Below, in pieces: positions 1 to 64,000 of a DNA stretch of 64,000 bases. The stretch covers positions 1-64,000 of the forward strand of contig JABLTI010000003.1 in NCBI GenBank assembly GCA_013166835.1, written 5' to 3'. Each line of letters begins with the position of its first letter. Within the stretch, counting starts at the first letter, position 1. Source of the stretch: Promethearchaeati archaeon. Its GTDB lineage: Archaea > Asgardarchaeota > Heimdallarchaeia > JABLTI01. The notes beneath the pieces were generated by a model. The model ran no database searches, had not been told where the DNA came from, and was given only the letters and a program-made list of their open reading frames with translations. A program made the position numbers and the translations under genes.

Positions 1-28
1 AGATGCCTAATAGGCATCTGTAAATGAC

Positions 29-2281
29 TTAAAGCTCAGCTTCTTCTGAGGAAACGACGCTAGTTTCACCAGCAGGCTTAGTCTTGTATTTAATCTCGAT
101 AGTGGTATTTGGTTCGATTGCTTCAAAGGTCCACTTGAGCACTTTGGAATCATATTCATCAATGACTTCTGGTTCATGACTAACATCCCAAATAACTTGG
201 TCCTTGGGAACCTTTTCAGTGAGAATATAATTTGTGAGCTCGCTTTCACCTAAATTTTCAATAGTGAGAATAACTTCGAATTCTCCTTCAGTTTCAAGTG
301 CATGAACATCTCGACCTTTAGCAATATTACGTCTTACATGTTCAACTTTAATTTCTATTGATTCTAGTTCAATAGGTATTTCTTGTCCTAAAGGATCAGT
401 ATTAGCAGTGATTGTTATGTTGGATTTGTAAGTTGTATCTTTCTCAGGTTTTTGAGCAATAATTGGATATTTAATTACTAAATCTTCGCCGGGATTTAGT
501 GCTCCAGTGTTGGTGTCATTAAGATTTTCAAGTTCTATAGTTAGCTTATGAGCAATAGTTGGATCCTTATCCTCAGGCTTAACTGATATAGCTTCACTTG
601 GAATAATCATTTCTTTTCCACTTAGACGAACTTCTATCTCATCTCTATTTGGAGGTAAATACCATTTCTGAATTTCATCAACTAGTTTTACCTTGTTTAT
701 ATATGCGCCACCAGTATTGGTTAATTTACTTGTAAGCTTCATTGGAGTGATTTTGAATGATGGTAAAGTAGTAATGTTACAAATAATTTCACCTTTAACA
801 GCAACAACTGCTAATTCTACATCTTCATAATGTAGTTTGTAGATTGATTTCAGTTTGTGGTCAGCAACAGTGAAGAATTCAATTTTAGTTTTGAATTTAG
901 GATATTTACCTGGTTCAGAAGTATATGTCCAACTTTTTGATTCCCATTTACCTTTTGCAGCAATTTCTGGGATATCGTTAGGATCAATATCAATGAATTT
1001 AGCTGTTGGTTCCTTTGGTCTATAAACGTCTGCATTGACTAATCGGAGAACATAATCACTCTTGTTAGTAAAGATAAACTTGCAATCGTAACTGTTAGGT
1101 TCATCTTCAAGTTCATTTGTTACGATACTAAAAGCATTGTTAGTGTAGCTTGCAAACGAAGAAATACCAATGCCACTTAGTGTTTTTGCTAATTTATATT
1201 TCGCAATTACTTCACCAGAACGAACTTTGGCATCTTTGTCATCAATTTGTACAGACATTTCTAATTCAAGGAATTCTTCTGCTTCTTCAGCTAATTCTTC
1301 GATTTTCCAAAGAACAAATTTCTTTCCTTCTTTTTCGACAATTTCTGCGTTACCAATTGATTGTCCTTTAACATTTACATTAGAAAATTCAGGTAGGATT
1401 ACTTTCTTGACTTTTACGTTTTCTAATGTTTCTTGAGAAAGATTATCAACGAATATTTTGAAATACACTATGTTTTCTGTATTCAACAAAAGCGAGTATG
1501 AAGCAACTTCGGGGTCATTAATTGTTGAAATGAATTCAGAGACTTTTAATTCAGGTCTTATAATTTCCTTAACTGAATACTCGATTTCATGCTTCTCGGT
1601 TGGTTCTAGTTCTTGAATTGAAATGGAATCTTCTTCAAGAGTTGTTCTTTCAAGGTCTTCTAGTTCGAGTTTTATGTCCCACAATTTATCATTTTCAGAA
1701 ATATTTTCCAAAATGACTAATCCTTTACTTGTAGGATCTTTTGCAGTTGGTGTGCCGTCGTTTTTGTAAAAAGCTTCATATTTCTCTTTAATAACAATTG
1801 GAACTAATTTGCTCTCAGTATCTTCTTCAATTGTTAATTCACCTTCTACTTCACCAGTTTCTTCATCAACAGTTTCTACTACAATTTCTTCTTCAGAATC
1901 AAAGGTTTCAATCTCAGTTTCTTCCATTTCTTCCGCTTTCAGTTCTTCAGCTTCCTCTTCCTCAACTTGTTCTTCTTCAGCGAAACCCATTCCTTGTATC
2001 TCTTCTTCAAGTTCTGCATCTTTTGTTTCTTCGAGTTTCATTCGAGTGGATTTAGCTTCAACAGCAAGAAAGAAATTTCGAATTTCATTTTCTTGTTTCT
2101 TCACTTTTGGATCTTCTTTTCGATCAACTGCTAAGTAGATAATATCTTTGGATTTGGGAGATAGTTTAGCAGCAGCTTCAGAAAATTGATCAAAAAGCTC
2201 GCGGGTTGTGATAGTTAATTCAGCTTTCAAACGCTTGTCAATTTCGACTTTTCCTATATCGTTTAATCTAATTGTTACCAT
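29..2281 (-). CDS. Large acidic cytoplasmic protein with tandem Ig-like beta-sandwich (DUF11/mu-homology-like) domains
   Basis: 750-aa ORF with no signal peptide; Glu-rich linker at aa ~85-155; recurring I.N...L.N..V...I and L.W.I..I....E..Y motifs typical of Ig-like sandwiches. Confidence 0.55.
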   Translation of the reverse strand: MVTIRLNDIGKVEIDKRLKAELTITTRELFDQFSEAAAKLSPKSKDIIYLAVDRKEDPKVKKQENEIRNFFLAVEAKSTRMKLEETKDAELEEEIQGMGFAEEEQVEEEEAEELKAEEMEETEIETFDSEEEIVVETVDEETGEVEGELTIEEDTESKLVPIVIKEKYEAFYKNDGTPTAKDPTSKGLVILENISENDKLWDIKLELEDLERTTLEEDSISIQELEPTEKHEIEYSVKEIIRPELKVSEFISTINDPEVASYSLLLNTENIVYFKIFVDNLSQETLENVKVKKVILPEFSNVNVKGQSIGNAEIVEKEGKKFVLWKIEELAEEAEEFLELEMSVQIDDKDAKVRSGEVIAKYKLAKTLSGIGISSFASYTNNAFSIVTNELEDEPNSYDCKFIFTNKSDYVLRLVNADVYRPKEPTAKFIDIDPNDIPEIAAKGKWESKSWTYTSEPGKYPKFKTKIEFFTVADHKLKSIYKLHYEDVELAVVAVKGEIICNITTLPSFKITPMKLTSKLTNTGGAYINKVKLVDEIQKWYLPPNRDEIEVRLSGKEMIIPSEAISVKPEDKDPTIAHKLTIELENLNDTNTGALNPGEDLVIKYPIIAQKPEKDTTYKSNITITANTDPLGQEIPIELESIEIKVEHVRRNIAKGRDVHALETEGEFEVILTIENLGESELTNYILTEKVPKDQVIWDVSHEPEVIDEYDSKVLKWTFEAIEPNTTIEIKYKTKPAGETSVVSSEEAEL

Positions 2282-2492
2282 GCTTTTGCACCTAAAAGTA
2301 GTTTATACTTATTTTGGGATATTACAAGGAATTCATTCTGAATTATAATCTTTCGAAAGGAGACTATTTGATAAAAAACGTAAAAATGTAAGAAAATAGA
2401 GAAAGATTTCTCTCAATCGAGATTAATAAGAAGTTATTTCAACTAAATAATAATTCAGAAATAACTGTTCTTAACAAGGAGTATAAAATCCG

Positions 2493-3791
2493 TTGATTCA
2501 ACAGGAGGTAGCTGAACAAAGTGAAGGTAAAACGAAATCAAACTGGTTTACTTTTGAAAGAAATGAAATATTACTTCTACTCAGTTATTTTCTATTTGGT
2601 GTTGCTTTCGCTAGTTATGAACCATACGCACCTTTATGGTTGAATCAGATCTTCTCTGAAGATTCATTTCTAATAATAGGATTTGTTGTAGTAATTCCAA
2701 GCATAGTAACAGCTTTAGGAACTGCTGGATGGGGATTTCTTGCAGATAAATTTGGAACTAAAAAATTTGTAATCATAGGTTATGTATCATTTGCATTTAT
2801 GTTTCTAGGTCTTATTATAATACAGATTTTTACTCAGACTTCAATTTATTTTCTAGTAGTAATTCTTATTGGCTATCTCTTTGGATCAGCTCAAGCATCT
2901 AATTTAGCTGCTTTGGCAACAAGAACAATCAATAAACCAAGAGAAATAATTATGGCAAAACTCACTATTACAGTTAGTCTTGCTTTTGTAATTCTAAGTC
3001 CATTAGTTGGTTGGATTATTGATAATTTTGCAAACGCGATGGTTATACAATTAATTATTGCAACTAGTGCTATTGTTATGGCAATAATCATCCTAATTTT
3101 TGTTAAAGAAAATGAACCTATCAAAATAGTTGATGAATTCCAAAAAGAAAATAAAAGTAAAATAGTTATGACAGTGTTTCCATTCATTTTCATAGGAATA
3201 ATGGTTCTAGTCTTTGCCTTTCAAACCGGAGGGGGATTTTGGGCATACACATCCATTTATTTCTTGGATGAATTAGCTATTCCCGGCAAAATGTTTTCAA
3301 TATTTCTTATTGCTAAAACAGTTCTAGCAATTCCTGTTTCTTTCCTACTGGGATCTGTGAAATCGCGGAAAAAGATAGGAATAATCATCTGTGTATTCCT
3401 TGGTTATTTCACGTTAGTATACGTATTGATGACAATATTCCCAACGAATTGGAGAATGCTAATCGCATTATCTTTTGTTCCAATGTATCCGATTTATAAT
3501 GTCTTCTTCTTTTCTTTGGTTGATATATATTCAAATGAAAAAAGAAGAGCGACGGCATTTGGAATATTAAGTACCTTTGGAACTTTAGGATACGTTACAG
3601 GGATACTACTACTAGGGATATTTGCTGATTCCTCATCGAATGGAATTTTTATTATGTTTCCAGTTACTCTGGCACTGCAAGCATTTGGTTTTGTGGTAGC
3701 AATTCTGTTATACTTCTTTGTTTTTAGAAAGGAAAAGACACCAGAAAGCACTCAAGACAACTCAAAAGCTATAGAAACAGAGATTACCTAA
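2493..3791 (+). CDS. MFS transporter
   Basis: About 12 hydrophobic segments; motif A GFLADKFGTKK. Confidence 0.9.
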   Translation: MIQQEVAEQSEGKTKSNWFTFERNEILLLLSYFLFGVAFASYEPYAPLWLNQIFSEDSFLIIGFVVVIPSIVTALGTAGWGFLADKFGTKKFVIIGYVSFAFMFLGLIIIQIFTQTSIYFLVVILIGYLFGSAQASNLAALATRTINKPREIIMAKLTITVSLAFVILSPLVGWIIDNFANAMVIQLIIATSAIVMAIIILIFVKENEPIKIVDEFQKENKSKIVMTVFPFIFIGIMVLVFAFQTGGGFWAYTSIYFLDELAIPGKMFSIFLIAKTVLAIPVSFLLGSVKSRKKIGIIICVFLGYFTLVYVLMTIFPTNWRMLIALSFVPMYPIYNVFFFSLVDIYSNEKRRATAFGILSTFGTLGYVTGILLLGIFADSSSNGIFIMFPVTLALQAFGFVVAILLYFFVFRKEKTPESTQDNSKAIETEIT

Positions 3792-3841
3792 CTACTACTT
3801 AAAAACTAAATTTTGGAATCAATTTCAGAACTATGAGTTTG

Positions 3842-4804
3842 TTATCTTCCAAGATCCATCTCTAAAGAAGTAATTTCATCAGGTAAACCCTTTTCTTTTG
3901 TAACATTAGCGAAAACAGAACCTATTACACCATTGAAGATTTCTCTTTGTTCATTTTCACAATTGAAATAAATGAATCTACCATTTGGAATATCTTTAGC
4001 GTAATCATAGAAAATTTGTCCAGGATGATATTTGTCTTTTGTACCGTGTACTACAAATAATTCTTCAGATATTTTATCAAGTTGATCAGTTATATTAAAA
4101 TTCAAATTTTGCATGCAAGCTTTACGCCATTTGTATGGTTCTGCACCTCTAATAAAATCTAGAATACGTTCTTTCTGATGTTGATTCTTCATAGTTCTTA
4201 AAATAATCTTTGCAAATACAAATCGGAAAGCTCCCATGATGAATGGCGGTAAAATAGGTAGAAGCCATTTAACTGCCTTTCTATTGTAAGCCCACAAGCA
4301 TAATGGATCAAAAACGACAATTGTTGGAGCAGTGAAATATTTCTGGATTAAACCTTGGAGAACCACTCCACTGCAATAGCTAGTGCCATAAAGTACAAAA
4401 TCTCTTTTATCCAAGCCAAGATACTTAATAGCTGCTGCAACATCTTTTGCTTTTTGATCTACGGTGAGATTTGTTTTTCTATTACGTTTTATTCTACTTG
4501 ACGCTTTTTCTCTTGTCTCCAAAAAGTAATACTCAGTGTTGTTGTGTATTGGTTTTGGAAAACCTCTCCAAGACCAAGGAGTTGTAGAATAACCAGGAAT
4601 AAATAAAATTGGTCTTTTTGCAGTAATATTCTTTGGTTTTCGATGAAAAACTCGAATTTCTCCACCGTCAACAGGAATATAGAATTGTTCACATTCTCCT
4701 TCCTCATAGAATTCCGGGGCATCTTTTGGTGAGTCCTCAATTAGGTTTTTAATAAGATCTAATTGCTCTTGAGTTAAATCGAATTCATTTTCATCCATTA
4801 CCAT
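3842..4804 (-). CDS. Alpha/beta hydrolase
   Basis: FIPGY oxyanion loop, GTSYC nucleophile elbow, VVHGTKD. Confidence 0.75.
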   Translation of the reverse strand: MVMDENEFDLTQEQLDLIKNLIEDSPKDAPEFYEEGECEQFYIPVDGGEIRVFHRKPKNITAKRPILFIPGYSTTPWSWRGFPKPIHNNTEYYFLETREKASSRIKRNRKTNLTVDQKAKDVAAAIKYLGLDKRDFVLYGTSYCSGVVLQGLIQKYFTAPTIVVFDPLCLWAYNRKAVKWLLPILPPFIMGAFRFVFAKIILRTMKNQHQKERILDFIRGAEPYKWRKACMQNLNFNITDQLDKISEELFVVHGTKDKYHPGQIFYDYAKDIPNGRFIYFNCENEQREIFNGVIGSVFANVTKEKGLPDEITSLEMDLGR

Positions 4805-4945
4805 TTTACTATACTCCTGTTAAGAGTTGACTTTTTTTATATTCAACCATTTATTAATTTTCCACTCATTTTACAGTAATAAAGTAGAATATTATATGAG
4901 ATTATTGTATTGATTTGCATAAGAAAAATTGGAAATTTTAGAAAT

Positions 4946-6145
4946 TCAGTAGTACTCTGAAATTTCTCTCTTATCTTTTAGAATGGCTTGTACTTTTTTA
5001 AGCTCATCTGGGATCATAATTTCCATTGGGCACTTCTCAACACATTCCATACATTCAGTACAAAATGTTGCATTACCATTTGGTTTCTTGAGATCTAATT
5101 CAGCAGCTTTAGAGACTAACATTTTCCTATAACGTCTTCTTACTCGCCATCTTCGAAAACCTTCTTTTTCATGACTAAAGTAATTCAATAAAGCAAAGTT
5201 ATCTGGAATATTGACACCATAAGGGCAAGGCATACAATATTGACAAGTAGTACATGGGACAAGTATTTTCTTTTTGTATACTTCAGCAAGTTGATTAATA
5301 ACTGCTAAATCGTCTTTACTTAAAGAATTAACACCTGATTTATCTGCATAGCTACAATTTTCATCAAGTATTTGTTGTGATTCCATTCCACTTATTATCG
5401 TTGACACTTCTGGTAGATTCCAGAGAAATTGTAGCGCCCAATCAACCGGTGTTCTTTGCACTTCAGCTAGTTTCATAACCTCAGTAGCTTCTTCAGGAGG
5501 ATCAGCAAGCAATCCACCTTTTAGAGGTCCCATAATAACGGTGCCAATTCCTTTTTCATGGGCGTATTTCAACCCATCAGTTGTGGCTTGCATCCCGGTA
5601 TCCATGTAGTTATAGATTATTTGACACATATCCCAATCAAATGCATCAATTATCTCTTTGAATACTGCCAGAGTATCATGAAATGAAAAACCAATATATT
5701 TTATTAGCCCCTTTTCTCTTGCTTCGACCATTTTATCTAATAATTTCAAATTTTTAACTTGCTCAAATTTTTTCCGGTTCAATCCATGGAATAAGTAAAA
5801 ATCAATACAATCTGTTTGTAATCTCTCGAGTTGTTTCGCTAATTGCCTATCAAAATCCTCAGGTTTCCTTACAAGCATCATGAACAACTTATCTGCAATG
5901 TAAACTTTCTCCCGATAGCCATCCTGTAATGCTTGACCTAGTGCTTTCTCACTCCCACCTAAATGGTAAACGTATGCAGTATCAAAGTAGTTCACGCCTT
6001 GATCTATAGCACTCCTGATCATTTCAGTTGTTACTTTAGTTTTAACCCTACCTAGCATCATATTACCTCGAGTAGGTAATCTCATTAATCCAAAACCAAG
6101 TGCTGAAACCTTGATATCCAGTTTACCCATTTTTCTGTATTTCAT
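4946..6145 (-). CDS. Aldo/keto reductase with C-terminal 4Fe-4S domain
   Basis: SALGFGLMRLP, NYFDTAYVYH, IGFSFH; CTTCQYCMPCP and CTECMECVEKCP. Confidence 0.92.
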   Translation of the reverse strand: MKYRKMGKLDIKVSALGFGLMRLPTRGNMMLGRVKTKVTTEMIRSAIDQGVNYFDTAYVYHLGGSEKALGQALQDGYREKVYIADKLFMMLVRKPEDFDRQLAKQLERLQTDCIDFYLFHGLNRKKFEQVKNLKLLDKMVEAREKGLIKYIGFSFHDTLAVFKEIIDAFDWDMCQIIYNYMDTGMQATTDGLKYAHEKGIGTVIMGPLKGGLLADPPEEATEVMKLAEVQRTPVDWALQFLWNLPEVSTIISGMESQQILDENCSYADKSGVNSLSKDDLAVINQLAEVYKKKILVPCTTCQYCMPCPYGVNIPDNFALLNYFSHEKEGFRRWRVRRRYRKMLVSKAAELDLKKPNGNATFCTECMECVEKCPMEIMIPDELKKVQAILKDKREISEYY

Positions 6146-6204
6146 TTTACTCAGAAGAAGGATAATTGGAAAGTTAATAAATCTTCCAATATATTTTTTT
6201 CAAT

Positions 6205-7833
6205 TTAGTTCTGTAAATTGAATTCCATTATTTTATTTAGTAATCTCATGAATTCCATTTCTTTTGCCATTTTGCTTGCTTGTTTTAAAATTTCTTTAGC
6301 TTCGTTTTCTTTATTTTCTAAAGAAGTGATTATGGATTTTATCCAATAATGCTCAGCAAATAAGAGCTTAGATTGTTGTTTTGTAGCTAATTTTGATAAG
6401 CGATCACTATAATATTTGAGACGCTCTAGATCCTCATCATTTTTACTTTGAGAATACTTCTTGATAAGTAAATAGCAGTAGTTTAATATTGCATTAACAG
6501 TTGTTTCTTGATCAGTTACAGGTTCATTAATGACTTGTAAATATAATTCCTCTACTTTTCCAAGCACTGTATCTCCATCTCCACTAAGCACTAATGCTTT
6601 AAGGAAAAGGAAACGATGCTTAATGACATCATTTTCTTGTTCAAGAGAAATGTTTTCTAATTCATTAACTAAGCTTTTAGCTCCATTGATTTTGTTTCGA
6701 CTAATCAACACTTGAACTAGATAGAAAAGTGTTCTTGACAATGCTACTGCGGTTATCTTGTCTTTTAATTGATACACTAAACTAAGATGAATTTCTGCTT
6801 CTTCTATTAAACCTAAATCGAAATAGACTTTTCCTATTGAATTATAACCTGCAGTTATCAAAGATATATTGTTTAATTCTTGAAACAATGGTATAGTATA
6901 TTCAAAATTCATTAAAGCTTCTCTTAGTTTTCCTTGTAAGTTATGAATTAATCCAATATTGTAAATTGTAGTAGCTATTGTTATATTATTACCTACTTTT
7001 TGGAAATTTTCCAGTGCTTTCTTGTAGTAACTCAATGAAGTATTAAGATTTCCAGAAAAATGATGTACTACCCCTAAATTGATATTTATTCTCGCTATCT
7101 CATTTATTGATCCAATTTTTTTGAGTATCTCTAATCCTCTTTGAAGATATTCCATAGTTTCATCTAGTTTTCCTTCTAGATTGTAATGTAAAGCTAAAGT
7201 ACTATAGGCTCTACCTTTAATTAAATCAAATTCTTTTTTCTCTGAAATTAGTAATGACTCATTAATATTATTTAATGCTTCATCCTTTTTTCCTTCTCTT
7301 CTCCTTATTGAAGACAAATAAAGTAACACATCAGCTTTTGAATACAAATCATTCAAGTCATCATAAACAGCAATTGATTCTTCAAACAAAGGTTTTGCTG
7401 TTTTATCTTCTCCCTTGAATGAGAAATATTTTCCTTTTTGAAAATTATAGTGTGCTTTCAATATTTTCTTCTCTATTGACTCAGCTAATTCTGCTATTGA
7501 TGATACACCGAAATTTATTCCAGAAAGCATTTCATCATATTTACCTATTTCACCTAATATTGATATTTTTATTAGATTTGCTTCAAGAACGAGTATGTGT
7601 AAATCCTTCTTCTTAATGCTTACAATTAACTTATCCAGCTTTTCTATTGCCTTAGCATAGTCTCCAAGTTTAATTTTCAAGTAATTTTCCCAAATTGATA
7701 ATTGAAAGAATTCTCGGCTGTTTTTCTTAACAGTTTTTTTCAAATTCATTATATCATCTAACGTTTTCGAAAATTTCCCTTTTTTGATTAAATTTTCAAT
7801 TGTTATAATTTTCTGATATAAGGAATCTAACAA
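6205..7833 (-). CDS. Tetratricopeptide repeat protein (MalT-like TPR)
   Basis: Repeated NLG/NIG..H...G....AL..Y helical repeats. Confidence 0.85.
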   Translation of the reverse strand: MLDSLYQKIITIENLIKKGKFSKTLDDIMNLKKTVKKNSREFFQLSIWENYLKIKLGDYAKAIEKLDKLIVSIKKKDLHILVLEANLIKISILGEIGKYDEMLSGINFGVSSIAELAESIEKKILKAHYNFQKGKYFSFKGEDKTAKPLFEESIAVYDDLNDLYSKADVLLYLSSIRRREGKKDEALNNINESLLISEKKEFDLIKGRAYSTLALHYNLEGKLDETMEYLQRGLEILKKIGSINEIARININLGVVHHFSGNLNTSLSYYKKALENFQKVGNNITIATTIYNIGLIHNLQGKLREALMNFEYTIPLFQELNNISLITAGYNSIGKVYFDLGLIEEAEIHLSLVYQLKDKITAVALSRTLFYLVQVLISRNKINGAKSLVNELENISLEQENDVIKHRFLFLKALVLSGDGDTVLGKVEELYLQVINEPVTDQETTVNAILNYCYLLIKKYSQSKNDEDLERLKYYSDRLSKLATKQQSKLLFAEHYWIKSIITSLENKENEAKEILKQASKMAKEMEFMRLLNKIMEFNLQN

Positions 7834-7948
7834 ACTATAACCCCAATAACACTAGATTTTGTTTGCAGTTATAACAGTTTCTTAAAAGGTAATTAAACTG
7901 ATGAAAACAATCTAGAACAAAAAGAAATAATGGAAAATATCTTTTCCA

Positions 7949-8746
7949 TCATTCAACTAGTACTTTTTCAGGTGTTTGAGTCAGAACAGCTTCAGTTTCC
8001 TCAGTTTCCGCAGGACTTTTTGGAATGTAATCATTCCAATTGAATGCTGTCCATAATCCAAACAGTATTGGTATTCCCGTGTTAAATTCTAGCAAGCTAT
8101 TCACAGCTAGAACTTCCCAATCTATTGGTCTAATACCTGCAATCATTAAGGTAGATTCCATTGAGAAATGAATGAATATCCCAGTAACAATTAAAATTCC
8201 AAAGTACCAATACGGAATATTCTTCATAATATTCCAAGGGAACCCATCCAGAAACTCGGACAGTACTTTCCAAATCAGTAAAATTGCATACCCTACAGAA
8301 GCCATTATGATTTGTTTAATTCTCGCGTTTCCCATGTCTCTATTGATATTTATAATTCGATCATCCCAAACAATATATTTAGACATCAAACCGATTGCTA
8401 ACCAACCACAGTACATCAATCCTGCCCACATAAGCTTCTCCACAACATGGATCTTCTTATTAAACATAAGCGGTGCGAAGGAAAACATGATCATACCATA
8501 AGTGAAGGAGAAGTAAGTCAAGAAAACATGCGGACCAATAACTCCACCTGTATCAATAATACGTGTTCCTTTTATTGTATACCAAATAACGGCATCTACG
8601 AATTGAACTACACCATACCCAAAGAGTCCAAAGAAAAACTCTTTGTACCTCTTTCTAACAAATAATAAAGCCATCCAAACTGTGACCAACATAAGGTCGA
8701 AATAGATGAAATCGATACCAAAAATCCTACCAACATCATTAGACAT
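7949..8746 (-). CDS. Polytopic membrane protein of unknown function
   Basis: 265 aa with about 8 hydrophobic segments. Confidence 0.7.
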   Translation of the reverse strand: MSNDVGRIFGIDFIYFDLMLVTVWMALLFVRKRYKEFFFGLFGYGVVQFVDAVIWYTIKGTRIIDTGGVIGPHVFLTYFSFTYGMIMFSFAPLMFNKKIHVVEKLMWAGLMYCGWLAIGLMSKYIVWDDRIININRDMGNARIKQIIMASVGYAILLIWKVLSEFLDGFPWNIMKNIPYWYFGILIVTGIFIHFSMESTLMIAGIRPIDWEVLAVNSLLEFNTGIPILFGLWTAFNWNDYIPKSPAETEETEAVLTQTPEKVLVE

Positions 8747-9089
8747 AGCGATTATATGAAATTTGGTGATATTTAATTTTTATTGCGAAAACTCACTGTT
8801 GGTTAGCTTTTACTCATTTTGTAAAAAATAGCAAAATAATTGATTTCTAATCTTATTCATAAATATACAATCTTTCCTCGAATTAGAAGAACTCAATCTA
8901 TAAACAAGGAAATACTCTCAAATCACAAATATAAAGAATCTGTTAAAAAAACTGGATTGCTTTTCACTTGTGATTTGGTGATGTACATTAGTGACTAGCA
9001 AATATAATCCCCCTACTTATCCTAGTCCAACTTCTTCTACATTAAGAGCTAAACCTTTTAGAAATAGAAATTGAATATTAAAACGTTAT

Positions 9090-10001
9090 ATGGTGAGGAA
9101 GATGATAATTGATGCACATTGTCATGTTTGGGATAAGGAATATCTTTCTGATGAGCTTCGAGGTATCCTTATTGCAACAGCGGAGAAACATAAGTTTGAT
9201 TTGAGTCTAATTTTGAATGCGACTCCTGAAAGATTAGTAAAGGAAATGGATGAGGCGGGAATAGACAAAGCAGTAATACTTGCTTTAGATTATGAGTATC
9301 TTTACCGAGGACATATTAGTTACAAGGAATACAATGATAAAGTAGCAGGGTATGTAAAGGATTTTCCCGATAGGTTAATTGGTCTTGCTGGTATTGATCC
9401 AAGAAGAGGAAAGGAAGCCATTCAAGAGCTTGAGAGGTGTATAGGAAAGCTGGGATTCGCAGGAATCAAGCTCTGGCCTTTAATGGGATTTTATCCTGAT
9501 GATCCCAAATTTTACCCCTTTTACGAGCGCGTAGAAGAGCTTGGAGCTGTAATTTTATGCCATACTGGTGCTGGCCCACAAAAGACATATCTTAAATATT
9601 GTAGACCAGCATTTGTAGATACTGTTGCCATAGATTTTCCAAAAATTAAAATAATAATGGCCCATATGGGTGAACCCTGGACAAACGAAGCAATGACAGT
9701 GGCAGCAAAAAATCCTAATGTGTATATTGATATTTCAGCATGGGAAGCCATTTTTAAATATGCTCCATTTGCTTTTTACCAAACGCTAGTTCAGGCAAAG
9801 ATGAACTGTGGAATAGACAAAATTTTATTTGGTTCAGATTGGCCATTACTCTCTCCAATATTATCACTAGAACGATGGGTAAAAGGGATAAAAAAAATGG
9901 AATTACCGTCACTGCTTAAATCAATGGGGTATCCCGAATTTAATGAAGAAGAAAAAAACAAAATTCTTGGAGGAAACGCAGCAAAAATATTTGATTTATG
10001 A
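9090..10001 (+). CDS. Amidohydrolase family 2 (TIM-barrel metallohydrolase)
   Basis: IIDAHCH, CHTG, AHMG, ILFGSDWP, ILGGNA. Confidence 0.92.
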   Translation: MVRKMIIDAHCHVWDKEYLSDELRGILIATAEKHKFDLSLILNATPERLVKEMDEAGIDKAVILALDYEYLYRGHISYKEYNDKVAGYVKDFPDRLIGLAGIDPRRGKEAIQELERCIGKLGFAGIKLWPLMGFYPDDPKFYPFYERVEELGAVILCHTGAGPQKTYLKYCRPAFVDTVAIDFPKIKIIMAHMGEPWTNEAMTVAAKNPNVYIDISAWEAIFKYAPFAFYQTLVQAKMNCGIDKILFGSDWPLLSPILSLERWVKGIKKMELPSLLKSMGYPEFNEEEKNKILGGNAAKIFDL

Positions 10002-10033
10002 AAGATGCAAGAGTAAAATAAAAAAAAGGATTT

Positions 10034-10058
10034 ATGAGACGTTTAAATAACGCCTCAT
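10034..10058 (-). terminator. Hairpin between convergent genes, likely terminator of the LVIVD gene
   Basis: Minus strand ATGAGGCGTT-ATTTA-AACGTCTCAT (one G.U pair), followed by a T-tract. Confidence 0.55.
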
Positions 10059-10064
10059 TTTTCA

Positions 10065-12533
10065 TTATCTTGTGGGTGTCTTCTTTTTTCGTCTAACAGC
10101 AATAACAATTATAACTATGAGTATAATGAGTAATAATCCACCACCAGCTCCGATAATTATGTAGAGCATCATTGGGGATAAAGCACTGTACTCAAAGTTA
10201 ATTGTCAATCCGTAGAGATGAGCACTTGTATCTTCGGGGCCAATTATTTCAGCTCGCCAGCGAAGGTCATCACCTTTGTTAATAAATACATGTGCAATAC
10301 CAGGGGTGACTGCTTCCCAATTTAGTCCACCATCAGCTGATAGGTAATAATCAATTTGTGTTCTTGGAGGTGTGAATTGATTTACTGTAAGTGTAGCACT
10401 GATTATTTTATTGCCATTAATAATATCAACCTCTGTTGACTCAGCAATAGAAACACCTGGGTGGAAAGTAGCTCCTGGACTCAAGAAATGACGTAAAATA
10501 ATCAAATTTGACATATTAGCAACGTAAGTAAAGTCACCGCTTGTGGTGATTTTCATAGCAGAAGTAGCATTAAGATAACGAGTAGCTGTTTCAGCAGTGA
10601 AATCAGTTTCATTAATCATTAAGACACCATCTGCACCACCAGCATTCAAAACGTATGGTCCAAAATTGCTGACTCCATATGAATCTGGGAAGTCACCATC
10701 AATCCATGCTGAATCGATGTAGACAATATTTGTAGGATCGGAGACATTGTATGGAACCAACCAGTCCGAGTCGGCCATGTATGCTAAATCTCCATCTACA
10801 CAGATATCTTCACCATAACTACTAAGTGAATGAACATCATGAACAACAGGGACAAATAAATCGGTTATATCTAGGATGATAAGATTATTACCAGAACCAC
10901 CGAAATTATTCGCAAGATAGAGTTTTCGTCCTTGTGCCCAAACAGCAGTAAGGTTTGTTGCACCAGGAACAGCATAATTGATAATTACAATTGGATTTAA
11001 GGGATTTGTGAAATTAGCTATGCCAAGATTTGTTCCCATTGTTGCAAACATAATATTTCCTTGGACGCAAATATCAATCATATCAAATGCTCCGGTCATT
11101 TCATCAAGAAGCAAAATGTCACTCGGGTTTGAAACATCTAGAACATAATTAGCTGTATCAGTTGTTACGTGTGCGATATTATTATCAACATCTACTCTTA
11201 ATGCTGGACCAGCAGGGAGGGCATAATTATCAAGTAGAATAGGATTTGCTGGATCTCTAACATCTAGAGTATAGAATCCATCGGGACCACCGGCAATGTA
11301 TGCGATTCTACCAACGACGCGAACATCCCAAACTTGGAATTGGTCGAATGGATTTGGAAAGACAGTTGTTGATATATCTGGAATTCCCCAATTGGGTGAG
11401 TAACGATAAGTGTAGATACCATCTTGATCAACTGCTACAATAATTCCTCCATATAGATCAACATCATAAAGATCAGTATGTGGACCTATAGCTGCAACAC
11501 CTAATGGATGTGTTGGGTCAGCAACATCAAGAACGGTTATAGAACTACCATCTGCAACAAGTAAAGTGTTGCCTTGTTTGACCAATCTTCTAGCATAACC
11601 GCCAGTATTGTAAGATCCAATAATTGTTGGATTTGTTGGATCAACAACATTGATAATTTGAATGCCAGCTTCTCCATCTGCAACGTAAGCAAACGCACCT
11701 TCAACTATAACATCTGTTGCATTGCCAGGAGTATCAACCCAGCCGTATTCTACTGGATTATATTTGTCCTGGAAATCCATTACATAGAAACCATCATCGC
11801 TAGCTGCAATATAACCTGTTGTTCCTTCTACATCTAAGCCTAATGCTTTGTCATTTGCCCAATCGCAGATAATATTTAATGGCGCGCCAGGATCATCTGC
11901 ATAAGCAACTCCAAGAGATTTTCCACTAGTCGAATTATATATTGTATAGTAATACAAATGACCATCAATATCAATATCTGTTACAGCACCATCAACATCG
12001 AACCAATCCAAAAAAATTCCCGCTCCATTTAAGGCAGTTGGGTCTTGAACATTATAAAAGTTAATAGTTTCATCACTTGTCCCGATTGCTAGATAGTCTC
12101 CATCAACTTCGCAAGTATAGGCAGTATCTATCGAATCCCTATAGCTTAGACGTTGGATATCAAAGGGATTGTTGATATCAAAAGCATGCAATGTATAAGA
12201 TGCACCTGTATCATAACAATTGACATAAGCTTTCCTCCCTTGAACAGCTAATCCATAAGCAGGAAATTCAGTTGGAAAGAAATCTAACAACTCCAAAGAA
12301 CTATTTCTTGGAGCAAGAACCGCACCAGTGCCCCAACCAAGAGCAGTTGTAGAACCACTTCTGTAGGTTACTGATGTGAAATCTTCAACATACGAATCAG
12401 CACCTTCGATTGTGAGATTATTTCCATAATCTCCATCTTTAGGCATTGACATTGCCGGTAAAACAAACATCGGCAATACAAGAGCTACTAAAAAGCTCAA
12501 AGTAATCAATTTTCTGAAAATATTATTCTTCAA
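10065..12533 (-). CDS. LVIVD-repeat beta-propeller cell-surface protein with C-terminal membrane anchor
   Basis: Repeats such as AYVADGEAGIQIINVVDPTNP; C-terminal TM plus RRKKK; start reassigned to TTG at 12533 (AGGT upstream, signal peptide follows) instead of 12626. Confidence 0.88.
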   Translation of the reverse strand: MKNNIFRKLITLSFLVALVLPMFVLPAMSMPKDGDYGNNLTIEGADSYVEDFTSVTYRSGSTTALGWGTGAVLAPRNSSLELLDFFPTEFPAYGLAVQGRKAYVNCYDTGASYTLHAFDINNPFDIQRLSYRDSIDTAYTCEVDGDYLAIGTSDETINFYNVQDPTALNGAGIFLDWFDVDGAVTDIDIDGHLYYYTIYNSTSGKSLGVAYADDPGAPLNIICDWANDKALGLDVEGTTGYIAASDDGFYVMDFQDKYNPVEYGWVDTPGNATDVIVEGAFAYVADGEAGIQIINVVDPTNPTIIGSYNTGGYARRLVKQGNTLLVADGSSITVLDVADPTHPLGVAAIGPHTDLYDVDLYGGIIVAVDQDGIYTYRYSPNWGIPDISTTVFPNPFDQFQVWDVRVVGRIAYIAGGPDGFYTLDVRDPANPILLDNYALPAGPALRVDVDNNIAHVTTDTANYVLDVSNPSDILLLDEMTGAFDMIDICVQGNIMFATMGTNLGIANFTNPLNPIVIINYAVPGATNLTAVWAQGRKLYLANNFGGSGNNLIILDITDLFVPVVHDVHSLSSYGEDICVDGDLAYMADSDWLVPYNVSDPTNIVYIDSAWIDGDFPDSYGVSNFGPYVLNAGGADGVLMINETDFTAETATRYLNATSAMKITTSGDFTYVANMSNLIILRHFLSPGATFHPGVSIAESTEVDIINGNKIISATLTVNQFTPPRTQIDYYLSADGGLNWEAVTPGIAHVFINKGDDLRWRAEIIGPEDTSAHLYGLTINFEYSALSPMMLYIIIGAGGGLLLIILIVIIVIAVRRKKKTPTR

Positions 12534-12732
12534 AATAATAACCTTTGTTTTTTTTATAATAGTAAAATAGCTCACTATAAAATAAAAGACTATTGTAATT
12601 AATACAAAGCTTCTTTTCTCTCTCATCTGGTATTAATTAGACAATATGCCAATCATACCACAGTTTAATAATTTCTAGAGCAATAACAACATACAAAATA
12701 GTATAATTAAACTATACTCTGGTGTAATTCTC

Positions 12733-15700
12733 TTGGAAATTCTCCATTCTATTTGGGATACAAATAACTTTCATCTCTGGGCAGAGAATACTCATTTACT
12801 TGAGAGAAACATCCAAAGAGACAATCGAAACATCAACGTTCTTGAGAAAAAGCATCCTTATACTGTTAATTTTAGTAGATTGCTTGAATTACTAAAAATT
12901 ATGTCTTCAAATCTGGATGAGAGTTTAGCCTTTAGACCGAATTGGCTAGCTATGAATCTGCCTACAATAACTAATAATCCAGTTATTTCCGTCAATAAGA
13001 TTTCTGATGAACTAAAGAATGAGAAAGACTTGGAGTTTAATTATTGGCAAGTTAATACCTTGAATCTGGATTTGTATGACGCCTTAGATTTCTTGTTGTC
13101 CTTACCTGAAACACCTCCTAAAGGTGTTATCTTTAGTGATTCTCTGAAATTTTGGACTGAAGTTGCTAGATTTAGTTTGGAAATAATCTCAATTAATTCT
13201 TATTTTCCCGCTACAAAAGTGATCAACCAAGATTCCGAGAAAACTATTTTTGCAGGTATTTGGGAAGCGATTATACCTAACAGGATTCTTCAATCGTTTA
13301 ACTTACTAGTTAAATCCATGCCTTACTATTGTTTGTCTTTCTTCAATAAGAATTTGAGTTCACAAGAAATAGTTCTTACTTTCATAAATAAAACAATTGA
13401 TTCTTTTCTTCGGAAAAAACTCTCCATACATTTACCAAGGAAAAGAAATGAAGAATCCGAGAGGATTAATGAATTAATAGAGACTTGGTTCAAATCTCTC
13501 TTCAATCCCACTCAAATTGAACTTGAATGTTCTACCAAAGATTTTGCTTATTTTAATGGAATAATTCTTTCATGGCAAAAAAATATTTTTCGAGAAATCC
13601 CGGAAACATATTTTCGAACCTGCTTCAAGCTAGTTCCTCCAGATCCTGACAAAGGAGAAAGAACTTGGCGAGTGGAGTTCTATTTGCAGAATCAAGATGA
13701 TATTAGTATTATTATTCCAGCGGATGACGTTTGGAAAAGCAAAGCAGGGACAATTAGTTATTTACAAGAGAAATTTGAGGACCCACAAGAAAGATTACTG
13801 AAAGATCTAGCAGAAGCTTCAACAATTTTTCCTAAAATTAGTGAAAGTCTGGAGACAACTTTTCCAAGTAAAGTGCAACTAGATGATAGAGAAGCAATGG
13901 AATTTCTGGAAGTTTACTCTGTTCAATTAGAAGACAATGATTTCGGAGTTTTTCTGCCTTCATGGTGGAAGAATCCAAATAGCCGATTGGGTTTGACTTT
14001 AGATTTAGGAGAAGAGGATTCAACAGCTAATAAATCCTATAGTTTATTTACGTATAATTCTCTGATTGATTTTGAATGGCAATTCATCATTGATGATATG
14101 AAAATAACACTTGAGGAGTTTGAAAAACTATCAGAATTAAAGGTTCCATTTGTTCAACTTCGTGGAAAATGGCTGAAATTAGATCAAGAAGAACTAAATG
14201 AAGCTGTGGAATTCTTTAGAGAATATTACAATAATCTACGAATGAATGATATCCTTCAACTAGAGTTAGAAAATGAGGATTTTCCTGCAAGAAAGAAATT
14301 CGATTTGATAGTTAGGGGCGGTTTTAGTGATAGAATTCAAAGGGTTATAGAGAAAAGTAGAATTGAGAATCTTACTGCTCCTGAAAATTTTGTAGGGACA
14401 TTACGTTCATATCAGGAGAAGGGTTATTCTTGGCTTCGTTATTTGAAGCAATATGGTTTTGGGGCTTGTCTTGCTGATGATATGGGTTTAGGAAAAACCA
14501 TTCAAGTTATTGCTTATCTTCTTCAGGAAAAAAATGAAAATCCAACAAATGCTCCAACATTAATTATTTGTCCAACATCTATTCTAGGCAATTGGTTTAG
14601 AGAAATACAGCGTTTTGCTCCTATTCTAACAACACTAATTCACCATGGATCTAAACGCATTCTCGATGAGCGATTTGTTGAAAACGCTTCTAGTTATGAT
14701 TTAATTATAACAACTTATAACCTAGCACAAAGGGATTTTGATGTCCTTGATCAAATTAACTGGTCTACAATTGTTATAGATGAAGCTCAAAATATTAAGA
14801 ATCCTTCAACCAAACAATCTCGTAAAATTAAGAAACTAAACGGAGATTACCGAATAGCGTTAACTGGAACCCCAATTGAAAATCGTCTTACTGAATTATG
14901 GTCTATTCTTGATTTTCTTAATCCAGGATATCTTGGATCATTGAGGAAATTCAAAGAAACATATGTTACTCCTATTGAAACTAAGCAGAATTCCCAAAGT
15001 ATAAAACAACTTGCTAGATTAGTTCAACCATTCATACTTAGACGGTTGAAAACAGATCCTACTATCATTAAGGATCTTCCAGAAAAAACAGAGTTCAAAG
15101 TTTACTGCTCAATGACAGAAGAACAATGTGTTTTGTATGAAGCAGTAGTTAAAGATTTGATAAAGAGACTAAATGGAATACAAGGGATTTCAAGGAAAGG
15201 TTTGATTCTCGCAGCATTAACCAAACTAAAACAAATTTGTAATCATCCTGTCCAGTTCATGCATGAGTCTTCTTTGGATTTGAAGGATCGTTCTGGTAAA
15301 TTGGATCGATTAATTGAAATGCTAACGGAAATAATAGCAAATAACGAGAAAGCATTAATTTTCACTCAGTATGCAGAATTGGGTCAATTACTCAAAGATT
15401 ATTTACAGGTTGTTTTAGACCAAGATGTGTTGCTACTTTTTGGTGGGACACCTCAGAAAGAACGAGAAGAGTTAATTAAGAGATTTCAATGTACAGAAGA
15501 CAATTCTCCAAATATTTTCATACTCTCAATAAAAGCTGGAGGAGTAGGACTAAATCTAACAGCAGCAAACCATGTCTTTCATTTTGACCGTTGGTGGAAT
15601 CCTTCAGTAGAAAACCAAGCAACAGATAGAGCCTTTAGAATCGGACAGAAAAAGAATGTTTTCGTTCACAAATTCATCAGTGTTGGAACCTTAGAAGAGA

Positions 15701-15840
15701 ATATTGATCGATTAATCGAACAAAAGAAAGTACTTGCTGATAGTGTAATAGGAACTGGTGAATCTTGGTTGACAGAAATGTCAACAGAACAACTACGAGA
15801 AATTCTTAGTTTACGAAAATTAACTATGGGAGGGAATTGA
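12733..15840 (+). CDS. SNF2/SWI2-family helicase-like ATPase with N-terminal associated (DUF3670-like) domain
   Basis: LADDMGLGKT, DEAQNIKN, LTGTPIEN, FDRWWNP, QATDRAFRIGQ. Confidence 0.95.
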   Translation: MEILHSIWDTNNFHLWAENTHLLERNIQRDNRNINVLEKKHPYTVNFSRLLELLKIMSSNLDESLAFRPNWLAMNLPTITNNPVISVNKISDELKNEKDLEFNYWQVNTLNLDLYDALDFLLSLPETPPKGVIFSDSLKFWTEVARFSLEIISINSYFPATKVINQDSEKTIFAGIWEAIIPNRILQSFNLLVKSMPYYCLSFFNKNLSSQEIVLTFINKTIDSFLRKKLSIHLPRKRNEESERINELIETWFKSLFNPTQIELECSTKDFAYFNGIILSWQKNIFREIPETYFRTCFKLVPPDPDKGERTWRVEFYLQNQDDISIIIPADDVWKSKAGTISYLQEKFEDPQERLLKDLAEASTIFPKISESLETTFPSKVQLDDREAMEFLEVYSVQLEDNDFGVFLPSWWKNPNSRLGLTLDLGEEDSTANKSYSLFTYNSLIDFEWQFIIDDMKITLEEFEKLSELKVPFVQLRGKWLKLDQEELNEAVEFFREYYNNLRMNDILQLELENEDFPARKKFDLIVRGGFSDRIQRVIEKSRIENLTAPENFVGTLRSYQEKGYSWLRYLKQYGFGACLADDMGLGKTIQVIAYLLQEKNENPTNAPTLIICPTSILGNWFREIQRFAPILTTLIHHGSKRILDERFVENASSYDLIITTYNLAQRDFDVLDQINWSTIVIDEAQNIKNPSTKQSRKIKKLNGDYRIALTGTPIENRLTELWSILDFLNPGYLGSLRKFKETYVTPIETKQNSQSIKQLARLVQPFILRRLKTDPTIIKDLPEKTEFKVYCSMTEEQCVLYEAVVKDLIKRLNGIQGISRKGLILAALTKLKQICNHPVQFMHESSLDLKDRSGKLDRLIEMLTEIIANNEKALIFTQYAELGQLLKDYLQVVLDQDVLLLFGGTPQKEREELIKRFQCTEDNSPNIFILSIKAGGVGLNLTAANHVFHFDRWWNPSVENQATDRAFRIGQKKNVFVHKFISVGTLEENIDRLIEQKKVLADSVIGTGESWLTEMSTEQLREILSLRKLTMGGN

Positions 15841-15844
15841 ATAA

Positions 15845-16723
15845 TTGGCTACATTAGATACTAGATTAAAACATTTTCAGACGAAGTTAAGAAAAGTAAA
15901 GAATGGGATTCGTCCGAAAAATCTCGAAGGAAAATTCGGTAATAAATGGTGGTCTAAAAAATGGTTGGAATCACTGGAGTTTTTTGTTAACGATAAAAGA
16001 ATTGTCCAAGGTCGTTTTTATGCTCGAGAGGGTCAAATTAGGAGTTTAATTATAGATAAGGGTTGTATTCAAGCAAAAGTTCAAGGAACCAAAATCAAGC
16101 CTTATTCTGTAATAATAAAACTACAAGTTCTAACCGATGAAGAATGGCAAAATATACTCGAGCAAATGGCAAAAAATGCAATGCTTTTCTCGAAATTACT
16201 CATTGAAAAGTTTCCAGAAGATCTTGAGAAGATTTTTTCAAAGTTTAACTATCCTCTATTTCCTAGTAATAGTAATGATCTTCTAACTTCCTGTACTTGT
16301 GCTGATTGGGCAAATCCATGTAAACATACTGCTGCAGTATTTTACATTTTATCTGATTTCATTGAATATGATCCTTTTAAATTACTATTTATTCGTGGAA
16401 AGTCAAGAATTGAAATTAGAGAGATTCTAAGGCAGTATCAACGAATAATTGCAATACAAGAAAACAAGCCTAAAAGGAAAATTAAAAAAATCCCAAGATA
16501 CAACAATCAAGTTGAAAAGAGAATTAATTTAATATCCTTTTGGAAATCAAATGAAAAAGTAAAGTTAACTGATATAGTAAAAATTGCTAAACTAAAAAGA
16601 GAAACAAGTAATTTTGATGATTTCACAGAACCGAAACTTGTCGAATTACTAAATTTAAGCTATAAAAAGGCGAGTGAAATAGTTAATAATAAACTAACCA
16701 AATTATCTTATGAGAATGATTGA
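15845..16723 (+). CDS. SWIM zinc-finger protein (SNF2 partner)
   Basis: CTCADWANPCKH (CxC-x5-CxH); 4 bp downstream of the SNF2 gene. Confidence 0.9.
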   Translation: MATLDTRLKHFQTKLRKVKNGIRPKNLEGKFGNKWWSKKWLESLEFFVNDKRIVQGRFYAREGQIRSLIIDKGCIQAKVQGTKIKPYSVIIKLQVLTDEEWQNILEQMAKNAMLFSKLLIEKFPEDLEKIFSKFNYPLFPSNSNDLLTSCTCADWANPCKHTAAVFYILSDFIEYDPFKLLFIRGKSRIEIREILRQYQRIIAIQENKPKRKIKKIPRYNNQVEKRINLISFWKSNEKVKLTDIVKIAKLKRETSNFDDFTEPKLVELLNLSYKKASEIVNNKLTKLSYEND

Positions 16724-16745
16724 TTCATATGGTTGGATTAATTAA

Positions 16746-17645
16746 ATGAAATTTGGTATTAATTCTGAGATAGGGAAATTACATACGGTATTAATGCATA
16801 GACCTGGTGAAGAGATTAAGAAGATTACAGGTAGAACACTAGATTATTACAAGTTTAGAACTATCCCTGATTTACCTCGTCTTCAAGAAGAATTTGATGA
16901 CTTTTTGAAGATTCTTCATTATAATGGTGTTCATGTTATATTACTTACAGATTTGATTTCTGAAGTGAAATACCCAAACATGCTGTTTACTCGAGATATT
17001 GTGTCTGTTTGCAATCAAGGTTTAATTATTATGAATATGGCTGTTGAAGGAAGAGCTTTTGAGCCAATAATAGCTGAGGAAGCTCTGAAAAGGCACATAC
17101 CGGTTTTCATGAAAATTGCTGATCCAGGGAAACTTGAAGGAGGAGATGTTCTCTATTTGGATAAAAATACTATTGCCGTTGGTTATGGTCCAAGATCTAA
17201 TCATACTGGTATACAGCAGATAATACAAGGGTTTCAAGACAAAGCAATAGAAGAAATTGTTAGTATACCACTTGCAGATTATCGAGTACATTTAGATGGT
17301 GCGTTTATGATTGTTAATCATGATCTCTGTGTTATTCATGAACCATCTGTTAGCGCGAAAGAAACTTCGATAATAACAAAAGATGGTGTACGACGAACCT
17401 TTTTCATAAATTATCTAAGAGATAAGGGATATGACATCATATCAATCTCTCGTGAAGAAGCAACAGCATTTGGACCAAACATTTTTGCTATAGAATCCGG
17501 AAAAGTAATATCATATGAATGGAACGGGCGGATCATTCGTGAGCTCGAACAAAGAGGAGTAGAAGTTATTCCAATTAAAGGAACTGAGCTCGTCAAAGGA
17601 GGAGGAGGACCTCATTGCATGACTTGTCCCATTTTACGGGACTGA
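16746..17645 (+). CDS. Arginine deiminase/amidinotransferase (pentein) family enzyme
   Basis: [32 protein letters not shown]. Confidence 0.9.
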
Positions 17646-17740
17646 GCTTTTGGGAAAAAATAATTTAACTAAATATCAGAAAAGTAATTTATTTATAATT
17701 ATATACCTAATCAACATAATTTCATCTTGGAGAAACTCAA

Positions 17741-18130
17741 ATGAGTAGAAATGAAAGATACTGTTCTTTTTGTGGGAGTATTATACTACTGGATTCAAAA
17801 TTCTACGGAGCATGTGGAGCTGCAGCAGAACCGAGTGAACAACAATATAGTCCAATCGTAAGTCAAACATATAGTCCTCCACCTAGATCATCACCAGAAA
17901 TAAAAGAAAGTGAAGCACTAGGATTGGTTTCTATCTATATTGGGATTATTGGTTGTTTTATTTTCCCAGTAATTGCAAATATTATTGCGGTAATTCTTGG
18001 ACATGTTTCATACAAACGAGGGAAAAATATCCATGCAAAAATAGGCTTAGCAATTTCTTATTCAGTTATTGGTTTTTGTGTTTTACTAGCAATAATTTTG
18101 ACTTTAGTGTTTACTCTTCCGTATATTTAA
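17741..18130 (+). CDS. Zinc-ribbon plus DUF4190-like membrane protein
   Basis: CSFCG...FYGACG (degenerate ribbon), Pro/Ser linker, TM hairpin with AVILGH. Confidence 0.7.
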   Translation: MSRNERYCSFCGSIILLDSKFYGACGAAAEPSEQQYSPIVSQTYSPPPRSSPEIKESEALGLVSIYIGIIGCFIFPVIANIIAVILGHVSYKRGKNIHAKIGLAISYSVIGFCVLLAIILTLVFTLPYI

Positions 18131-19082
18131 CTTCAACACTTTTTTCCAATTTTTCTGTTTTTTTTGATTCCTTAGCACTTGCATATGAGAGAAGTAATAT
18201 CCCAATTGTAATTAAAACCAAAGCAACAGTTTTGGCTATAATTGTCCCAATGCTATCTGATTGCCACTCAGAGAAAATCACTAAACCACCAATAACCGGG
18301 ATAACTAAGCTTGCCATTGAAAACAAAGGTGAAACAATAACTGCTTTACTTTTCTGGTATCCCAATTGAAGAAAAACTGTAGACGCAATATTAAAACCTA
18401 AAAGCAAGGCAAAATAGATCCACCATTCCCACTGCTTCATCGCATCAACAAATGTTGCCCAAAAATTACTGGTGTCAAATCCACTTGTAACTGCTTTTGT
18501 GAAAATCACTCCTAAACCTGATGCTAAACCCGAAGCCAAACCATAGAGAGCACCAATAATTGAAATTTGTTTTATTAAAGAAAACAAAACCATTCCAATC
18601 ATAATTGCTGTAAATATAACAACGAAAACTATAGCTGGTATTTGTTTCAAAACATTATTCATATCAATTAAAGAATACGTCGTTTCGCTCTCTGTATTCA
18701 TTACTCCCAAAATAATTACTCCAGAAATGATTCCAAATATAGCAATAATTTCTGGCTTAGTAATTGGTTCTTTCAAGTAGAAATAGGAGAAAATAACTAG
18801 AACAACTAATCCTACACCTGCCATGGGAGTAACTAGTGATAGGGAACCAAATTCCACAGCAAATAAAAATAGGAACCATTGAACATTAACTAAAAGAAAG
18901 CCTAACATCCAAGTTTTACTTGTTAAAAAATTCTTAAGATTACGCCAAGTTGATTGTTCCTCTATTTTCGGTAATGTAGCAGCAGCTTTTTTCTCGAGAA
19001 CGAAACCAATGTTTAGCATAGAATAAGAGAGTATTGCAAAGATAATTGCCAATGCTGTTAGTACTGCAGACATTTCTGACAT
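18111..19082 (-). CDS. DMT-superfamily, NIPA-like (Mg2+) transporter
   Basis: About 9 TM segments; LSLVTPMAGVGLV..FSYFYLKE; start moved to ATG 19082 to avoid overlap with the divergent gene. Confidence 0.75.
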   Translation of the reverse strand: MSEMSAVLTALAIIFAILSYSMLNIGFVLEKKAAATLPKIEEQSTWRNLKNFLTSKTWMLGFLLVNVQWFLFLFAVEFGSLSLVTPMAGVGLVVLVIFSYFYLKEPITKPEIIAIFGIISGVIILGVMNTESETTYSLIDMNNVLKQIPAIVFVVIFTAIMIGMVLFSLIKQISIIGALYGLASGLASGLGVIFTKAVTSGFDTSNFWATFVDAMKQWEWWIYFALLLGFNIASTVFLQLGYQKSKAVIVSPLFSMASLVIPVIGGLVIFSEWQSDSIGTIIAKTVALVLITIGILLLSYASAKESKKTEKLEKSVEVKYTEE

Positions 19083-19161
19083 AATCCTATGGAAACTGAA
19101 TTTTAATAAATACAGTATTTCATATAGAATTAATTTATTATTAATATTCTTGGTGAAATAA

Positions 19162-20184
19162 TTGAACAAAGCAAAAGTCTATTTCTATAATAACATTAAG
19201 GATTATAAAACAGGATTTAACAAATTCTTGAAGATTATATCGGATGAAATGAAACCTGAAGATAAAACAGCAATCAAAATTCATTTCGGTGCAAAAAATA
19301 ATGACACTCATGTTAATCCAAAATATTTGATTGACCTACCAAAATATATCAAAAATCCTGTTTTTATTGAAAGCAATTGCTTGTATCCAGGAAACCGGCA
19401 TAGGAGTGATTCACATATTAAATTGGCTCTTGAGCATGGATTCGATTTTCTTGAGATTGATATTCTTGATGGTGAATTAGGAAGAGACTATGATGAAATT
19501 GATATTAATACCAAAAATATAAAGAAAGCAAAAATAAGCTCTGGTTTAAAACAATATAATAATCTCATAGCAATTTCTCATTTTAAAGGAACTCCTGGTC
19601 ATGGGTTTGGTGGAGCTATAAAGAATCTGGCAATGGGTATAGCTTCTCGTGCAGGTAAAATGGACATGCATTCAGGATTGGCTCCAAAAGTCAATGATGA
19701 GAAATGTACTGCATGTGGTGATTGTGTAGAAAATTGTATAGCAGATGCAATTACTCTTAATGAATTTGCTTTCATTAATCAAGAGAAATGTATTGGGTGT
19801 GCATTTTGCATCTCAGTTTGTCCTGAAAGAGCAATAATGGCTCAATTTGGTAAACGAAGAGGCAAGGAATTTTTAGAGACTTTGATTGAGTATGCCTATG
19901 CGGTTACTAAAGGTAGAAACTGGTGGTACATCAATGCGATTAATAATATTACTGAGACATGTGATTGTATGCCATATAAACAAGTGCCTTTCATGGATGA
20001 TATTGGATTAGTCTATTCTAAAGATCTAATAGCAATAGATCAAGCTTCAATAGATCTAGTAGTTGAGAAGAACAATGGCGTAGACCCTTTCAAAAAGCCT
20101 GATGTTTCAACAAATTATGTTTTGAAATATGGAGAAAAATTAGGTCTTGGAACTACAGAATATGAGTTAATCAACATAGATTGA
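19162..20184 (+). CDS. DUF362-domain Fe-S protein with 2x[4Fe-4S] ferredoxin insert
   Basis: AIKIHFG, SHFKG...FGGAIKNL, CTACGDCVENC, CIGCAFCISVCP, CDC. Confidence 0.9.
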   Translation: MNKAKVYFYNNIKDYKTGFNKFLKIISDEMKPEDKTAIKIHFGAKNNDTHVNPKYLIDLPKYIKNPVFIESNCLYPGNRHRSDSHIKLALEHGFDFLEIDILDGELGRDYDEIDINTKNIKKAKISSGLKQYNNLIAISHFKGTPGHGFGGAIKNLAMGIASRAGKMDMHSGLAPKVNDEKCTACGDCVENCIADAITLNEFAFINQEKCIGCAFCISVCPERAIMAQFGKRRGKEFLETLIEYAYAVTKGRNWWYINAINNITETCDCMPYKQVPFMDDIGLVYSKDLIAIDQASIDLVVEKNNGVDPFKKPDVSTNYVLKYGEKLGLGTTEYELINID

Positions 20185-20208
20185 TTCAGCCAAGTAAACT
20201 GGTGAAAG

Positions 20209-20226
20209 TCCCTATCTCCATAGGGA
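20209..20226 (+). terminator. Hairpin downstream of the DUF362 gene
   Basis: TCCCTAT-CTCC-ATAGGGA perfect 7-bp stem. Confidence 0.4.
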
Positions 20227-20295
20227 TCCTAATTTGTGTTCTCATTGTTAATAATCAAAGATTTATAAATTTCGTTTCTTATATTTCATATTAGT

Positions 20296-20949
20296 ATGAA
20301 AGAACTAATTAAGGACCTTAAGGAACAACTCTGCTGGGCTTCTCGAGAGATTTACCAACGTGGGTTAGTGAACATTGGTGAAGGAAATATTAGTATCAGG
20401 GTAAAAGGCAAAAATGAAATGATAATAACCCCTTCTCGAAATGATTATAGAATGCCTATGTCTGAAGATATGGTTCACATGACTTTGGCAGGAAAACTCG
20501 TTGAAGGAAACAATAAACCTTCTTCTGAATCTTATCTTCACAGAGTATTCTACAAAGCACGACCCAATGTTAATTGTATAATTCACACACACTCGCCATA
20601 TACTAGTTCCTTGTCTATTCAGCATAAAGGCATTCCAGTAATTTTTGAAGAAATGCTAATTTTCCTCGGAGGAAGTGTTCCTTGTGCTAAATATGCTATG
20701 GCGGGAACAGCGAATCTAGGAAAGAATGCAATACAATCTATGGGAAATCAAAATGTAGTAATCCTAGCAAATCATGGTTCTATTGTAGTTGGGAAAACAA
20801 TGGAGTACTGTGTCAATACTGCACAACTTGTAGAAAAAATGGCTAAAATATTTGTTCTCGCAAATTTCTCTCCAGATATCAAGAAAATTCCTGAAGAAAA
20901 GCAAGTAGATTTCAGATTGCAATTTGTAGAAGAATTTTCAACGGTTTAG
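20296..20949 (+). CDS. Class II aldolase/adducin family (FucA-like)
   Basis: EGNIS, ITPS, PSSE..LH, HTHSPY, LANHG. Confidence 0.9.
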   Translation: MKELIKDLKEQLCWASREIYQRGLVNIGEGNISIRVKGKNEMIITPSRNDYRMPMSEDMVHMTLAGKLVEGNNKPSSESYLHRVFYKARPNVNCIIHTHSPYTSSLSIQHKGIPVIFEEMLIFLGGSVPCAKYAMAGTANLGKNAIQSMGNQNVVILANHGSIVVGKTMEYCVNTAQLVEKMAKIFVLANFSPDIKKIPEEKQVDFRLQFVEEFSTV

Positions 20950-20960
20950 CCTGAAAGAAA

Positions 20961-21581
20961 CTATTTTGGATGACGAATCATAACCCAATGGGGAATTTCT
21001 GTATTAGGTATTTTCTCTTTAGTAACGACTTCATACCCAAATCGTTTGTAGATTTCTACATTAGTTGGATTCTGTGTTTCTAGTAAGCTTGGTAATTTCT
21101 CGATATCGATTCTATTAAGCATTGTTCGTAAAAGCAAACTCCCGAAACCTTTACCTTGATGTTCTGGTGCAACACCTATAGGCGATAAATACCAATGTTT
21201 AAAGTTTCCATATTTGTTGTGCATTTCAGAAGAAAATCTGCCAATAGGCATCATTCTACTTATGTTGTCCTTTTTCAGTTTCAGATATAATTTCATACCA
21301 CCGGCTCTAAGCTGTTTAAACATGTTCATCACGTATTTATCACTAAGATACCAGATTGCTAGTCCCTCGATCTCAGGTGAAGGAGCATATATTTCACCGA
21401 ATTTTAATCCATATGAAACTGTAAAGTTGAAATAATGAGCTGATTGTTCCTTTCTAGTTTCATCGTCTGGAAACATATATTGTGTTAGAGGATCAGAATA
21501 AAATGCATCTGCTAGAACTTTAGCAGCTTTTTTGAGATCTCTTCTCTTTAATTTATACAAAGTAGTTTGATCTTTTTTCAT
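20961..21581 (-). CDS. GNAT N-acetyltransferase
   Basis: WYLSPIGVAPEHQGKGFG, LET..P.NV..Y.RFG. Confidence 0.9.
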   Translation of the reverse strand: MKKDQTTLYKLKRRDLKKAAKVLADAFYSDPLTQYMFPDDETRKEQSAHYFNFTVSYGLKFGEIYAPSPEIEGLAIWYLSDKYVMNMFKQLRAGGMKLYLKLKKDNISRMMPIGRFSSEMHNKYGNFKHWYLSPIGVAPEHQGKGFGSLLLRTMLNRIDIEKLPSLLETQNPTNVEIYKRFGYEVVTKEKIPNTEIPHWVMIRHPK

Positions 21582-21634
21582 GAATTCTATTAGTTCTCAT
21601 GATAATTAAGAGTAACTTTTCAAAGTAAATGTAA

Positions 21635-21745
21635 GTAGAAGAAACAATTGTGAAAGCTCATAATGAAGATCTAGTAGGTATGAAATTTATAGTTGTTAAT
21701 GAAATCGCTGACGGAAAAATCAAACGATTCTGGTGTGTACAATAA
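21635..21745 (+). pseudogene. Probable 3' remnant of a SnoaL/NTF2-like gene
   Basis: Translates VEETIVKAHNEDLVGMKFIVVNEIADGKIKRFWCVQ*; in-frame stop directly upstream. Confidence 0.4.
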
Positions 21746-21841
21746 CAAAGTAAATTACATGTTTTTGATATAATACTTATCAAAACAAGATTAGAAATAA
21801 TCCTTTTTACAAGTAATATTGAAGTTATCTAATTAATTCAA

Positions 21842-22774
21842 TTGGATTTGTTTAGAATGGAAGATCTGATCATTGCTTTACCATCAAGTTGCACAGAAAT
21901 TGAAACACCACTATTGATAGCAAGCATTCGAAAATTCGCAGGAAAGTTTGCTAATTCTCCGATATGGGTAGTTACTACAAAGAAGAATATAGAAATTCCA
22001 AGTAAAATGATTGATTTCTTTAATTCTATGAATGTTACTATAATTTATCTCAATGATACTTCAGATGTTATAAAATTGCCTTTTATTGGCTTCACTCAAT
22101 GTGCAGCAAAAGCAGAATCATTAGCTAAAGGAAAAACGAAATTTTTGGTTTGGCTAGGAACAAATTCGCTGGTAATTAACGAACCAGATGAATTTATCTT
22201 AGCTGATGGTATTAACTTGGGTTATAGACCTGTTCATCATACACTAATTGGTTCACTTTACGACAAACCAATTGATGCTTTCTGGGAAATGATCTATCAG
22301 AAATGCAATGTTGATGAAAACAAAGTCTTCCCAATGAAAACTCACATCGATGGAAATACCCTTCGTCCATACATTAATTCAGGTTTCTTGATTGTTAGAC
22401 CAGAAAAACAATTCCTACAAACATGGGCAGAACATTACAAAAATATGATTTATGATGAAGATATCGAAGATTTCTTCAGAAAAGATGAACTCTATACCAT
22501 CTTCACCCATCAAGCTGTTTTATCGAGTCTTTTCTTAACTGAATTTACGAAAGAAGAAACATATCAGTTACCTTTCGAATATTGTTATCCAATACATCTT
22601 TTTCACGAAAGCTTAGAAGTTTTACAACCAGAATCAATTAGTCAAATGATTACTTTTAGATTGTATATTGATAAATTGCTAAATCCAGAATGGAGAGCTA
22701 GCATACCAATTGATGAGCCTTTGAAAACATGGTTTGAAAATAAACTGGAAGAATATACAGAACTAACAAAATAG
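21842..22774 (+). CDS. GT8-like glycosyltransferase-fold protein with degenerate DxD
   Basis: SIRKFAG, LVWLGTNSLVINEP, YINSGFLIVRP, HQAVLS. Confidence 0.5.
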   Translation: MDLFRMEDLIIALPSSCTEIETPLLIASIRKFAGKFANSPIWVVTTKKNIEIPSKMIDFFNSMNVTIIYLNDTSDVIKLPFIGFTQCAAKAESLAKGKTKFLVWLGTNSLVINEPDEFILADGINLGYRPVHHTLIGSLYDKPIDAFWEMIYQKCNVDENKVFPMKTHIDGNTLRPYINSGFLIVRPEKQFLQTWAEHYKNMIYDEDIEDFFRKDELYTIFTHQAVLSSLFLTEFTKEETYQLPFEYCYPIHLFHESLEVLQPESISQMITFRLYIDKLLNPEWRASIPIDEPLKTWFENKLEEYTELTK

Positions 22775-22826
22775 TAACGTTCTTGCTCACCAGATATTCT
22801 TTTATTTTGGAAATTATAGTTAATTT

Positions 22827-24023
22827 ATGAGAGTACTTTTACTTGGTGTAGGTTTACAAGGGATTGCTACATTACATGATCTTGCTAATTCAAAAGGAGT
22901 TAATGAGATTATAGCAGCAGATATTGAGATTGAAAATGTAAAAAAATTAGTTGCTCGAAAGCAATATACTAATGTATCTTATGAATTTCTTAATGCCAAT
23001 AAACAAGAGAATATTGATCAATTAATGGCTCAGAAACCAGATGTTGTTATAGATTTGTTGCCAGTAACTTTTATGGATAAAATTACAAAATCTGCAATTG
23101 ATCATGGTTTAAATTTGGTAAATACTTTTTACACATCTCCTTACTTGAGAAAAAACGCAGAGAAAGTTAAAGAAAAAGGAATAACTATTCTTCCTGAATT
23201 TGGTTTTGATCCAGGAATTGATTTAGTAATTCTAGGAGAAGCAAGGAAGGGATTAGAAGATATTGAATTAATTAACAGTTATGGTGCTGGAATTCCTGAA
23301 GCTATAGCTTGTAATAATCCTCTGAATTACAAAGTTACTTGGACTTTTGAAGGTGTATTAAGATCATATTTCAGAAAAGGAATTCTAATTAAAAATGGAA
23401 AAATCGTTGAAATAGAAGAAAATAAGATGTTTCATCCAAATAATATTCATGAAGTTATCATAAAAGGGGTTGGAAAATTAGAAGCTATTCCAAATGGTGA
23501 TGCCGTTAAATATTTAGAATTAATTGGTATAAAAAAGGGTTCCAAAGAATATAAAATGATTAAAGAAATGGGTAGGTATTCAATGCGTTGGCCTGGTCAT
23601 TCCTCATTATGGAAGACTCTTGTCGATTTACATTTCCTTGACAACGAACCTATTATTATAAATAATAATGAAATTAACAGGCGGAAATTCATTTCTAAAA
23701 TAATTGAACCTCATATCCAACTCCAACCTCATGAAAGAGACTTGGCAATTATCCGAGTTGAATTAATTGGTGAAAAAGAAGGTAAAAGAACTCGAGTAAT
23801 TTATGATATGGTTGATAAAAGAGATCTAAAAACAGGCTTTACAGCTATGAGTCGAACTGTTGGATTTACTGCTAGTATAGGTGCTCAATTAGTAGGCTTA
23901 GGAAAAATAACCAAAAAAGGTCTATTATCCCCGGTAAATGATATTCCATTTAACATACTAAATGATGAACTAAAAAAGAGAAATATTATAATTAATTCAT
24001 CAACTGAAATTCTTACTTCGTAA
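22827..24023 (+). CDS. Saccharopine dehydrogenase/lysine 6-dehydrogenase family
   Basis: LGVGLQG Rossmann motif, GFDPG, PLNYKVTW, MRWPGH, TAMSRTVG. Confidence 0.88.
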   Translation: MRVLLLGVGLQGIATLHDLANSKGVNEIIAADIEIENVKKLVARKQYTNVSYEFLNANKQENIDQLMAQKPDVVIDLLPVTFMDKITKSAIDHGLNLVNTFYTSPYLRKNAEKVKEKGITILPEFGFDPGIDLVILGEARKGLEDIELINSYGAGIPEAIACNNPLNYKVTWTFEGVLRSYFRKGILIKNGKIVEIEENKMFHPNNIHEVIIKGVGKLEAIPNGDAVKYLELIGIKKGSKEYKMIKEMGRYSMRWPGHSSLWKTLVDLHFLDNEPIIINNNEINRRKFISKIIEPHIQLQPHERDLAIIRVELIGEKEGKRTRVIYDMVDKRDLKTGFTAMSRTVGFTASIGAQLVGLGKITKKGLLSPVNDIPFNILNDELKKRNIIINSSTEILTS

Positions 24024-24486
24024 TAGTTGACTCCTCAAAGGCAATCAACCATTTCTTTTTCTCAATTCCTCCCCCAAAGCCACGTAGTTTTCCATCACTA
24101 CCTATCACTCTATGACAAGGCACTATGATACTAATAGGATTCTTTGCATTCGCACTTCCTACTGCTCTTATGGCATTCTTATTTCCAATTCTATTAGCTA
24201 ATTCCTTGTAAGTTATTGTTTGGCCTAAAGGTATTATCTGTAATTCATTCCAAACTTTTACTTGAAAATCCGTTCCCAATAAATTTAAGCTAAGATTGAA
24301 TACTTGGAGTTTACCTAGGAAATAGTTTTCTAATTGCTCCAAGGCTTCTATCATAATTAGAGGCATATTTTTACTTGTTTCCCCTTTATTCTCAACAAAA
24401 ATGCATTTTAGAACACTAGTATCTGAGCTAACTAATTCAATATAACCAATTGGGGATTTGAAATATTCAGTGAATTCCTCACTCAT
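24013..24486 (-). CDS. ogt: Methylated-DNA-protein-cysteine methyltransferase
   Basis: GTDFQ..VW, RAVGSAN..NP, PCHRV active site. Confidence 0.95.
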   Translation of the reverse strand: MSEEFTEYFKSPIGYIELVSSDTSVLKCIFVENKGETSKNMPLIMIEALEQLENYFLGKLQVFNLSLNLLGTDFQVKVWNELQIIPLGQTITYKELANRIGNKNAIRAVGSANAKNPISIIVPCHRVIGSDGKLRGFGGGIEKKKWLIAFEESTITK

Positions 24487-25030
24487 TCATCTTTCTCCAA
24501 TCTCGTTGTAGAATATCCATTATAATTTCATCTTGATATTTGCCATCCATGAATCTACTTTCTCTTCTTCTACCAACTTCTTTAAAACTCAATTTCTTAT
24601 ACACATAAATGGCTCTTTTATTATTAGGATAAACGCTTAATTCAATACGATGCAAATTTTGGTAATTAAATCCAAAATCAAGTATTACGTTCATTGCATC
24701 TGTTCCATAACCCTTATCCCAATTTTCTTTACTATAGATCATTATTCCTAAATCTGCAGAACGAGCTCTATTTCGTTGAATGTATATTGAAGCATGACCT
24801 AGAAATTCGTTAGTATCTTTTCTTTCTATTGCAAAAATGTAAGCTTTCCCTTCACTTCTAAGTTTCCAAGAATTCTTAATAAAATCTTCTCTATCTTGCC
24901 TTGAATCAGGGATTGCACTTCCAATATTATGTCTGATGTCCAAATCATTCCAGTGTTCCATCATTGCATCTAAATCTGTTAACTCTAAGGATCTAAGTCT
25001 TACTTTCTCACCTTCAAACAAGTGAATCAC
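24479..25030 (-). CDS. GNAT acetyltransferase, RimJ/RimL family
   Basis: WDKGYGT, LHRIEL.V...N.RA..VY.K. Confidence 0.9.
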   Translation of the reverse strand: MIHLFEGEKVRLRSLELTDLDAMMEHWNDLDIRHNIGSAIPDSRQDREDFIKNSWKLRSEGKAYIFAIERKDTNEFLGHASIYIQRNRARSADLGIMIYSKENWDKGYGTDAMNVILDFGFNYQNLHRIELSVYPNNKRAIYVYKKLSFKEVGRRRESRFMDGKYQDEIIMDILQRDWRKMNE

Positions 25031-25045
25031 CTTTGCTTAATTATT

Positions 25046-25942
25046 CTAATCAATGAAGATGTTCTTCGGGAGAACCGCTCGAACTCCGGGAGTAATATCC
25101 ACGAATTGACTTACTCTGAAATCCACAGCACAACTACAAAGAGCATATGCTTCTTCTCGAGTGAGATTTTTCTCCACTACAAGCCAATGAATCATATCTC
25201 TGAGTGCTTGTTTTGCAGCATCATCTGCAGTTTCACCCCAAGCTGTTGTCATGAAGTATTCATCTGTTTCATATTGTGGCCGTTTAATTTTCTTCTTTTT
25301 ATTAACTACTAGTTTAATTGTAACGTTTGCATCTATTTCAACTGCTGTACCACAGACTTCTCCATCACCTTGTACTGCATGAACATCTCCAACACCGAAA
25401 AGTGCACCTTCAACAAATATTGGTAAATAAACAATAGTCCCAACTCTACATGCCTTAGAATCCATATTGCCGCCATATTCTTTGGGAATTAATGTGCCAT
25501 GAGACCCCTCAGGAGGAGCTACAATTATTGTTCCAGGGAAAGGATCAATTGGAATCTTTATCTTATCACTGAATTCAGCAAATCCATCCTTTATCGGTAT
25601 AATTCTTGTCCATGGTTCAGGATAATCCTCATGTATAAAACCAAAATTAGGTATTATGCAACAGGATCCTTGTTCCGCTAAATCTATTTTCTCTATATGA
25701 ACTTCAAGAGTGTCACCAGGTTCTGCTCCTTCAACAAATACTGGTCCAGTTGCAGGATTAATGTGGTCCATATCGAAATTAATTGGTAAATCCTCTGGTT
25801 TCTGAATTACTTGATTGAATGCATCACGACATTCAAAAATAACCGTTTCTCCAGACTTGATTGTAAGAACTGGTTTATTCTCTCTATCTGCTTTGAAAAC
25901 AACATCTTTCATAGATACTCTGTGAATTTTTTCTTTTGGCAT
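25046..25942 (-). CDS. Acetamidase/formamidase family protein
   Basis: NPATGP..VEGAEPGD, GGNMD, GDVHAVQGDGEV. Confidence 0.93.
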   Translation of the reverse strand: MPKEKIHRVSMKDVVFKADRENKPVLTIKSGETVIFECRDAFNQVIQKPEDLPINFDMDHINPATGPVFVEGAEPGDTLEVHIEKIDLAEQGSCCIIPNFGFIHEDYPEPWTRIIPIKDGFAEFSDKIKIPIDPFPGTIIVAPPEGSHGTLIPKEYGGNMDSKACRVGTIVYLPIFVEGALFGVGDVHAVQGDGEVCGTAVEIDANVTIKLVVNKKKKIKRPQYETDEYFMTTAWGETADDAAKQALRDMIHWLVVEKNLTREEAYALCSCAVDFRVSQFVDITPGVRAVLPKNIFID

Positions 25943-26045
25943 TTCAATCAGTAATAATGAGAATATATTGAAATAAAAATATTACATTGATATAAGTTTC
26001 AAATAAAGCGATTAAATTTATTAAGTCTATAAATTTTGTATCTTT

Positions 26046-26804
26046 ATGAAAGAGATTTATGAGATGCAAGTAAAGCCAAGAGCTTTAGACATAACTGTAG
26101 ATGAAGAAGTGAGATTCACAGCAATAGTAGATTATTTACAATTAATTGCTTACGAACATGCGTATAATCTTGAATTGAGTTTCCAGCAGACTTTCAAAAA
26201 AAATTTGACTTGGTATTTGCTTAGAAATTATATTGAAATGCACAAATATCCAAAGTTAAATGATTTATTAACAGTCCGATCTTGGGTTGCTCACAGCGAG
26301 AGTGATATGTATTCCTTAAGGGATTTTCAAATTCTAGATGAATCAGGAAAGCTAGTCTGTAGTGCAACTACTAGTTGGATTTTGTATCATTTCATAAAAA
26401 AACGACCTGTCAGCTATATAGCTCATTTTTCTGATAGACCATTCCGACATGAGCGATCAGTTGTTTATGACTTTCCAAAATTAGAATTACCAGAAAAAAT
26501 TGATGAAAAAGTGGAATTGACAGTAAGACGATCAGATCTTGACCTCAATAAACATGTAAATAATAGGGTGTATCTAGAATGGGTTATTGAAAGCATGCCA
26601 AAGAAGTATATAGAGAAATATCGTATTTCTAAATTTGAAATCAGCTTCAAAGGACAAGCATTCCACAAAGACAAAGTTTTAGTGGAAACAGAAATTAAAA
26701 AACTGGCAAAAAAAGAAGATGGAATTGTAGCAATTAGCAAAATAAGTAAAATGAAAAAAGGAGAATTGTTAACTAAAGTGAAATCCTATTGGAAATCAAT
26801 TTAG
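26046..26804 (+). CDS. Acyl-ACP thioesterase (double hot-dog, FatA/FatB-like)
   Basis: SDLDLNKHVNNRVYLEW catalytic motif; SLRDF. Confidence 0.88.
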   Translation: MKEIYEMQVKPRALDITVDEEVRFTAIVDYLQLIAYEHAYNLELSFQQTFKKNLTWYLLRNYIEMHKYPKLNDLLTVRSWVAHSESDMYSLRDFQILDESGKLVCSATTSWILYHFIKKRPVSYIAHFSDRPFRHERSVVYDFPKLELPEKIDEKVELTVRRSDLDLNKHVNNRVYLEWVIESMPKKYIEKYRISKFEISFKGQAFHKDKVLVETEIKKLAKKEDGIVAISKISKMKKGELLTKVKSYWKSI

Positions 26805-27391
26805 TTTTGCTTTTCGTGAAAAGCTTTTTCTCCGTATTCGAAAGCTCTTTTATTGGATTCGACAGTCTCTGGTGGAACCATATCCAAGATGGTATTTAGT
26901 AGAGTGTCTCGTTTTATCGGTAATTCTTCTGATGATGCTAAACTTCCAAGCATAACAACATTTGTCATAACTTGAGATCCTGCTTTAATTGCTAGTTTTG
27001 AGGCTTCTATCTCGACTAATTCTTGTGTCTCACTAAGTCTTGAAACAATTTCGTCTATTTCTGGGTAATTGGATAAGCCAAGATGGGCATCAACACCAAT
27101 GTATGGTTCATTGTTTAAGAGTACTTTCGCATTATCCTTCATTAATTTCATTTGTCTTAATGCTTCAAGTGGTTCAAAAGCAAGAAGAATGTCACCACTT
27201 CTTTGAGGCATGATAACGCCTTTAGCATCAGAACCAATTCGTAAGTAGGAGACAACAGTTCCACCTCGAATTGCTAAACCATGAGAAGCTCCAATTCTAA
27301 CATTAAAACCTTCTTTCATAGCAGCTTGAGCAAGAATTCTTGTAGTAAGAATGATGCCGTTTCCACCAACGCCACAAATTATTATATTCAT
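26801..27391 (-). CDS. iorB: Indolepyruvate:ferredoxin oxidoreductase beta subunit
   Basis: GVGGNG, HGLAIRGG.V, FEPLEALR; overlaps the iorA stop. Confidence 0.9.
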   Translation of the reverse strand: MNIIICGVGGNGIILTTRILAQAAMKEGFNVRIGASHGLAIRGGTVVSYLRIGSDAKGVIMPQRSGDILLAFEPLEALRQMKLMKDNAKVLLNNEPYIGVDAHLGLSNYPEIDEIVSRLSETQELVEIEASKLAIKAGSQVMTNVVMLGSLASSEELPIKRDTLLNTILDMVPPETVESNKRAFEYGEKAFHEKQN

Positions 27392-29349
27392 CTTCCAGCA
27401 ACCACCTGTTTTGTTTTTAAGGGAATTTGTTCTTCCCTTGGAATTGAAATAGCTTGCTTAGGACAGACTTGGACACAAAGTGCACAACCATTACAATTGG
27501 GTAATATTACTAGATGTTCATTTTCGCCACTTGATGACCAACCGAATGCAGGACAACCAAGTTTCTTCATACAGACCTTACAACCCGTGCAAATTTCTGC
27601 AGCTACTCTGGCTCTAGTTACTTTTTCTTTGGTAATTCGACGTTCTCTTCCAGCAAGAATGGCACATTCTCCACGAGAGATTATTACCTTGGGTCCTTCA
27701 TCTTCGATATGTCTAGTTATTGTATCTTGGAGAAGTTCGGTGTGAAATGATTCAACAACTTTGACATTCTCAATACCAAGACCGTTAACAATATTAGCCA
27801 AATCAACCTCAGGAGTCGGGTCACCCATTAAATTACGGCCTGTGCAAGCATTGGGTTGATGTCCTGTCATTCCGGTTATCGAATTATCAAAAATAATAAC
27901 AGTTATCTTTGATCTGTGCTGTACAGCATTCAAAAGTGATGGTATGCCTGAATGCAAGAATGTCCCATCTCCTATCACAGCTAAGATTGGTTCTTTCACC
28001 CCTGATTGGTACATACCAGAAGCCATAGCTATTGAAGCTCCCATACAAATACAGGTATCAATTCCTGCTATTGGTTCATGAACTCCTTGATTGTAACACC
28101 CTCTATCTCCCAGTATTACTCCACCTTTCTTGTTTTTTCTAAGGGCCTCCTTTATTGAGTAATAAGTTGCTCTATGAGGACATCCCGCGCATAGTGCTGG
28201 GACTCTCTTTGTGAGCATATCTTCTACTTCTAAGTATGGTTTAGTTAATTCCTCACTAAACTTAACTTTGAATAGCTTCTCAATTCCTCCCCCTACAAGA
28301 TCAGGATTCAATTCTCCAGTGCGAGGCATAGTCTGGTCTTCTTTTCCATGTATTATTACCTCTATACCTTCTCTTTGAGCAAAAGCTCTTATTTGCATTT
28401 CAGTTACCGGTTCACATTCTTCTACAATCAGAACTTTTTCAAGTCCTTTAAAGTAATCATTTAAGAGTTGTTTTGGTAGAGGATATGTGGTTGCTAATTT
28501 TAGCACTTTTGCACTGATTTTTGTTTTCTCTAATACTTCTTCTACATAAGGATAAGTTAGTCCAGAAGCAATAATACCAAATTCTGTTTTAAATGGATTA
28601 GTTTTTGTTGTTATTTCTCCTTTGTCTATTAAGATTACTTTATTCCAAGGATTTGATTCGTTAATCACTGCTGCTCTGTTAATTTTTTCAGATAATATGG
28701 GTTGCCTTGCTCGAGACAAAGTGGAAATCATCACATATCTCTTTGGATCTTTTTCGAAATGTCCTTCTCTTCTCGGAGGAGTAATTTCTCCAAATGTTAC
28801 ATCAAAATAAGAATGACAAATCCTTGAGGTTATTCTTACAAAAACTGGTAATTGAAGTTCCTCAGACAGTTCAAAAGCATATTTCGTCATATCTTTTGCC
28901 TCTTGACCATCCATTGGTTCAAGAACAGGGATTTTCCCTAACATTCCAAAATATCTTGTGTCTTCTGCATTTTGCGAAGAGTGTTGCCCGGGATCATCAG
29001 CAGTTACTACTACCAAACCACCATTGACTCCAGTTATGGCTATTACAAGCAAAGGATCAGCGATTAAATTCACCCCAAGCATCTTTGTAACCATGACTGA
29101 CCGAACACCTGCAAGTGCAGATCCTGCTGCAACTTCAAATGCAACAGCTTCATTAACTGAATGTTCTGCATGAAAACCTAATTGATGCGCAAGTGGTCCG
29201 AGATTATCAAGTATCTGAGTTGATGGTGTCCCAGGAAAAGCTGTTGTTATTCCTGCTCCTGCTTCTATAATTCCTCTTGCAATTGCTTCATTACCTGTTA
29301 ATAAAACTCTTTCACCTGCATCTCTTAGCAGGTTTTTATTGACTTTCAT
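27388..29349 (-). CDS. iorA: Indolepyruvate:ferredoxin oxidoreductase alpha subunit
   Basis: GNEAIARG, PGTPS, DDPG.HSSQN, LCAGCPHR, GDGTF.H, C-terminal ferredoxin. Confidence 0.95.
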   Translation of the reverse strand: MKVNKNLLRDAGERVLLTGNEAIARGIIEAGAGITTAFPGTPSTQILDNLGPLAHQLGFHAEHSVNEAVAFEVAAGSALAGVRSVMVTKMLGVNLIADPLLVIAITGVNGGLVVVTADDPGQHSSQNAEDTRYFGMLGKIPVLEPMDGQEAKDMTKYAFELSEELQLPVFVRITSRICHSYFDVTFGEITPPRREGHFEKDPKRYVMISTLSRARQPILSEKINRAAVINESNPWNKVILIDKGEITTKTNPFKTEFGIIASGLTYPYVEEVLEKTKISAKVLKLATTYPLPKQLLNDYFKGLEKVLIVEECEPVTEMQIRAFAQREGIEVIIHGKEDQTMPRTGELNPDLVGGGIEKLFKVKFSEELTKPYLEVEDMLTKRVPALCAGCPHRATYYSIKEALRKNKKGGVILGDRGCYNQGVHEPIAGIDTCICMGASIAMASGMYQSGVKEPILAVIGDGTFLHSGIPSLLNAVQHRSKITVIIFDNSITGMTGHQPNACTGRNLMGDPTPEVDLANIVNGLGIENVKVVESFHTELLQDTITRHIEDEGPKVIISRGECAILAGRERRITKEKVTRARVAAEICTGCKVCMKKLGCPAFGWSSSGENEHLVILPNCNGCALCVQVCPKQAISIPREEQIPLKTKQVVAGR

Positions 29350-29433
29350 ATATTACTACCTCACTGTTTTTTTTATGAAGCGGTTAGGATATATTCGTCT
29401 TGGATCAATGCTCTAACAGAATGGTTCTTTGAG

Positions 29434-29712
29434 TTATAGGTCAATTGCTAATGAAGAAATCCATCTTACCTTTTCCTTTCTATGCCATTTTTTAATTTCT
29501 TCAATTTTTACTTTGTAAAATCCACCTTTGAGTCCTAACCCAATTTTTTTGAGCAATGCTTCTTTTGTTATGAAAAGCAGTGTATGTAAAAGCTTTTCTG
29601 TTAAATCGTAGCTTTTCTTTGCTGCCTTTAATACGTTTTGACTTTTTCCCGTAAAAGGTTTCTTTAAAATGAAGATTTTCTTTGTGCAGTTTGCTAGAAA
29701 AACTAATTTCAT
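29434..29712 (-). pseudogene. Short ORF resembling a degenerate 4'-phosphopantetheinyl transferase
   Basis: FITKEALLKKIGLGL resembles the (W/F)xxKEAxxKAxGxG motif; GxDxE motif absent; TAATG coupling to the upstream gene. Confidence 0.4.
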
Positions 29713-30611
29713 TAAATATTTAAAATCTCTTTAGCAATTCTCATTGCACATCTTATTCCTTGACCTGAAGAAATAGATATTTGTCTTTCAATTTTATTTA
29801 CCAAATCGCCTATAAAATAAACTCGATTTTCTTTAACAAACTTGTCAAATTTCACTTCTGAGAGGATATGATTTTGATCTCGTCCAACTGCAACAAGAAT
29901 AAAATCTGCTACTATTTCCTCTTTACTCTTAGTCTTCACAATAGGGAGTATTTCTTCCTTTTCTTTTTTTGCAGAGAATTCTTTGATATCTTGATTTGCT
30001 TTAATTGTGATGAACTTGTTATCAGTAGCTCTTTGAACTAGTAAAGGTAAAGATTTGTAATCTTTTGTTCGAGTAATTATTGTAATATGATTCTCCCTAT
30101 TCGCTAGATTTATTGCATAATCAAATGCAGCATCGCCACTTCCAATAATGGCAATTTTCTTGTTAAAGAATAATTTCTCAAGCATTTTTGCAGGTTCATA
30201 GAATAACAACCCGTTTTCCCGTAATTCCTCTTCTCCTTTAAAATTCAGTCTTCTAGGCTTAGTTCCGGTTGCTATTACAAGATATTGACAATTATATTGA
30301 TTCTTTTTGGACTTGGCAATAAATTCATCTTGTGATTTATCAAAAGAAAGACTGATTATTTCATCTTTCACAGTTTCAATTTCTAAATACTTAAGATGTT
30401 CCTCGAGTGTATAACAAAATTCTACCCCAGAGATGCCTTTTGGAAAACCCAAATAATTCTCTATGAGATTTGCATTTCTTGCTAATCCACCAATCTTTTC
30501 CTTATCAATTAGAATAACATCTAGTCCATAGCGTTTCAATTGAACAGCAGCTGCGCATCCCGCTGGTCCTGCACCAATTACTGTTATCTGATTTTTCTTA
30601 TTTACCATCAT
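29712..30611 (-). CDS. TrxB-like FAD/NAD(P)H oxidoreductase lacking CxxC
   Basis: IGAGPAG, ENYLGFP, IATG, IGSGDAA, IGD; LLFYEP where the redox CxxC normally sits; start moved to ATG 30611. Confidence 0.85.
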   Translation of the reverse strand: MMVNKKNQITVIGAGPAGCAAAVQLKRYGLDVILIDKEKIGGLARNANLIENYLGFPKGISGVEFCYTLEEHLKYLEIETVKDEIISLSFDKSQDEFIAKSKKNQYNCQYLVIATGTKPRRLNFKGEEELRENGLLFYEPAKMLEKLFFNKKIAIIGSGDAAFDYAINLANRENHITIITRTKDYKSLPLLVQRATDNKFITIKANQDIKEFSAKKEKEEILPIVKTKSKEEIVADFILVAVGRDQNHILSEVKFDKFVKENRVYFIGDLVNKIERQISISSGQGIRCAMRIAKEILNI

Positions 30612-31269
30612 TTTTTCTCTCCAGAAGTTCATTGCTGGTGACTGGTATTCCGAATCCATGACTAGCTGCTTTCAGAGTATTGAGATGAAGTTCTTCAGTA
30701 TAGGTTGCTAGGCAATCTATCGGTAAGAAGACTTCGAAGTCATAACAGAAAGCACTTCTAGCTGTCGTTTCACAACATAAATGAGTTGCTACACCGGCAA
30801 TTATTACTTGTTTACAATCACTTTCTATTAATAAATTCAACAAATTTGTATCTCTAAAGCAATCATAGGTACTTTTCTCAAGAACAACAGCATCTATTGT
30901 ATCAAATCTAGGATCTATTTTTGCTAATGGATCACTACTTTTCAAAGAATCTCCCCACCATTTATCCATAATGGATGTATCCTCAGAACTAGCTTTTAAT
31001 CCATATTTAGTGAAAACTACTAGTTTGTTATTCTCAGTGAAAAATTTTTGCAGTCTCTTTATTGGGTCAATAATCGCTTCAGAAGCTGGAAGATATGCAT
31101 GTGATTTTGGAGTGAGGAAAAACTCTTGCATATCAATAATTAGTAAAGCTGCTTTCTGAATGTCAAAATTAAATTCTCTTTTTGAGGAATAGAACTGCTC
31201 AAGAATTTCTTTCCATTCAGAGATTTTTCCTTTCCTATTTTCTTGGGTGAAATATTTTTCTTTTTTCAC
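30598..31269 (-). CDS. Isochorismatase-family cysteine hydrolase
   Basis: LLIIDMQ, EK..YD.F, GVATHLCCETTAR; GTG start at 31269 with AGGTGAGG RBS. Confidence 0.9.
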   Translation of the reverse strand: MKKEKYFTQENRKGKISEWKEILEQFYSSKREFNFDIQKAALLIIDMQEFFLTPKSHAYLPASEAIIDPIKRLQKFFTENNKLVVFTKYGLKASSEDTSIMDKWWGDSLKSSDPLAKIDPRFDTIDAVVLEKSTYDCFRDTNLLNLLIESDCKQVIIAGVATHLCCETTARSAFCYDFEVFLPIDCLATYTEELHLNTLKAASHGFGIPVTSNELLERKNDGK

Positions 31270-31285
31270 TACCCTCACCTTATAT

Positions 31286-32224
31286 CTAGCATGATTCTTC
31301 ATATTTCTGAAATTCTTCTATTGTGAATGTTCCATTTTCAAATTTCAATGCATGTTGACCACAATTACTGCCAATGTGGTTTTCCTCTAATTCTCCAATG
31401 CTTAGGAGTACATCAAATCCTTTATCTTGAATGGCTTTAATTTTCTGCTTAGCAAATTCCCCTGTTTCAGGAGAAATCATGGATTGAAGACTATGAGCTT
31501 TGGCTATTTCTGTTGGATTTATTGGAGTTATTTTAATGAAGAATTTCTTGGGATCATAGACTTCTAGGAGTCTATCTGGATCAAGTGGATTACCTTTTTC
31601 AGCAGCAAAATTCAAGGTAATCTTCCGATCACCTTTCTGCCAGAACGCTTCTCCATAAGCAGCAATTTCTTCTAATGTCCAGATTTTGTATGGAATAACT
31701 TTTTTCCGGACATCCTCTTCGGTTGAATGAATAGAAAATTGTAATTGGAAATGACCATTAGGATAAAGATCGTTTTTGATTTCTAACATCTCGTCCATGA
31801 ACTTGTTAGCATTACTCGGTGCAATTGTTGATATACAAGGCATTAATCCAGGAGCATTATATAACTCTGGGAGTTTTCTCATAACATCTAAAACATCAGG
31901 GTTGAGAGCTGGTTCACCCATTCGAGCAAATTGAATCTTAAATTTCTCAGCAGGGATTGTTCTATCAGGATAACGTTTGGAAACCATATAATCAATTTGC
32001 TTATACATAACATCGTAAGAAATTTTGCCATGATAATAGGTCCCAGCGTCGCACATAGAGCATTTGACCGGGCAACCATACATCGTTGAAAGAATCAAAA
32101 CCCACTTCATATCTCGAGGAACCGGTGGTTGAAGAGACTCAACAAATTCAATGAATTTGCCATCTTCTTGTGCAATATAGAGTATTGCTAAATCATCACG
32201 CCCATACTTTGCTACGATTTCCAA
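31286..32224 (-). CDS. Radical SAM protein, RlmN/Cfr-related but N-terminally short
   Basis: GCPVKCSMCDA, FARMGEP, QFSIHST, SNCGQ. Confidence 0.88.
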   Translation of the reverse strand: MEIVAKYGRDDLAILYIAQEDGKFIEFVESLQPPVPRDMKWVLILSTMYGCPVKCSMCDAGTYYHGKISYDVMYKQIDYMVSKRYPDRTIPAEKFKIQFARMGEPALNPDVLDVMRKLPELYNAPGLMPCISTIAPSNANKFMDEMLEIKNDLYPNGHFQLQFSIHSTEEDVRKKVIPYKIWTLEEIAAYGEAFWQKGDRKITLNFAAEKGNPLDPDRLLEVYDPKKFFIKITPINPTEIAKAHSLQSMISPETGEFAKQKIKAIQDKGFDVLLSIGELEENHIGSNCGQHALKFENGTFTIEEFQKYEESC

Positions 32225-32249
32225 ATGATAACACCTATAATTTTTTACT

Positions 32250-32320
32250 TGGAGTTTTATTCAATCCAGATAGCAAAGTCGGATTTAAGAGGGCTCCTTA
32301 CTCTTAATGAAATTGTTCCA
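32250..32320 (-). promoter_or_regulatory. Candidate structured 5' leader (3-way junction) of the radical SAM operon
   Basis: Nested pairings UGGA/UCCA, UUCA/UGAA, UUAAGAG/CUCUUAA and AUCC/GGAU; TATA-like TTTTAAAA just upstream. Confidence 0.4.
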
Positions 32321-32480
32321 CACAGGCTTTTTAAAATATTCGGAATAACTTTAACATTAGTAACTTTAATGTAAAATCTTTTGTTTTTACGGTCAAACTA
32401 GAAAAAATCTTTTAAATACGAAAAATGAGAATACAAAAGAAATAATTATAGAATAAAAGTTAATCTGCAGGAGATAACTT

Positions 32481-33371
32481 ATGTCTAAAAAAATCAAAAT
32501 TGTTACAGATTCTACAAGTGATATTTCGCCTAAAATAGCTAAAAAGCTCAATATTGATGTTGTTCCCTTAAACATCTTTTTTGGCGAAGAAAAATTCAAA
32601 GATGGCGTATCAATCTCTGCTTCTGAAGTATATCAGAGACTCCAAAATAAGAAGGGACCTTGGCCTACAACTTCTCAACCAGCAGCTCGTGATTTATTAC
32701 CTTATTATAATAAAGCATTTGAAGAAGGATATGAAACTATAATTTCTGTTCACGTGACCTCAAACATGTCTGGTACTTTGAACTCAGTGAATTTAGCCAA
32801 GCAAATGGTGCAAGATAAAGATCTAGTTATTGTGGATAGTAACACAGTAACCCATAGTTTAGGCTTAATCGTTTATGAGTTGGCAAAACATGTTGAAGCT
32901 GGTAAAAGTAAGGATAAATTACTAAATATCTTAAATAACACTCTCATTCCAAATGCCCAGATTTGTGCTGTTGTTGATACTCTCGAATATCTCCATAAAG
33001 GTGGTAGGATAGGTCGAGCTCAGAAAGTCCTTGGAACCTTATTGAATATGAAACCAATTTTACAAGTCAAAGATGGTTTTGTAGACAGCTTTGGCAAAGT
33101 AAAAGGATTCGATGAAGCTTTCGACAATTATGTGAAAATGGTTCCGAAAGTATTTGATAATTTGTTAACAGATACCGTTTGGATAGGTTATGCAGCAGAC
33201 GATGAAAATGCTAAGAGACTTTATGAAGCAATTAAGGATTTACCAAATGCTCCCAAAGAAATCGATATTTATGAAATTGGACCAACCGTTGGTGTTCATT
33301 TAGGTCCTAAATCTATGACTATGTCTTGGATTGGTAATTGGGACACAGATTGGTTCTTCGGAAAGTATTGA
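32481..33371 (+). CDS. DegV family fatty-acid-binding protein (FakB-like)
   Basis: IVTDSTSD, PTTSQP, SSNMSGT-type motif (TSNMSGT), LEYLHKGGRIG, GVHLGP. Confidence 0.93.
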   Translation: MSKKIKIVTDSTSDISPKIAKKLNIDVVPLNIFFGEEKFKDGVSISASEVYQRLQNKKGPWPTTSQPAARDLLPYYNKAFEEGYETIISVHVTSNMSGTLNSVNLAKQMVQDKDLVIVDSNTVTHSLGLIVYELAKHVEAGKSKDKLLNILNNTLIPNAQICAVVDTLEYLHKGGRIGRAQKVLGTLLNMKPILQVKDGFVDSFGKVKGFDEAFDNYVKMVPKVFDNLLTDTVWIGYAADDENAKRLYEAIKDLPNAPKEIDIYEIGPTVGVHLGPKSMTMSWIGNWDTDWFFGKY

Positions 33372-33403
33372 TATTAAATCAATTCATTTCCTTCTTTTCT
33401 TTC

Positions 33404-33901
33404 TTATTTTTCAATTAACATGTTCTGACAGACAGGACAAGTCTTATGTTTCACAAGCCATTCTTCGAGATATTTCTTTATGAAATATGAGCTGCAAAAT
33501 GGGCATTGTAAAACCTCATCATCATCCTGTATTTCCGTTTTTGAAATCATACATTTCTCATTCTGAATTGGATAATCAACTTTTGAAGCAATAATTTTCG
33601 CATCACTAGATACTATATCATCCTCTTCCTCAATCGATAATCTTTGAGATCTACTAACAGGTTGTCTGGTTCTAGTAGGGGTTGTTTGTATTCTTGGTGG
33701 ACTTCTTTTCTTTTGTTTCTTGAAGTTTGATACAAAAAGTATTGTTCCAAAAATAAAGAACAATACTCCAAAAATAATGAAAAGATAATCAAAGCTTGAG
33801 CCTTCTACAAATCCATATCTGAACAAACCAAAACCAGCAAGTCCTAGACCTAATATAATTGCAATCCAAGATAAAATACCCTGATACCTCTTAGAAGACA
33901 T
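33404..33901 (-). CDS. 2-TM membrane protein with degenerate C-terminal RING-like domain
   Basis: Two N-terminal TM helices; CMISK...CPFC..YFIKKYLEEWL....CPVC. Confidence 0.75.
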   Translation of the reverse strand: MSSKRYQGILSWIAIILGLGLAGFGLFRYGFVEGSSFDYLFIIFGVLFFIFGTILFVSNFKKQKKRSPPRIQTTPTRTRQPVSRSQRLSIEEEDDIVSSDAKIIASKVDYPIQNEKCMISKTEIQDDDEVLQCPFCSSYFIKKYLEEWLVKHKTCPVCQNMLIEK

Positions 33902-33926
33902 AAACTACTAGTGGGTAACCAAATTA

Positions 33927-34445
33927 TTAAATCTTCTTTATTTTTAGTTTTGCTTGACAAATTGGACATTTACTATTCTTGTTTAGCCACCCAAGTAGAT
34001 ATTTGCTTAGATAATAGTTTTCACAATTGGGACATTGTAAAGCGGATTCATCTTTTCCAATTAGTGTTTTAGATATCATACAAATTATATTTTCTTGTTT
34101 TTCACTAGCTAAAATATATTTAAGTTCATATTCACTAGATTTTTCCTTCTCAAATTGCGCTAAATCAATAACACTTGCTTCGTCAACCATTCTCTCGATT
34201 TCTATATCAGATAATCTCATATCTACTCGAGATCTTGCCAAGATAATCTTTTTATGATCTCTTCTATTAACAGAAAAACCAACAAGACCGACTATAAAAA
34301 AGAAAAATCCGATGCTTAATACAGTAAAAAATTCACTCAATATATCTACAATTGTGAGTAATCCGAAGCTTCCTAGTATAGCTAACACTCCTAATACCAT
34401 TAGGAAAATGAAAAGAATTCTTCTTGCTCTAAACTTCTCTTCCAT
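33927..34445 (-). CDS. 2-TM membrane protein with degenerate C-terminal RING-like domain (paralog)
   Basis: Two TM helices; CMISK...CPNC..YYLSKYLLGWL....CPIC. Confidence 0.75.
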   Translation of the reverse strand: MEEKFRARRILFIFLMVLGVLAILGSFGLLTIVDILSEFFTVLSIGFFFFIVGLVGFSVNRRDHKKIILARSRVDMRLSDIEIERMVDEASVIDLAQFEKEKSSEYELKYILASEKQENIICMISKTLIGKDESALQCPNCENYYLSKYLLGWLNKNSKCPICQAKLKIKKI

Positions 34446-34583
34446 AAAATAATATAGAAAAAGACATTATAAAATCATTCTGTAATTAATTTAGGAAATG
34501 ATTTTCTATAATATAATCATTATATACTTAATTGATAAAAATAACAATCAACAAGAGTCTATTATTATTAAGAGGGAACCATT

Positions 34584-34943
34584 GTGGACCAAGTAAGAAT
34601 CTATGATTTACGATTGAAAGATTGGAGTAGAATTAGAGAGGAATTAACAGAAGAAGTTTACGGGAAATCATTAATCCCAAAAGATTGGTCCAATGTAGCA
34701 ATTTCTCTAACAAAAGTGGAATCAAATGGAGAATTTCGAAATCACATTGATTCATACCATCATGTTTTCTATTTCATGAAAGGAACAGGAACTGGTTATA
34801 TTAACAATGAAAAATATGAAATAAAACCTGAGTTAATTGTAGAAATTCCAGCAGGCATAGATCATGGATATAAAAATACTGGAAAAGATGAGCTAATACT
34901 ATTAACAATAAATATTCCCAATAAAGAAAAAGAAAAGAAATAA
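34584..34943 (+). CDS. Cupin domain protein
   Basis: H.D..HHVFYF..G.G and IPAGIDHG.KN. Confidence 0.88.
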   Translation: MDQVRIYDLRLKDWSRIREELTEEVYGKSLIPKDWSNVAISLTKVESNGEFRNHIDSYHHVFYFMKGTGTGYINNEKYEIKPELIVEIPAGIDHGYKNTGKDELILLTINIPNKEKEKK

Positions 34944-34953
34944 TGGGCATTGA

Positions 34954-36834
34954 TTAAACATCAAAGTCCATCATTATATCTTCGGTACTATCTGCTAAAA
35001 TGTAAGTTGGTTGATTCATATCAGAAGAACTTTTTCTCACAAAGCGAACTGGTGTCTCAATCACATCTAGAAAATCTTTCTTTACAAAATCACTCAAGTC
35101 GATAGGTATACGTATTTCATTGAGATACTTCCAAATGAGATCATATGGAGCTTCTTGATATTTCTCTACTAGTCGAATGATTGGTTGAGCTATCTTTTCC
35201 AATCTTTCATCCAGATACTTCTCAATCTTCCGAATTAGAATGTTCAAAGATTCTTTGTCTTTTGTTGGATTGCGAACTGCTTCTTTGTATATCTCATTAA
35301 AGAACTCTGGATTAATTTCAAGAGCTTGTATAATTGATTCTCTTATGGGTATCTGTTTGTCAAGGATAACTTCGATGTTTGCAAGTCGTCTCATAGATGA
35401 AATAATGAAGCTAAAGCTAAAAGTTGGGTCTTCATTGACATTAAGAGCTCTTAATGCTTTGTTTAACAAGTCTCTGCAGTAAACATAGTTTGCTAATAGT
35501 ATGTTTTCTAAATCTCTGGAACCCATTTTCTGAATGTCTTCATAGATATCATATATTGTTTCATCATTTGTATAGACTACTTTACTCTTTGATAGTAGTG
35601 ATTGTGGTATGCTTCCATCAGTTACTCTTTGTACAAACTTTCTGAAATCATCTCGAGTATGGAGTTGGGCATTAATAGAGACATCTTTTTCCACCAAGAC
35701 ATGATGTCTTCTATAAACATCATCTCTTGTAATCAATATTGCACCAATATCTGATTTCTCCCAAACTTTATCGTAAGCTAAACTACCATAGACCATAATT
35801 GACAACATGTATTCATCTTGTTTTACCTTCTCCAATAAGGAGTCAAAAGCATCTTGATAGTCTTTTACGACAAGTGATCTATCAACATTTGATGGCCCGA
35901 TTTGGGAGGGAACAACATCTTTCGGATCAAAAGAATCCCAACTAAAGTGATACTGGGGCATATGATATTCAATGCGTCCTTTCTTTGTTAATTTTACAGG
36001 AGCGTAGGTTCTTCGTATGATTCTTCTTCTTTGTAAGTAATCCATATCCATGAAATACAAGCCTTTATCTTGAGCATATGTATTTAGTTCCTTTTCAGTA
36101 GCTGTACCATCATTATCAGAGATGAAGTTCAATAATAGTTCAAAATTCTTTAAGGCGTGTTCATCAAGAAACCTGTAAGCTTCTCTTATAGTATATTCTA
36201 TGATCTCTTTTGATGCTGTGCTATTCAGTAAGTTCTCATATAAGGGAGTATAAAAATCTGGATAGAGTTTCTTAGCTTGAAGAATAACTTCTCGTGGTGG
36301 AAAAATACCGTTCATATAACACATGAGATAACCCATCTCACTTAGAGCATGAACTAGAAACCACATAGCATATTCTGGCTCATCTTTTATGAAGAGGAAT
36401 TTTTCAGCTTTGTAGAGGTCGTAATGTGTTGCTCCATGATAAATTACTCTATTTATAGTTTGGTCTTGTCCACTTATTGATTCACTGATATTCTTATACA
36501 AGTCATCAATACTGTTATCTCTGCTAAACAATAGTCTACTTCGAGAAAGGCTTTGATGATAAGCAACTCTTCTTCTTCCAAAGATATTCCTTCTGAAGGC
36601 ATTAATATTATAGATTCCGATGTCAAATGGTATACCGTTTTCAACGACTCTTTTGTACCCTGTGTTTCCTTCCTTTGTTACAACCATGATATTGATGTTT
36701 GATCGTTCATGAACTCTGTTATGTGCTAGACTGCCAAAAAGTATGATTCCTAGCACTTGAGTGTCTTGTTTTGCTCTTTCGACAAAAAATTCTAGGGCTA
36801 CATCATATTTCTCTCGAACTTTAGGATCTTCCAT
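34954..36834 (-). CDS. Internally duplicated pol-beta-type nucleotidyltransferase-like protein
   Basis: Two homologous halves: FGSLAHNRVHERSNIN and YGSLAYDKVWEKSDIG; both end in PV(K/R)....S/G....P.Y. Confidence 0.75.
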   Translation of the reverse strand: MEDPKVREKYDVALEFFVERAKQDTQVLGIILFGSLAHNRVHERSNINIMVVTKEGNTGYKRVVENGIPFDIGIYNINAFRRNIFGRRRVAYHQSLSRSRLLFSRDNSIDDLYKNISESISGQDQTINRVIYHGATHYDLYKAEKFLFIKDEPEYAMWFLVHALSEMGYLMCYMNGIFPPREVILQAKKLYPDFYTPLYENLLNSTASKEIIEYTIREAYRFLDEHALKNFELLLNFISDNDGTATEKELNTYAQDKGLYFMDMDYLQRRRIIRRTYAPVKLTKKGRIEYHMPQYHFSWDSFDPKDVVPSQIGPSNVDRSLVVKDYQDAFDSLLEKVKQDEYMLSIMVYGSLAYDKVWEKSDIGAILITRDDVYRRHHVLVEKDVSINAQLHTRDDFRKFVQRVTDGSIPQSLLSKSKVVYTNDETIYDIYEDIQKMGSRDLENILLANYVYCRDLLNKALRALNVNEDPTFSFSFIISSMRRLANIEVILDKQIPIRESIIQALEINPEFFNEIYKEAVRNPTKDKESLNILIRKIEKYLDERLEKIAQPIIRLVEKYQEAPYDLIWKYLNEIRIPIDLSDFVKKDFLDVIETPVRFVRKSSSDMNQPTYILADSTEDIMMDFDV

Positions 36835-37671
36835 TTAGATCTGCTCCTCCAGTTCTTCTTCTACTCTATCAAGCCATTCATCAACTAATACATTGAATAG
36901 TAACACTTGCTCGTATTGTAAACCATGTCCTGCTTTGTCTAAAACAACAAATGAACCTCGAGGATAGTTTTCATAGAAATTCCATGCATCTTTGAAGCCA
37001 GCCCAATGATCTTGTCTACCTGTTAGTATTAAGGAAGGTTTGTCATACGGTTTCTTTAGCTTATCAATATCATATGAGAGTTTTAGTAATTCTTCTTTAG
37101 AGTACCGAGCTATGAATTCTTTGTCTCTTAATGAATGTCCTGACATAGTTTCATCCTTTATTCGATCCCAGGTATATCTATCTTGAACAACCGCAAAGGA
37201 TTGTATGAATTCAAGGTCTTCTTTCTCAAGAGTTTTAACAAACTCATCATCTATTCTCATGACATTTCTTGTAGGAAGATTATCAGGAGTTGTTCCTGGT
37301 TTCTTAGATGGACAGAAGATAAACATCCCATCAACCATATCTGGTAGATGATAAATTATAGCTCTTGCCATTGTTCCTCCGTAGGATTCACCAGCAACAA
37401 CAAACTTCTCATCACCAATGACTTCTTTGATGAAAGCTAATACAGTGTTTACCATATCATCTGTGTTCTTTACCTTCTCTGAGACCTTCGATTTGCCCAT
37501 TCCAGGCAAATCAAAATAGATTCGTTTCCAACCATGTCTTTTCTTGAAGATTGGTTCCATACATCCTTTCATCATTTGATGATCGAGTGGGAACCCATGC
37601 AGCATTAGTAGTGGTTTACCTTCACCAACTACTTCATAGTATATCTCACAATCATTAACTGTACAAAACAT
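36835..37671 (-). CDS. Alpha/beta hydrolase
   Basis: LHGFP, DLPGMGKS, GESYGG, GRQD, AGH. Confidence 0.92.
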   Translation of the reverse strand: MFCTVNDCEIYYEVVGEGKPLLMLHGFPLDHQMMKGCMEPIFKKRHGWKRIYFDLPGMGKSKVSEKVKNTDDMVNTVLAFIKEVIGDEKFVVAGESYGGTMARAIIYHLPDMVDGMFIFCPSKKPGTTPDNLPTRNVMRIDDEFVKTLEKEDLEFIQSFAVVQDRYTWDRIKDETMSGHSLRDKEFIARYSKEELLKLSYDIDKLKKPYDKPSLILTGRQDHWAGFKDAWNFYENYPRGSFVVLDKAGHGLQYEQVLLFNVLVDEWLDRVEEELEEQI

Positions 37672-37685
37672 TGTTTTTCCTCCAG

Positions 37686-40517
37686 TTAATCTGAAAGTAC
37701 TTTTTGCAAGAACTTCCCTGTGTAGGAATCCTTACACTTAACGATGTCTTGAACAGTTCCTTCTGCTATGACATACCCACCTTCAGCCCCACCTTCGGGA
37801 CCAAGGTCAATAACCCAATCTGCAGACTTGATTACATCGAGATGGTGCTCAATAACTATCACTGTGTTACCAGCATCCACAAGCTTGTTAATAGTCGTCA
37901 GTAGTTTTTGGATATCTTCCATGTGTAAACCGACAGTTGGTTCGTCCATGATGTAGAGGTTGTCTTTGAGTTTCTTCAGTTTGCCAAGTTCTTTCGCAAG
38001 TTTTACTCTCTGACTTTCACCGCCTGAAAGTGTAGGTGCTGGTTGTCCAACTTTGAGGTAACCCAAACCAAGTTCCATCATAGTTTTAGTCTTGTGATAA
38101 ATCAATCTGATATCTTTGAAGAACTCATTTGTTTCCTCTATGGTCATTTCTAGGATGTCGCCGACACTCTTGCCTTTATACTTGATTTCAAGGACTTCTT
38201 CGTTGAATCGTTTTCCTTTGCACACAGGACAAACAGATTGGATGTTTGGCATATATTGTAGCTCGATTCTTACCAATCCTTCGCCGTTACATTCTGAGCA
38301 ACGACCTTCTGCAGCATTGTAGCTGAATCTACCGAGTTTGTATCCTCGTTCAACAGATTCAGGTAAATCGGTATAGAGTCTTCTTATTTTGTCAAAGAAC
38401 CCTACAAAAGTAGCTGGAGTTGATCTTGAATGTCTACCAATTGGTGATTGATCGATAATTCTCACATCGACTACGTTTTCCATTCCATCGATTCTCTCAA
38501 GTTTTCCTGGTTTGATTCTAGGATTGCGCATATCATGAATTAATTTGTTCCCGAGAACATCTTCTATGAGTGTACTTTTTCCACTTCCGGAAACACCTGT
38601 AATACAGATAAAGATTCCCAGAGGGAATTCTACATCGATGTTCTTTAGATTGTTCTCTTGTGCACCGATTACTGTCAAAGATTTACCATTTGTTTCTCTT
38701 GCTTTACCTAAGTATGGAATCTTCTTTTTCCCTGTGATGTATTGACCGGTTAGAAACTTGGGATTGTTTAATATCTCATTATAGTTACCTTCTGCAACTA
38801 TTGTACCACCATGTATTCCTGGTCCTGGGCCAATCTCAATGATGTGATCTGCCTGAGAGATGGTTTCAAGATCATGTTCAATAACAATAACTGTGTTCCC
38901 AGTATCCCTAAGTCGTTTGAGGATGTTGATTATCTTATTACTATCTCGAATGTGGAGACCAATACTCGGTTCATCAAGAACATATAACATGCCCATTAAT
39001 TCTGAACCTAGTTGTGTTGAGAGTTTTATTCTTTGAGACTCTCCACCAGATAGTGTGCTAGCTCGTCTATTTAGTCTTAAATAGTAAAGACCTATGTCCA
39101 TTAGTAATTGTATCCGTTTCTTAAGTTCAAAAATAACTTGATTGCCAGCCTTCTCTTTTGTTTCTGGAATGTTAATATTTTCAATAAACTCTAATAGATG
39201 GTTTATGAAATACTCACCAATCTCGATGATATTTTTGCCTTCAACAGTGACATGTACTCTTTGTTTAATCAGTTTCATACCATTACAATCTGGACAAGTA
39301 TGTTCAGCCATATACTTGCGATACCACTCATATCGTTCTCCTTTCTTTCGATCATTGCGATAGAAGCGATCAAGGTAGTTAATTAACCCGAGATACTTGA
39401 CTTCTTTCCCAACATGACGATGACGATATTTATTTGGCCAATCAGGTGGTTCTAGAAGGATAAATTTCTCTTTTATCCCGAAAAGTAGCTGTTGTTGGAT
39501 ATCTTCAGGCATATCTTGCCAAGGAGTATTCTCTACATCATAATCAAGATGCTTAGCAATACTATACAACCAATACTTTGGGTACCATGTTGTAGCTCCT
39601 TTCTTCATACTCTTCTTAGGATCAATAACAACCAAGTATGGTTCTGCTTTGAGTAGTGTACCCACACCCAGACAATTTCTACAAGCGTGTTCAGGTATGT
39701 TCGGAGAGAATCCTCCCGGTAGTAGTGTGTGCATGATTATATGATGTTTCTTGCAACCAAAATTCTTGTAAAACTTCTTCTTAACATCATCAGTAATCTC
39801 TTCTGAAAATTCGAAGCGAATGATATTGTTACCAACTAGGCGTGCATTCTCAATTGATAATGCAAGTTGTCGGTAGAGTTCTCTTTTGATGATGAATCTA
39901 TCTACTAAGACTTCTATACAGTAGTCTTTGTCTTCATCTAACTCAATCTCATCATTAAGACTGTGTTGTTTTCTATCAATCTTAATTCGTTTATACCCCT
40001 TCTGTCGAATGTCATCAAACAAGTAGGGATAGTCTTCTCCATAGAACTTATTCACAGGTGCAATGATTTCTATACTTGTTCCTTCTGGCAATGTCATCAG
40101 ATGATCAACTATCTGATTAGCATTCCGAGTAGCAATAGATTCATTACAGTAAGGACAATGTGCTTGGCCTAGTACTGAGTATAAAATTCTCATGTATGTG
40201 GCTATATCAGTCATAGTTCCCACTGATGATCGTGGATTCTGTGTGCCAGTTCTTTGCTGGATAGCAACAACTGGTGATAAGCCTAAGATCGAATCTACGT
40301 CTGCACGTTCTAGCATTGGTAACATAGTTCTAGAAGTAGCTGACATTGATTCGAAAAACCTTCGCTGTGCTTCTCCAAAGATGACATCAAAAGCCAACGA
40401 AGTCTTCCCGGATCCTGATACTCCCGTAATGACGGTGAGTTGATCACGAGGAATGTCTACGTCTATATTTTTTAGATTATTTGTTCTCGCGCCTTTCACT
40501 GTAATAGTGTCTCTCAT
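37686..40517 (-). CDS. uvrA: Excinuclease ABC subunit A (divergent UvrA)
   Basis: GAR.NNLKN, two GVSGSGK Walker A, two LSGGESQR signatures, zinc-finger Cys pairs, UvrB-binding insertion present. Confidence 0.9.
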   Translation of the reverse strand: MRDTITVKGARTNNLKNIDVDIPRDQLTVITGVSGSGKTSLAFDVIFGEAQRRFFESMSATSRTMLPMLERADVDSILGLSPVVAIQQRTGTQNPRSSVGTMTDIATYMRILYSVLGQAHCPYCNESIATRNANQIVDHLMTLPEGTSIEIIAPVNKFYGEDYPYLFDDIRQKGYKRIKIDRKQHSLNDEIELDEDKDYCIEVLVDRFIIKRELYRQLALSIENARLVGNNIIRFEFSEEITDDVKKKFYKNFGCKKHHIIMHTLLPGGFSPNIPEHACRNCLGVGTLLKAEPYLVVIDPKKSMKKGATTWYPKYWLYSIAKHLDYDVENTPWQDMPEDIQQQLLFGIKEKFILLEPPDWPNKYRHRHVGKEVKYLGLINYLDRFYRNDRKKGERYEWYRKYMAEHTCPDCNGMKLIKQRVHVTVEGKNIIEIGEYFINHLLEFIENINIPETKEKAGNQVIFELKKRIQLLMDIGLYYLRLNRRASTLSGGESQRIKLSTQLGSELMGMLYVLDEPSIGLHIRDSNKIINILKRLRDTGNTVIVIEHDLETISQADHIIEIGPGPGIHGGTIVAEGNYNEILNNPKFLTGQYITGKKKIPYLGKARETNGKSLTVIGAQENNLKNIDVEFPLGIFICITGVSGSGKSTLIEDVLGNKLIHDMRNPRIKPGKLERIDGMENVVDVRIIDQSPIGRHSRSTPATFVGFFDKIRRLYTDLPESVERGYKLGRFSYNAAEGRCSECNGEGLVRIELQYMPNIQSVCPVCKGKRFNEEVLEIKYKGKSVGDILEMTIEETNEFFKDIRLIYHKTKTMMELGLGYLKVGQPAPTLSGGESQRVKLAKELGKLKKLKDNLYIMDEPTVGLHMEDIQKLLTTINKLVDAGNTVIVIEHHLDVIKSADWVIDLGPEGGAEGGYVIAEGTVQDIVKCKDSYTGKFLQKVLSD

Positions 40518-40523
40518 ACTATG

Positions 40524-40662
40524 CCTCCTATCATCATTGTAATCCGAAGTTTCGAGTCCAACAAGTTACATGAACTTGTTTGTCAAACTTACTGGATCTG
40601 ATGTTTGAATGAGGTTTCTCACGTATCTGAGATACTATTCTGTGGTAAGCTTCCTCTTAAAT
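40524..40662 (-). promoter_or_regulatory. uvrA 5' region with GGAGG RBS and three tandem inverted repeats
   Basis: AACAAGTT-N5-AACTTGTT (40560-40580), TCAAAC-N14-GTTTGA (40583-40608), TCTCA-N6-TGAGA (40617-40632). Confidence 0.5.
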
Positions 40663-40714
40663 ATCTTATCATTACCCTTGTTATACCACTTAAAATACAA
40701 AAAAAGTAAAAAAT

Positions 40715-42892
40715 CTAGTCTTCAGGCATAAAAACTTGATTCGCTAGTTCTTCTATCAACTCATTCTCTGTTTTTCCAAGTTCTACACCGAGATTATCTA
40801 TTAATGCTTGCCAAATTGATGTGGATTTCTTGATTTCTTTGATAATGGTATCCAGTTTTTGAATTGCTGTAAATGATTGACCTTTGAAGACATAACAAAA
40901 CAGCAGTGGATGTTCTACTTTTAGAAGTAAGGTGTATTCTTGATGTTGGATCCTTTCTATAGATCCCCTAGTAGCAAAAGCTTGGTGCATAAAAGCATCA
41001 ATAGCTGTTAGGAATCCTCCTACAAACATTTCATCAATCATTTCTTTCTGAGAGAACTTTTGTGAATAAACAGTAACTCCTCCCTCGTAAACAATAATTA
41101 ATAGAACTGGCTCTTCTGGTAGCAATTTGGGTATATCAACTGAACGCTTATCAATCATTCGAATAACGTCACCATTTAGTTCCTCTGTTTCTTGTTCAAG
41201 GTTAATGATTTCTCTCTTGACTGGTTGAGTTTCTGCTTTTTGTTGGTGATTTTTGATTATATCAATTGCTCGAGAGACTTTCATTCCAAGCCTTCGTAAA
41301 CCTTTTTCCTTAGTTATTTGTTCTGCTTGATCCATGAGTAATTTTGCTTCAGGAAGCTTCTGTTGTATTAAGGAAACATTTGCTTTTAACCAGAAGTTTT
41401 CAGCGAACATTGTGTGTGATTCAATTAACTCAGCGAATTCAAAGTGTTTCTCAATCATGGCATCAATATTATTCATATCATCAAAATTATTACTTAGATG
41501 CATTTGCTTCAAGTATAATTCACTAAGATTGAACAAAGCAATTGATGATAATCCGACATCTATTATTTCCCCAGAAACAATTTCATTGAAGATGTTTCTG
41601 GCTTTTCGTAAAATATCTAAATTATTGCTTTTCTTAAGAATGAGAGCAGAAGCAAGGCGGTATTTTAGATTACTAATAAGATTATTCTGTTTCTCAATAA
41701 TCTTTTGCATCTTCTTCAAGTGATCTTGTGCTTGTTCTAGTGTATTGTTCTCAATATTAACCAGGATTAACCAGAATAAGGCACTAGCTAGTTCCTTCTT
41801 ATTTTTCTGATCCTCTCGTAATTCCTTGCATTTTATTAATTGCTCAATGGCTTGTTCGTATTCTCCTCTTTGATAGAGGATCATGCCCAATGTTTCTAAA
41901 ATATCATCTATCCCTAGATTTGATTCAAGAGTTTGAAGTATTTCTTGCCCTTGAGTAAGGTAATTGGTTGCTTGATTTAATTCTCCCTTTAAAAACAAAA
42001 CATAGCTTAAAACATTTAATGTCTCTGAGATACCAATCTTATCATTGATTTCCTCTCTAATCGAAAGACATCGTTCTAAACTCTTTATTGAACGATCAAA
42101 TTCCCCGAGATGATTGTAGATTAGACTTTTACTGAATAAAGCATTGGCTATTAAGTCATTATTATTAATCTCTTCACTTAAAGCTAAACTTTGCAAACAA
42201 TGCTCTAATGCAGGTCCAAAATCTCCTTTCCAGAGGTAAATATTACAAATATTATTTAGAATATCTGCTTCTGCAGCATCGTTTTCAATCTCTCTTGCAA
42301 TACTCAGACTTTGCTGGAAAATGAGTAAAGCTCGAACAATATCACCCATTTTGAAATAAACTCGAGCAATAGCATTATTTGAACTTACTAAACCCTGCCT
42401 ATCATCCAATTCTCTTCTTAATGATAAACTCTGTAAATAACTATCAAGTGAATTTTTTAAATCCTCTTCAACCTCAAAAATGAAGCCTTTCTCATAGTTT
42501 AAAGTCGCTTTTCTAATAAAAAGGATGTTTGGATCGCTTTTCTTTAGTTTCTCAAGAACTCTCTCACCTAATTTAATATAGGCAAGACTTTTGCCAAATT
42601 CTCCTAAATGAGATAAAGCCACTGCTTTGGCTATAATAGCATCAAGCATTTGCAGAGAGTCTTCCAATTTCTGACTATTATTCAAAATGTCCTCTGATAA
42701 TTTCAATGCTTGCTCATACTTTCCAGTTTCATTATAGATTTCAACTTCAAGTAATTGGAACCTTAATCGTTCAGGTGTTCGCATTTGGTTGTTAGAACTT
42801 ATAACACCAAGTTCATGGAGAGCAGTATCAAATTTCCCTTCAGAAATTAAATCCTTAATAAAAGTGAATTTTTCTGATTGGTCAGGAAACAT
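40715..42892 (-). CDS. TPR protein with C-terminal longin-like domain
   Basis: Many TPRs, then EEPVLLIIVYEGGVTVYS...GGFLTAIDAF...IERI....YTLL....LLFCYVFKG. Confidence 0.8.
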   Translation of the reverse strand: MFPDQSEKFTFIKDLISEGKFDTALHELGVISSNNQMRTPERLRFQLLEVEIYNETGKYEQALKLSEDILNNSQKLEDSLQMLDAIIAKAVALSHLGEFGKSLAYIKLGERVLEKLKKSDPNILFIRKATLNYEKGFIFEVEEDLKNSLDSYLQSLSLRRELDDRQGLVSSNNAIARVYFKMGDIVRALLIFQQSLSIAREIENDAAEADILNNICNIYLWKGDFGPALEHCLQSLALSEEINNNDLIANALFSKSLIYNHLGEFDRSIKSLERCLSIREEINDKIGISETLNVLSYVLFLKGELNQATNYLTQGQEILQTLESNLGIDDILETLGMILYQRGEYEQAIEQLIKCKELREDQKNKKELASALFWLILVNIENNTLEQAQDHLKKMQKIIEKQNNLISNLKYRLASALILKKSNNLDILRKARNIFNEIVSGEIIDVGLSSIALFNLSELYLKQMHLSNNFDDMNNIDAMIEKHFEFAELIESHTMFAENFWLKANVSLIQQKLPEAKLLMDQAEQITKEKGLRRLGMKVSRAIDIIKNHQQKAETQPVKREIINLEQETEELNGDVIRMIDKRSVDIPKLLPEEPVLLIIVYEGGVTVYSQKFSQKEMIDEMFVGGFLTAIDAFMHQAFATRGSIERIQHQEYTLLLKVEHPLLFCYVFKGQSFTAIQKLDTIIKEIKKSTSIWQALIDNLGVELGKTENELIEELANQVFMPED

Positions 42893-43010
42893 GGTTTTAC
42901 CAGCTTTAGTTAACTCTAGACATATAATCTTACTAATGTTGTATTAAAATATTAATGAAGAGGAATATAATCTTTCGTTTGAGGTAAAAAGAAAATAAAA
43001 AGAGACCCGA

Positions 43011-44834
43011 TTACAGGGATCTCTTGAAGAAATCAGTCATAGCTCGAATGCTTTTCTTTCTGGTTGCAATGTCACCAAATCCTCCATGACCGACTTCACC
43101 GTACTCAATATATTCGAAGTCTTTCCCTTCCTCTTTTCCTAATTCCAACAATTTATCTCTGAAAATACGAGCTTGAGATATTGGGCATCTAGGATCATTG
43201 ATACCATGCAAGATAAGTAATTTAGCAGTCATTTTATCTGCGAAATTAACTGCACTGCGATCATACCAAAGATCTCTATCTTCAATTGGACTACCCATTT
43301 GTTTTTGTAGGAAGTATTTGTAGTGAGGCATTGATTCATCAAACATTGAGAGCAAATCGCTTATACCAATCCAAGCAAAACCTGCTTTCCAATGTTCTGG
43401 TTCTTTTGTGACTGCTAAGAAAGTCATGAATCCTCCATATGAACCTCCACCAACACCAATTCTATCTGGGTCTACATATGAAAGAGTTTTAAGATATTCT
43501 GCTGCATAAACAGCATCTTTGAGATCTTTTCCACCCCAATCTTTTATGCAAGCATCTCTGAATTCCACACCGTATCCTGTGCTTCCACGAACATTTGGTA
43601 GAATTACTACGAAACCTTCTGAAGCAACGTATTGCATAAAGGCATTGAACATCCTAAAATATTGACCGGTTGGGCCGCCGTGAATGTTCACAATAGCGGG
43701 TAATTTTACTCCTTCTGGAACATCTTTTGGTTTGTAGACAATAGCTGGAATCTCTAGACCATCAAATGATTTGTATTTAATGTATTCTGGTTCACAAAAC
43801 ATACTTTTGTCAATGGAACCATATTCTGCTTTCATAAGTACTTCATATTTATCAGTAGACAAATCATAGAGCCAGACTTCTGGTCGAGTTAAATTACTTG
43901 AATAGAAGAAAATGATGTTTGTACAATCAATCCATTGAACACCAAATGCTAGTCCTTCAGGTATTTTAAGTTCCTTCTTTTCTCCTGTTTCTACATTATA
44001 AATAATAGGTTTAATTGCAGACTCAAGGTTTTCGAGGACAGCTAGTTGTGATCCATCTGGACAGAATTTTCCAACATACTCGATATCATTGCCTTCACTT
44101 AGCCACTTAATTTCTTCAGTCTCAAGATTGAAAATACCTACTCTTTCAACACCAGAAGCATCTGATTGAAAAGCGAAACTCTTACTATCAGGAGCCCAAT
44201 CACCAAAATCATCATGAGATCCTTCCTCAGTAATTCTTATTACTCGTTTCATATCACCAGTTTCATTATTATAGAGATAAACATCATCATTTTCTAGATT
44301 TGTTTTCATCTCATTGGTACCCATTGCGATCCATTTATCATCTGGACTCCATGAACCACCCATTACCGGCACATCTGAAGCAGAAAGTTGAGTATCTTCA
44401 GAACCATCTAGTTTCATTTTATGAATATTCATCTGACCAGATTTTGTGCTCATAAAAGTAATCCATTCATTGTCATGACTCACAGCTCCAACGTGTTCTT
44501 GGACTTTAGGAGTCTCTGTAAGAGCTTTTGTCTTACCTGTTAGATCTATTGACCAAACATCATTTTGTTCATTTCCACCTGTATCTTTTCCAAAGAAAAT
44601 TTTTTCAGCTTTTCTATCCCAAGCAAAGCCAGTACGAGGTGCTCTTGGAATTTCTCCATTTGATATTTGCTCGATCTTTTTTGTTTCTAGATCCATAACA
44701 TAAAGCTCAATCTTCCCTGTCTCATCGTAATAAAAAGCAAGCTTCTTTTTATCATAAGATAAATTTGGTAAACTGAAAGAAGGGAGACTCATCAATTCAT
44801 CAAAAGGTAGAGGTTTAGGTTTATATTCTTTCAT
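43011..44834 (-). CDS. S9 family (acylaminoacyl/prolyl oligo-) peptidase
   Basis: Beta-propeller, then HGGP, NVRGSTGYG, GGSYGG, D.RC and GHG catalytic triad. Confidence 0.93.
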   Translation of the reverse strand: MKEYKPKPLPFDELMSLPSFSLPNLSYDKKKLAFYYDETGKIELYVMDLETKKIEQISNGEIPRAPRTGFAWDRKAEKIFFGKDTGGNEQNDVWSIDLTGKTKALTETPKVQEHVGAVSHDNEWITFMSTKSGQMNIHKMKLDGSEDTQLSASDVPVMGGSWSPDDKWIAMGTNEMKTNLENDDVYLYNNETGDMKRVIRITEEGSHDDFGDWAPDSKSFAFQSDASGVERVGIFNLETEEIKWLSEGNDIEYVGKFCPDGSQLAVLENLESAIKPIIYNVETGEKKELKIPEGLAFGVQWIDCTNIIFFYSSNLTRPEVWLYDLSTDKYEVLMKAEYGSIDKSMFCEPEYIKYKSFDGLEIPAIVYKPKDVPEGVKLPAIVNIHGGPTGQYFRMFNAFMQYVASEGFVVILPNVRGSTGYGVEFRDACIKDWGGKDLKDAVYAAEYLKTLSYVDPDRIGVGGGSYGGFMTFLAVTKEPEHWKAGFAWIGISDLLSMFDESMPHYKYFLQKQMGSPIEDRDLWYDRSAVNFADKMTAKLLILHGINDPRCPISQARIFRDKLLELGKEEGKDFEYIEYGEVGHGGFGDIATRKKSIRAMTDFFKRSL

Positions 44835-45007
44835 GATAGAGAAGATAATTTATTGGTATTAATTAAAGCTTCGTAGAGTTAAATAAAAAATGCTGGTAAA
44901 CTAAAATAATAGAGTAAGCGATTCTTATTTAAATAGGAATTACCTTTTTCCTTGAAAGGCAATATACTCAAATAATTAAATAAAATACTAAGAATTGTTT
45001 AATTTAA

Positions 45008-47875
45008 GTGGTTACAATGGCAATAGGATTCTATTTTGGCTCTGCTTTCAGGAATATTTGGAACAATAAGAAACAGTCCTTTGTTTTTCTTATAGGCATC
45101 ACTATTTCTCTGACTATTATATTTTCCCTTAGTTCATGGTCCACAACCGCTTCTACACTAGCAATAAGGGATTTTGCCAAAGATCAAGATTATGAGTTAA
45201 GAGTACGCTCATATATTCCTCAAAATTTACCAATCATTCAGAATTGGTTGGATGATCAACCAATAGTTGAATCCACTGCTCGATTATATCATAATCTTGC
45301 TTTCTTTAATGCTGAAAACAAGAATCCCTTCTACCGTTTTTGGCCACTTGATGATCAAGAAAACAATGCAAACCCAGTTACTTTAACAACGTTATTTCTC
45401 TTTCCAAATCAAAGCATTGAAAGGATTTCTAAGCAGTTTGAGGTGGAAGGCGAGTTTGATTTAGGATTAAATGATGTTTTGATTAGTAGATACCACGCTG
45501 AACAAATGAAGTATTATCTGAACGTCACTGTTGTTCCAGGCATGACTGTAAATCTCACAGTGTGTAGACAAAGTGTTGATTTTGGAGCATTCTTGTTCCA
45601 ATATGAACCAATTAATTTCTACAATATCACAATTAGAGGTATCTATGATAGCTTAAGCTCTATTACCATGTTACAACGTACTTTTTCTCAAGATCAGATT
45701 CAAGATTCAATAATTTTCCTTAAAGAGAATATGTTAGAGGGAGATATTGATAGGATGGAAGCTAATGGTCTTACACCTATTTTAGTTGCTAAATGTAAAG
45801 CTGATGCATTAGCAAGTGAAGGGATTAATGGTATTAATGCAAAACTAGAACAATTATCAGATTTTCTTCTAATTGAACACCCAACATCATTACCTTTTAT
45901 ACTTAATACACCTTATGATAATTTATTACAAGTTTACAGTAGAGCAAGTTCACTGTTGGTAGTATTAGTGCCTGTGATTCTTTTAGGTATAATTCAGGCA
46001 ATATTTACAACAAATATAATTCTTGAGAACAGGAAAATAGAAATTGAAATTTATCAAGAGAAAGGAGGTCAGAAATGGCAAATTATTGGTTCAATTATGC
46101 TTGAATTTACCATACTTTCAGTTATTGCAATTGCTTTTTCAAATATCCTTTCGTTAATTGTAGCATCGTTAATACCGGCTATAGCTTCCCAAGAATTAAC
46201 TTTATCTTCTTTTGCTGACTTCTTTATGAATATTGAATTTTCTTATGTAATAGCATCAATATCTTCTGTTGTTGCTTTAATCGTAGTTTCACTTTTTGTT
46301 ATATTAAAAGTGAATCAAATATTACGTTCTGATATTTCTGAGAGAGATGTTGTCTTTAGGGGGAAATTACAGAAACTCATTACATTAATTACTCTATCAG
46401 TATTAACAGGAGCATCAATAGTTCTATTCATTGTTTTTTCGTTTCTCTATAGTAGAAACTTTAGTGGCATCTATACTTTTACTGTAGAGCACACACAAAG
46501 AAGTGCACTATTATTCATTACTCTATCCATTGCAATACTTCTAATTACAGTTCTGTTATCAATTGGTTTATTTGCATTACTTGGTAGACTGAAGGCTCTC
46601 TATAATAAAGTGCTCCGGAAAAACAGTTTCTTCTTAGTTAACTATTTTAGAAATTCAAAATACAAATTGAACACAGTAATGATTGTTTTACTTATAATGA
46701 CAAGTTCAATGTTTTTTGCATTAACACTAATAAGTACAATGCAAAAATCAGATGCTGAGGTTAATTATTATAATAATGGTGCTGATTTGAGAATCATTAC
46801 AAAAAATGTTCACCACTCTTTTGAAGACAATCTTACACAAATTGAAGGTATAAATGAAACCATGAGTGTTATGAAAACTAGTGGTAAGTATGGTTCTGAT
46901 ACATTTTTTACAATATATGGAATCGATCCCATAAAATATAGTAAAATAGGTAGATGGATAGAAAGTAGTTTCTATACTGTAGATGCACCTGAAAATTACA
47001 ATGCTTCTAAATATGAAGACTGGTTAGAAATTCTTGATGCAAATGGAAATGGTACAATAGTCAGCGATGTGTTAATTGAATTTAGTCCAAGTTTAACATA
47101 TGGTAGGATCATACAAGTTAACTCAATACCTATTGAAGCTACTCTAGGAAATGATTTCTTTAATATTACTGGGATTATTCATTCCGCACCAGGTCTTGGA
47201 TTGTCATCAGGTATAAATCTGGATTTAGATCAACCAAATGATTATTACATGATTATAAATGAGGAAAAAATCTATAATGAATATGGAATTGTATCAACGA
47301 ATTTGTTCTTTGCCAACCTAGATCAAGGAGCAAATATTGAACAAGTAATTGCTGACTTGCTAGAGCTAGATGAAGTAATTGAAGTAAATCCAGACCTACT
47401 TAGTGAAGGATTTACAGAGCGATATGTTAACAAATATGTACCTTCACTACGAGTATTTTTAATGACACAAATAGTTTTCACTGGGATTATAGGATTACTT
47501 GTAATTGTATCAAATATTGATTACGTTATGAATCAAAGAAAACAAGAAACTGCAATCCTAACAGCTTTAGGAAATACAAATGCAAATTACATAAGAATGA
47601 CTGTCTCAGAATTATCTATTATAGTTGTAGTAACAATTATTGCAGGATTAATTATTGCACTACCTTTGACATTGTTGACAACAGCTGTAATAGTACCATT
47701 TTTAACGGATATTTTGATTATTCCATATAGTTTTAGTGTTAACTACCTAGTAATTGGAGTAATTATTGTAGCATTATTTATTTTAGCGTTTCTAGGGGCT
47801 ATACCAACTCTCATAAGAACTAGTAGACAAAAAACAGCAGAAGCAATTAGAGACGAAACCTCAGGAGCTTATTAG
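45008..47875 (+). CDS. FtsX/MacB-type ABC transporter permease (two permease domains)
   Basis: NRKIEIEIY..KGG and QRKQETAIL.ALG motifs; two large extracytoplasmic loops. Confidence 0.82.
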   Translation: MVTMAIGFYFGSAFRNIWNNKKQSFVFLIGITISLTIIFSLSSWSTTASTLAIRDFAKDQDYELRVRSYIPQNLPIIQNWLDDQPIVESTARLYHNLAFFNAENKNPFYRFWPLDDQENNANPVTLTTLFLFPNQSIERISKQFEVEGEFDLGLNDVLISRYHAEQMKYYLNVTVVPGMTVNLTVCRQSVDFGAFLFQYEPINFYNITIRGIYDSLSSITMLQRTFSQDQIQDSIIFLKENMLEGDIDRMEANGLTPILVAKCKADALASEGINGINAKLEQLSDFLLIEHPTSLPFILNTPYDNLLQVYSRASSLLVVLVPVILLGIIQAIFTTNIILENRKIEIEIYQEKGGQKWQIIGSIMLEFTILSVIAIAFSNILSLIVASLIPAIASQELTLSSFADFFMNIEFSYVIASISSVVALIVVSLFVILKVNQILRSDISERDVVFRGKLQKLITLITLSVLTGASIVLFIVFSFLYSRNFSGIYTFTVEHTQRSALLFITLSIAILLITVLLSIGLFALLGRLKALYNKVLRKNSFFLVNYFRNSKYKLNTVMIVLLIMTSSMFFALTLISTMQKSDAEVNYYNNGADLRIITKNVHHSFEDNLTQIEGINETMSVMKTSGKYGSDTFFTIYGIDPIKYSKIGRWIESSFYTVDAPENYNASKYEDWLEILDANGNGTIVSDVLIEFSPSLTYGRIIQVNSIPIEATLGNDFFNITGIIHSAPGLGLSSGINLDLDQPNDYYMIINEEKIYNEYGIVSTNLFFANLDQGANIEQVIADLLELDEVIEVNPDLLSEGFTERYVNKYVPSLRVFLMTQIVFTGIIGLLVIVSNIDYVMNQRKQETAILTALGNTNANYIRMTVSELSIIVVVTIIAGLIIALPLTLLTTAVIVPFLTDILIIPYSFSVNYLVIGVIIVALFILAFLGAIPTLIRTSRQKTAEAIRDETSGAY

Positions 47876-47938
47876 TTTCTGATTATCTGAGGTTTTTTGA
47901 GCAGTATCTTTTTATTTTGTTAAATTTACTACAATTTT

Positions 47939-48775
47939 ATGTCATCTATTTCCAACGATTTTACAGATTATTTTGGGACTTGGGCTTTAATAGCTGGGGC
48001 TTCTGAGGGTCTTGGTGAAGCTTTTGCTCGAGAGATTGCAAAAAAGGGCATTAATATTATTCTGGTAGCAAGACGAAAAGATCTATTAGAGAAATTACGT
48101 TCTGAAATCTCTCGTGATTATCAAGTAGAAACAAAAGCAATTCAATTAGATTTAGCCTCTGCTGATATGCTAGATAGGATTAAAGCAGAGACTGAAAATC
48201 TTGAAATTGGATTAGTTGTTTACAATGCTGCTTCAAGTCCCATTGGATTATTTTTTCATTTCAATTTAGAGCAGCAATTCAAAGTCATTGACATTAATGT
48301 CAAAGGACCTATGATTTTTACCCATCACTTTGGTAAACTAATGAAAAACCGAGGTAAAGGTGGAATCATTCTTCTCTCTTCCCTTGCAGGATTACAAGGA
48401 GACCCCTATCATGCTCATTATAGTGCTACAAGAGGATATACTATGAATCTCGCTGAAGCACTCTGGTATGAATTGAAAAAATACGGAGTTCATGTTATGA
48501 CCTGTGCTGCAGGTGCAACCAAAACCCCGAATTATGTTTCTTCCAAACCAAAAAGATCGGGTCTCATAAATCCAAGACCAATGGACCCAAATAAAGTGGC
48601 TAAAGGATCACTAAAAAGCTTAAGAAGAAACAAACCATATCATTATCCGGGATTTAGTAATAAATTCAATGCTTTTATACTTAGACATTTGTTAAGCCGA
48701 AAAGCTGCTATCAAATTCTTGGGAAATATCGCTAGTAAAATGTATGGTGAAGATAAGAATCATGTGAATAAGTAG
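47939..48775 (+). CDS. Short-chain dehydrogenase/reductase (17beta-HSD/KAR-like)
   Basis: WALIAGASEGLG, VYNAA, LSS, YSATR (YxxxK with K replaced by R). Confidence 0.9.
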   Translation: MSSISNDFTDYFGTWALIAGASEGLGEAFAREIAKKGINIILVARRKDLLEKLRSEISRDYQVETKAIQLDLASADMLDRIKAETENLEIGLVVYNAASSPIGLFFHFNLEQQFKVIDINVKGPMIFTHHFGKLMKNRGKGGIILLSSLAGLQGDPYHAHYSATRGYTMNLAEALWYELKKYGVHVMTCAAGATKTPNYVSSKPKRSGLINPRPMDPNKVAKGSLKSLRRNKPYHYPGFSNKFNAFILRHLLSRKAAIKFLGNIASKMYGEDKNHVNK

Positions 48776-48790
48776 TAGCAAAATACTACT
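48771..48790 (+). terminator. Small hairpin overlapping the SDR stop
   Basis: AGTAGTA-GCAAAA-TACTACT followed by TTT. Confidence 0.35.
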
Positions 48791-48834
48791 TTACTAATGT
48801 AAAAACTCATAAAAGTACAAACAATAGATATTGC

Positions 48835-50076
48835 ATGATCGAGATATCTAAAGAACAAGCTCAACAATTCATTCTCCACAAACAAGGGTTAACAACTGAT
48901 TTTTCATCTTTGTCTCTTTTAGACATTATTAAAAAAATACACAATTTACAAATTGATACCAATTCTGTTGTAGCTCGTGCTCAAGATTTAACTTTATTCA
49001 ATAGAAAATCTGATTATCAAGAAGGAAAAGTTTGGAAGTTACTTGAAGAGAAAATACTCTTTGAGTTTTGGTCTCATGGTATTTGTTTAATGCCATTTGA
49101 AGAATATCCATTTTATGCCTGGAAAATGGAATATAAAAAAGAAAATCCAGCCAATTGGTGGAGAAAATGGGCGCCAGAAAATAAGGAAGTAATAAAAGAA
49201 GTATACAATTACGTAAAAAAGAATGGTCCAACGCGTAGTGCTGATTTCAAGAGACATGAAACTAAGAAAAGTGAAGGATGGTGGGATTGGAAAAAAGAGA
49301 AATTAGCTTTAGAATTATTATATGATCAAGGAAAACTGCTGATTACATATAGAAAGAACTTCCAGAAATATTATGATCTTAGTGAAAGAGTACTACCTTC
49401 AGGTATAAACACAGATCCTCTAGCAAAAGAAGAATTAGCTGATTATTTAATACAAACAATTTTTTCTTCTCTCGGATTAGCTAGTATAGAAGAATTACGT
49501 CATTACATTGGAATGGCTGTCTTTAGACATTTATGGAAAAACAATAGGAAATCTGTAATGAATTTTCTTCAAAATGAGGTAGAAGAAGACAAACTTGTTG
49601 AAATTAAAATTGATAACCTAGAAACAAAACATTTCATCTTGAAAGAAAATGAAAATGAATTAAGTAAGTTAAATTACAATTTTAATCAAAACACCCCTAT
49701 GAAGTTTCTTACACCTTTTGATAATGCAATACGAGATAGGGATTTACCTTTACGTTTATGGGATTTCGATTATAAAATAGAATGTTACACACCTACTCCT
49801 CAAAGAGTATATGGTTACTTTACACTGCCAATACTTGATAGTCATTCATTTATAGGAAGAACAGATTTGAAAGCACATCGAAAAGAAGGCATTCTAGAAA
49901 TAAAATCCTTGCATTTTGAGAAATGGTATAAACCTACAGAAAAATCATACGAACGATTAACATCTGGTTTGAATAAATTCGCTGACTTTCATAATTGCAA
50001 TGAAATCCGTATAAATGAAACCATTCCCACAAAAATACAAAAGTCAATCTCAACTTTGTTGAATTCTATGTCCTAA
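48835..50076 (+). CDS. YcaQ-like (HTH_42) DNA interstrand-crosslink glycosylase
   Basis: LQID..SVVAR (QxD), FE.WSH, WWDWK..K, LTPFD, YKIECY.P...R.YGYF. Confidence 0.88.
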   Translation: MIEISKEQAQQFILHKQGLTTDFSSLSLLDIIKKIHNLQIDTNSVVARAQDLTLFNRKSDYQEGKVWKLLEEKILFEFWSHGICLMPFEEYPFYAWKMEYKKENPANWWRKWAPENKEVIKEVYNYVKKNGPTRSADFKRHETKKSEGWWDWKKEKLALELLYDQGKLLITYRKNFQKYYDLSERVLPSGINTDPLAKEELADYLIQTIFSSLGLASIEELRHYIGMAVFRHLWKNNRKSVMNFLQNEVEEDKLVEIKIDNLETKHFILKENENELSKLNYNFNQNTPMKFLTPFDNAIRDRDLPLRLWDFDYKIECYTPTPQRVYGYFTLPILDSHSFIGRTDLKAHRKEGILEIKSLHFEKWYKPTEKSYERLTSGLNKFADFHNCNEIRINETIPTKIQKSISTLLNSMS

Positions 50077-50107
50077 TTACTCCTTTTTGTTTCTTCGAAA
50101 AAACCTT

Positions 50108-50143
50108 AAATAGTCTTATATGGGACTATTTTATATAGGACTA
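50108..50143. promoter_or_regulatory. Palindromic operator, probably for the downstream MarR regulator
   Basis: AAATAGTC-N8-GACTATTT, plus TTATATRGGACTA repeated at a 15-bp offset; about 20-55 bp upstream of the operon start. Confidence 0.6.
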
Positions 50144-50162
50144 ATACATGAGGAATTGAAAA

Positions 50163-50627
50163 ATGAATGAAGAAGAGATAAAGAAATTTGCAAAAGAACT
50201 GATGCTTAAAGCGCAACCAGCATATTTAGCAACAATAGATGGAAATGGAGAACCTCAAATACGAGCAGTAGAAAATATTCGTAATCCAGAGAAATTTCCA
50301 CATGATGCAAAAATATTGCAAGAATATGATAACAGTTTAACACCCTATATTTCAACAAATACTTCATCAGATAAAATCAAACAAATACTTGAAAATAATT
50401 CAGCAGCAATGCATTTCTGTTCACCAGATGAATACAAAGGAATAATGATGCAAGGAATAATTGAAATTGTAAATGATCCTGAATTAAAGAAACGTATTTG
50501 GCATGAAGGAATGCGCCAATATTATCCTAAAGGTCATACTGATCCGGATTTTACTATGCTTCGAATGAGACCAAAATTTATGAAAGCATGGTATAAAGGT
50601 AAACATGAACTAACTTTAAGTGATTGA
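50163..50627 (+). CDS. Pyridoxamine 5'-phosphate oxidase-like (general stress, FMN split-barrel) protein
   Basis: LATID..G.P..R, STNTSS.KI.QI, IW......YYP.G..DPD. Confidence 0.85.
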   Translation: MNEEEIKKFAKELMLKAQPAYLATIDGNGEPQIRAVENIRNPEKFPHDAKILQEYDNSLTPYISTNTSSDKIKQILENNSAAMHFCSPDEYKGIMMQGIIEIVNDPELKKRIWHEGMRQYYPKGHTDPDFTMLRMRPKFMKAWYKGKHELTLSD

Positions 50628-51075
50628 AATGAAGCTTCAAAGTCAAGGGGGTTTTCTCATTGCAAAAATCCATCAATTGTCAGGTCGTATATTTACAAGA
50701 TTACTGAAAAAACACCAAATCGAAATTAATCCTGCACAAGGACGAATTATGTTTGTTCTTTGGAGAGATGACAATATTCCAATTCAAGAGCTAGCCAAAA
50801 AAACATCCCTTAGTAAGACTACCTTGACTTCAATGCTTGATAGACTTGAAATTATGGGTTATATTGCACGAGTACCTTCAAATGAAGATAGAAGAAAAAT
50901 CTGTATCAAATTAACTGAAAAAGATAAGAGTTTACATGAGAAATACCGACAAGTTTCATTGGAAATGACTGAATTATTCTATCAAGGATTATCAAATGAT
51001 GAAATCGATCTTTTTGAAAAACAACTTGAAAAAACCTACAAGAATCTAATTGTAGCTGAAAAAAATCTAATGTAA
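50620..51075 (+). CDS. MarR family transcriptional regulator
   Basis: ELAKKTSL.KTTLT.MLDRLE..G, DRRK. Confidence 0.92.
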   Translation: MIEMKLQSQGGFLIAKIHQLSGRIFTRLLKKHQIEINPAQGRIMFVLWRDDNIPIQELAKKTSLSKTTLTSMLDRLEIMGYIARVPSNEDRRKICIKLTEKDKSLHEKYRQVSLEMTELFYQGLSNDEIDLFEKQLEKTYKNLIVAEKNLM

Positions 51076-51663
51076 TTTCTTAACAATCTCATTTGCTAAG
51101 TCATCTTTTGATTTCATACCATCAATTACAAAATCAGCATCTTTCAAATTGGCTATGTGATCTCTTAGATAAATTTCTCTGTGTTCTTGTAAATACATCC
51201 GCAATTGCCAATGCATTATATGCATAAGTTTTGTAGGTTTTTCAGAAAATCTTGGTTCAAATTGTGGACCAATTGTTTCATAAAAAGCATTTATACCATT
51301 ATCCTCGGATTGCTCAAGACTCCGCAGAAGAACTCGCGCAAAACTAACTTCAAGTGGAATATTGATATACACTAAGAAATCAATTTTATCTTTCATACCT
51401 TTACGTTGTCGACCAGTAGGTTCTTCTATCACAATGTATTTTCTTGGTTGAATGACACGGTTCTTTTCTGGATAAGTTATTGGATTTCCTTTCTGTAATT
51501 CACCTAAATCTTCAGTCAGTTTATCATAATTAGGTTGGTAATCATCATAAAACATGGTTTCAGAATCTTCTAGTATAGCTGCTACTTTATTGACTAAAGT
51601 TGATTTACCTGATCCAGAAGGTCCAGCAATACCTAAGACAAAGACTTTGGATTTCTTTGACAC
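51067..51663 (-). CDS. Uridine kinase-like P-loop protein
   Basis: GIAGPSGSGKST, YDDY; GTG start at 51663 with GAGGAG RBS. Confidence 0.75.
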   Translation of the reverse strand: MSKKSKVFVLGIAGPSGSGKSTLVNKVAAILEDSETMFYDDYQPNYDKLTEDLGELQKGNPITYPEKNRVIQPRKYIVIEEPTGRQRKGMKDKIDFLVYINIPLEVSFARVLLRSLEQSEDNGINAFYETIGPQFEPRFSEKPTKLMHIMHWQLRMYLQEHREIYLRDHIANLKDADFVIDGMKSKDDLANEIVKKLH

Positions 51664-51835
51664 AATTCTCCTCTCATTTCCAATCTTAAAATATACTCCT
51701 AGTAGAATTATTATCAATATTATTATGGTTCTAGATTAATACTAAAATGAGGATAAGATAATTTGAACTAGATAATATTTTTATTTCATAATACGTTCTC
51801 AGATTGAGATAATCACTATTATTCCTAACTATAAG

Positions 51836-52423
51836 TTGATTACTATGAGAACAGCTATTCCTGTTAAAGATAGAGATCTTACTAGAAAAATAATTGATAT
51901 AACATTGTTGGTTTTCTTTTTCATTAATATAATCTTCATTTGTTATATGTTTGATATTGAGCAACTAGTTGTTTCCGGTGCAGATCACACTATTAATTGG
52001 CCATTAACTCCAAGTGAGTATCCCATATGGCCACCGAAATTTATTGTTGATTTGAATCATTTTGTAGGTCAATTTGATCATGCTTTACTCCACAGAGATC
52101 CTTGGTGGCGAGCAACAATATGGATTGATGTAATACTGTTTGGTCCATTTTATATTACAGCAATTTATGCATTTATTAGAGGTAAAAATTGGATCAGAAT
52201 TCCAAGTATCATGTGGGCAACTATGATGCTAACAAATGTCACCATAATTTTCATTGTTGAATTCACTGATCCAAAATATGCAGGTGGGCAGCCACTTCCG
52301 ATTATTGCTGCGAATCTCTTATGGATATTAATGCCAATTCTCCTTATAATTCGAATGGTTTTGTATCCACAAACATTTGCAGGTCATAGACTCGGATCAA
52401 AAATGGCAAAATTAGAAGAATAG
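51836..52423 (+). CDS. EXPERA-domain (EBP/TMEM97/DUF2781-like) membrane protein
   Basis: Four TM segments; D..L...P.W......D....PF...A.YA....W.R and N..W...P. Confidence 0.75.
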   Translation: MITMRTAIPVKDRDLTRKIIDITLLVFFFINIIFICYMFDIEQLVVSGADHTINWPLTPSEYPIWPPKFIVDLNHFVGQFDHALLHRDPWWRATIWIDVILFGPFYITAIYAFIRGKNWIRIPSIMWATMMLTNVTIIFIVEFTDPKYAGGQPLPIIAANLLWILMPILLIIRMVLYPQTFAGHRLGSKMAKLEE

Positions 52424-52486
52424 TTATGGTTTTCTGAATGAAAACCTTTTTTTCTTCTTTTTTCTCCTTTATTGTGTTGTGAGTAA

Positions 52487-53287
52487 ATGAAGGATTTAGA
52501 ACTTATTGCAGAAGGCAGAACTGCTCAAGTATTTGATTGGAAAGATAATAATGTACTAAAACTATTTTTCGATTGGTTTCCTGAGGAATTTATTGATCTA
52601 GAATATGATATGAATATAGCAATTCGTGATTTTCCTATTTCTGTACCAAAAGTAATTGAACGAGTTGAAATAGATGGTCGTCAAGGAATAATTTTTGAAA
52701 AACTGCTTGGAGATACATTACTTAAATCGACTAGAGAAGAACAAAATAATTTCGAAAAACACGGAAAGATAATGAGCAATTTACACTTTCAAATTCATCA
52801 AATTAAAACTTCGAAGATTATTTCTATTCAAAATTTCTTAAAACTCTTTATCGGAAATGCTAAAGAGCTTTCGTTACGACAAAAAATGCATTTATTCTCT
52901 TATATTGATACATTGGAATCGGATAACAAATTGTGTCATTATGATTTTCATCCTGATCAAATCATGCTAACAAAAAATGGGGCATATTTAATTGACTGGG
53001 TGTCTGCTGTTTCAAGTCCTCCAAGTGCAGATGTTGCTAGAACATACTTATTATTTCTTTGTTCTGTATATTCAGGTACTGATTTTGATTTTAAGGATCT
53101 CAAGAAATTCTATGTTAGTCCTTTATTTGATGCTTATTTCAAAGATTATACCAAGCTAAATCCAAAAGTCACAAAAGAAAAAGTCTATTCTTGGTTATTG
53201 CCATTAGCTGCTGGAAGAATAGGAGAAGGAATTGAAAGTCAAACACCTTTCTTACTTAAAATGGTAACCTATCTAATTGATGAATGA
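52487..53287 (+). CDS. APH/choline-kinase-like phosphotransferase
   Basis: IAEGRTA.V, VLKLF, CHYDFHPDQI, LIDW. Confidence 0.85.
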   Translation: MKDLELIAEGRTAQVFDWKDNNVLKLFFDWFPEEFIDLEYDMNIAIRDFPISVPKVIERVEIDGRQGIIFEKLLGDTLLKSTREEQNNFEKHGKIMSNLHFQIHQIKTSKIISIQNFLKLFIGNAKELSLRQKMHLFSYIDTLESDNKLCHYDFHPDQIMLTKNGAYLIDWVSAVSSPPSADVARTYLLFLCSVYSGTDFDFKDLKKFYVSPLFDAYFKDYTKLNPKVTKEKVYSWLLPLAAGRIGEGIESQTPFLLKMVTYLIDE

Positions 53288-53344
53288 AAAATTATTAAGT
53301 AGCAATGTTAAGATATTTTAGGCAATTCTAGGAGAAAGAATTTC

Positions 53345-54103
53345 TTGGCTCTTGAAGTATTGTGGTTCATACTTGCTTTATTAGGTTCATTTCTGAGCGG
53401 ATCCATTCCATATTCTGTAATAATTGGTAGATTAAGAACAGGTAAAGATTTGAGAAATTATAATATAGGAAATCCTGGTGGTTTCAATGCGGTTTTAACT
53501 TATGGAATACCAATTGGTATGATTGTTATTTTCGCAGATGTTTTGAAAGGATTGATACCAATAGCATTGATTGATTGGAGTTTTTCAAAATATATTGGTA
53601 TTGATACTATTTGGTATCAACTCGCAGTTATACTAGGACCAGCACTATGTATTCTCGGACATAATCATTCGCCGTTTCTAAATTTCAGAGGTGGACGAGG
53701 TGCAGCTGTATTTGCTGGAACCTTCTTTTGGGTAAATCCTCTCGTATTTATAATCCTATTTTTACCCTTTGCTATAATGATTGGTCTCTTCAAAGTACCT
53801 ACTAGGGTTTCTATGATTTTGGCTGCAATATTTTACCTTCCAGCAGCTTTGTTTATACCTATTGCACCTCCATATTCAATGCACATGCTTGAAACTCTTG
53901 CTTTCCCACAAGCAAATCCCTTTCTATATCTTGTACCGTTTCTATTATCTCTTGGAATGCTTTTAGCTCAATTACCTAGATTAATTCCTAGTGTAATTGC
54001 TGCTATTCGAGGAGAAGAATGGACTTATACAATTTCAGAAGGACAACAACTACCTGAGAAATTTAAAAAAGATAAAGAAACAGTAAGTAAAGAAGAAACG
54101 TAA
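53345..54103 (+). CDS. plsY: Glycerol-3-phosphate acyltransferase PlsY-like (divergent)
   Basis: GSIP, DLR....GNPG..N, DVLKG, GHNHSPFL.F.GGRG. Confidence 0.8.
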   Translation: MALEVLWFILALLGSFLSGSIPYSVIIGRLRTGKDLRNYNIGNPGGFNAVLTYGIPIGMIVIFADVLKGLIPIALIDWSFSKYIGIDTIWYQLAVILGPALCILGHNHSPFLNFRGGRGAAVFAGTFFWVNPLVFIILFLPFAIMIGLFKVPTRVSMILAAIFYLPAALFIPIAPPYSMHMLETLAFPQANPFLYLVPFLLSLGMLLAQLPRLIPSVIAAIRGEEWTYTISEGQQLPEKFKKDKETVSKEET

Positions 54104-54109
54104 GTTTCT
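54094..54109. terminator. Hairpin at the end of plsY, between convergent genes
   Basis: AGAAAC-GTAA-GTTTCT. Confidence 0.35.
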
Positions 54110-54156
54110 CTTCTCTAAAATCATCTTTTATAAAGAAAAAAGAAAGAAGAATAGTG

Positions 54157-55035
54157 TTATTTTGATCTCTTTCTTAGTAAGACCATAACACTAACTGTTA
54201 GTATTGAAGCTAATCCAATTAATAGGAATGGAGCTCCGATTTTTCTTGTATATGAGCTTTCTGTAACTTGGACAGTCATAGCGAAATTGGTATTTATCCC
54301 TTGGTAATCCCCTGAGATAAGAGTAAACATATCGTATCCTAACAAGACATAATTTGTTACATTGTAATCGAATCGTAAGCTATGAATTATCCCTAAACCT
54401 GTTGATTCAGCAGCAACTTCATATCTGCCACTTACATCAATCTCAAAGGCTATTGTTGCACCGCTATCATACCAGGTTGCTGTAACATCTGTGGTGACAT
54501 TACCTTCATCGTTATCAAATCCACTAAACAATGAATCCCAGTTGGTATCATCATTAAATGAATCATAGACATCGGTCCAAACTATACTTGGTGGAGCAAC
54601 ATAGAATGCATCACCTAAACTTACACCTTTACTTACATCCAAATCTTGGACGGAAGCAGAGGATATACCAAGCATAAGGAACGGATAGACGGAATAATAA
54701 AGCAATGATAAACCAAAGAGAAGACTACTTGAACTAATATCTGCTAATAAAACTGCTGAAGCATCAAAGATAGAATAATCAACACTTGAGGTTCCTATTG
54801 CATCCACTTGAACATCTATTTTGTCTCCTTTGTCTATAGCTGTATCTCCTACTCGGAATTTATCTGTTTGTCCAGTAACTGTCACAGCACTTTCAACATA
54901 GTTAAAATTACCATATGCTTTCTTTACTTCAAACTCAAACTCATCACCAACAGTCAATGATCCTTGAACGGATAAGAATGGAACAGAAAAAGTGAGAGCT
55001 ATTAAAATAAAAGTAATAAGAGTTATCTTCTTCAC
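54157..55035 (-). CDS. Secreted, C-terminally anchored protein (choice-of-anchor S-like)
   Basis: N-terminal signal peptide, beta-rich body, C-terminal APF-TM-RKRSK. Confidence 0.65.
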   Translation of the reverse strand: MKKITLITFILIALTFSVPFLSVQGSLTVGDEFEFEVKKAYGNFNYVESAVTVTGQTDKFRVGDTAIDKGDKIDVQVDAIGTSSVDYSIFDASAVLLADISSSSLLFGLSLLYYSVYPFLMLGISSASVQDLDVSKGVSLGDAFYVAPPSIVWTDVYDSFNDDTNWDSLFSGFDNDEGNVTTDVTATWYDSGATIAFEIDVSGRYEVAAESTGLGIIHSLRFDYNVTNYVLLGYDMFTLISGDYQGINTNFAMTVQVTESSYTRKIGAPFLLIGLASILTVSVMVLLRKRSK

Positions 55036-55142
55036 AATATTTCACCATGTTTTTTCAATTATACTGAAGAAATTATATTTTAAAACTATTTAAATTAATT
55101 TTTTATGGCATAATTTTCCGAAAGAAAGTTTAAAACATTTTA

Positions 55143-56012
55143 ATGAATAGTTTCTGTATGTCAGATTTAACTAAAAAGTACAAAATAGGTTTAGAGTATT
55201 TGAGAAAAACTGGATTCGATCATATAGTTAGAGAGCTAGGAGCTTTTGGTGTGGAAGTATACAAATACAAGCCACATTCCCGTTTTGACAGCGAGAAAAA
55301 GGATTTACCAAATCCTTGTCAATTTCGAGATTTTGTTTTAACAAAAAAGCTAATGGATCATTATCAAATTAAAACTAAAGTAGATATTGCTCGCTATTTA
55401 CGGATAATTTCCATAATTCTATCAAATTTCAGTCTTCCAGATGAATATGATAATTTTGATATTCATAGAAGGGAATTAAGAAGATATTTCCATAATAACA
55501 ATTATCAAAGTATAGCAAGTAAAAAATCAGCTATTCGAGAAGCCTTAATGGCATATAATGAAGCTTTCAGTTCTCGAATTTCAATTCCCGAATCAGATTA
55601 CAATGGTTTAGCTGATGTTCTAAATCTCTTTTACAATATTTATGATACTTTACCAGATATAGAGATAAAGAAGGAAAAAACAATTACAGGTGATGAAGAT
55701 GACTTATTTGGTGATTACGACGATTTTTACGATGACTATGATTCAGAGAGTGAAGGAGAATCCTCATACGAAGAACCAGATATCATGTGGGCTTATGATG
55801 GATTGTATAAAGACTTTACAGATGAAAAATTAATTGAACGACTTAAGGATGATAGACAAAGAGGAACATTACGTGTTAGTCTTCCAACTATGGAAATTAA
55901 AGAATATTCAGACACTGTACTAAAAAAACTATTGAAAAATGAAACTGAAAGAAAGAAACTTCTTCAAAAAATACAAAATTGGCATAGTAAGACATTTCCA
56001 AAGAAAAAGTAA
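55143..56012 (+). CDS. Hypothetical protein with acidic tract
   Basis: 289-aa ORF; D/E/Y-rich segment; no motif recognised. Confidence 0.6.
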   Translation: MNSFCMSDLTKKYKIGLEYLRKTGFDHIVRELGAFGVEVYKYKPHSRFDSEKKDLPNPCQFRDFVLTKKLMDHYQIKTKVDIARYLRIISIILSNFSLPDEYDNFDIHRRELRRYFHNNNYQSIASKKSAIREALMAYNEAFSSRISIPESDYNGLADVLNLFYNIYDTLPDIEIKKEKTITGDEDDLFGDYDDFYDDYDSESEGESSYEEPDIMWAYDGLYKDFTDEKLIERLKDDRQRGTLRVSLPTMEIKEYSDTVLKKLLKNETERKKLLQKIQNWHSKTFPKKK

Positions 56013-56032
56013 AGAAAATTGAAATCTAAATA

Positions 56033-58396
56033 TCAATAACCATGTTCAGTTCTCTTTATGATTTCATCTTGGAGTTTAGGACCTAAATTGATATAGTAAT
56101 CACTGTAGCCAGCAACTCTCACTATTAGATCTCTATATTTCTCCGGATTCTTTTGAGCTTCTCTCAAAGTATCAGCTGATACAACATTGAATTGAATGTG
56201 ATGACCACCTAGCTTGAAGTATCCTCGAACTAGATGGGTAATATTTTCAATACCTTCATCTGTAGCAAAGAAACTAGGAGTAAATTTTTGATTTAGCAAT
56301 GTACCTCCAGTTCTTACATGGTCTATTTTACTTGCAGATTTCAAAACAGCAGTTGGTCCTTTGGTATCTGAACCTTGAACTGGGGAAATACCTTCTGAGA
56401 GTGGTTCAAATGCTTTTCTTCCATCAGGCATTGCGCCAATAACACTTCCAAAATAAACATGAACTGTTGTAGGAAGAAGATTTATTCTATGTTGACCACC
56501 TTTTGTGTTTGGTCTGCCATCTACAGCATTAAAGTATAATTCAAATACATCCATCGTTATTGCATCTGGATAATCCTCATCATTTCCATATTTAGGAGTA
56601 TCACAAATGAATCTCTGACGAAGCTCCTCTTTATCTTTAAAGTTAGTTGTTAATATCTCGAGTAATTCTTTCATTGTTAGATTTTTTTCATCAAAAATGT
56701 TGTACTTTATTGATGTCAATGAATCAGTAATACTCCCTAGACCTACTCCTTGAATATAGGATGAGTTGTATCTAGCTCCACCAGCATTGTAATCCTTAGC
56801 ATTTTTGATGCAATCATCAATAATTATTGATAAGAATGGTGATGGCAAATAATTGCCCCATAATTTTTCAATTATGTTGTTTCCCTTGATTTTAATATCA
56901 ACGAAATGCTGAACTTGTTTACTAAAAGCCTTAAACAGTTCATCGTAGGTTTTGAATTGTGTAGTATCACCTGTTCTCAAACCTATTTGTTTCTTAGTTT
57001 TTGTATCAAGACCATTATGTAAAGTTACTTCTAAGATTTTTACTAAATTGAAATATCCTGTCAAGCTATAATTTTCTTTACCAAATGCTCCGGTTTCCAC
57101 ACACCCGCTAGTACCACCATTTCTAGCATCTTCAATAGATTTTCCAACTCGCAACATTTCCTGAATTATGATATCAGTATTGAAAATAGATGGTTGTCCA
57201 AAACCAGTTTTAATAATCTTTAAAGCTCTTTTTAAGAAGTCATCTGGGGTGATTTTGCTTATTTGTACCATTGAACTTGGTTGTAAAATTCTCATTTCTT
57301 CTATAACATCAAGGATTAGGTATGATAACTCATTGACCCCATCTGTTCCATCTTCTTTTAATCCCCCAAGATTGATCAAACAAAAATCGGTATAAGTATT
57401 GCTTTCTTCTGCTGTAACTCCAACTTTCGGTGGAGCAGGTTGATTATTAAATTTAATCCAAAATGCTTCCAGAAGTTCTTTTGCTCCTTCTTTTGTTAAT
57501 GTTCCTTCAGCAATTTCCTTCTTGTAAAAAGGATAAAGATGTTGATCTAGTCTCCCTGGATTAAATGAATCCCAGGTATTAAGTTCAGTAATTACTCCTA
57601 AATGAATAAACCAGTAGTGCTGTAATGCTTCTCTAAATGTACGTGGGGCATTTTCTGGAACGTTTTTGCATGTTTCAGCAATTAATTCAAGCTCTTTCTT
57701 ACGTTTAGGATCCTTTTCTTTTTTAGCCAACTCTTCCGCTTTCTCAGCATGCCGTTCTGCAAAACTCATAATTGCCGTTGCTGCGATTTCCATTGCTCTA
57801 AGTTCATCACGTTTATCTAATGATTCGGGATCATTATCATAATCTATGCTTTCAAAACTCTGTTGAATGTCAGCCATATAATCAGAAAAACCATTCACGA
57901 ATATTTTACCATCTGAAACAGTATGTCCAGGAGCTCGTTGCTCCATAAACTCAGTAAAAACACCTGCTTCGTAAGCATCTATCCATAGATAGTCAACCTC
58001 AGAGAAAATTCGATCACGTATTGATCTCCCCTTCCAGAAAGGAATAATCTCCTCTTCTGATAGCTTTCTTGTTTCATCACTTACTTTAAATGATATTTTC
58101 TCTCGAGAATCTAAAATATCTAAATCTTTCAAGGAGTGGCAACAAATTTCTGGATAAGTAGAAGTAGCTTTAGGAGCTGAACCACGTTCTCCTACAATTA
58201 GCTCATTATCATTAATGCAAATTTCTTTGTTTTCTAATAAATACTTGAATGCTAAGGCTCTGGCAACAGGAATAGATACTTTTTCTGTGACTCCACTTTT
58301 ATAAAAATCTGTGAGTAATTTTGCTCTTTCAATAGAAAGTGTAGGTATTGTATTTCTACTCTGATCTCGAAGTTTCTTAATCCTGTCAAGCATCAT
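56033..58396 (-). CDS. hypD: Glycyl radical enzyme, trans-4-hydroxy-L-proline dehydratase type
   Basis: EQRAPGHT, ELNTWDSF, PAPPKVGVTAEES.TYTDF, single-Cys SGCVE, LTGYFN, RVAGYS. Confidence 0.88.
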   Translation of the reverse strand: MMLDRIKKLRDQSRNTIPTLSIERAKLLTDFYKSGVTEKVSIPVARALAFKYLLENKEICINDNELIVGERGSAPKATSTYPEICCHSLKDLDILDSREKISFKVSDETRKLSEEEIIPFWKGRSIRDRIFSEVDYLWIDAYEAGVFTEFMEQRAPGHTVSDGKIFVNGFSDYMADIQQSFESIDYDNDPESLDKRDELRAMEIAATAIMSFAERHAEKAEELAKKEKDPKRKKELELIAETCKNVPENAPRTFREALQHYWFIHLGVITELNTWDSFNPGRLDQHLYPFYKKEIAEGTLTKEGAKELLEAFWIKFNNQPAPPKVGVTAEESNTYTDFCLINLGGLKEDGTDGVNELSYLILDVIEEMRILQPSSMVQISKITPDDFLKRALKIIKTGFGQPSIFNTDIIIQEMLRVGKSIEDARNGGTSGCVETGAFGKENYSLTGYFNLVKILEVTLHNGLDTKTKKQIGLRTGDTTQFKTYDELFKAFSKQVQHFVDIKIKGNNIIEKLWGNYLPSPFLSIIIDDCIKNAKDYNAGGARYNSSYIQGVGLGSITDSLTSIKYNIFDEKNLTMKELLEILTTNFKDKEELRQRFICDTPKYGNDEDYPDAITMDVFELYFNAVDGRPNTKGGQHRINLLPTTVHVYFGSVIGAMPDGRKAFEPLSEGISPVQGSDTKGPTAVLKSASKIDHVRTGGTLLNQKFTPSFFATDEGIENITHLVRGYFKLGGHHIQFNVVSADTLREAQKNPEKYRDLIVRVAGYSDYYINLGPKLQDEIIKRTEHGY

Positions 58397-59211
58397 TATT
58401 CCTCTAATTTAACCAATAAACCATACTTCTCGAGTTTTTCTTTGATTGCTATCATGTGTTCTTTTGTTGGTTTTGAAATATCTTTCATTCGGTTTATTTT
58501 GTTTAGTTTCCGATATTTATCCTCACCAATCTTGTGAAAAGGTAATAGTTCAACTCTAATAATCTCTAATTGTGACAAGAATTCCCCAAATTGTTTGATA
58601 TCTTCTAAGCTATCATTAACAGTTGGAATTATTGGAATTCTAATTATAACTTTCTGTCCTGCTTTAGTTAACATTTCAAGATTTTGTTTTATTATAGTAT
58701 TTGACTTTCCAGTGTATTTACTATGTTTTTCCTCATCAACAATTTTCAAGTCATAAAGAAAAAGATCTACTAATTTAGCTATTTCTTTCACAACATCTAA
58801 TGAAGCACAACCAGAGGTGTCAAGTGTTGTATGCAGACCTAGTTCTTTTGATTTCTTTAATAATAACAACAAGAACTTTGATTGTAAGAGCGGTTCTCCC
58901 CCTGAAAAAGTAACTCCACCACTAGAAATTTCATAAAAGACTTGGTCTTTCATAATTACCTGTATTATTTCATCAAGGGAAATTTCTTTCCCAATCAATT
59001 CTTTTCTTTCAAAGCAAGCTTTAGAAGAGGACCCAGTGAAGACTTGTCTTGTTATTGTTTCCGGTTCTGTTGAATGACTTTCTGGGTTGTGGCACCACCA
59101 ACAATCCATAGGGCAACCTTTGAAAAAAATGGTCGTGCGTATACCTGGACCATCATGAACGGCAAATTTTTTTATATCAAAGATAACTCCTTTAGGTTCC
59201 ATATTCTTCAA
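58396..59211 (-). CDS. Glycyl-radical enzyme activating radical SAM protein
   Basis: HDGPGIRT, GCPMDCWWCHNPES, GGVTFSGGEP; coupled to hypD. Confidence 0.93.
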   Translation of the reverse strand: MKNMEPKGVIFDIKKFAVHDGPGIRTTIFFKGCPMDCWWCHNPESHSTEPETITRQVFTGSSSKACFERKELIGKEISLDEIIQVIMKDQVFYEISSGGVTFSGGEPLLQSKFLLLLLKKSKELGLHTTLDTSGCASLDVVKEIAKLVDLFLYDLKIVDEEKHSKYTGKSNTIIKQNLEMLTKAGQKVIIRIPIIPTVNDSLEDIKQFGEFLSQLEIIRVELLPFHKIGEDKYRKLNKINRMKDISKPTKEHMIAIKEKLEKYGLLVKLEE

Positions 59212-59352
59212 CAGAGCAATTTTTCAGTTAATAGGTTAATTATAGATTAACAAGAATTACATTCTTTTTTCTTTTAAACTTTCAGTGAGTTGGCGAATTT
59301 CTTTTTGCCTAAATCGTCAATGTTAATAAATGCCAAGTTAAAGTAAGGGAGT

Positions 59353-60222
59353 ATGACAGAACAAGATTTCGAAAATATACGAATACTAGATAATTTTTAC
59401 CAAACATCCAGCTTTTTCCCAATGCCAGTTATACTTGTTAGTACAATTTCAGAAGATGGCAAAACAAACTTGGGTCCATACTCACTATGTTTCCCATTTA
59501 GAATTGCTGGAAACGGTAAATGGGCTATGAAATTAAACGCACGAAGTGACAGCAATACTGCAATGAATATCAGACGAACAGGTGTTTGTTCTCTCAACTT
59601 TATTCCCGATGATAAGAAAAGTATGGAAGCATGTGTACAATTAGGTTTTCCTGGTGAGAAAACTGTAGAAAAAATGAAACACAATGGATTTACATTAATT
59701 CCTTCATACAGAAATGGGAATGGAAACGGAACAGAATATCCTGAAATTGTAAAAGAATCTATCCAAGTTTTCGAATGCTCAGTTGCTGAAGATATCCCAA
59801 TTTGGATCGATGAAGAAACCACTGAATGTCATATGGTTCTCACAATTGAGAAAATAATCATGAAGAAAAAATGGAAAAATGCATTAATTAAAGGTGAAGG
59901 GTTCCCACCAATTCCAATTGATTATGGATTTAGAAATAATGTAAACTTTTGGTTTACAAAACACAGCAAACCTTACAAAATTCCTCTACCAGAAAGAAAA
60001 GGTATTGATATTAACTCTGTGAAATATGCTATAAGTCGTTGTGATCCGGATATTAAGTGGACAGATAAAGCTTGTGAGAAAATTGTTAAGGTTCCACGTA
60101 TTTTCCTTAATCGGGTTGTTCAAGGTATTATGGATCAAGCCAAGAAGGAAGGTATTACTTTAGTTACAGGTGAATTTATGGATAAAATGCGAGATAAACG
60201 CTCAGATGAACAAGATAATTAA
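59353..60222 (+). CDS. Flavin-reductase-like split-barrel protein fused to a C-terminal PCP_red domain
   Basis: PMPVILVST...G.TNLGPYS, SNT..NI; C-terminal W...A...I.KVP.IF...V......AK..G...VT. Confidence 0.72.
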   Translation: MTEQDFENIRILDNFYQTSSFFPMPVILVSTISEDGKTNLGPYSLCFPFRIAGNGKWAMKLNARSDSNTAMNIRRTGVCSLNFIPDDKKSMEACVQLGFPGEKTVEKMKHNGFTLIPSYRNGNGNGTEYPEIVKESIQVFECSVAEDIPIWIDEETTECHMVLTIEKIIMKKKWKNALIKGEGFPPIPIDYGFRNNVNFWFTKHSKPYKIPLPERKGIDINSVKYAISRCDPDIKWTDKACEKIVKVPRIFLNRVVQGIMDQAKKEGITLVTGEFMDKMRDKRSDEQDN

Positions 60223-60384
60223 ATTCTGATTTTTAAATCACCACATACTTATCTGAATCCCTATTCTAGGAGTTCTTTCTTATTTTTCTTAGTTAATTTA
60301 TCTCTACACTAAATTTTCTTGTTTGGTTATGTATAAATAAGGTTACTACCCAAGTAGTAACTAAAGGCTTGGTGTTATAGAAAG

Positions 60385-61788
60385 ATGAAAAAAATCCATT
60401 GTGTTTATTGTGGCGAAAGAATTGATTTTGATGCGAAATTCTGTAATAATTGTGGATCTAGTATTCCAGTAAGAGATGCTTCTAAGAAACAACCTCAAAG
60501 AGAAACAAGAGAATCATATGCGTATGTAATTGAAGAATCTAACGAAGAAAAAGTTATCACTAGAAGACCTCGCACAAGAAATCTTAGAAGAGTAATAATT
60601 GGTCTTGTTGTTATTACAGGAGTATTAGCAGTTGTTTTGCCAGCTACTTTAATACCAATCTATAATTCGTATGTCTACCATTATCTCGGAACTACAACAT
60701 ATACTTCAGGTTTAATTATGACAAACAATGCTAGCTTAATTATAGATAACGTATCTGGTGATATTGATATCAGTTATGATTTAACTCAGACTGAAGTCCT
60801 GACAGCTGAGATAAAAGTCTTCGGACGCTCAGAAGCTAATATTAGTGATGCTAAAACTATAACTGAAAATTTCCAAACGGGCCAATGTGAATTCAAATTT
60901 AATTCAGATAATGAAACAAAAATCCCTTGGAAAGAAGATATGTATTATGATTTGGAAATTATAATCAATCCCTGTGTTGCAATGAAGTATAATATTATTG
61001 TATCCTCAGGTAATACTTATTTGGATTTCAGTTCCGCTTCAAGTGCAATAATTGAAGAATTAGAAATTGTAACATTTTCTGGCGATATTAACATTGATCT
61101 AGGTATAGGTAAAACCATTACTAGTCAATCAGTTAACATTGAAGCGAGTTCTGGAAATATTTATTTCTATGCGGGATCTGACTGTGAGATAACTACTCCA
61201 TTATTCAAGATTTTTACCTTCTCTGGAGACATCGATTTATCTTTTGGCAACGGATGTACACTAAATACAAGCACTGTAGATTTAGAAACAAGTTCTGGCA
61301 ACTTAGACGTTGATTTTGGTTCAAATACTCAAATTTATGGAAATAGCTTTGATGTGGAAACTTTCTCTGGAGATATTGTTTTAGAATTTGGTATATCTAT
61401 TAATCTAACACTTGATGAGTTCAATTTCATTGCTAGTTCTGGTAATATTATAATTGATTGTGAGCATGCTATATTCAATAATGATTTCAGCTGGGATATC
61501 AGTGCATTTTCTGGAGATGTCTATATGAACATAGGACCAAACTCAATAGCGGGGATAAATTACACAGCAGATTTCACTATTTTCGTTTCTTCAGGTAATA
61601 TTGATATTGATTGTGCCTGGAGTGAATCAGATGTTGGTTTAAAGGTCGCAGCCCAAGTTTCTTCTGGAGAAATATATCTGCCAAATGATCAAGACAATTA
61701 TGAATCTTCAGGATACAGTTTGAAAGAAATTAAATATAACTTCGATCTGGAAACATTTTCTGGTGATATTAGAGTATCAACAGAATAA
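60385..61788 (+). CDS. Zinc-ribbon, TM and DUF4097-like beta-solenoid membrane protein
   Basis: CVYCG..FCNNCG; one TM; alternating TFSGDI/SSGNI repeats. Confidence 0.8.
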   Translation: MKKIHCVYCGERIDFDAKFCNNCGSSIPVRDASKKQPQRETRESYAYVIEESNEEKVITRRPRTRNLRRVIIGLVVITGVLAVVLPATLIPIYNSYVYHYLGTTTYTSGLIMTNNASLIIDNVSGDIDISYDLTQTEVLTAEIKVFGRSEANISDAKTITENFQTGQCEFKFNSDNETKIPWKEDMYYDLEIIINPCVAMKYNIIVSSGNTYLDFSSASSAIIEELEIVTFSGDINIDLGIGKTITSQSVNIEASSGNIYFYAGSDCEITTPLFKIFTFSGDIDLSFGNGCTLNTSTVDLETSSGNLDVDFGSNTQIYGNSFDVETFSGDIVLEFGISINLTLDEFNFIASSGNIIIDCEHAIFNNDFSWDISAFSGDVYMNIGPNSIAGINYTADFTIFVSSGNIDIDCAWSESDVGLKVAAQVSSGEIYLPNDQDNYESSGYSLKEIKYNFDLETFSGDIRVSTE

Positions 61789-61835
61789 GTATCTGTTTCC
61801 ATTTTCCTTTTCTTTTTTTCATTAGAAAATGTTGA

Positions 61836-62672
61836 TTAGATATTGATTCTTAATCCATCAACAGCTATTTTGAAACCCTTTTCTAGAATCTCTTTTCTTT
61901 CTTTTCCTTTTTCATTAAGAACTAAATTTGTATGATTAAAATGTGTGAAATATATTTCTGTTTTAGTGGGATCCAATAGTTCCATTGTTTCTTTAATTGG
62001 TGGATGTGGAACATCATCTCTCCCTGGTAATTCATCCTTAGAGTAGAATGAACCATCAATTAAAGCAATATCCACGTTTTCTACAAGTTTAATCAAATCA
62101 TCTGTCCAATAATCAAGGTCTGGCAGATAGAGTAATTTCTTGTTACGTTCAATAACATAGCCCACCGTATCAGCGTATTCATCTCTGTGAGGAACTTGGA
62201 AAGAAGTAATCCAAAAATCTTCAATCGGATACTTGTGATTAATCTTCATATCAGACAAAATCAAATTTTTTCTTTGAAGCATATGTGAAAATGGATGATT
62301 ATTCCTTAGAAATACACTCATATTACTTGAACAATAAACTGTAATCTCTTGTATATCGATACATTCTTTTCCGAACATCCAAAGACCAGATACATGACCA
62401 AAATGAGCATGAGTAAGAAAAATACCTGATATCGGTATAGTTTTCTGTGTTTTTACTTTTGGTATTTCTTTTTTTATCAATTCTATTTGGTGCTTAATAT
62501 CTGGAGATACATCAATGAGATAGCAATACTGTTTTTCTTTGTCAAGAAATGCAATAGAAGGACCTAACCGCACGAATTTTGGATCTTTACGTGCACATAA
62601 GCAATTAGGACAATCACAACTAATTTGTGGAACACCTGCATCTTGAGCAGAGCCAAGGATAAGTATTTGCAT
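61836..62672 (-). CDS. PqqB-like metallo-beta-lactamase fold hydrolase
   Basis: GSAQDAGVPQ..C.C..C, LTHAHFGH, VPHRDE, HP, THFNHTN. Confidence 0.85.
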   Translation of the reverse strand: MQILILGSAQDAGVPQISCDCPNCLCARKDPKFVRLGPSIAFLDKEKQYCYLIDVSPDIKHQIELIKKEIPKVKTQKTIPISGIFLTHAHFGHVSGLWMFGKECIDIQEITVYCSSNMSVFLRNNHPFSHMLQRKNLILSDMKINHKYPIEDFWITSFQVPHRDEYADTVGYVIERNKKLLYLPDLDYWTDDLIKLVENVDIALIDGSFYSKDELPGRDDVPHPPIKETMELLDPTKTEIYFTHFNHTNLVLNEKGKERKEILEKGFKIAVDGLRINI

Positions 62673-62772
62673 AATCTAAAATATAGTTGAAATGTTAATA
62701 ATCTTTATTGCTCACAAAAAACAATGCAAATTTTAGAGTAAGAATAAAATCATTAATAGATTGAAATTAATC

Positions 62773-63147
62773 TTACTTTTTCTTTGCCATCTGATTTCGA
62801 ATATCATTAATCCATAAATCCAAATCTTTAACGATCCAAGCTGCAGAATCAGTTTCTCCCATAGGATTGGTAAATATTATTTTCAATAATGGTCTATTCT
62901 TGGTTTTTCTAAGATGCCATTTAGTCTCCTCAAAATCGATAATACTGTGAATTGGAATACGATAAACTCGATTAGGAGTCCACATTTCAAAATATAGCTC
63001 TTTAGAAGTAAGTACCAATACACCATTACCTCTAACTTGTCGTAGTTTTAACGATTCTTGTCCGAAGAAATTTGCTCCTACAAAAGCACGAATTATATCT
63101 TTATCTTCAAATTTTTCCAGGATACTTGTACTTCTTTTAGCAAACAT
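62773..63147 (-). CDS. Small hypothetical protein, possible PH/GRAM-like fold
   Basis: GNGVLVLTSKELYF..., C-terminal W...I helix. Confidence 0.55.
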   Translation of the reverse strand: MFAKRSTSILEKFEDKDIIRAFVGANFFGQESLKLRQVRGNGVLVLTSKELYFEMWTPNRVYRIPIHSIIDFEETKWHLRKTKNRPLLKIIFTNPMGETDSAAWIVKDLDLWINDIRNQMAKKK

Positions 63148-63286
63148 TGTTGATCCTCAAATATTATTCTGTTTTCAAGCGGAAAAATATTGTTACATAT
63201 TTTGTTTTTCTTATTCACAAGCAATTAGAATCTAAATTTTTATATCTATTAAAACAAAGAAGAATAATGTTTGGAGATATTCAATT

Positions 63287-64000
63287 ATGGTTCAATTGAA
63301 CGTTCTCTGGGTTATATTGGCATGTATCAGTTCGTATTTCATCGGTTCTATCCCTTTCTCGGTTTGGTTAGGTAAACTGTTTTATAAGAAAGATTTGAGA
63401 GAATTCCATACTAAGAATCCAGGCGGAATAAATGCCATTGTAACCTATGGAGCAACCCTAGGTTTACCGGTTTTATTTCTAGATTTCTTCAAAGGAACAT
63501 TAACAATTCTATTGTTAGACAAAATTTTTTCTAATGCTCATTTTGAGCCTGCAAGTGGAATTAATCTATGGCATATCTTCGCTTGTGTTTTTGGTTCTCT
63601 TTTCTGTGTTTTAGGTCATCAATATTCACCTTTTCTTAAATTCGGTGGTGGTCAAGGAATAGGTATTTTTGTTGGCGTTCTTTTTTATGTTAACCCTTTA
63701 ATTTTGGTAATTTTCATACTCATGATGATCCCGCTAATGAACATGATAAAACTGGATGTTAGTCATGCAAATATTGTAGATGTTATCTTAGTTGTTCTTA
63801 TGTCTATTTTTTTACCAATAGGTCCACCCTGGAATTCAATTCTAAATGCATGGGTAAAGGGTTCAACTGGATTTGTTCATATGTTACTATTTTTAATTTG
63901 TACTGCTTTAGCAATTGGATTACTACAAAAATTCCTTGTGAAACAAATAAGAGGTAGACGAAAATGGAGCTTTACTTTCAAAAAGGGACCACAAGATAAG
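63287..64000 (+). CDS. plsY: Second PlsY-like acyltransferase (runs off the window; not in the ORF track)
   Basis: Translates MVQLNVLW...GSIPFS...KDLREFHTKNPGGINA...DFFKG...GHQYSPFLKFGGGQG; last codons in frame read KWSFTFKKGPQDK with no stop. Confidence 0.8.
   Translation, partial: MVQLNVLWVILACISSYFIGSIPFSVWLGKLFYKKDLREFHTKNPGGINAIVTYGATLGLPVLFLDFFKGTLTILLLDKIFSNAHFEPASGINLWHIFACVFGSLFCVLGHQYSPFLKFGGGQGIGIFVGVLFYVNPLILVIFILMMIPLMNMIKLDVSHANIVDVILVVLMSIFLPIGPPWNSILNAWVKGSTGFVHMLLFLICTALAIGLLQKFLVKQIRGRRKWSFTFKKGPQDK

Follow-up and report, generated by a model that had tools for sequence, protein, structure and literature searches.

Among ubiquitin ligases, those of the RING type form the largest class. 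Eukaryotic RING-H2 members such as Arkadia/RNF111, RNF165/ARK2C, RNF38, RNF12, RNF13, RMR1, Hrd1 and gp78 bind two zinc ions, at site I (ligands 1, 2, 5 and 6) and site II (ligands 3, 4, 7 and 8), with ligands 3 and 4 arranged as C-x-H, and the class is defined by eight Cys or His ligands arranged as a cross-brace. U-boxes have lost both zinc sites, and in the SP-RINGs of Siz, PIAS and Nse2, which are nuclear and soluble and act with Ubc9 and SUMO, the zinc site that survives is site II, while ligand 1 persists within a C-x-[IL]-[ST] start (CP[IL][ST]). The SP-RING is described as a RING variant that co-ordinates one zinc ion (PMC12751080). Substitutions in site I have also been described in plants, where RING-S/T domains carry Ser or Thr in place of Cys at ligand 2 and/or ligand 6, and where the modified types, as presented in that report, differ from RING-HC at one or two ligands (PMC5240574). 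In archaea, RING proteins are proven E3s, as reported for Caldiarchaeum subterraneum (PMC5654768) and for a Helarchaeial cascade (bioRxiv 10.1101/2023.07.25.550441). As these reports describe them, the Caldiarchaeum protein srfp and the Helarchaeial RING E3 are soluble, are encoded in ubiquitin operons, have eight ligands and measured E3 activity, and work with a eukaryote-like E1, E2 and ubiquitin; ligands 3 and 4 of srfp are shifted relative to the eukaryotic pattern (PMC5654768).

The two genes described here, A and B, lie in a window of 64,000 nucleotides (the whole stretch of DNA analyzed) and encode archaeal RING-H2-like domains, as do the genes for srfp and the Helarchaeial E3. Compared with these two proteins (in the case of srfp, with its published description), A and B differ in being membrane-anchored, in lying outside a ubiquitin operon, and in having five ligands. 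Gene A (33927..34445, minus strand) and gene B (33404..33901, minus strand) are open reading frames of 172 and 165 aa, each for a two-helix membrane protein with a C-terminal, putatively one-zinc RING-like domain, and they are separated by 25 bp according to the ORF coordinates (33902..33926, minus strand). The 138-bp AT-rich region upstream of A (34446..34583, minus strand) is common to A and a divergent cupin gene (34584-34943, from the ORF list and Pfam) and is probably a promoter region; co-transcription of A and B is likely. The two proteins are paralogs with 33% identity over 122 residues (BLASTP, E 3e-20), and related loci preserve the arrangement of A followed by B in tandem. Orthologs of B with 41-83% identity are found in Heimdallarchaeota and Asgard MAGs. 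The neighbors of A and B are metabolic (DegV, cupin, nucleotidyltransferase and oxidoreductases), and no ubiquitin-system gene was found among the 19 flanking ORFs scanned against Pfam.

Both proteins begin with a hydrophobic hairpin. In A, membrane helix 1 spans approximately residues 10-28 (34362..34418, minus strand; Kyte-Doolittle peak 2.68) and helix 2 approximately residues 39-57 (34275..34331, minus strand; peak 2.43), and in B the corresponding segments are approximately residues 9-27 (33821..33877, minus strand; peak 2.26) and 40-58 (33728..33784, minus strand; peak 2.75). Each protein has stretches rich in Lys and Arg at its N-terminus and following helix 2, where A has SVNRRDHKKIILARS, with 5 K/R, and B has NFKKQKKRSPPRIQT, with 6 K/R and zero acidic residues; the linker of B, N-terminal to the RING-like domain, is basic and P/T/R/S-rich. 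The predicted topology is a two-helix hairpin anchor with both termini in the cytoplasm. In the AlphaFold model of full-length A the hairpin is helical and is formed by H2-32, which contains membrane helix 1, and H36-92, of which membrane helix 2 is part, such that helix 2 is predicted to extend as a stalk into the cytoplasm, as far as approximately residue 92.

The RING-derived domain runs from C122 to C163 in A (33957..34082, minus strand), where it is marked by invariant columns and a model pLDDT of 92-95, and from C117 to C158 in B (33428..33553, minus strand), where it was identified by a borderline zf-RING_2 score and by its domain model. Both domains contain the motif CMISK-x11-CPxC-x8-L..WL-x5-CPxC. 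In A, CMISK is followed after 11 residues by CPNC, then by 8 residues (ENYYLSKY), L-LG-WL, 5 residues and CPIC, and in B the same spacing joins CMISK, CPFC, SSYFIKKY, L-EE-WL and CPVC. A and B share this motif by descent and are therefore not two independent observations. Ligands were assigned column by column in an alignment of 144 rows, comprising 56 one-zinc and 88 eight-ligand sequences, using B numbering. Cys was present at ligands 3, 4, 7 and 8 in all 144 rows; these site II ligands are C133, C136, C155 and C158 in B, and C138, C141, C160 and C163 in A. At the site I positions, B has C117, S120, I141 and Y144, and A has C122, S125, L146 and Y149, leaving each protein with five of eight ligands (Cys at 1, 3, 4, 7 and 8). 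In eight-ligand rows, on the other hand, the column of S120 (ligand 2) is Cys in 87 of 88, that of I141 (ligand 5) is His in all 88, and that of Y144 (ligand 6) is His in 86 and Cys in 2.

Outside ligand columns 2, 5 and 6, the one-zinc and eight-ligand consensus sequences are near-identical, and this extends to the residues that contact E2 (I124, W153 and P161 in A; I119, W148 and P156 in B). I119 is kept in 51/56 one-zinc rows versus 63/88 eight-ligand rows, W148 in 55/56 versus 87/88, and P156 in 56/56 versus 86/88. Conservation along the protein is highest in the RING-derived domain; among 33 one-zinc relatives, with a mean column identity of 27%, nine residues are invariant (C117, I119, C133, C136, Y144, W148, C155, P156 and C158), and S120 and K121 are nearly so. 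Judged from this conservation, the one-zinc motif is more than chance. The original prediction had described A and B as paralogs with two transmembrane helices and a shared CMISK...CPxC motif, in which ligands 3, 4, 7 and 8 are intact and ligands 2, 5 and 6 are replaced by Ser, Ile or Leu, and Tyr. ORFs, BLASTP and Kyte-Doolittle profiles all agree with the first statement, and the 144-row alignment bears out the second. The E2-contact Trp and Pro that it listed as kept are joined by the Ile located between the first two ligands.

A full HMMER run with A as query against 1.84 billion representatives returned 135 hits, and 127 of these fit the pattern C-x2-C-x4-L5-x2-L6-x3-W...C-x2-C, where L5 and L6 are ligands 5 and 6. 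Cys at ligand 2, His at ligand 5 and His or Cys at ligand 6 were present in 79 of the fitting sequences, while 47, each a cluster at the 50% identity level, were without all three, and one was discordant. Since 79 keep and 47 lose all three ligands, zinc site I is retained or lost as a unit. The eight-ligand relatives follow C-x2-C-x12-C-x2-C-x4-H-x2-H-x3-W-x6-C-P-x-C, and belong to an unnamed and uncurated Asgard/Heimdall family of membrane RINGs with the same size, N-terminal hairpin and ligand spacing as A and B. In these relatives ligand 2 is Cys and ligands 5 and 6 are His, in contrast to the Ser, Leu/Ile and Tyr of A and B, with which site I cannot form. Nine eight-ligand paralogs, several of them in tandem clusters, are encoded by the same genome on contigs C117, C208 and C200. 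Best hits in the same genus span profile positions 1-165, so that homology with the same spacing covers the membrane hairpin as well as the RING. By sequence, then, A and B are a derived branch of the Asgard family of small eight-ligand membrane RINGs. In an Asgard profile search of 400 genomes, which located the best hit per genome alone and gave 30 loci in all, the one-zinc form was found only in the window's own genus.

Trees were built from 64 columns, too few to fix the number of site I losses, and without P0001-P0015 (near-copies of B), the 8 hits off the ligand pattern, and one copy from the same genome (C208:58725-59081). When the ligand columns were included, site I loss required 2 changes. 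When these columns were dropped, the quick tree required 7 changes, of which starred branches force 1. Holding all 56 one-zinc rows together gave a likelihood 20.1 above that of the free quick tree, with a p-AU of 0.749, and a single origin of the one-zinc form is therefore not rejected.

We next consider the fold that these sequences are predicted to adopt. AlphaFold returned a pLDDT of 91.2 for the B domain and of 88.7 for full-length A, the latter from an alignment of one-zinc sequences only; most alignment rows of the first model were eight-ligand, and AlphaFold leaves zinc out. Both are predicted to adopt a RING fold, which consists of two loops, short beta strands and a central helix. 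For the B model, the best Foldseek match was the RNF13 RING (E 9.5e-4, TM 0.66), followed by RNF165, and VIA-align placed RNF165 at Z 8.3 with an rmsd of 2.7 over 65 residues. RING-H2 E3 ligases were also the best Foldseek matches of full-length A, and over both models the top matches were RNF13, RNF165, RNF38 and RNF12 (TM 0.6-0.7; Z at most 8.3). U-box chains scored below RING-H2 domains (Foldseek rank 43; VIA-align Z 6.1-6.4, and ∼6.1-6.3 for Prp19 U-boxes against the B model), and there were no SP-RINGs among the 50 structural matches listed by Foldseek and VIA-align.

Profile searches pointed to the same class. Against the zf-RING_2 gathering cut-off of 27.3 bits (PF13639), B scored 25.4 as a protein and 27.9 in the six-frame genome search, and A scored 18.3 and 19.2, respectively. 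The same family matched 33 of 33 one-zinc members at E <= 1, with a best E of 7.9e-6. A profile of these 33 members found 36 PDB sequences at E <= 0.1, all of them RING E3 ubiquitin ligases, led by Arkadia (1.8e-6) and followed by RNF165, RNF126, RNF38 and others, with no Siz, PIAS, Nse2 or U-box chain among them. None of zf-MIZ, zf-Nse and U-box appeared among the Pfam families matching either protein at E <= 10, judged for B from the top 25 of its 27 families, or among the 25 families that most often matched the 33 members. A zinc ribbon identity was also considered, because of weak partial Pfam hits (E 0.04-1) covering one CPxC knuckle each, and was rejected on the full-length matches, fold and profiles, which indicate a RING.

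The domain of A and B departs from the eight Cys/His ligands of RING-H2 at positions 2, 5 and 6; with site II Cys in every aligned row, it is not the zinc-ligand-free domain of a U-box (PF04564), which polar networks hold together and with which it would share a RING fold without full zinc ligation; and it has the SP-RING arrangement of one zinc held by ligands 3, 4, 7 and 8 at the level of sequence pattern only. Compared with eukaryotic RING-H2 ligases, which are nearest to A and B by fold and sequence profile, share the Ile/Trp/Pro surface that binds E2, and include membrane proteins (RNF13, RMR1, Hrd1 and gp78), A and B have ligands 3 and 4 as C-x2-C and one complete site. They also go further than the plant types, with three of four site I ligands replaced, two of them by non-polar or aromatic residues, throughout an archaeal subfamily.

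The genome encodes candidate partners for these domains: a single UBC-type E2 of 155 aa (contig C197:31601-32068) with H76-P-N78 and C85, a ubiquitin of 77 aa with GG at its end (C194:760-993), and, as E1 candidates, three ThiF-family genes. When the B domain was modeled with this E2, ipSAE was 0.72, compared to 0.00 for the best of 3 controls, runs agreed in at least 97% of contacts, and partner pLDDT was at least 83. In the calibration, 116 of 157 solved complexes and 2 of 215 mismatched pairs reached the mark used, counts that apply only roughly to B and its E2, for which our own alignments were used. The modeled interface comprises helix 1, P62-F63 and T94-P95-A96 of the E2, and residues 118-122, 138, 144, 147-148, 152, 156-157 and 159 of B, and includes I119, W148 and P156. 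The B domain is therefore predicted to dock in the canonical way on its own E2. A RING with an E2 is, however, a textbook combination, and the result may stem from similarity to solved complexes and not from binding by B itself.

Several parts of the original prediction can be judged from these models. The proposals that the domain adopts a RING fold, that the host is an Asgard archaeon with its own ubiquitin system, and that the domain engages E2 are all in line with our results: both models match RING-H2 domains best, the host is a Heimdall-group archaeon with an E2, ubiquitin and E1 candidates, and the complex is predicted in the canonical geometry. The proposed resemblance to SP-RING and U-box holds for the one-zinc pattern of SP-RING, whereas kinship with either does not, since the nearest proteins by sequence and predicted fold are RING-H2 ligases. 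An intermediate RING architecture, if meant in the evolutionary sense, is not supported by the position of A and B as a derived offshoot of eight-ligand archaeal RINGs. The suggested reminiscence of ERAD ligases had the membrane anchor as its only basis, and finds no echo in the metabolic neighbors or in Hrd1 and gp78, which are only mid-ranking structural matches.

The reading that we favor, with a probability of roughly 60%, is that A and B are membrane RINGs that have lost site I, and that recruit E2-ubiquitin to the membrane and promote ubiquitin transfer. Because the E2-docking surface is kept despite the lost zinc site, they are probably unusual membrane ubiquitin ligases. A and B would be small proteins of the cytoplasmic membrane, anchored by the two-helix hairpin, with the RING-derived domain in the cytoplasm. 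This domain would descend from the C4H2C2 RING, with its eight ligands, found in small Asgard membrane proteins, through replacement of ligand 2 by Ser, ligand 5 by Ile or Leu, and ligand 6 by Tyr, such that only site II could still hold zinc; the space of site I would presumably be filled by hydrophobic and aromatic side chains, and the RING fold and the Ile/Trp/Pro surface would be retained. The one UBC-type E2 of the genome, loaded with the ubiquitin that ends in GG, would thus be brought to the membrane, and transfer promoted onto membrane or membrane-near proteins, possibly with A and B acting as a pair. One zinc per domain, ligase activity, the substrates and the pairing are the parts of this scheme that we infer.

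The alternative that survives best, although we think it rather doubtful, is that A and B are non-catalytic RING-like modules that retain the fold, and perhaps binding to E2 or another partner, and act as regulators or adaptors that might sequester E2 or pair with eight-ligand paralogs. In many RINGs the "linchpin" residue after the last Cys is Arg or Lys, and eukaryotic RING heterodimers include inactive partners. The linchpin position is Gln in both A and B, the nine eight-ligand paralogs could serve as active partners, the long predicted stalk of A could mediate pairing, and ubiquitin-system genes are absent nearby. However, the linchpin is K in 26 and R in 12 of the 56 one-zinc rows (38/56), with Q in 11, the Ile/Trp/Pro contacts are as conserved as in eight-ligand relatives, and canonical docking on E2 is predicted.

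It is very unlikely that A and B are decaying duplicates, in which site loss reflects relaxed selection on pseudogenes in the making. Two of 5 related loci carry a broken or degraded copy of A: L023 has an in-frame stop, and L026 has a remnant in which Tyr stands at ligand 7. The stop of L023 is also seen in G003. Some relatives can therefore do without A at least. B, in contrast, is intact in all 5 related loci, in conserved synteny, and neither the nine invariant residues, in a domain better conserved than the rest of the protein, nor the 47 one-zinc clusters, would be expected of decay. We give even less weight to the idea that two zincs are still bound through ligand 1 and unconventional ligands such as nearby Asp/Glu or Tyr, for which the Cys at ligand 1 in 52 of 56 one-zinc rows and an acidic run between ligands 2 and 3 of B could be cited, since by established coordination chemistry zinc is not usually bound by Ser, Ile/Leu or Tyr, relatives do not conserve the acidic run, and the other 4 rows have Gly at ligand 1. 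Least probable of all, and hardly credible, is that A and B are true relatives or forerunners of eukaryotic SP-RINGs or U-boxes: the surviving site is that of SP-RINGs and C-x-I-S resembles their start, but SP-RING and U-box entries are missing from the Pfam families and the 36 PDB hits listed, RING-H2 ranks above U-boxes in fold, the eight-ligand RINGs of archaea stand nearest, and among the 30 best-hit loci from 400 Asgard genomes the one-zinc form is confined to a single genus, that of the window.

With RING-H2 ubiquitin ligases as the nearest relatives, and with candidate partners that are a UBC E2 and ubiquitin, the likeness of A and B to SP-RINGs, with which they have no detectable sequence kinship, is better regarded as parallel loss. 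A more tentative extension of our preferred reading, possible but well short of probable, is that A and B form an active one-zinc ligase pair that works at the membrane with the UBC E2 and tags membrane proteins for the genome's own ubiquitin-binding ESCRT, and that they represent an independent archaeal re-invention of the SP-RING design, beside their eight-ligand parents. If this is true, they would be a natural experiment on a RING that gives up a zinc site without losing function, and loss of a zinc site would be a first step on the road to the U-box. The scope of the finding is limited, because the one-zinc form is mainly in one genus and eukaryotic RINGs with substitutions in site I are already known. 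Within this scope, A and B define a conserved archaeal subfamily in which site I is dropped as a unit and the E2-binding surface kept, and the eight-ligand paralogs in the same genome provide a clean natural comparison for working out the role of the first zinc site, which also bears on the origin of the one-zinc (SP-RING) and zinc-free (U-box) ligase domains. Their membrane anchor makes A and B candidates for the ligases that may mark membrane cargo in the Asgard ubiquitin-ESCRT pathway.

Genes A (33927-34445, 172 aa) and B (33404-33901, 165 aa) are minus-strand open reading frames separated by 25 bp, and their products are paralogs (33% identity across 122 residues, E 3e-20). Both end in the motif CMISK-x11-CPxC-x8-L..WL-x5-CPxC, as described in the original prediction, and the RING-derived domain keeps site II (ligands 3, 4, 7 and 8) and lacks site I ligands 2, 5 and 6, an arrangement we call one-zinc. 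The AlphaFold models discussed below carry no metals, so the zinc count is read from the ligands, which point to one zinc per domain in A and B. The N-terminal halves contain two strongly hydrophobic stretches (residues 10-28 and 39-57 in A, 9-27 and 40-58 in B), and since K/R-rich segments lie at the N-terminus and directly after helix 2, both ends should, by the positive-inside rule, face the cytoplasm. The linkers are unlike, with helix 2 of A running on as a stalk of ∼35 residues in the model, and that of B being a basic, P/T/R/S-rich stretch.

For the B domain (residues 95-165), a 135-row alignment dominated by sequences with all eight ligands gave a model with a pLDDT of 91.2 and a pTM of 0.78. 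When this model was compared with the PDB using Foldseek, RING-H2 ubiquitin ligases were on top, with RNF13 best (E 9.5e-4, TM 0.66), followed by RNF165, RNF38, RNF12, EL5 and RMR1. Because of the eight-ligand dominance in that alignment, full-length A was modelled with 41 one-zinc sequences only (pLDDT 88.7). In this model a helical hairpin (H2-32 and H36-92) precedes a C-terminal domain that reaches pLDDT 92-95 and repeats the secondary structure of the B domain model, and the best structural matches were again RNF38, RNF165, RNF13 and RNF12. The proposed RING fold is borne out by prediction for both proteins.

In the host genome (GCA_013166835.1; 3.56 Mb, completeness 85%) there is a single canonical UBC E2 (155 aa, H76-P-N78 and C85), together with a 77-aa ubiquitin with a GG end and three ThiF-family E1 candidates. 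Within the order, 11 of 12 genomes carry the UBC E2, as do 83 of the 151 genomes sampled across the phylum. A UEV-like UBC variant was also found (247 aa, contig C110:18122-18865, locus L017:1414-2157), which keeps HPN, lacks the catalytic Cys, has a coiled-coil tail, and lies within an ESCRT-I/II-like cluster; with the three small ORFs downstream, to C110:20686, it looks like the Asgard UEV-Vps23/ESCRT-I-II cluster of the literature.

Complex prediction with the host's E2 (30-row alignment), the B domain and three controls placed B on the E2 canonically, with an ipSAE of 0.72 vs 0.00 for the best control, a result that, because RING-E2 complexes are abundantly solved, shows likeness to those complexes and not binding by B. 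Contacts agreed by at least 97% across three runs, and partner pLDDT was at least 83. Of the 157 solved complexes in the tool's calibration, 116 attain its mark, as do 2 of 215 mismatched pairs, counts that apply only roughly here because custom alignments were used. The predicted interface, formed by helix 1, P62-F63 and T94-P95-A96 of the E2 and by M118 to T122, Y144, E147-W148 and P156-V157 of B, is the textbook RING-E2 one. It uses E2 loops 4 and 7, the regions named as E3-binding in the Caldiarchaeum study (PMC5654768). As a lead, the substituted residues S120 and Y144 would sit within this interface.

The account with most support is a membrane-tethered RING domain that faces the cytoplasm, holds a single zinc and recruits the E2, so that A and B would probably be membrane E3 ligases, as originally proposed. 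We give this reading a probability of roughly 0.6, its structural part being stronger than its catalytic part. The main rival, which we regard as rather unlikely, is that A and B are non-catalytic RING-like partners or regulators. Consistent with that role, the linchpin position, the residue after the last RING Cys, is Gln in both proteins, and there are many eight-ligand paralogs. The genome has 15 zf-RING_2-like matches, nine of them eight-ligand copies, several of which are grouped in tandem on contigs C208 and C117. Site I is missing in the other six, namely A, B, a close third paralog (C19) and three longer proteins (C97, C138 and C121), one of which has also lost ligand 1. The tandem arrays of small eight-ligand membrane RING genes comprise three on C208:58725-60291 (loci L003, L006 and L007) and two on C117:2852-3993 (L001 and L004), and this family seems to grow mostly by tandem duplication. 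A zinc ribbon and an eight-ligand RING also end two large surface-type proteins with one membrane helix (open frames of 1017 and 830 residues; C142:1457-4507 and C60:4334-6823, loci L008 and L011).

To return to the E3 ligase reading, when A was the query of a full HMMER search (E <= 0.001) against 1.84 billion cluster representatives, 135 proteins were recovered, of which 127 fitted a single ligand pattern, with a gap of 12 residues between ligands 2 and 3 (13 in 4 rows), and 8 fell outside it. All eight ligands were present in 79 of the 127 (ligand 2 Cys, ligand 5 His, ligand 6 His or Cys). The one-zinc class numbered 47, with ligand 2 mostly S/T, ligand 5 I, L, K, Q, N or V in most, and ligand 6 mostly Y and sometimes L. 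One row was mixed, probably through a register shift. Site I is therefore retained or lost as one unit, as expected for an eight-ligand form with two bound zincs and a second form with one; that A and B bind two zincs via odd ligands is unlikely. Outside the columns of ligands 2, 5 and 6 the two consensus sequences are almost identical, and the E2-contact positions are equally conserved in one-zinc and eight-ligand rows: I119 in 51/56 and 63/88, W148 in 55/56 and 87/88, and P156 in 56/56 and 86/88 (B numbering). Among 33 one-zinc sequences with a mean column identity of only 27%, C117, I119, C133, C136, Y144, W148, C155, P156 and C158 were invariant.

The likeness to SP-RING and U-box domains seen in the original prediction was not borne out as kinship. 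All 33 one-zinc members matched zf-RING_2 in Pfam (E <= 1), 31 matched Prok-RING_1 and 28 zf-rbx1, and a profile of the 33 found 36 PDB sequences (E <= 0.1), every one a RING E3 ubiquitin ligase, with Arkadia best (1.8e-6); neither the Pfam families listed nor the 36 PDB sequences included an SP-RING or U-box. The first U-box in the Foldseek ranking was at position 43. In VIA-align RNF165 reached Z 8.3 (65 residues, rmsd 2.7) and Prp19 U-boxes ∼6.1-6.3; as values below 8 may reflect a common arrangement, the support from this comparison lies in how consistent the top rows are. SP-RINGs are known one-zinc RINGs (PMC12751080), but with RING-H2 ligases first in each comparison, true kinship of A and B with SP-RINGs or U-boxes is unlikely.

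A and B are flanked by genes for metabolism or housekeeping (DegV, cupin, oxidoreductases, UvrA and a double nucleotidyltransferase-like protein), with no ubiquitin-system genes among them. The order cupin(-)/A/B/DegV(-)/C-x3-C-x2-C protein is kept in five related loci, four of them from Heimdallarchaeota MAGs, and B orthologs at 41-83% identity carry the names Candidatus Heimdallarchaeota or Asgard group archaeon, in agreement with a Heimdall-group host. A is damaged in two of the five, by an in-frame stop inside CMISK in one and, in the other, by reduction to a remnant in which Tyr replaces ligand 7; A is intact in three and B in all five. Decaying genes are an unlikely explanation, and the one-zinc RING pair is a genuine, conserved feature.

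Adjoining DegV in the five loci is a 312-aa ORF (31286-32224, minus strand) with a C-x3-C-x2-C motif (CPVKCSMC) of the kind seen in radical-SAM enzymes and no Pfam match at E <= 1e-5; related locus L026 shows just its start. A 626-aa protein (34954-36834, minus strand), syntenic with the RING pair in related loci L022-L025, has an N-terminal stretch matching a Pol-beta-type nucleotidyltransferase family (PF18765), and since a similar GSLA/ERS.I-like stretch occurs around residue 350, it may be an internal duplication. L026, labelled Candidatus Bathyarchaeia archaeon, has the cupin/RING/DegV order of the Heimdall loci and a B ortholog 38% identical; its RING-domain sequence recurs unchanged in G010, a genome from the same genus as the window, and the label may stem from mistaken binning or naming.

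A one-zinc profile search (E <= 1e-8) matched 242 of 400 Asgard genomes, mostly through eight-ligand RINGs. Among the 30 best-per-genome loci listed, the one-zinc form occurred in seven, all of the window's genus, so that among species-representative genomes the subfamily looks concentrated there; 22 were of eight-ligand type (4 from the window's family and 18 from other families, one with Gln at ligand 6), and one had no pattern. The subfamily is nonetheless diverse in nature, as the 47 metagenomic clusters indicate. On trees built from 64-68 usable columns, the one-zinc label was strongly clustered, with 2 changes when ligand columns were included and, without them, 7 vs a shuffled mean of 44. 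Constraining all 56 one-zinc rows together was not rejected and gave an even higher likelihood (p-AU 0.749), and a single loss of site I is possible.

RING E3s are well documented from archaea, both in Caldiarchaeum (PMC5654768) and in a Helarchaeial cascade that modifies UEV-Vps23 (bioRxiv 10.1101/2023.07.25.550441); these E3s are soluble, operon-encoded and eight-liganded, unlike the membrane-tethered one-zinc A and B. Plant RING-S/T types carry Ser/Thr at ligands 2 or 6 (PMC5240574). Our full-text literature search, which covered sources outside subscription journals and supplements, found no Asgard RING subfamily described as one-zinc or as having a membrane hairpin. A few small proteins, all encoded in a single genome, would be enough to test the question raised by A and B directly.
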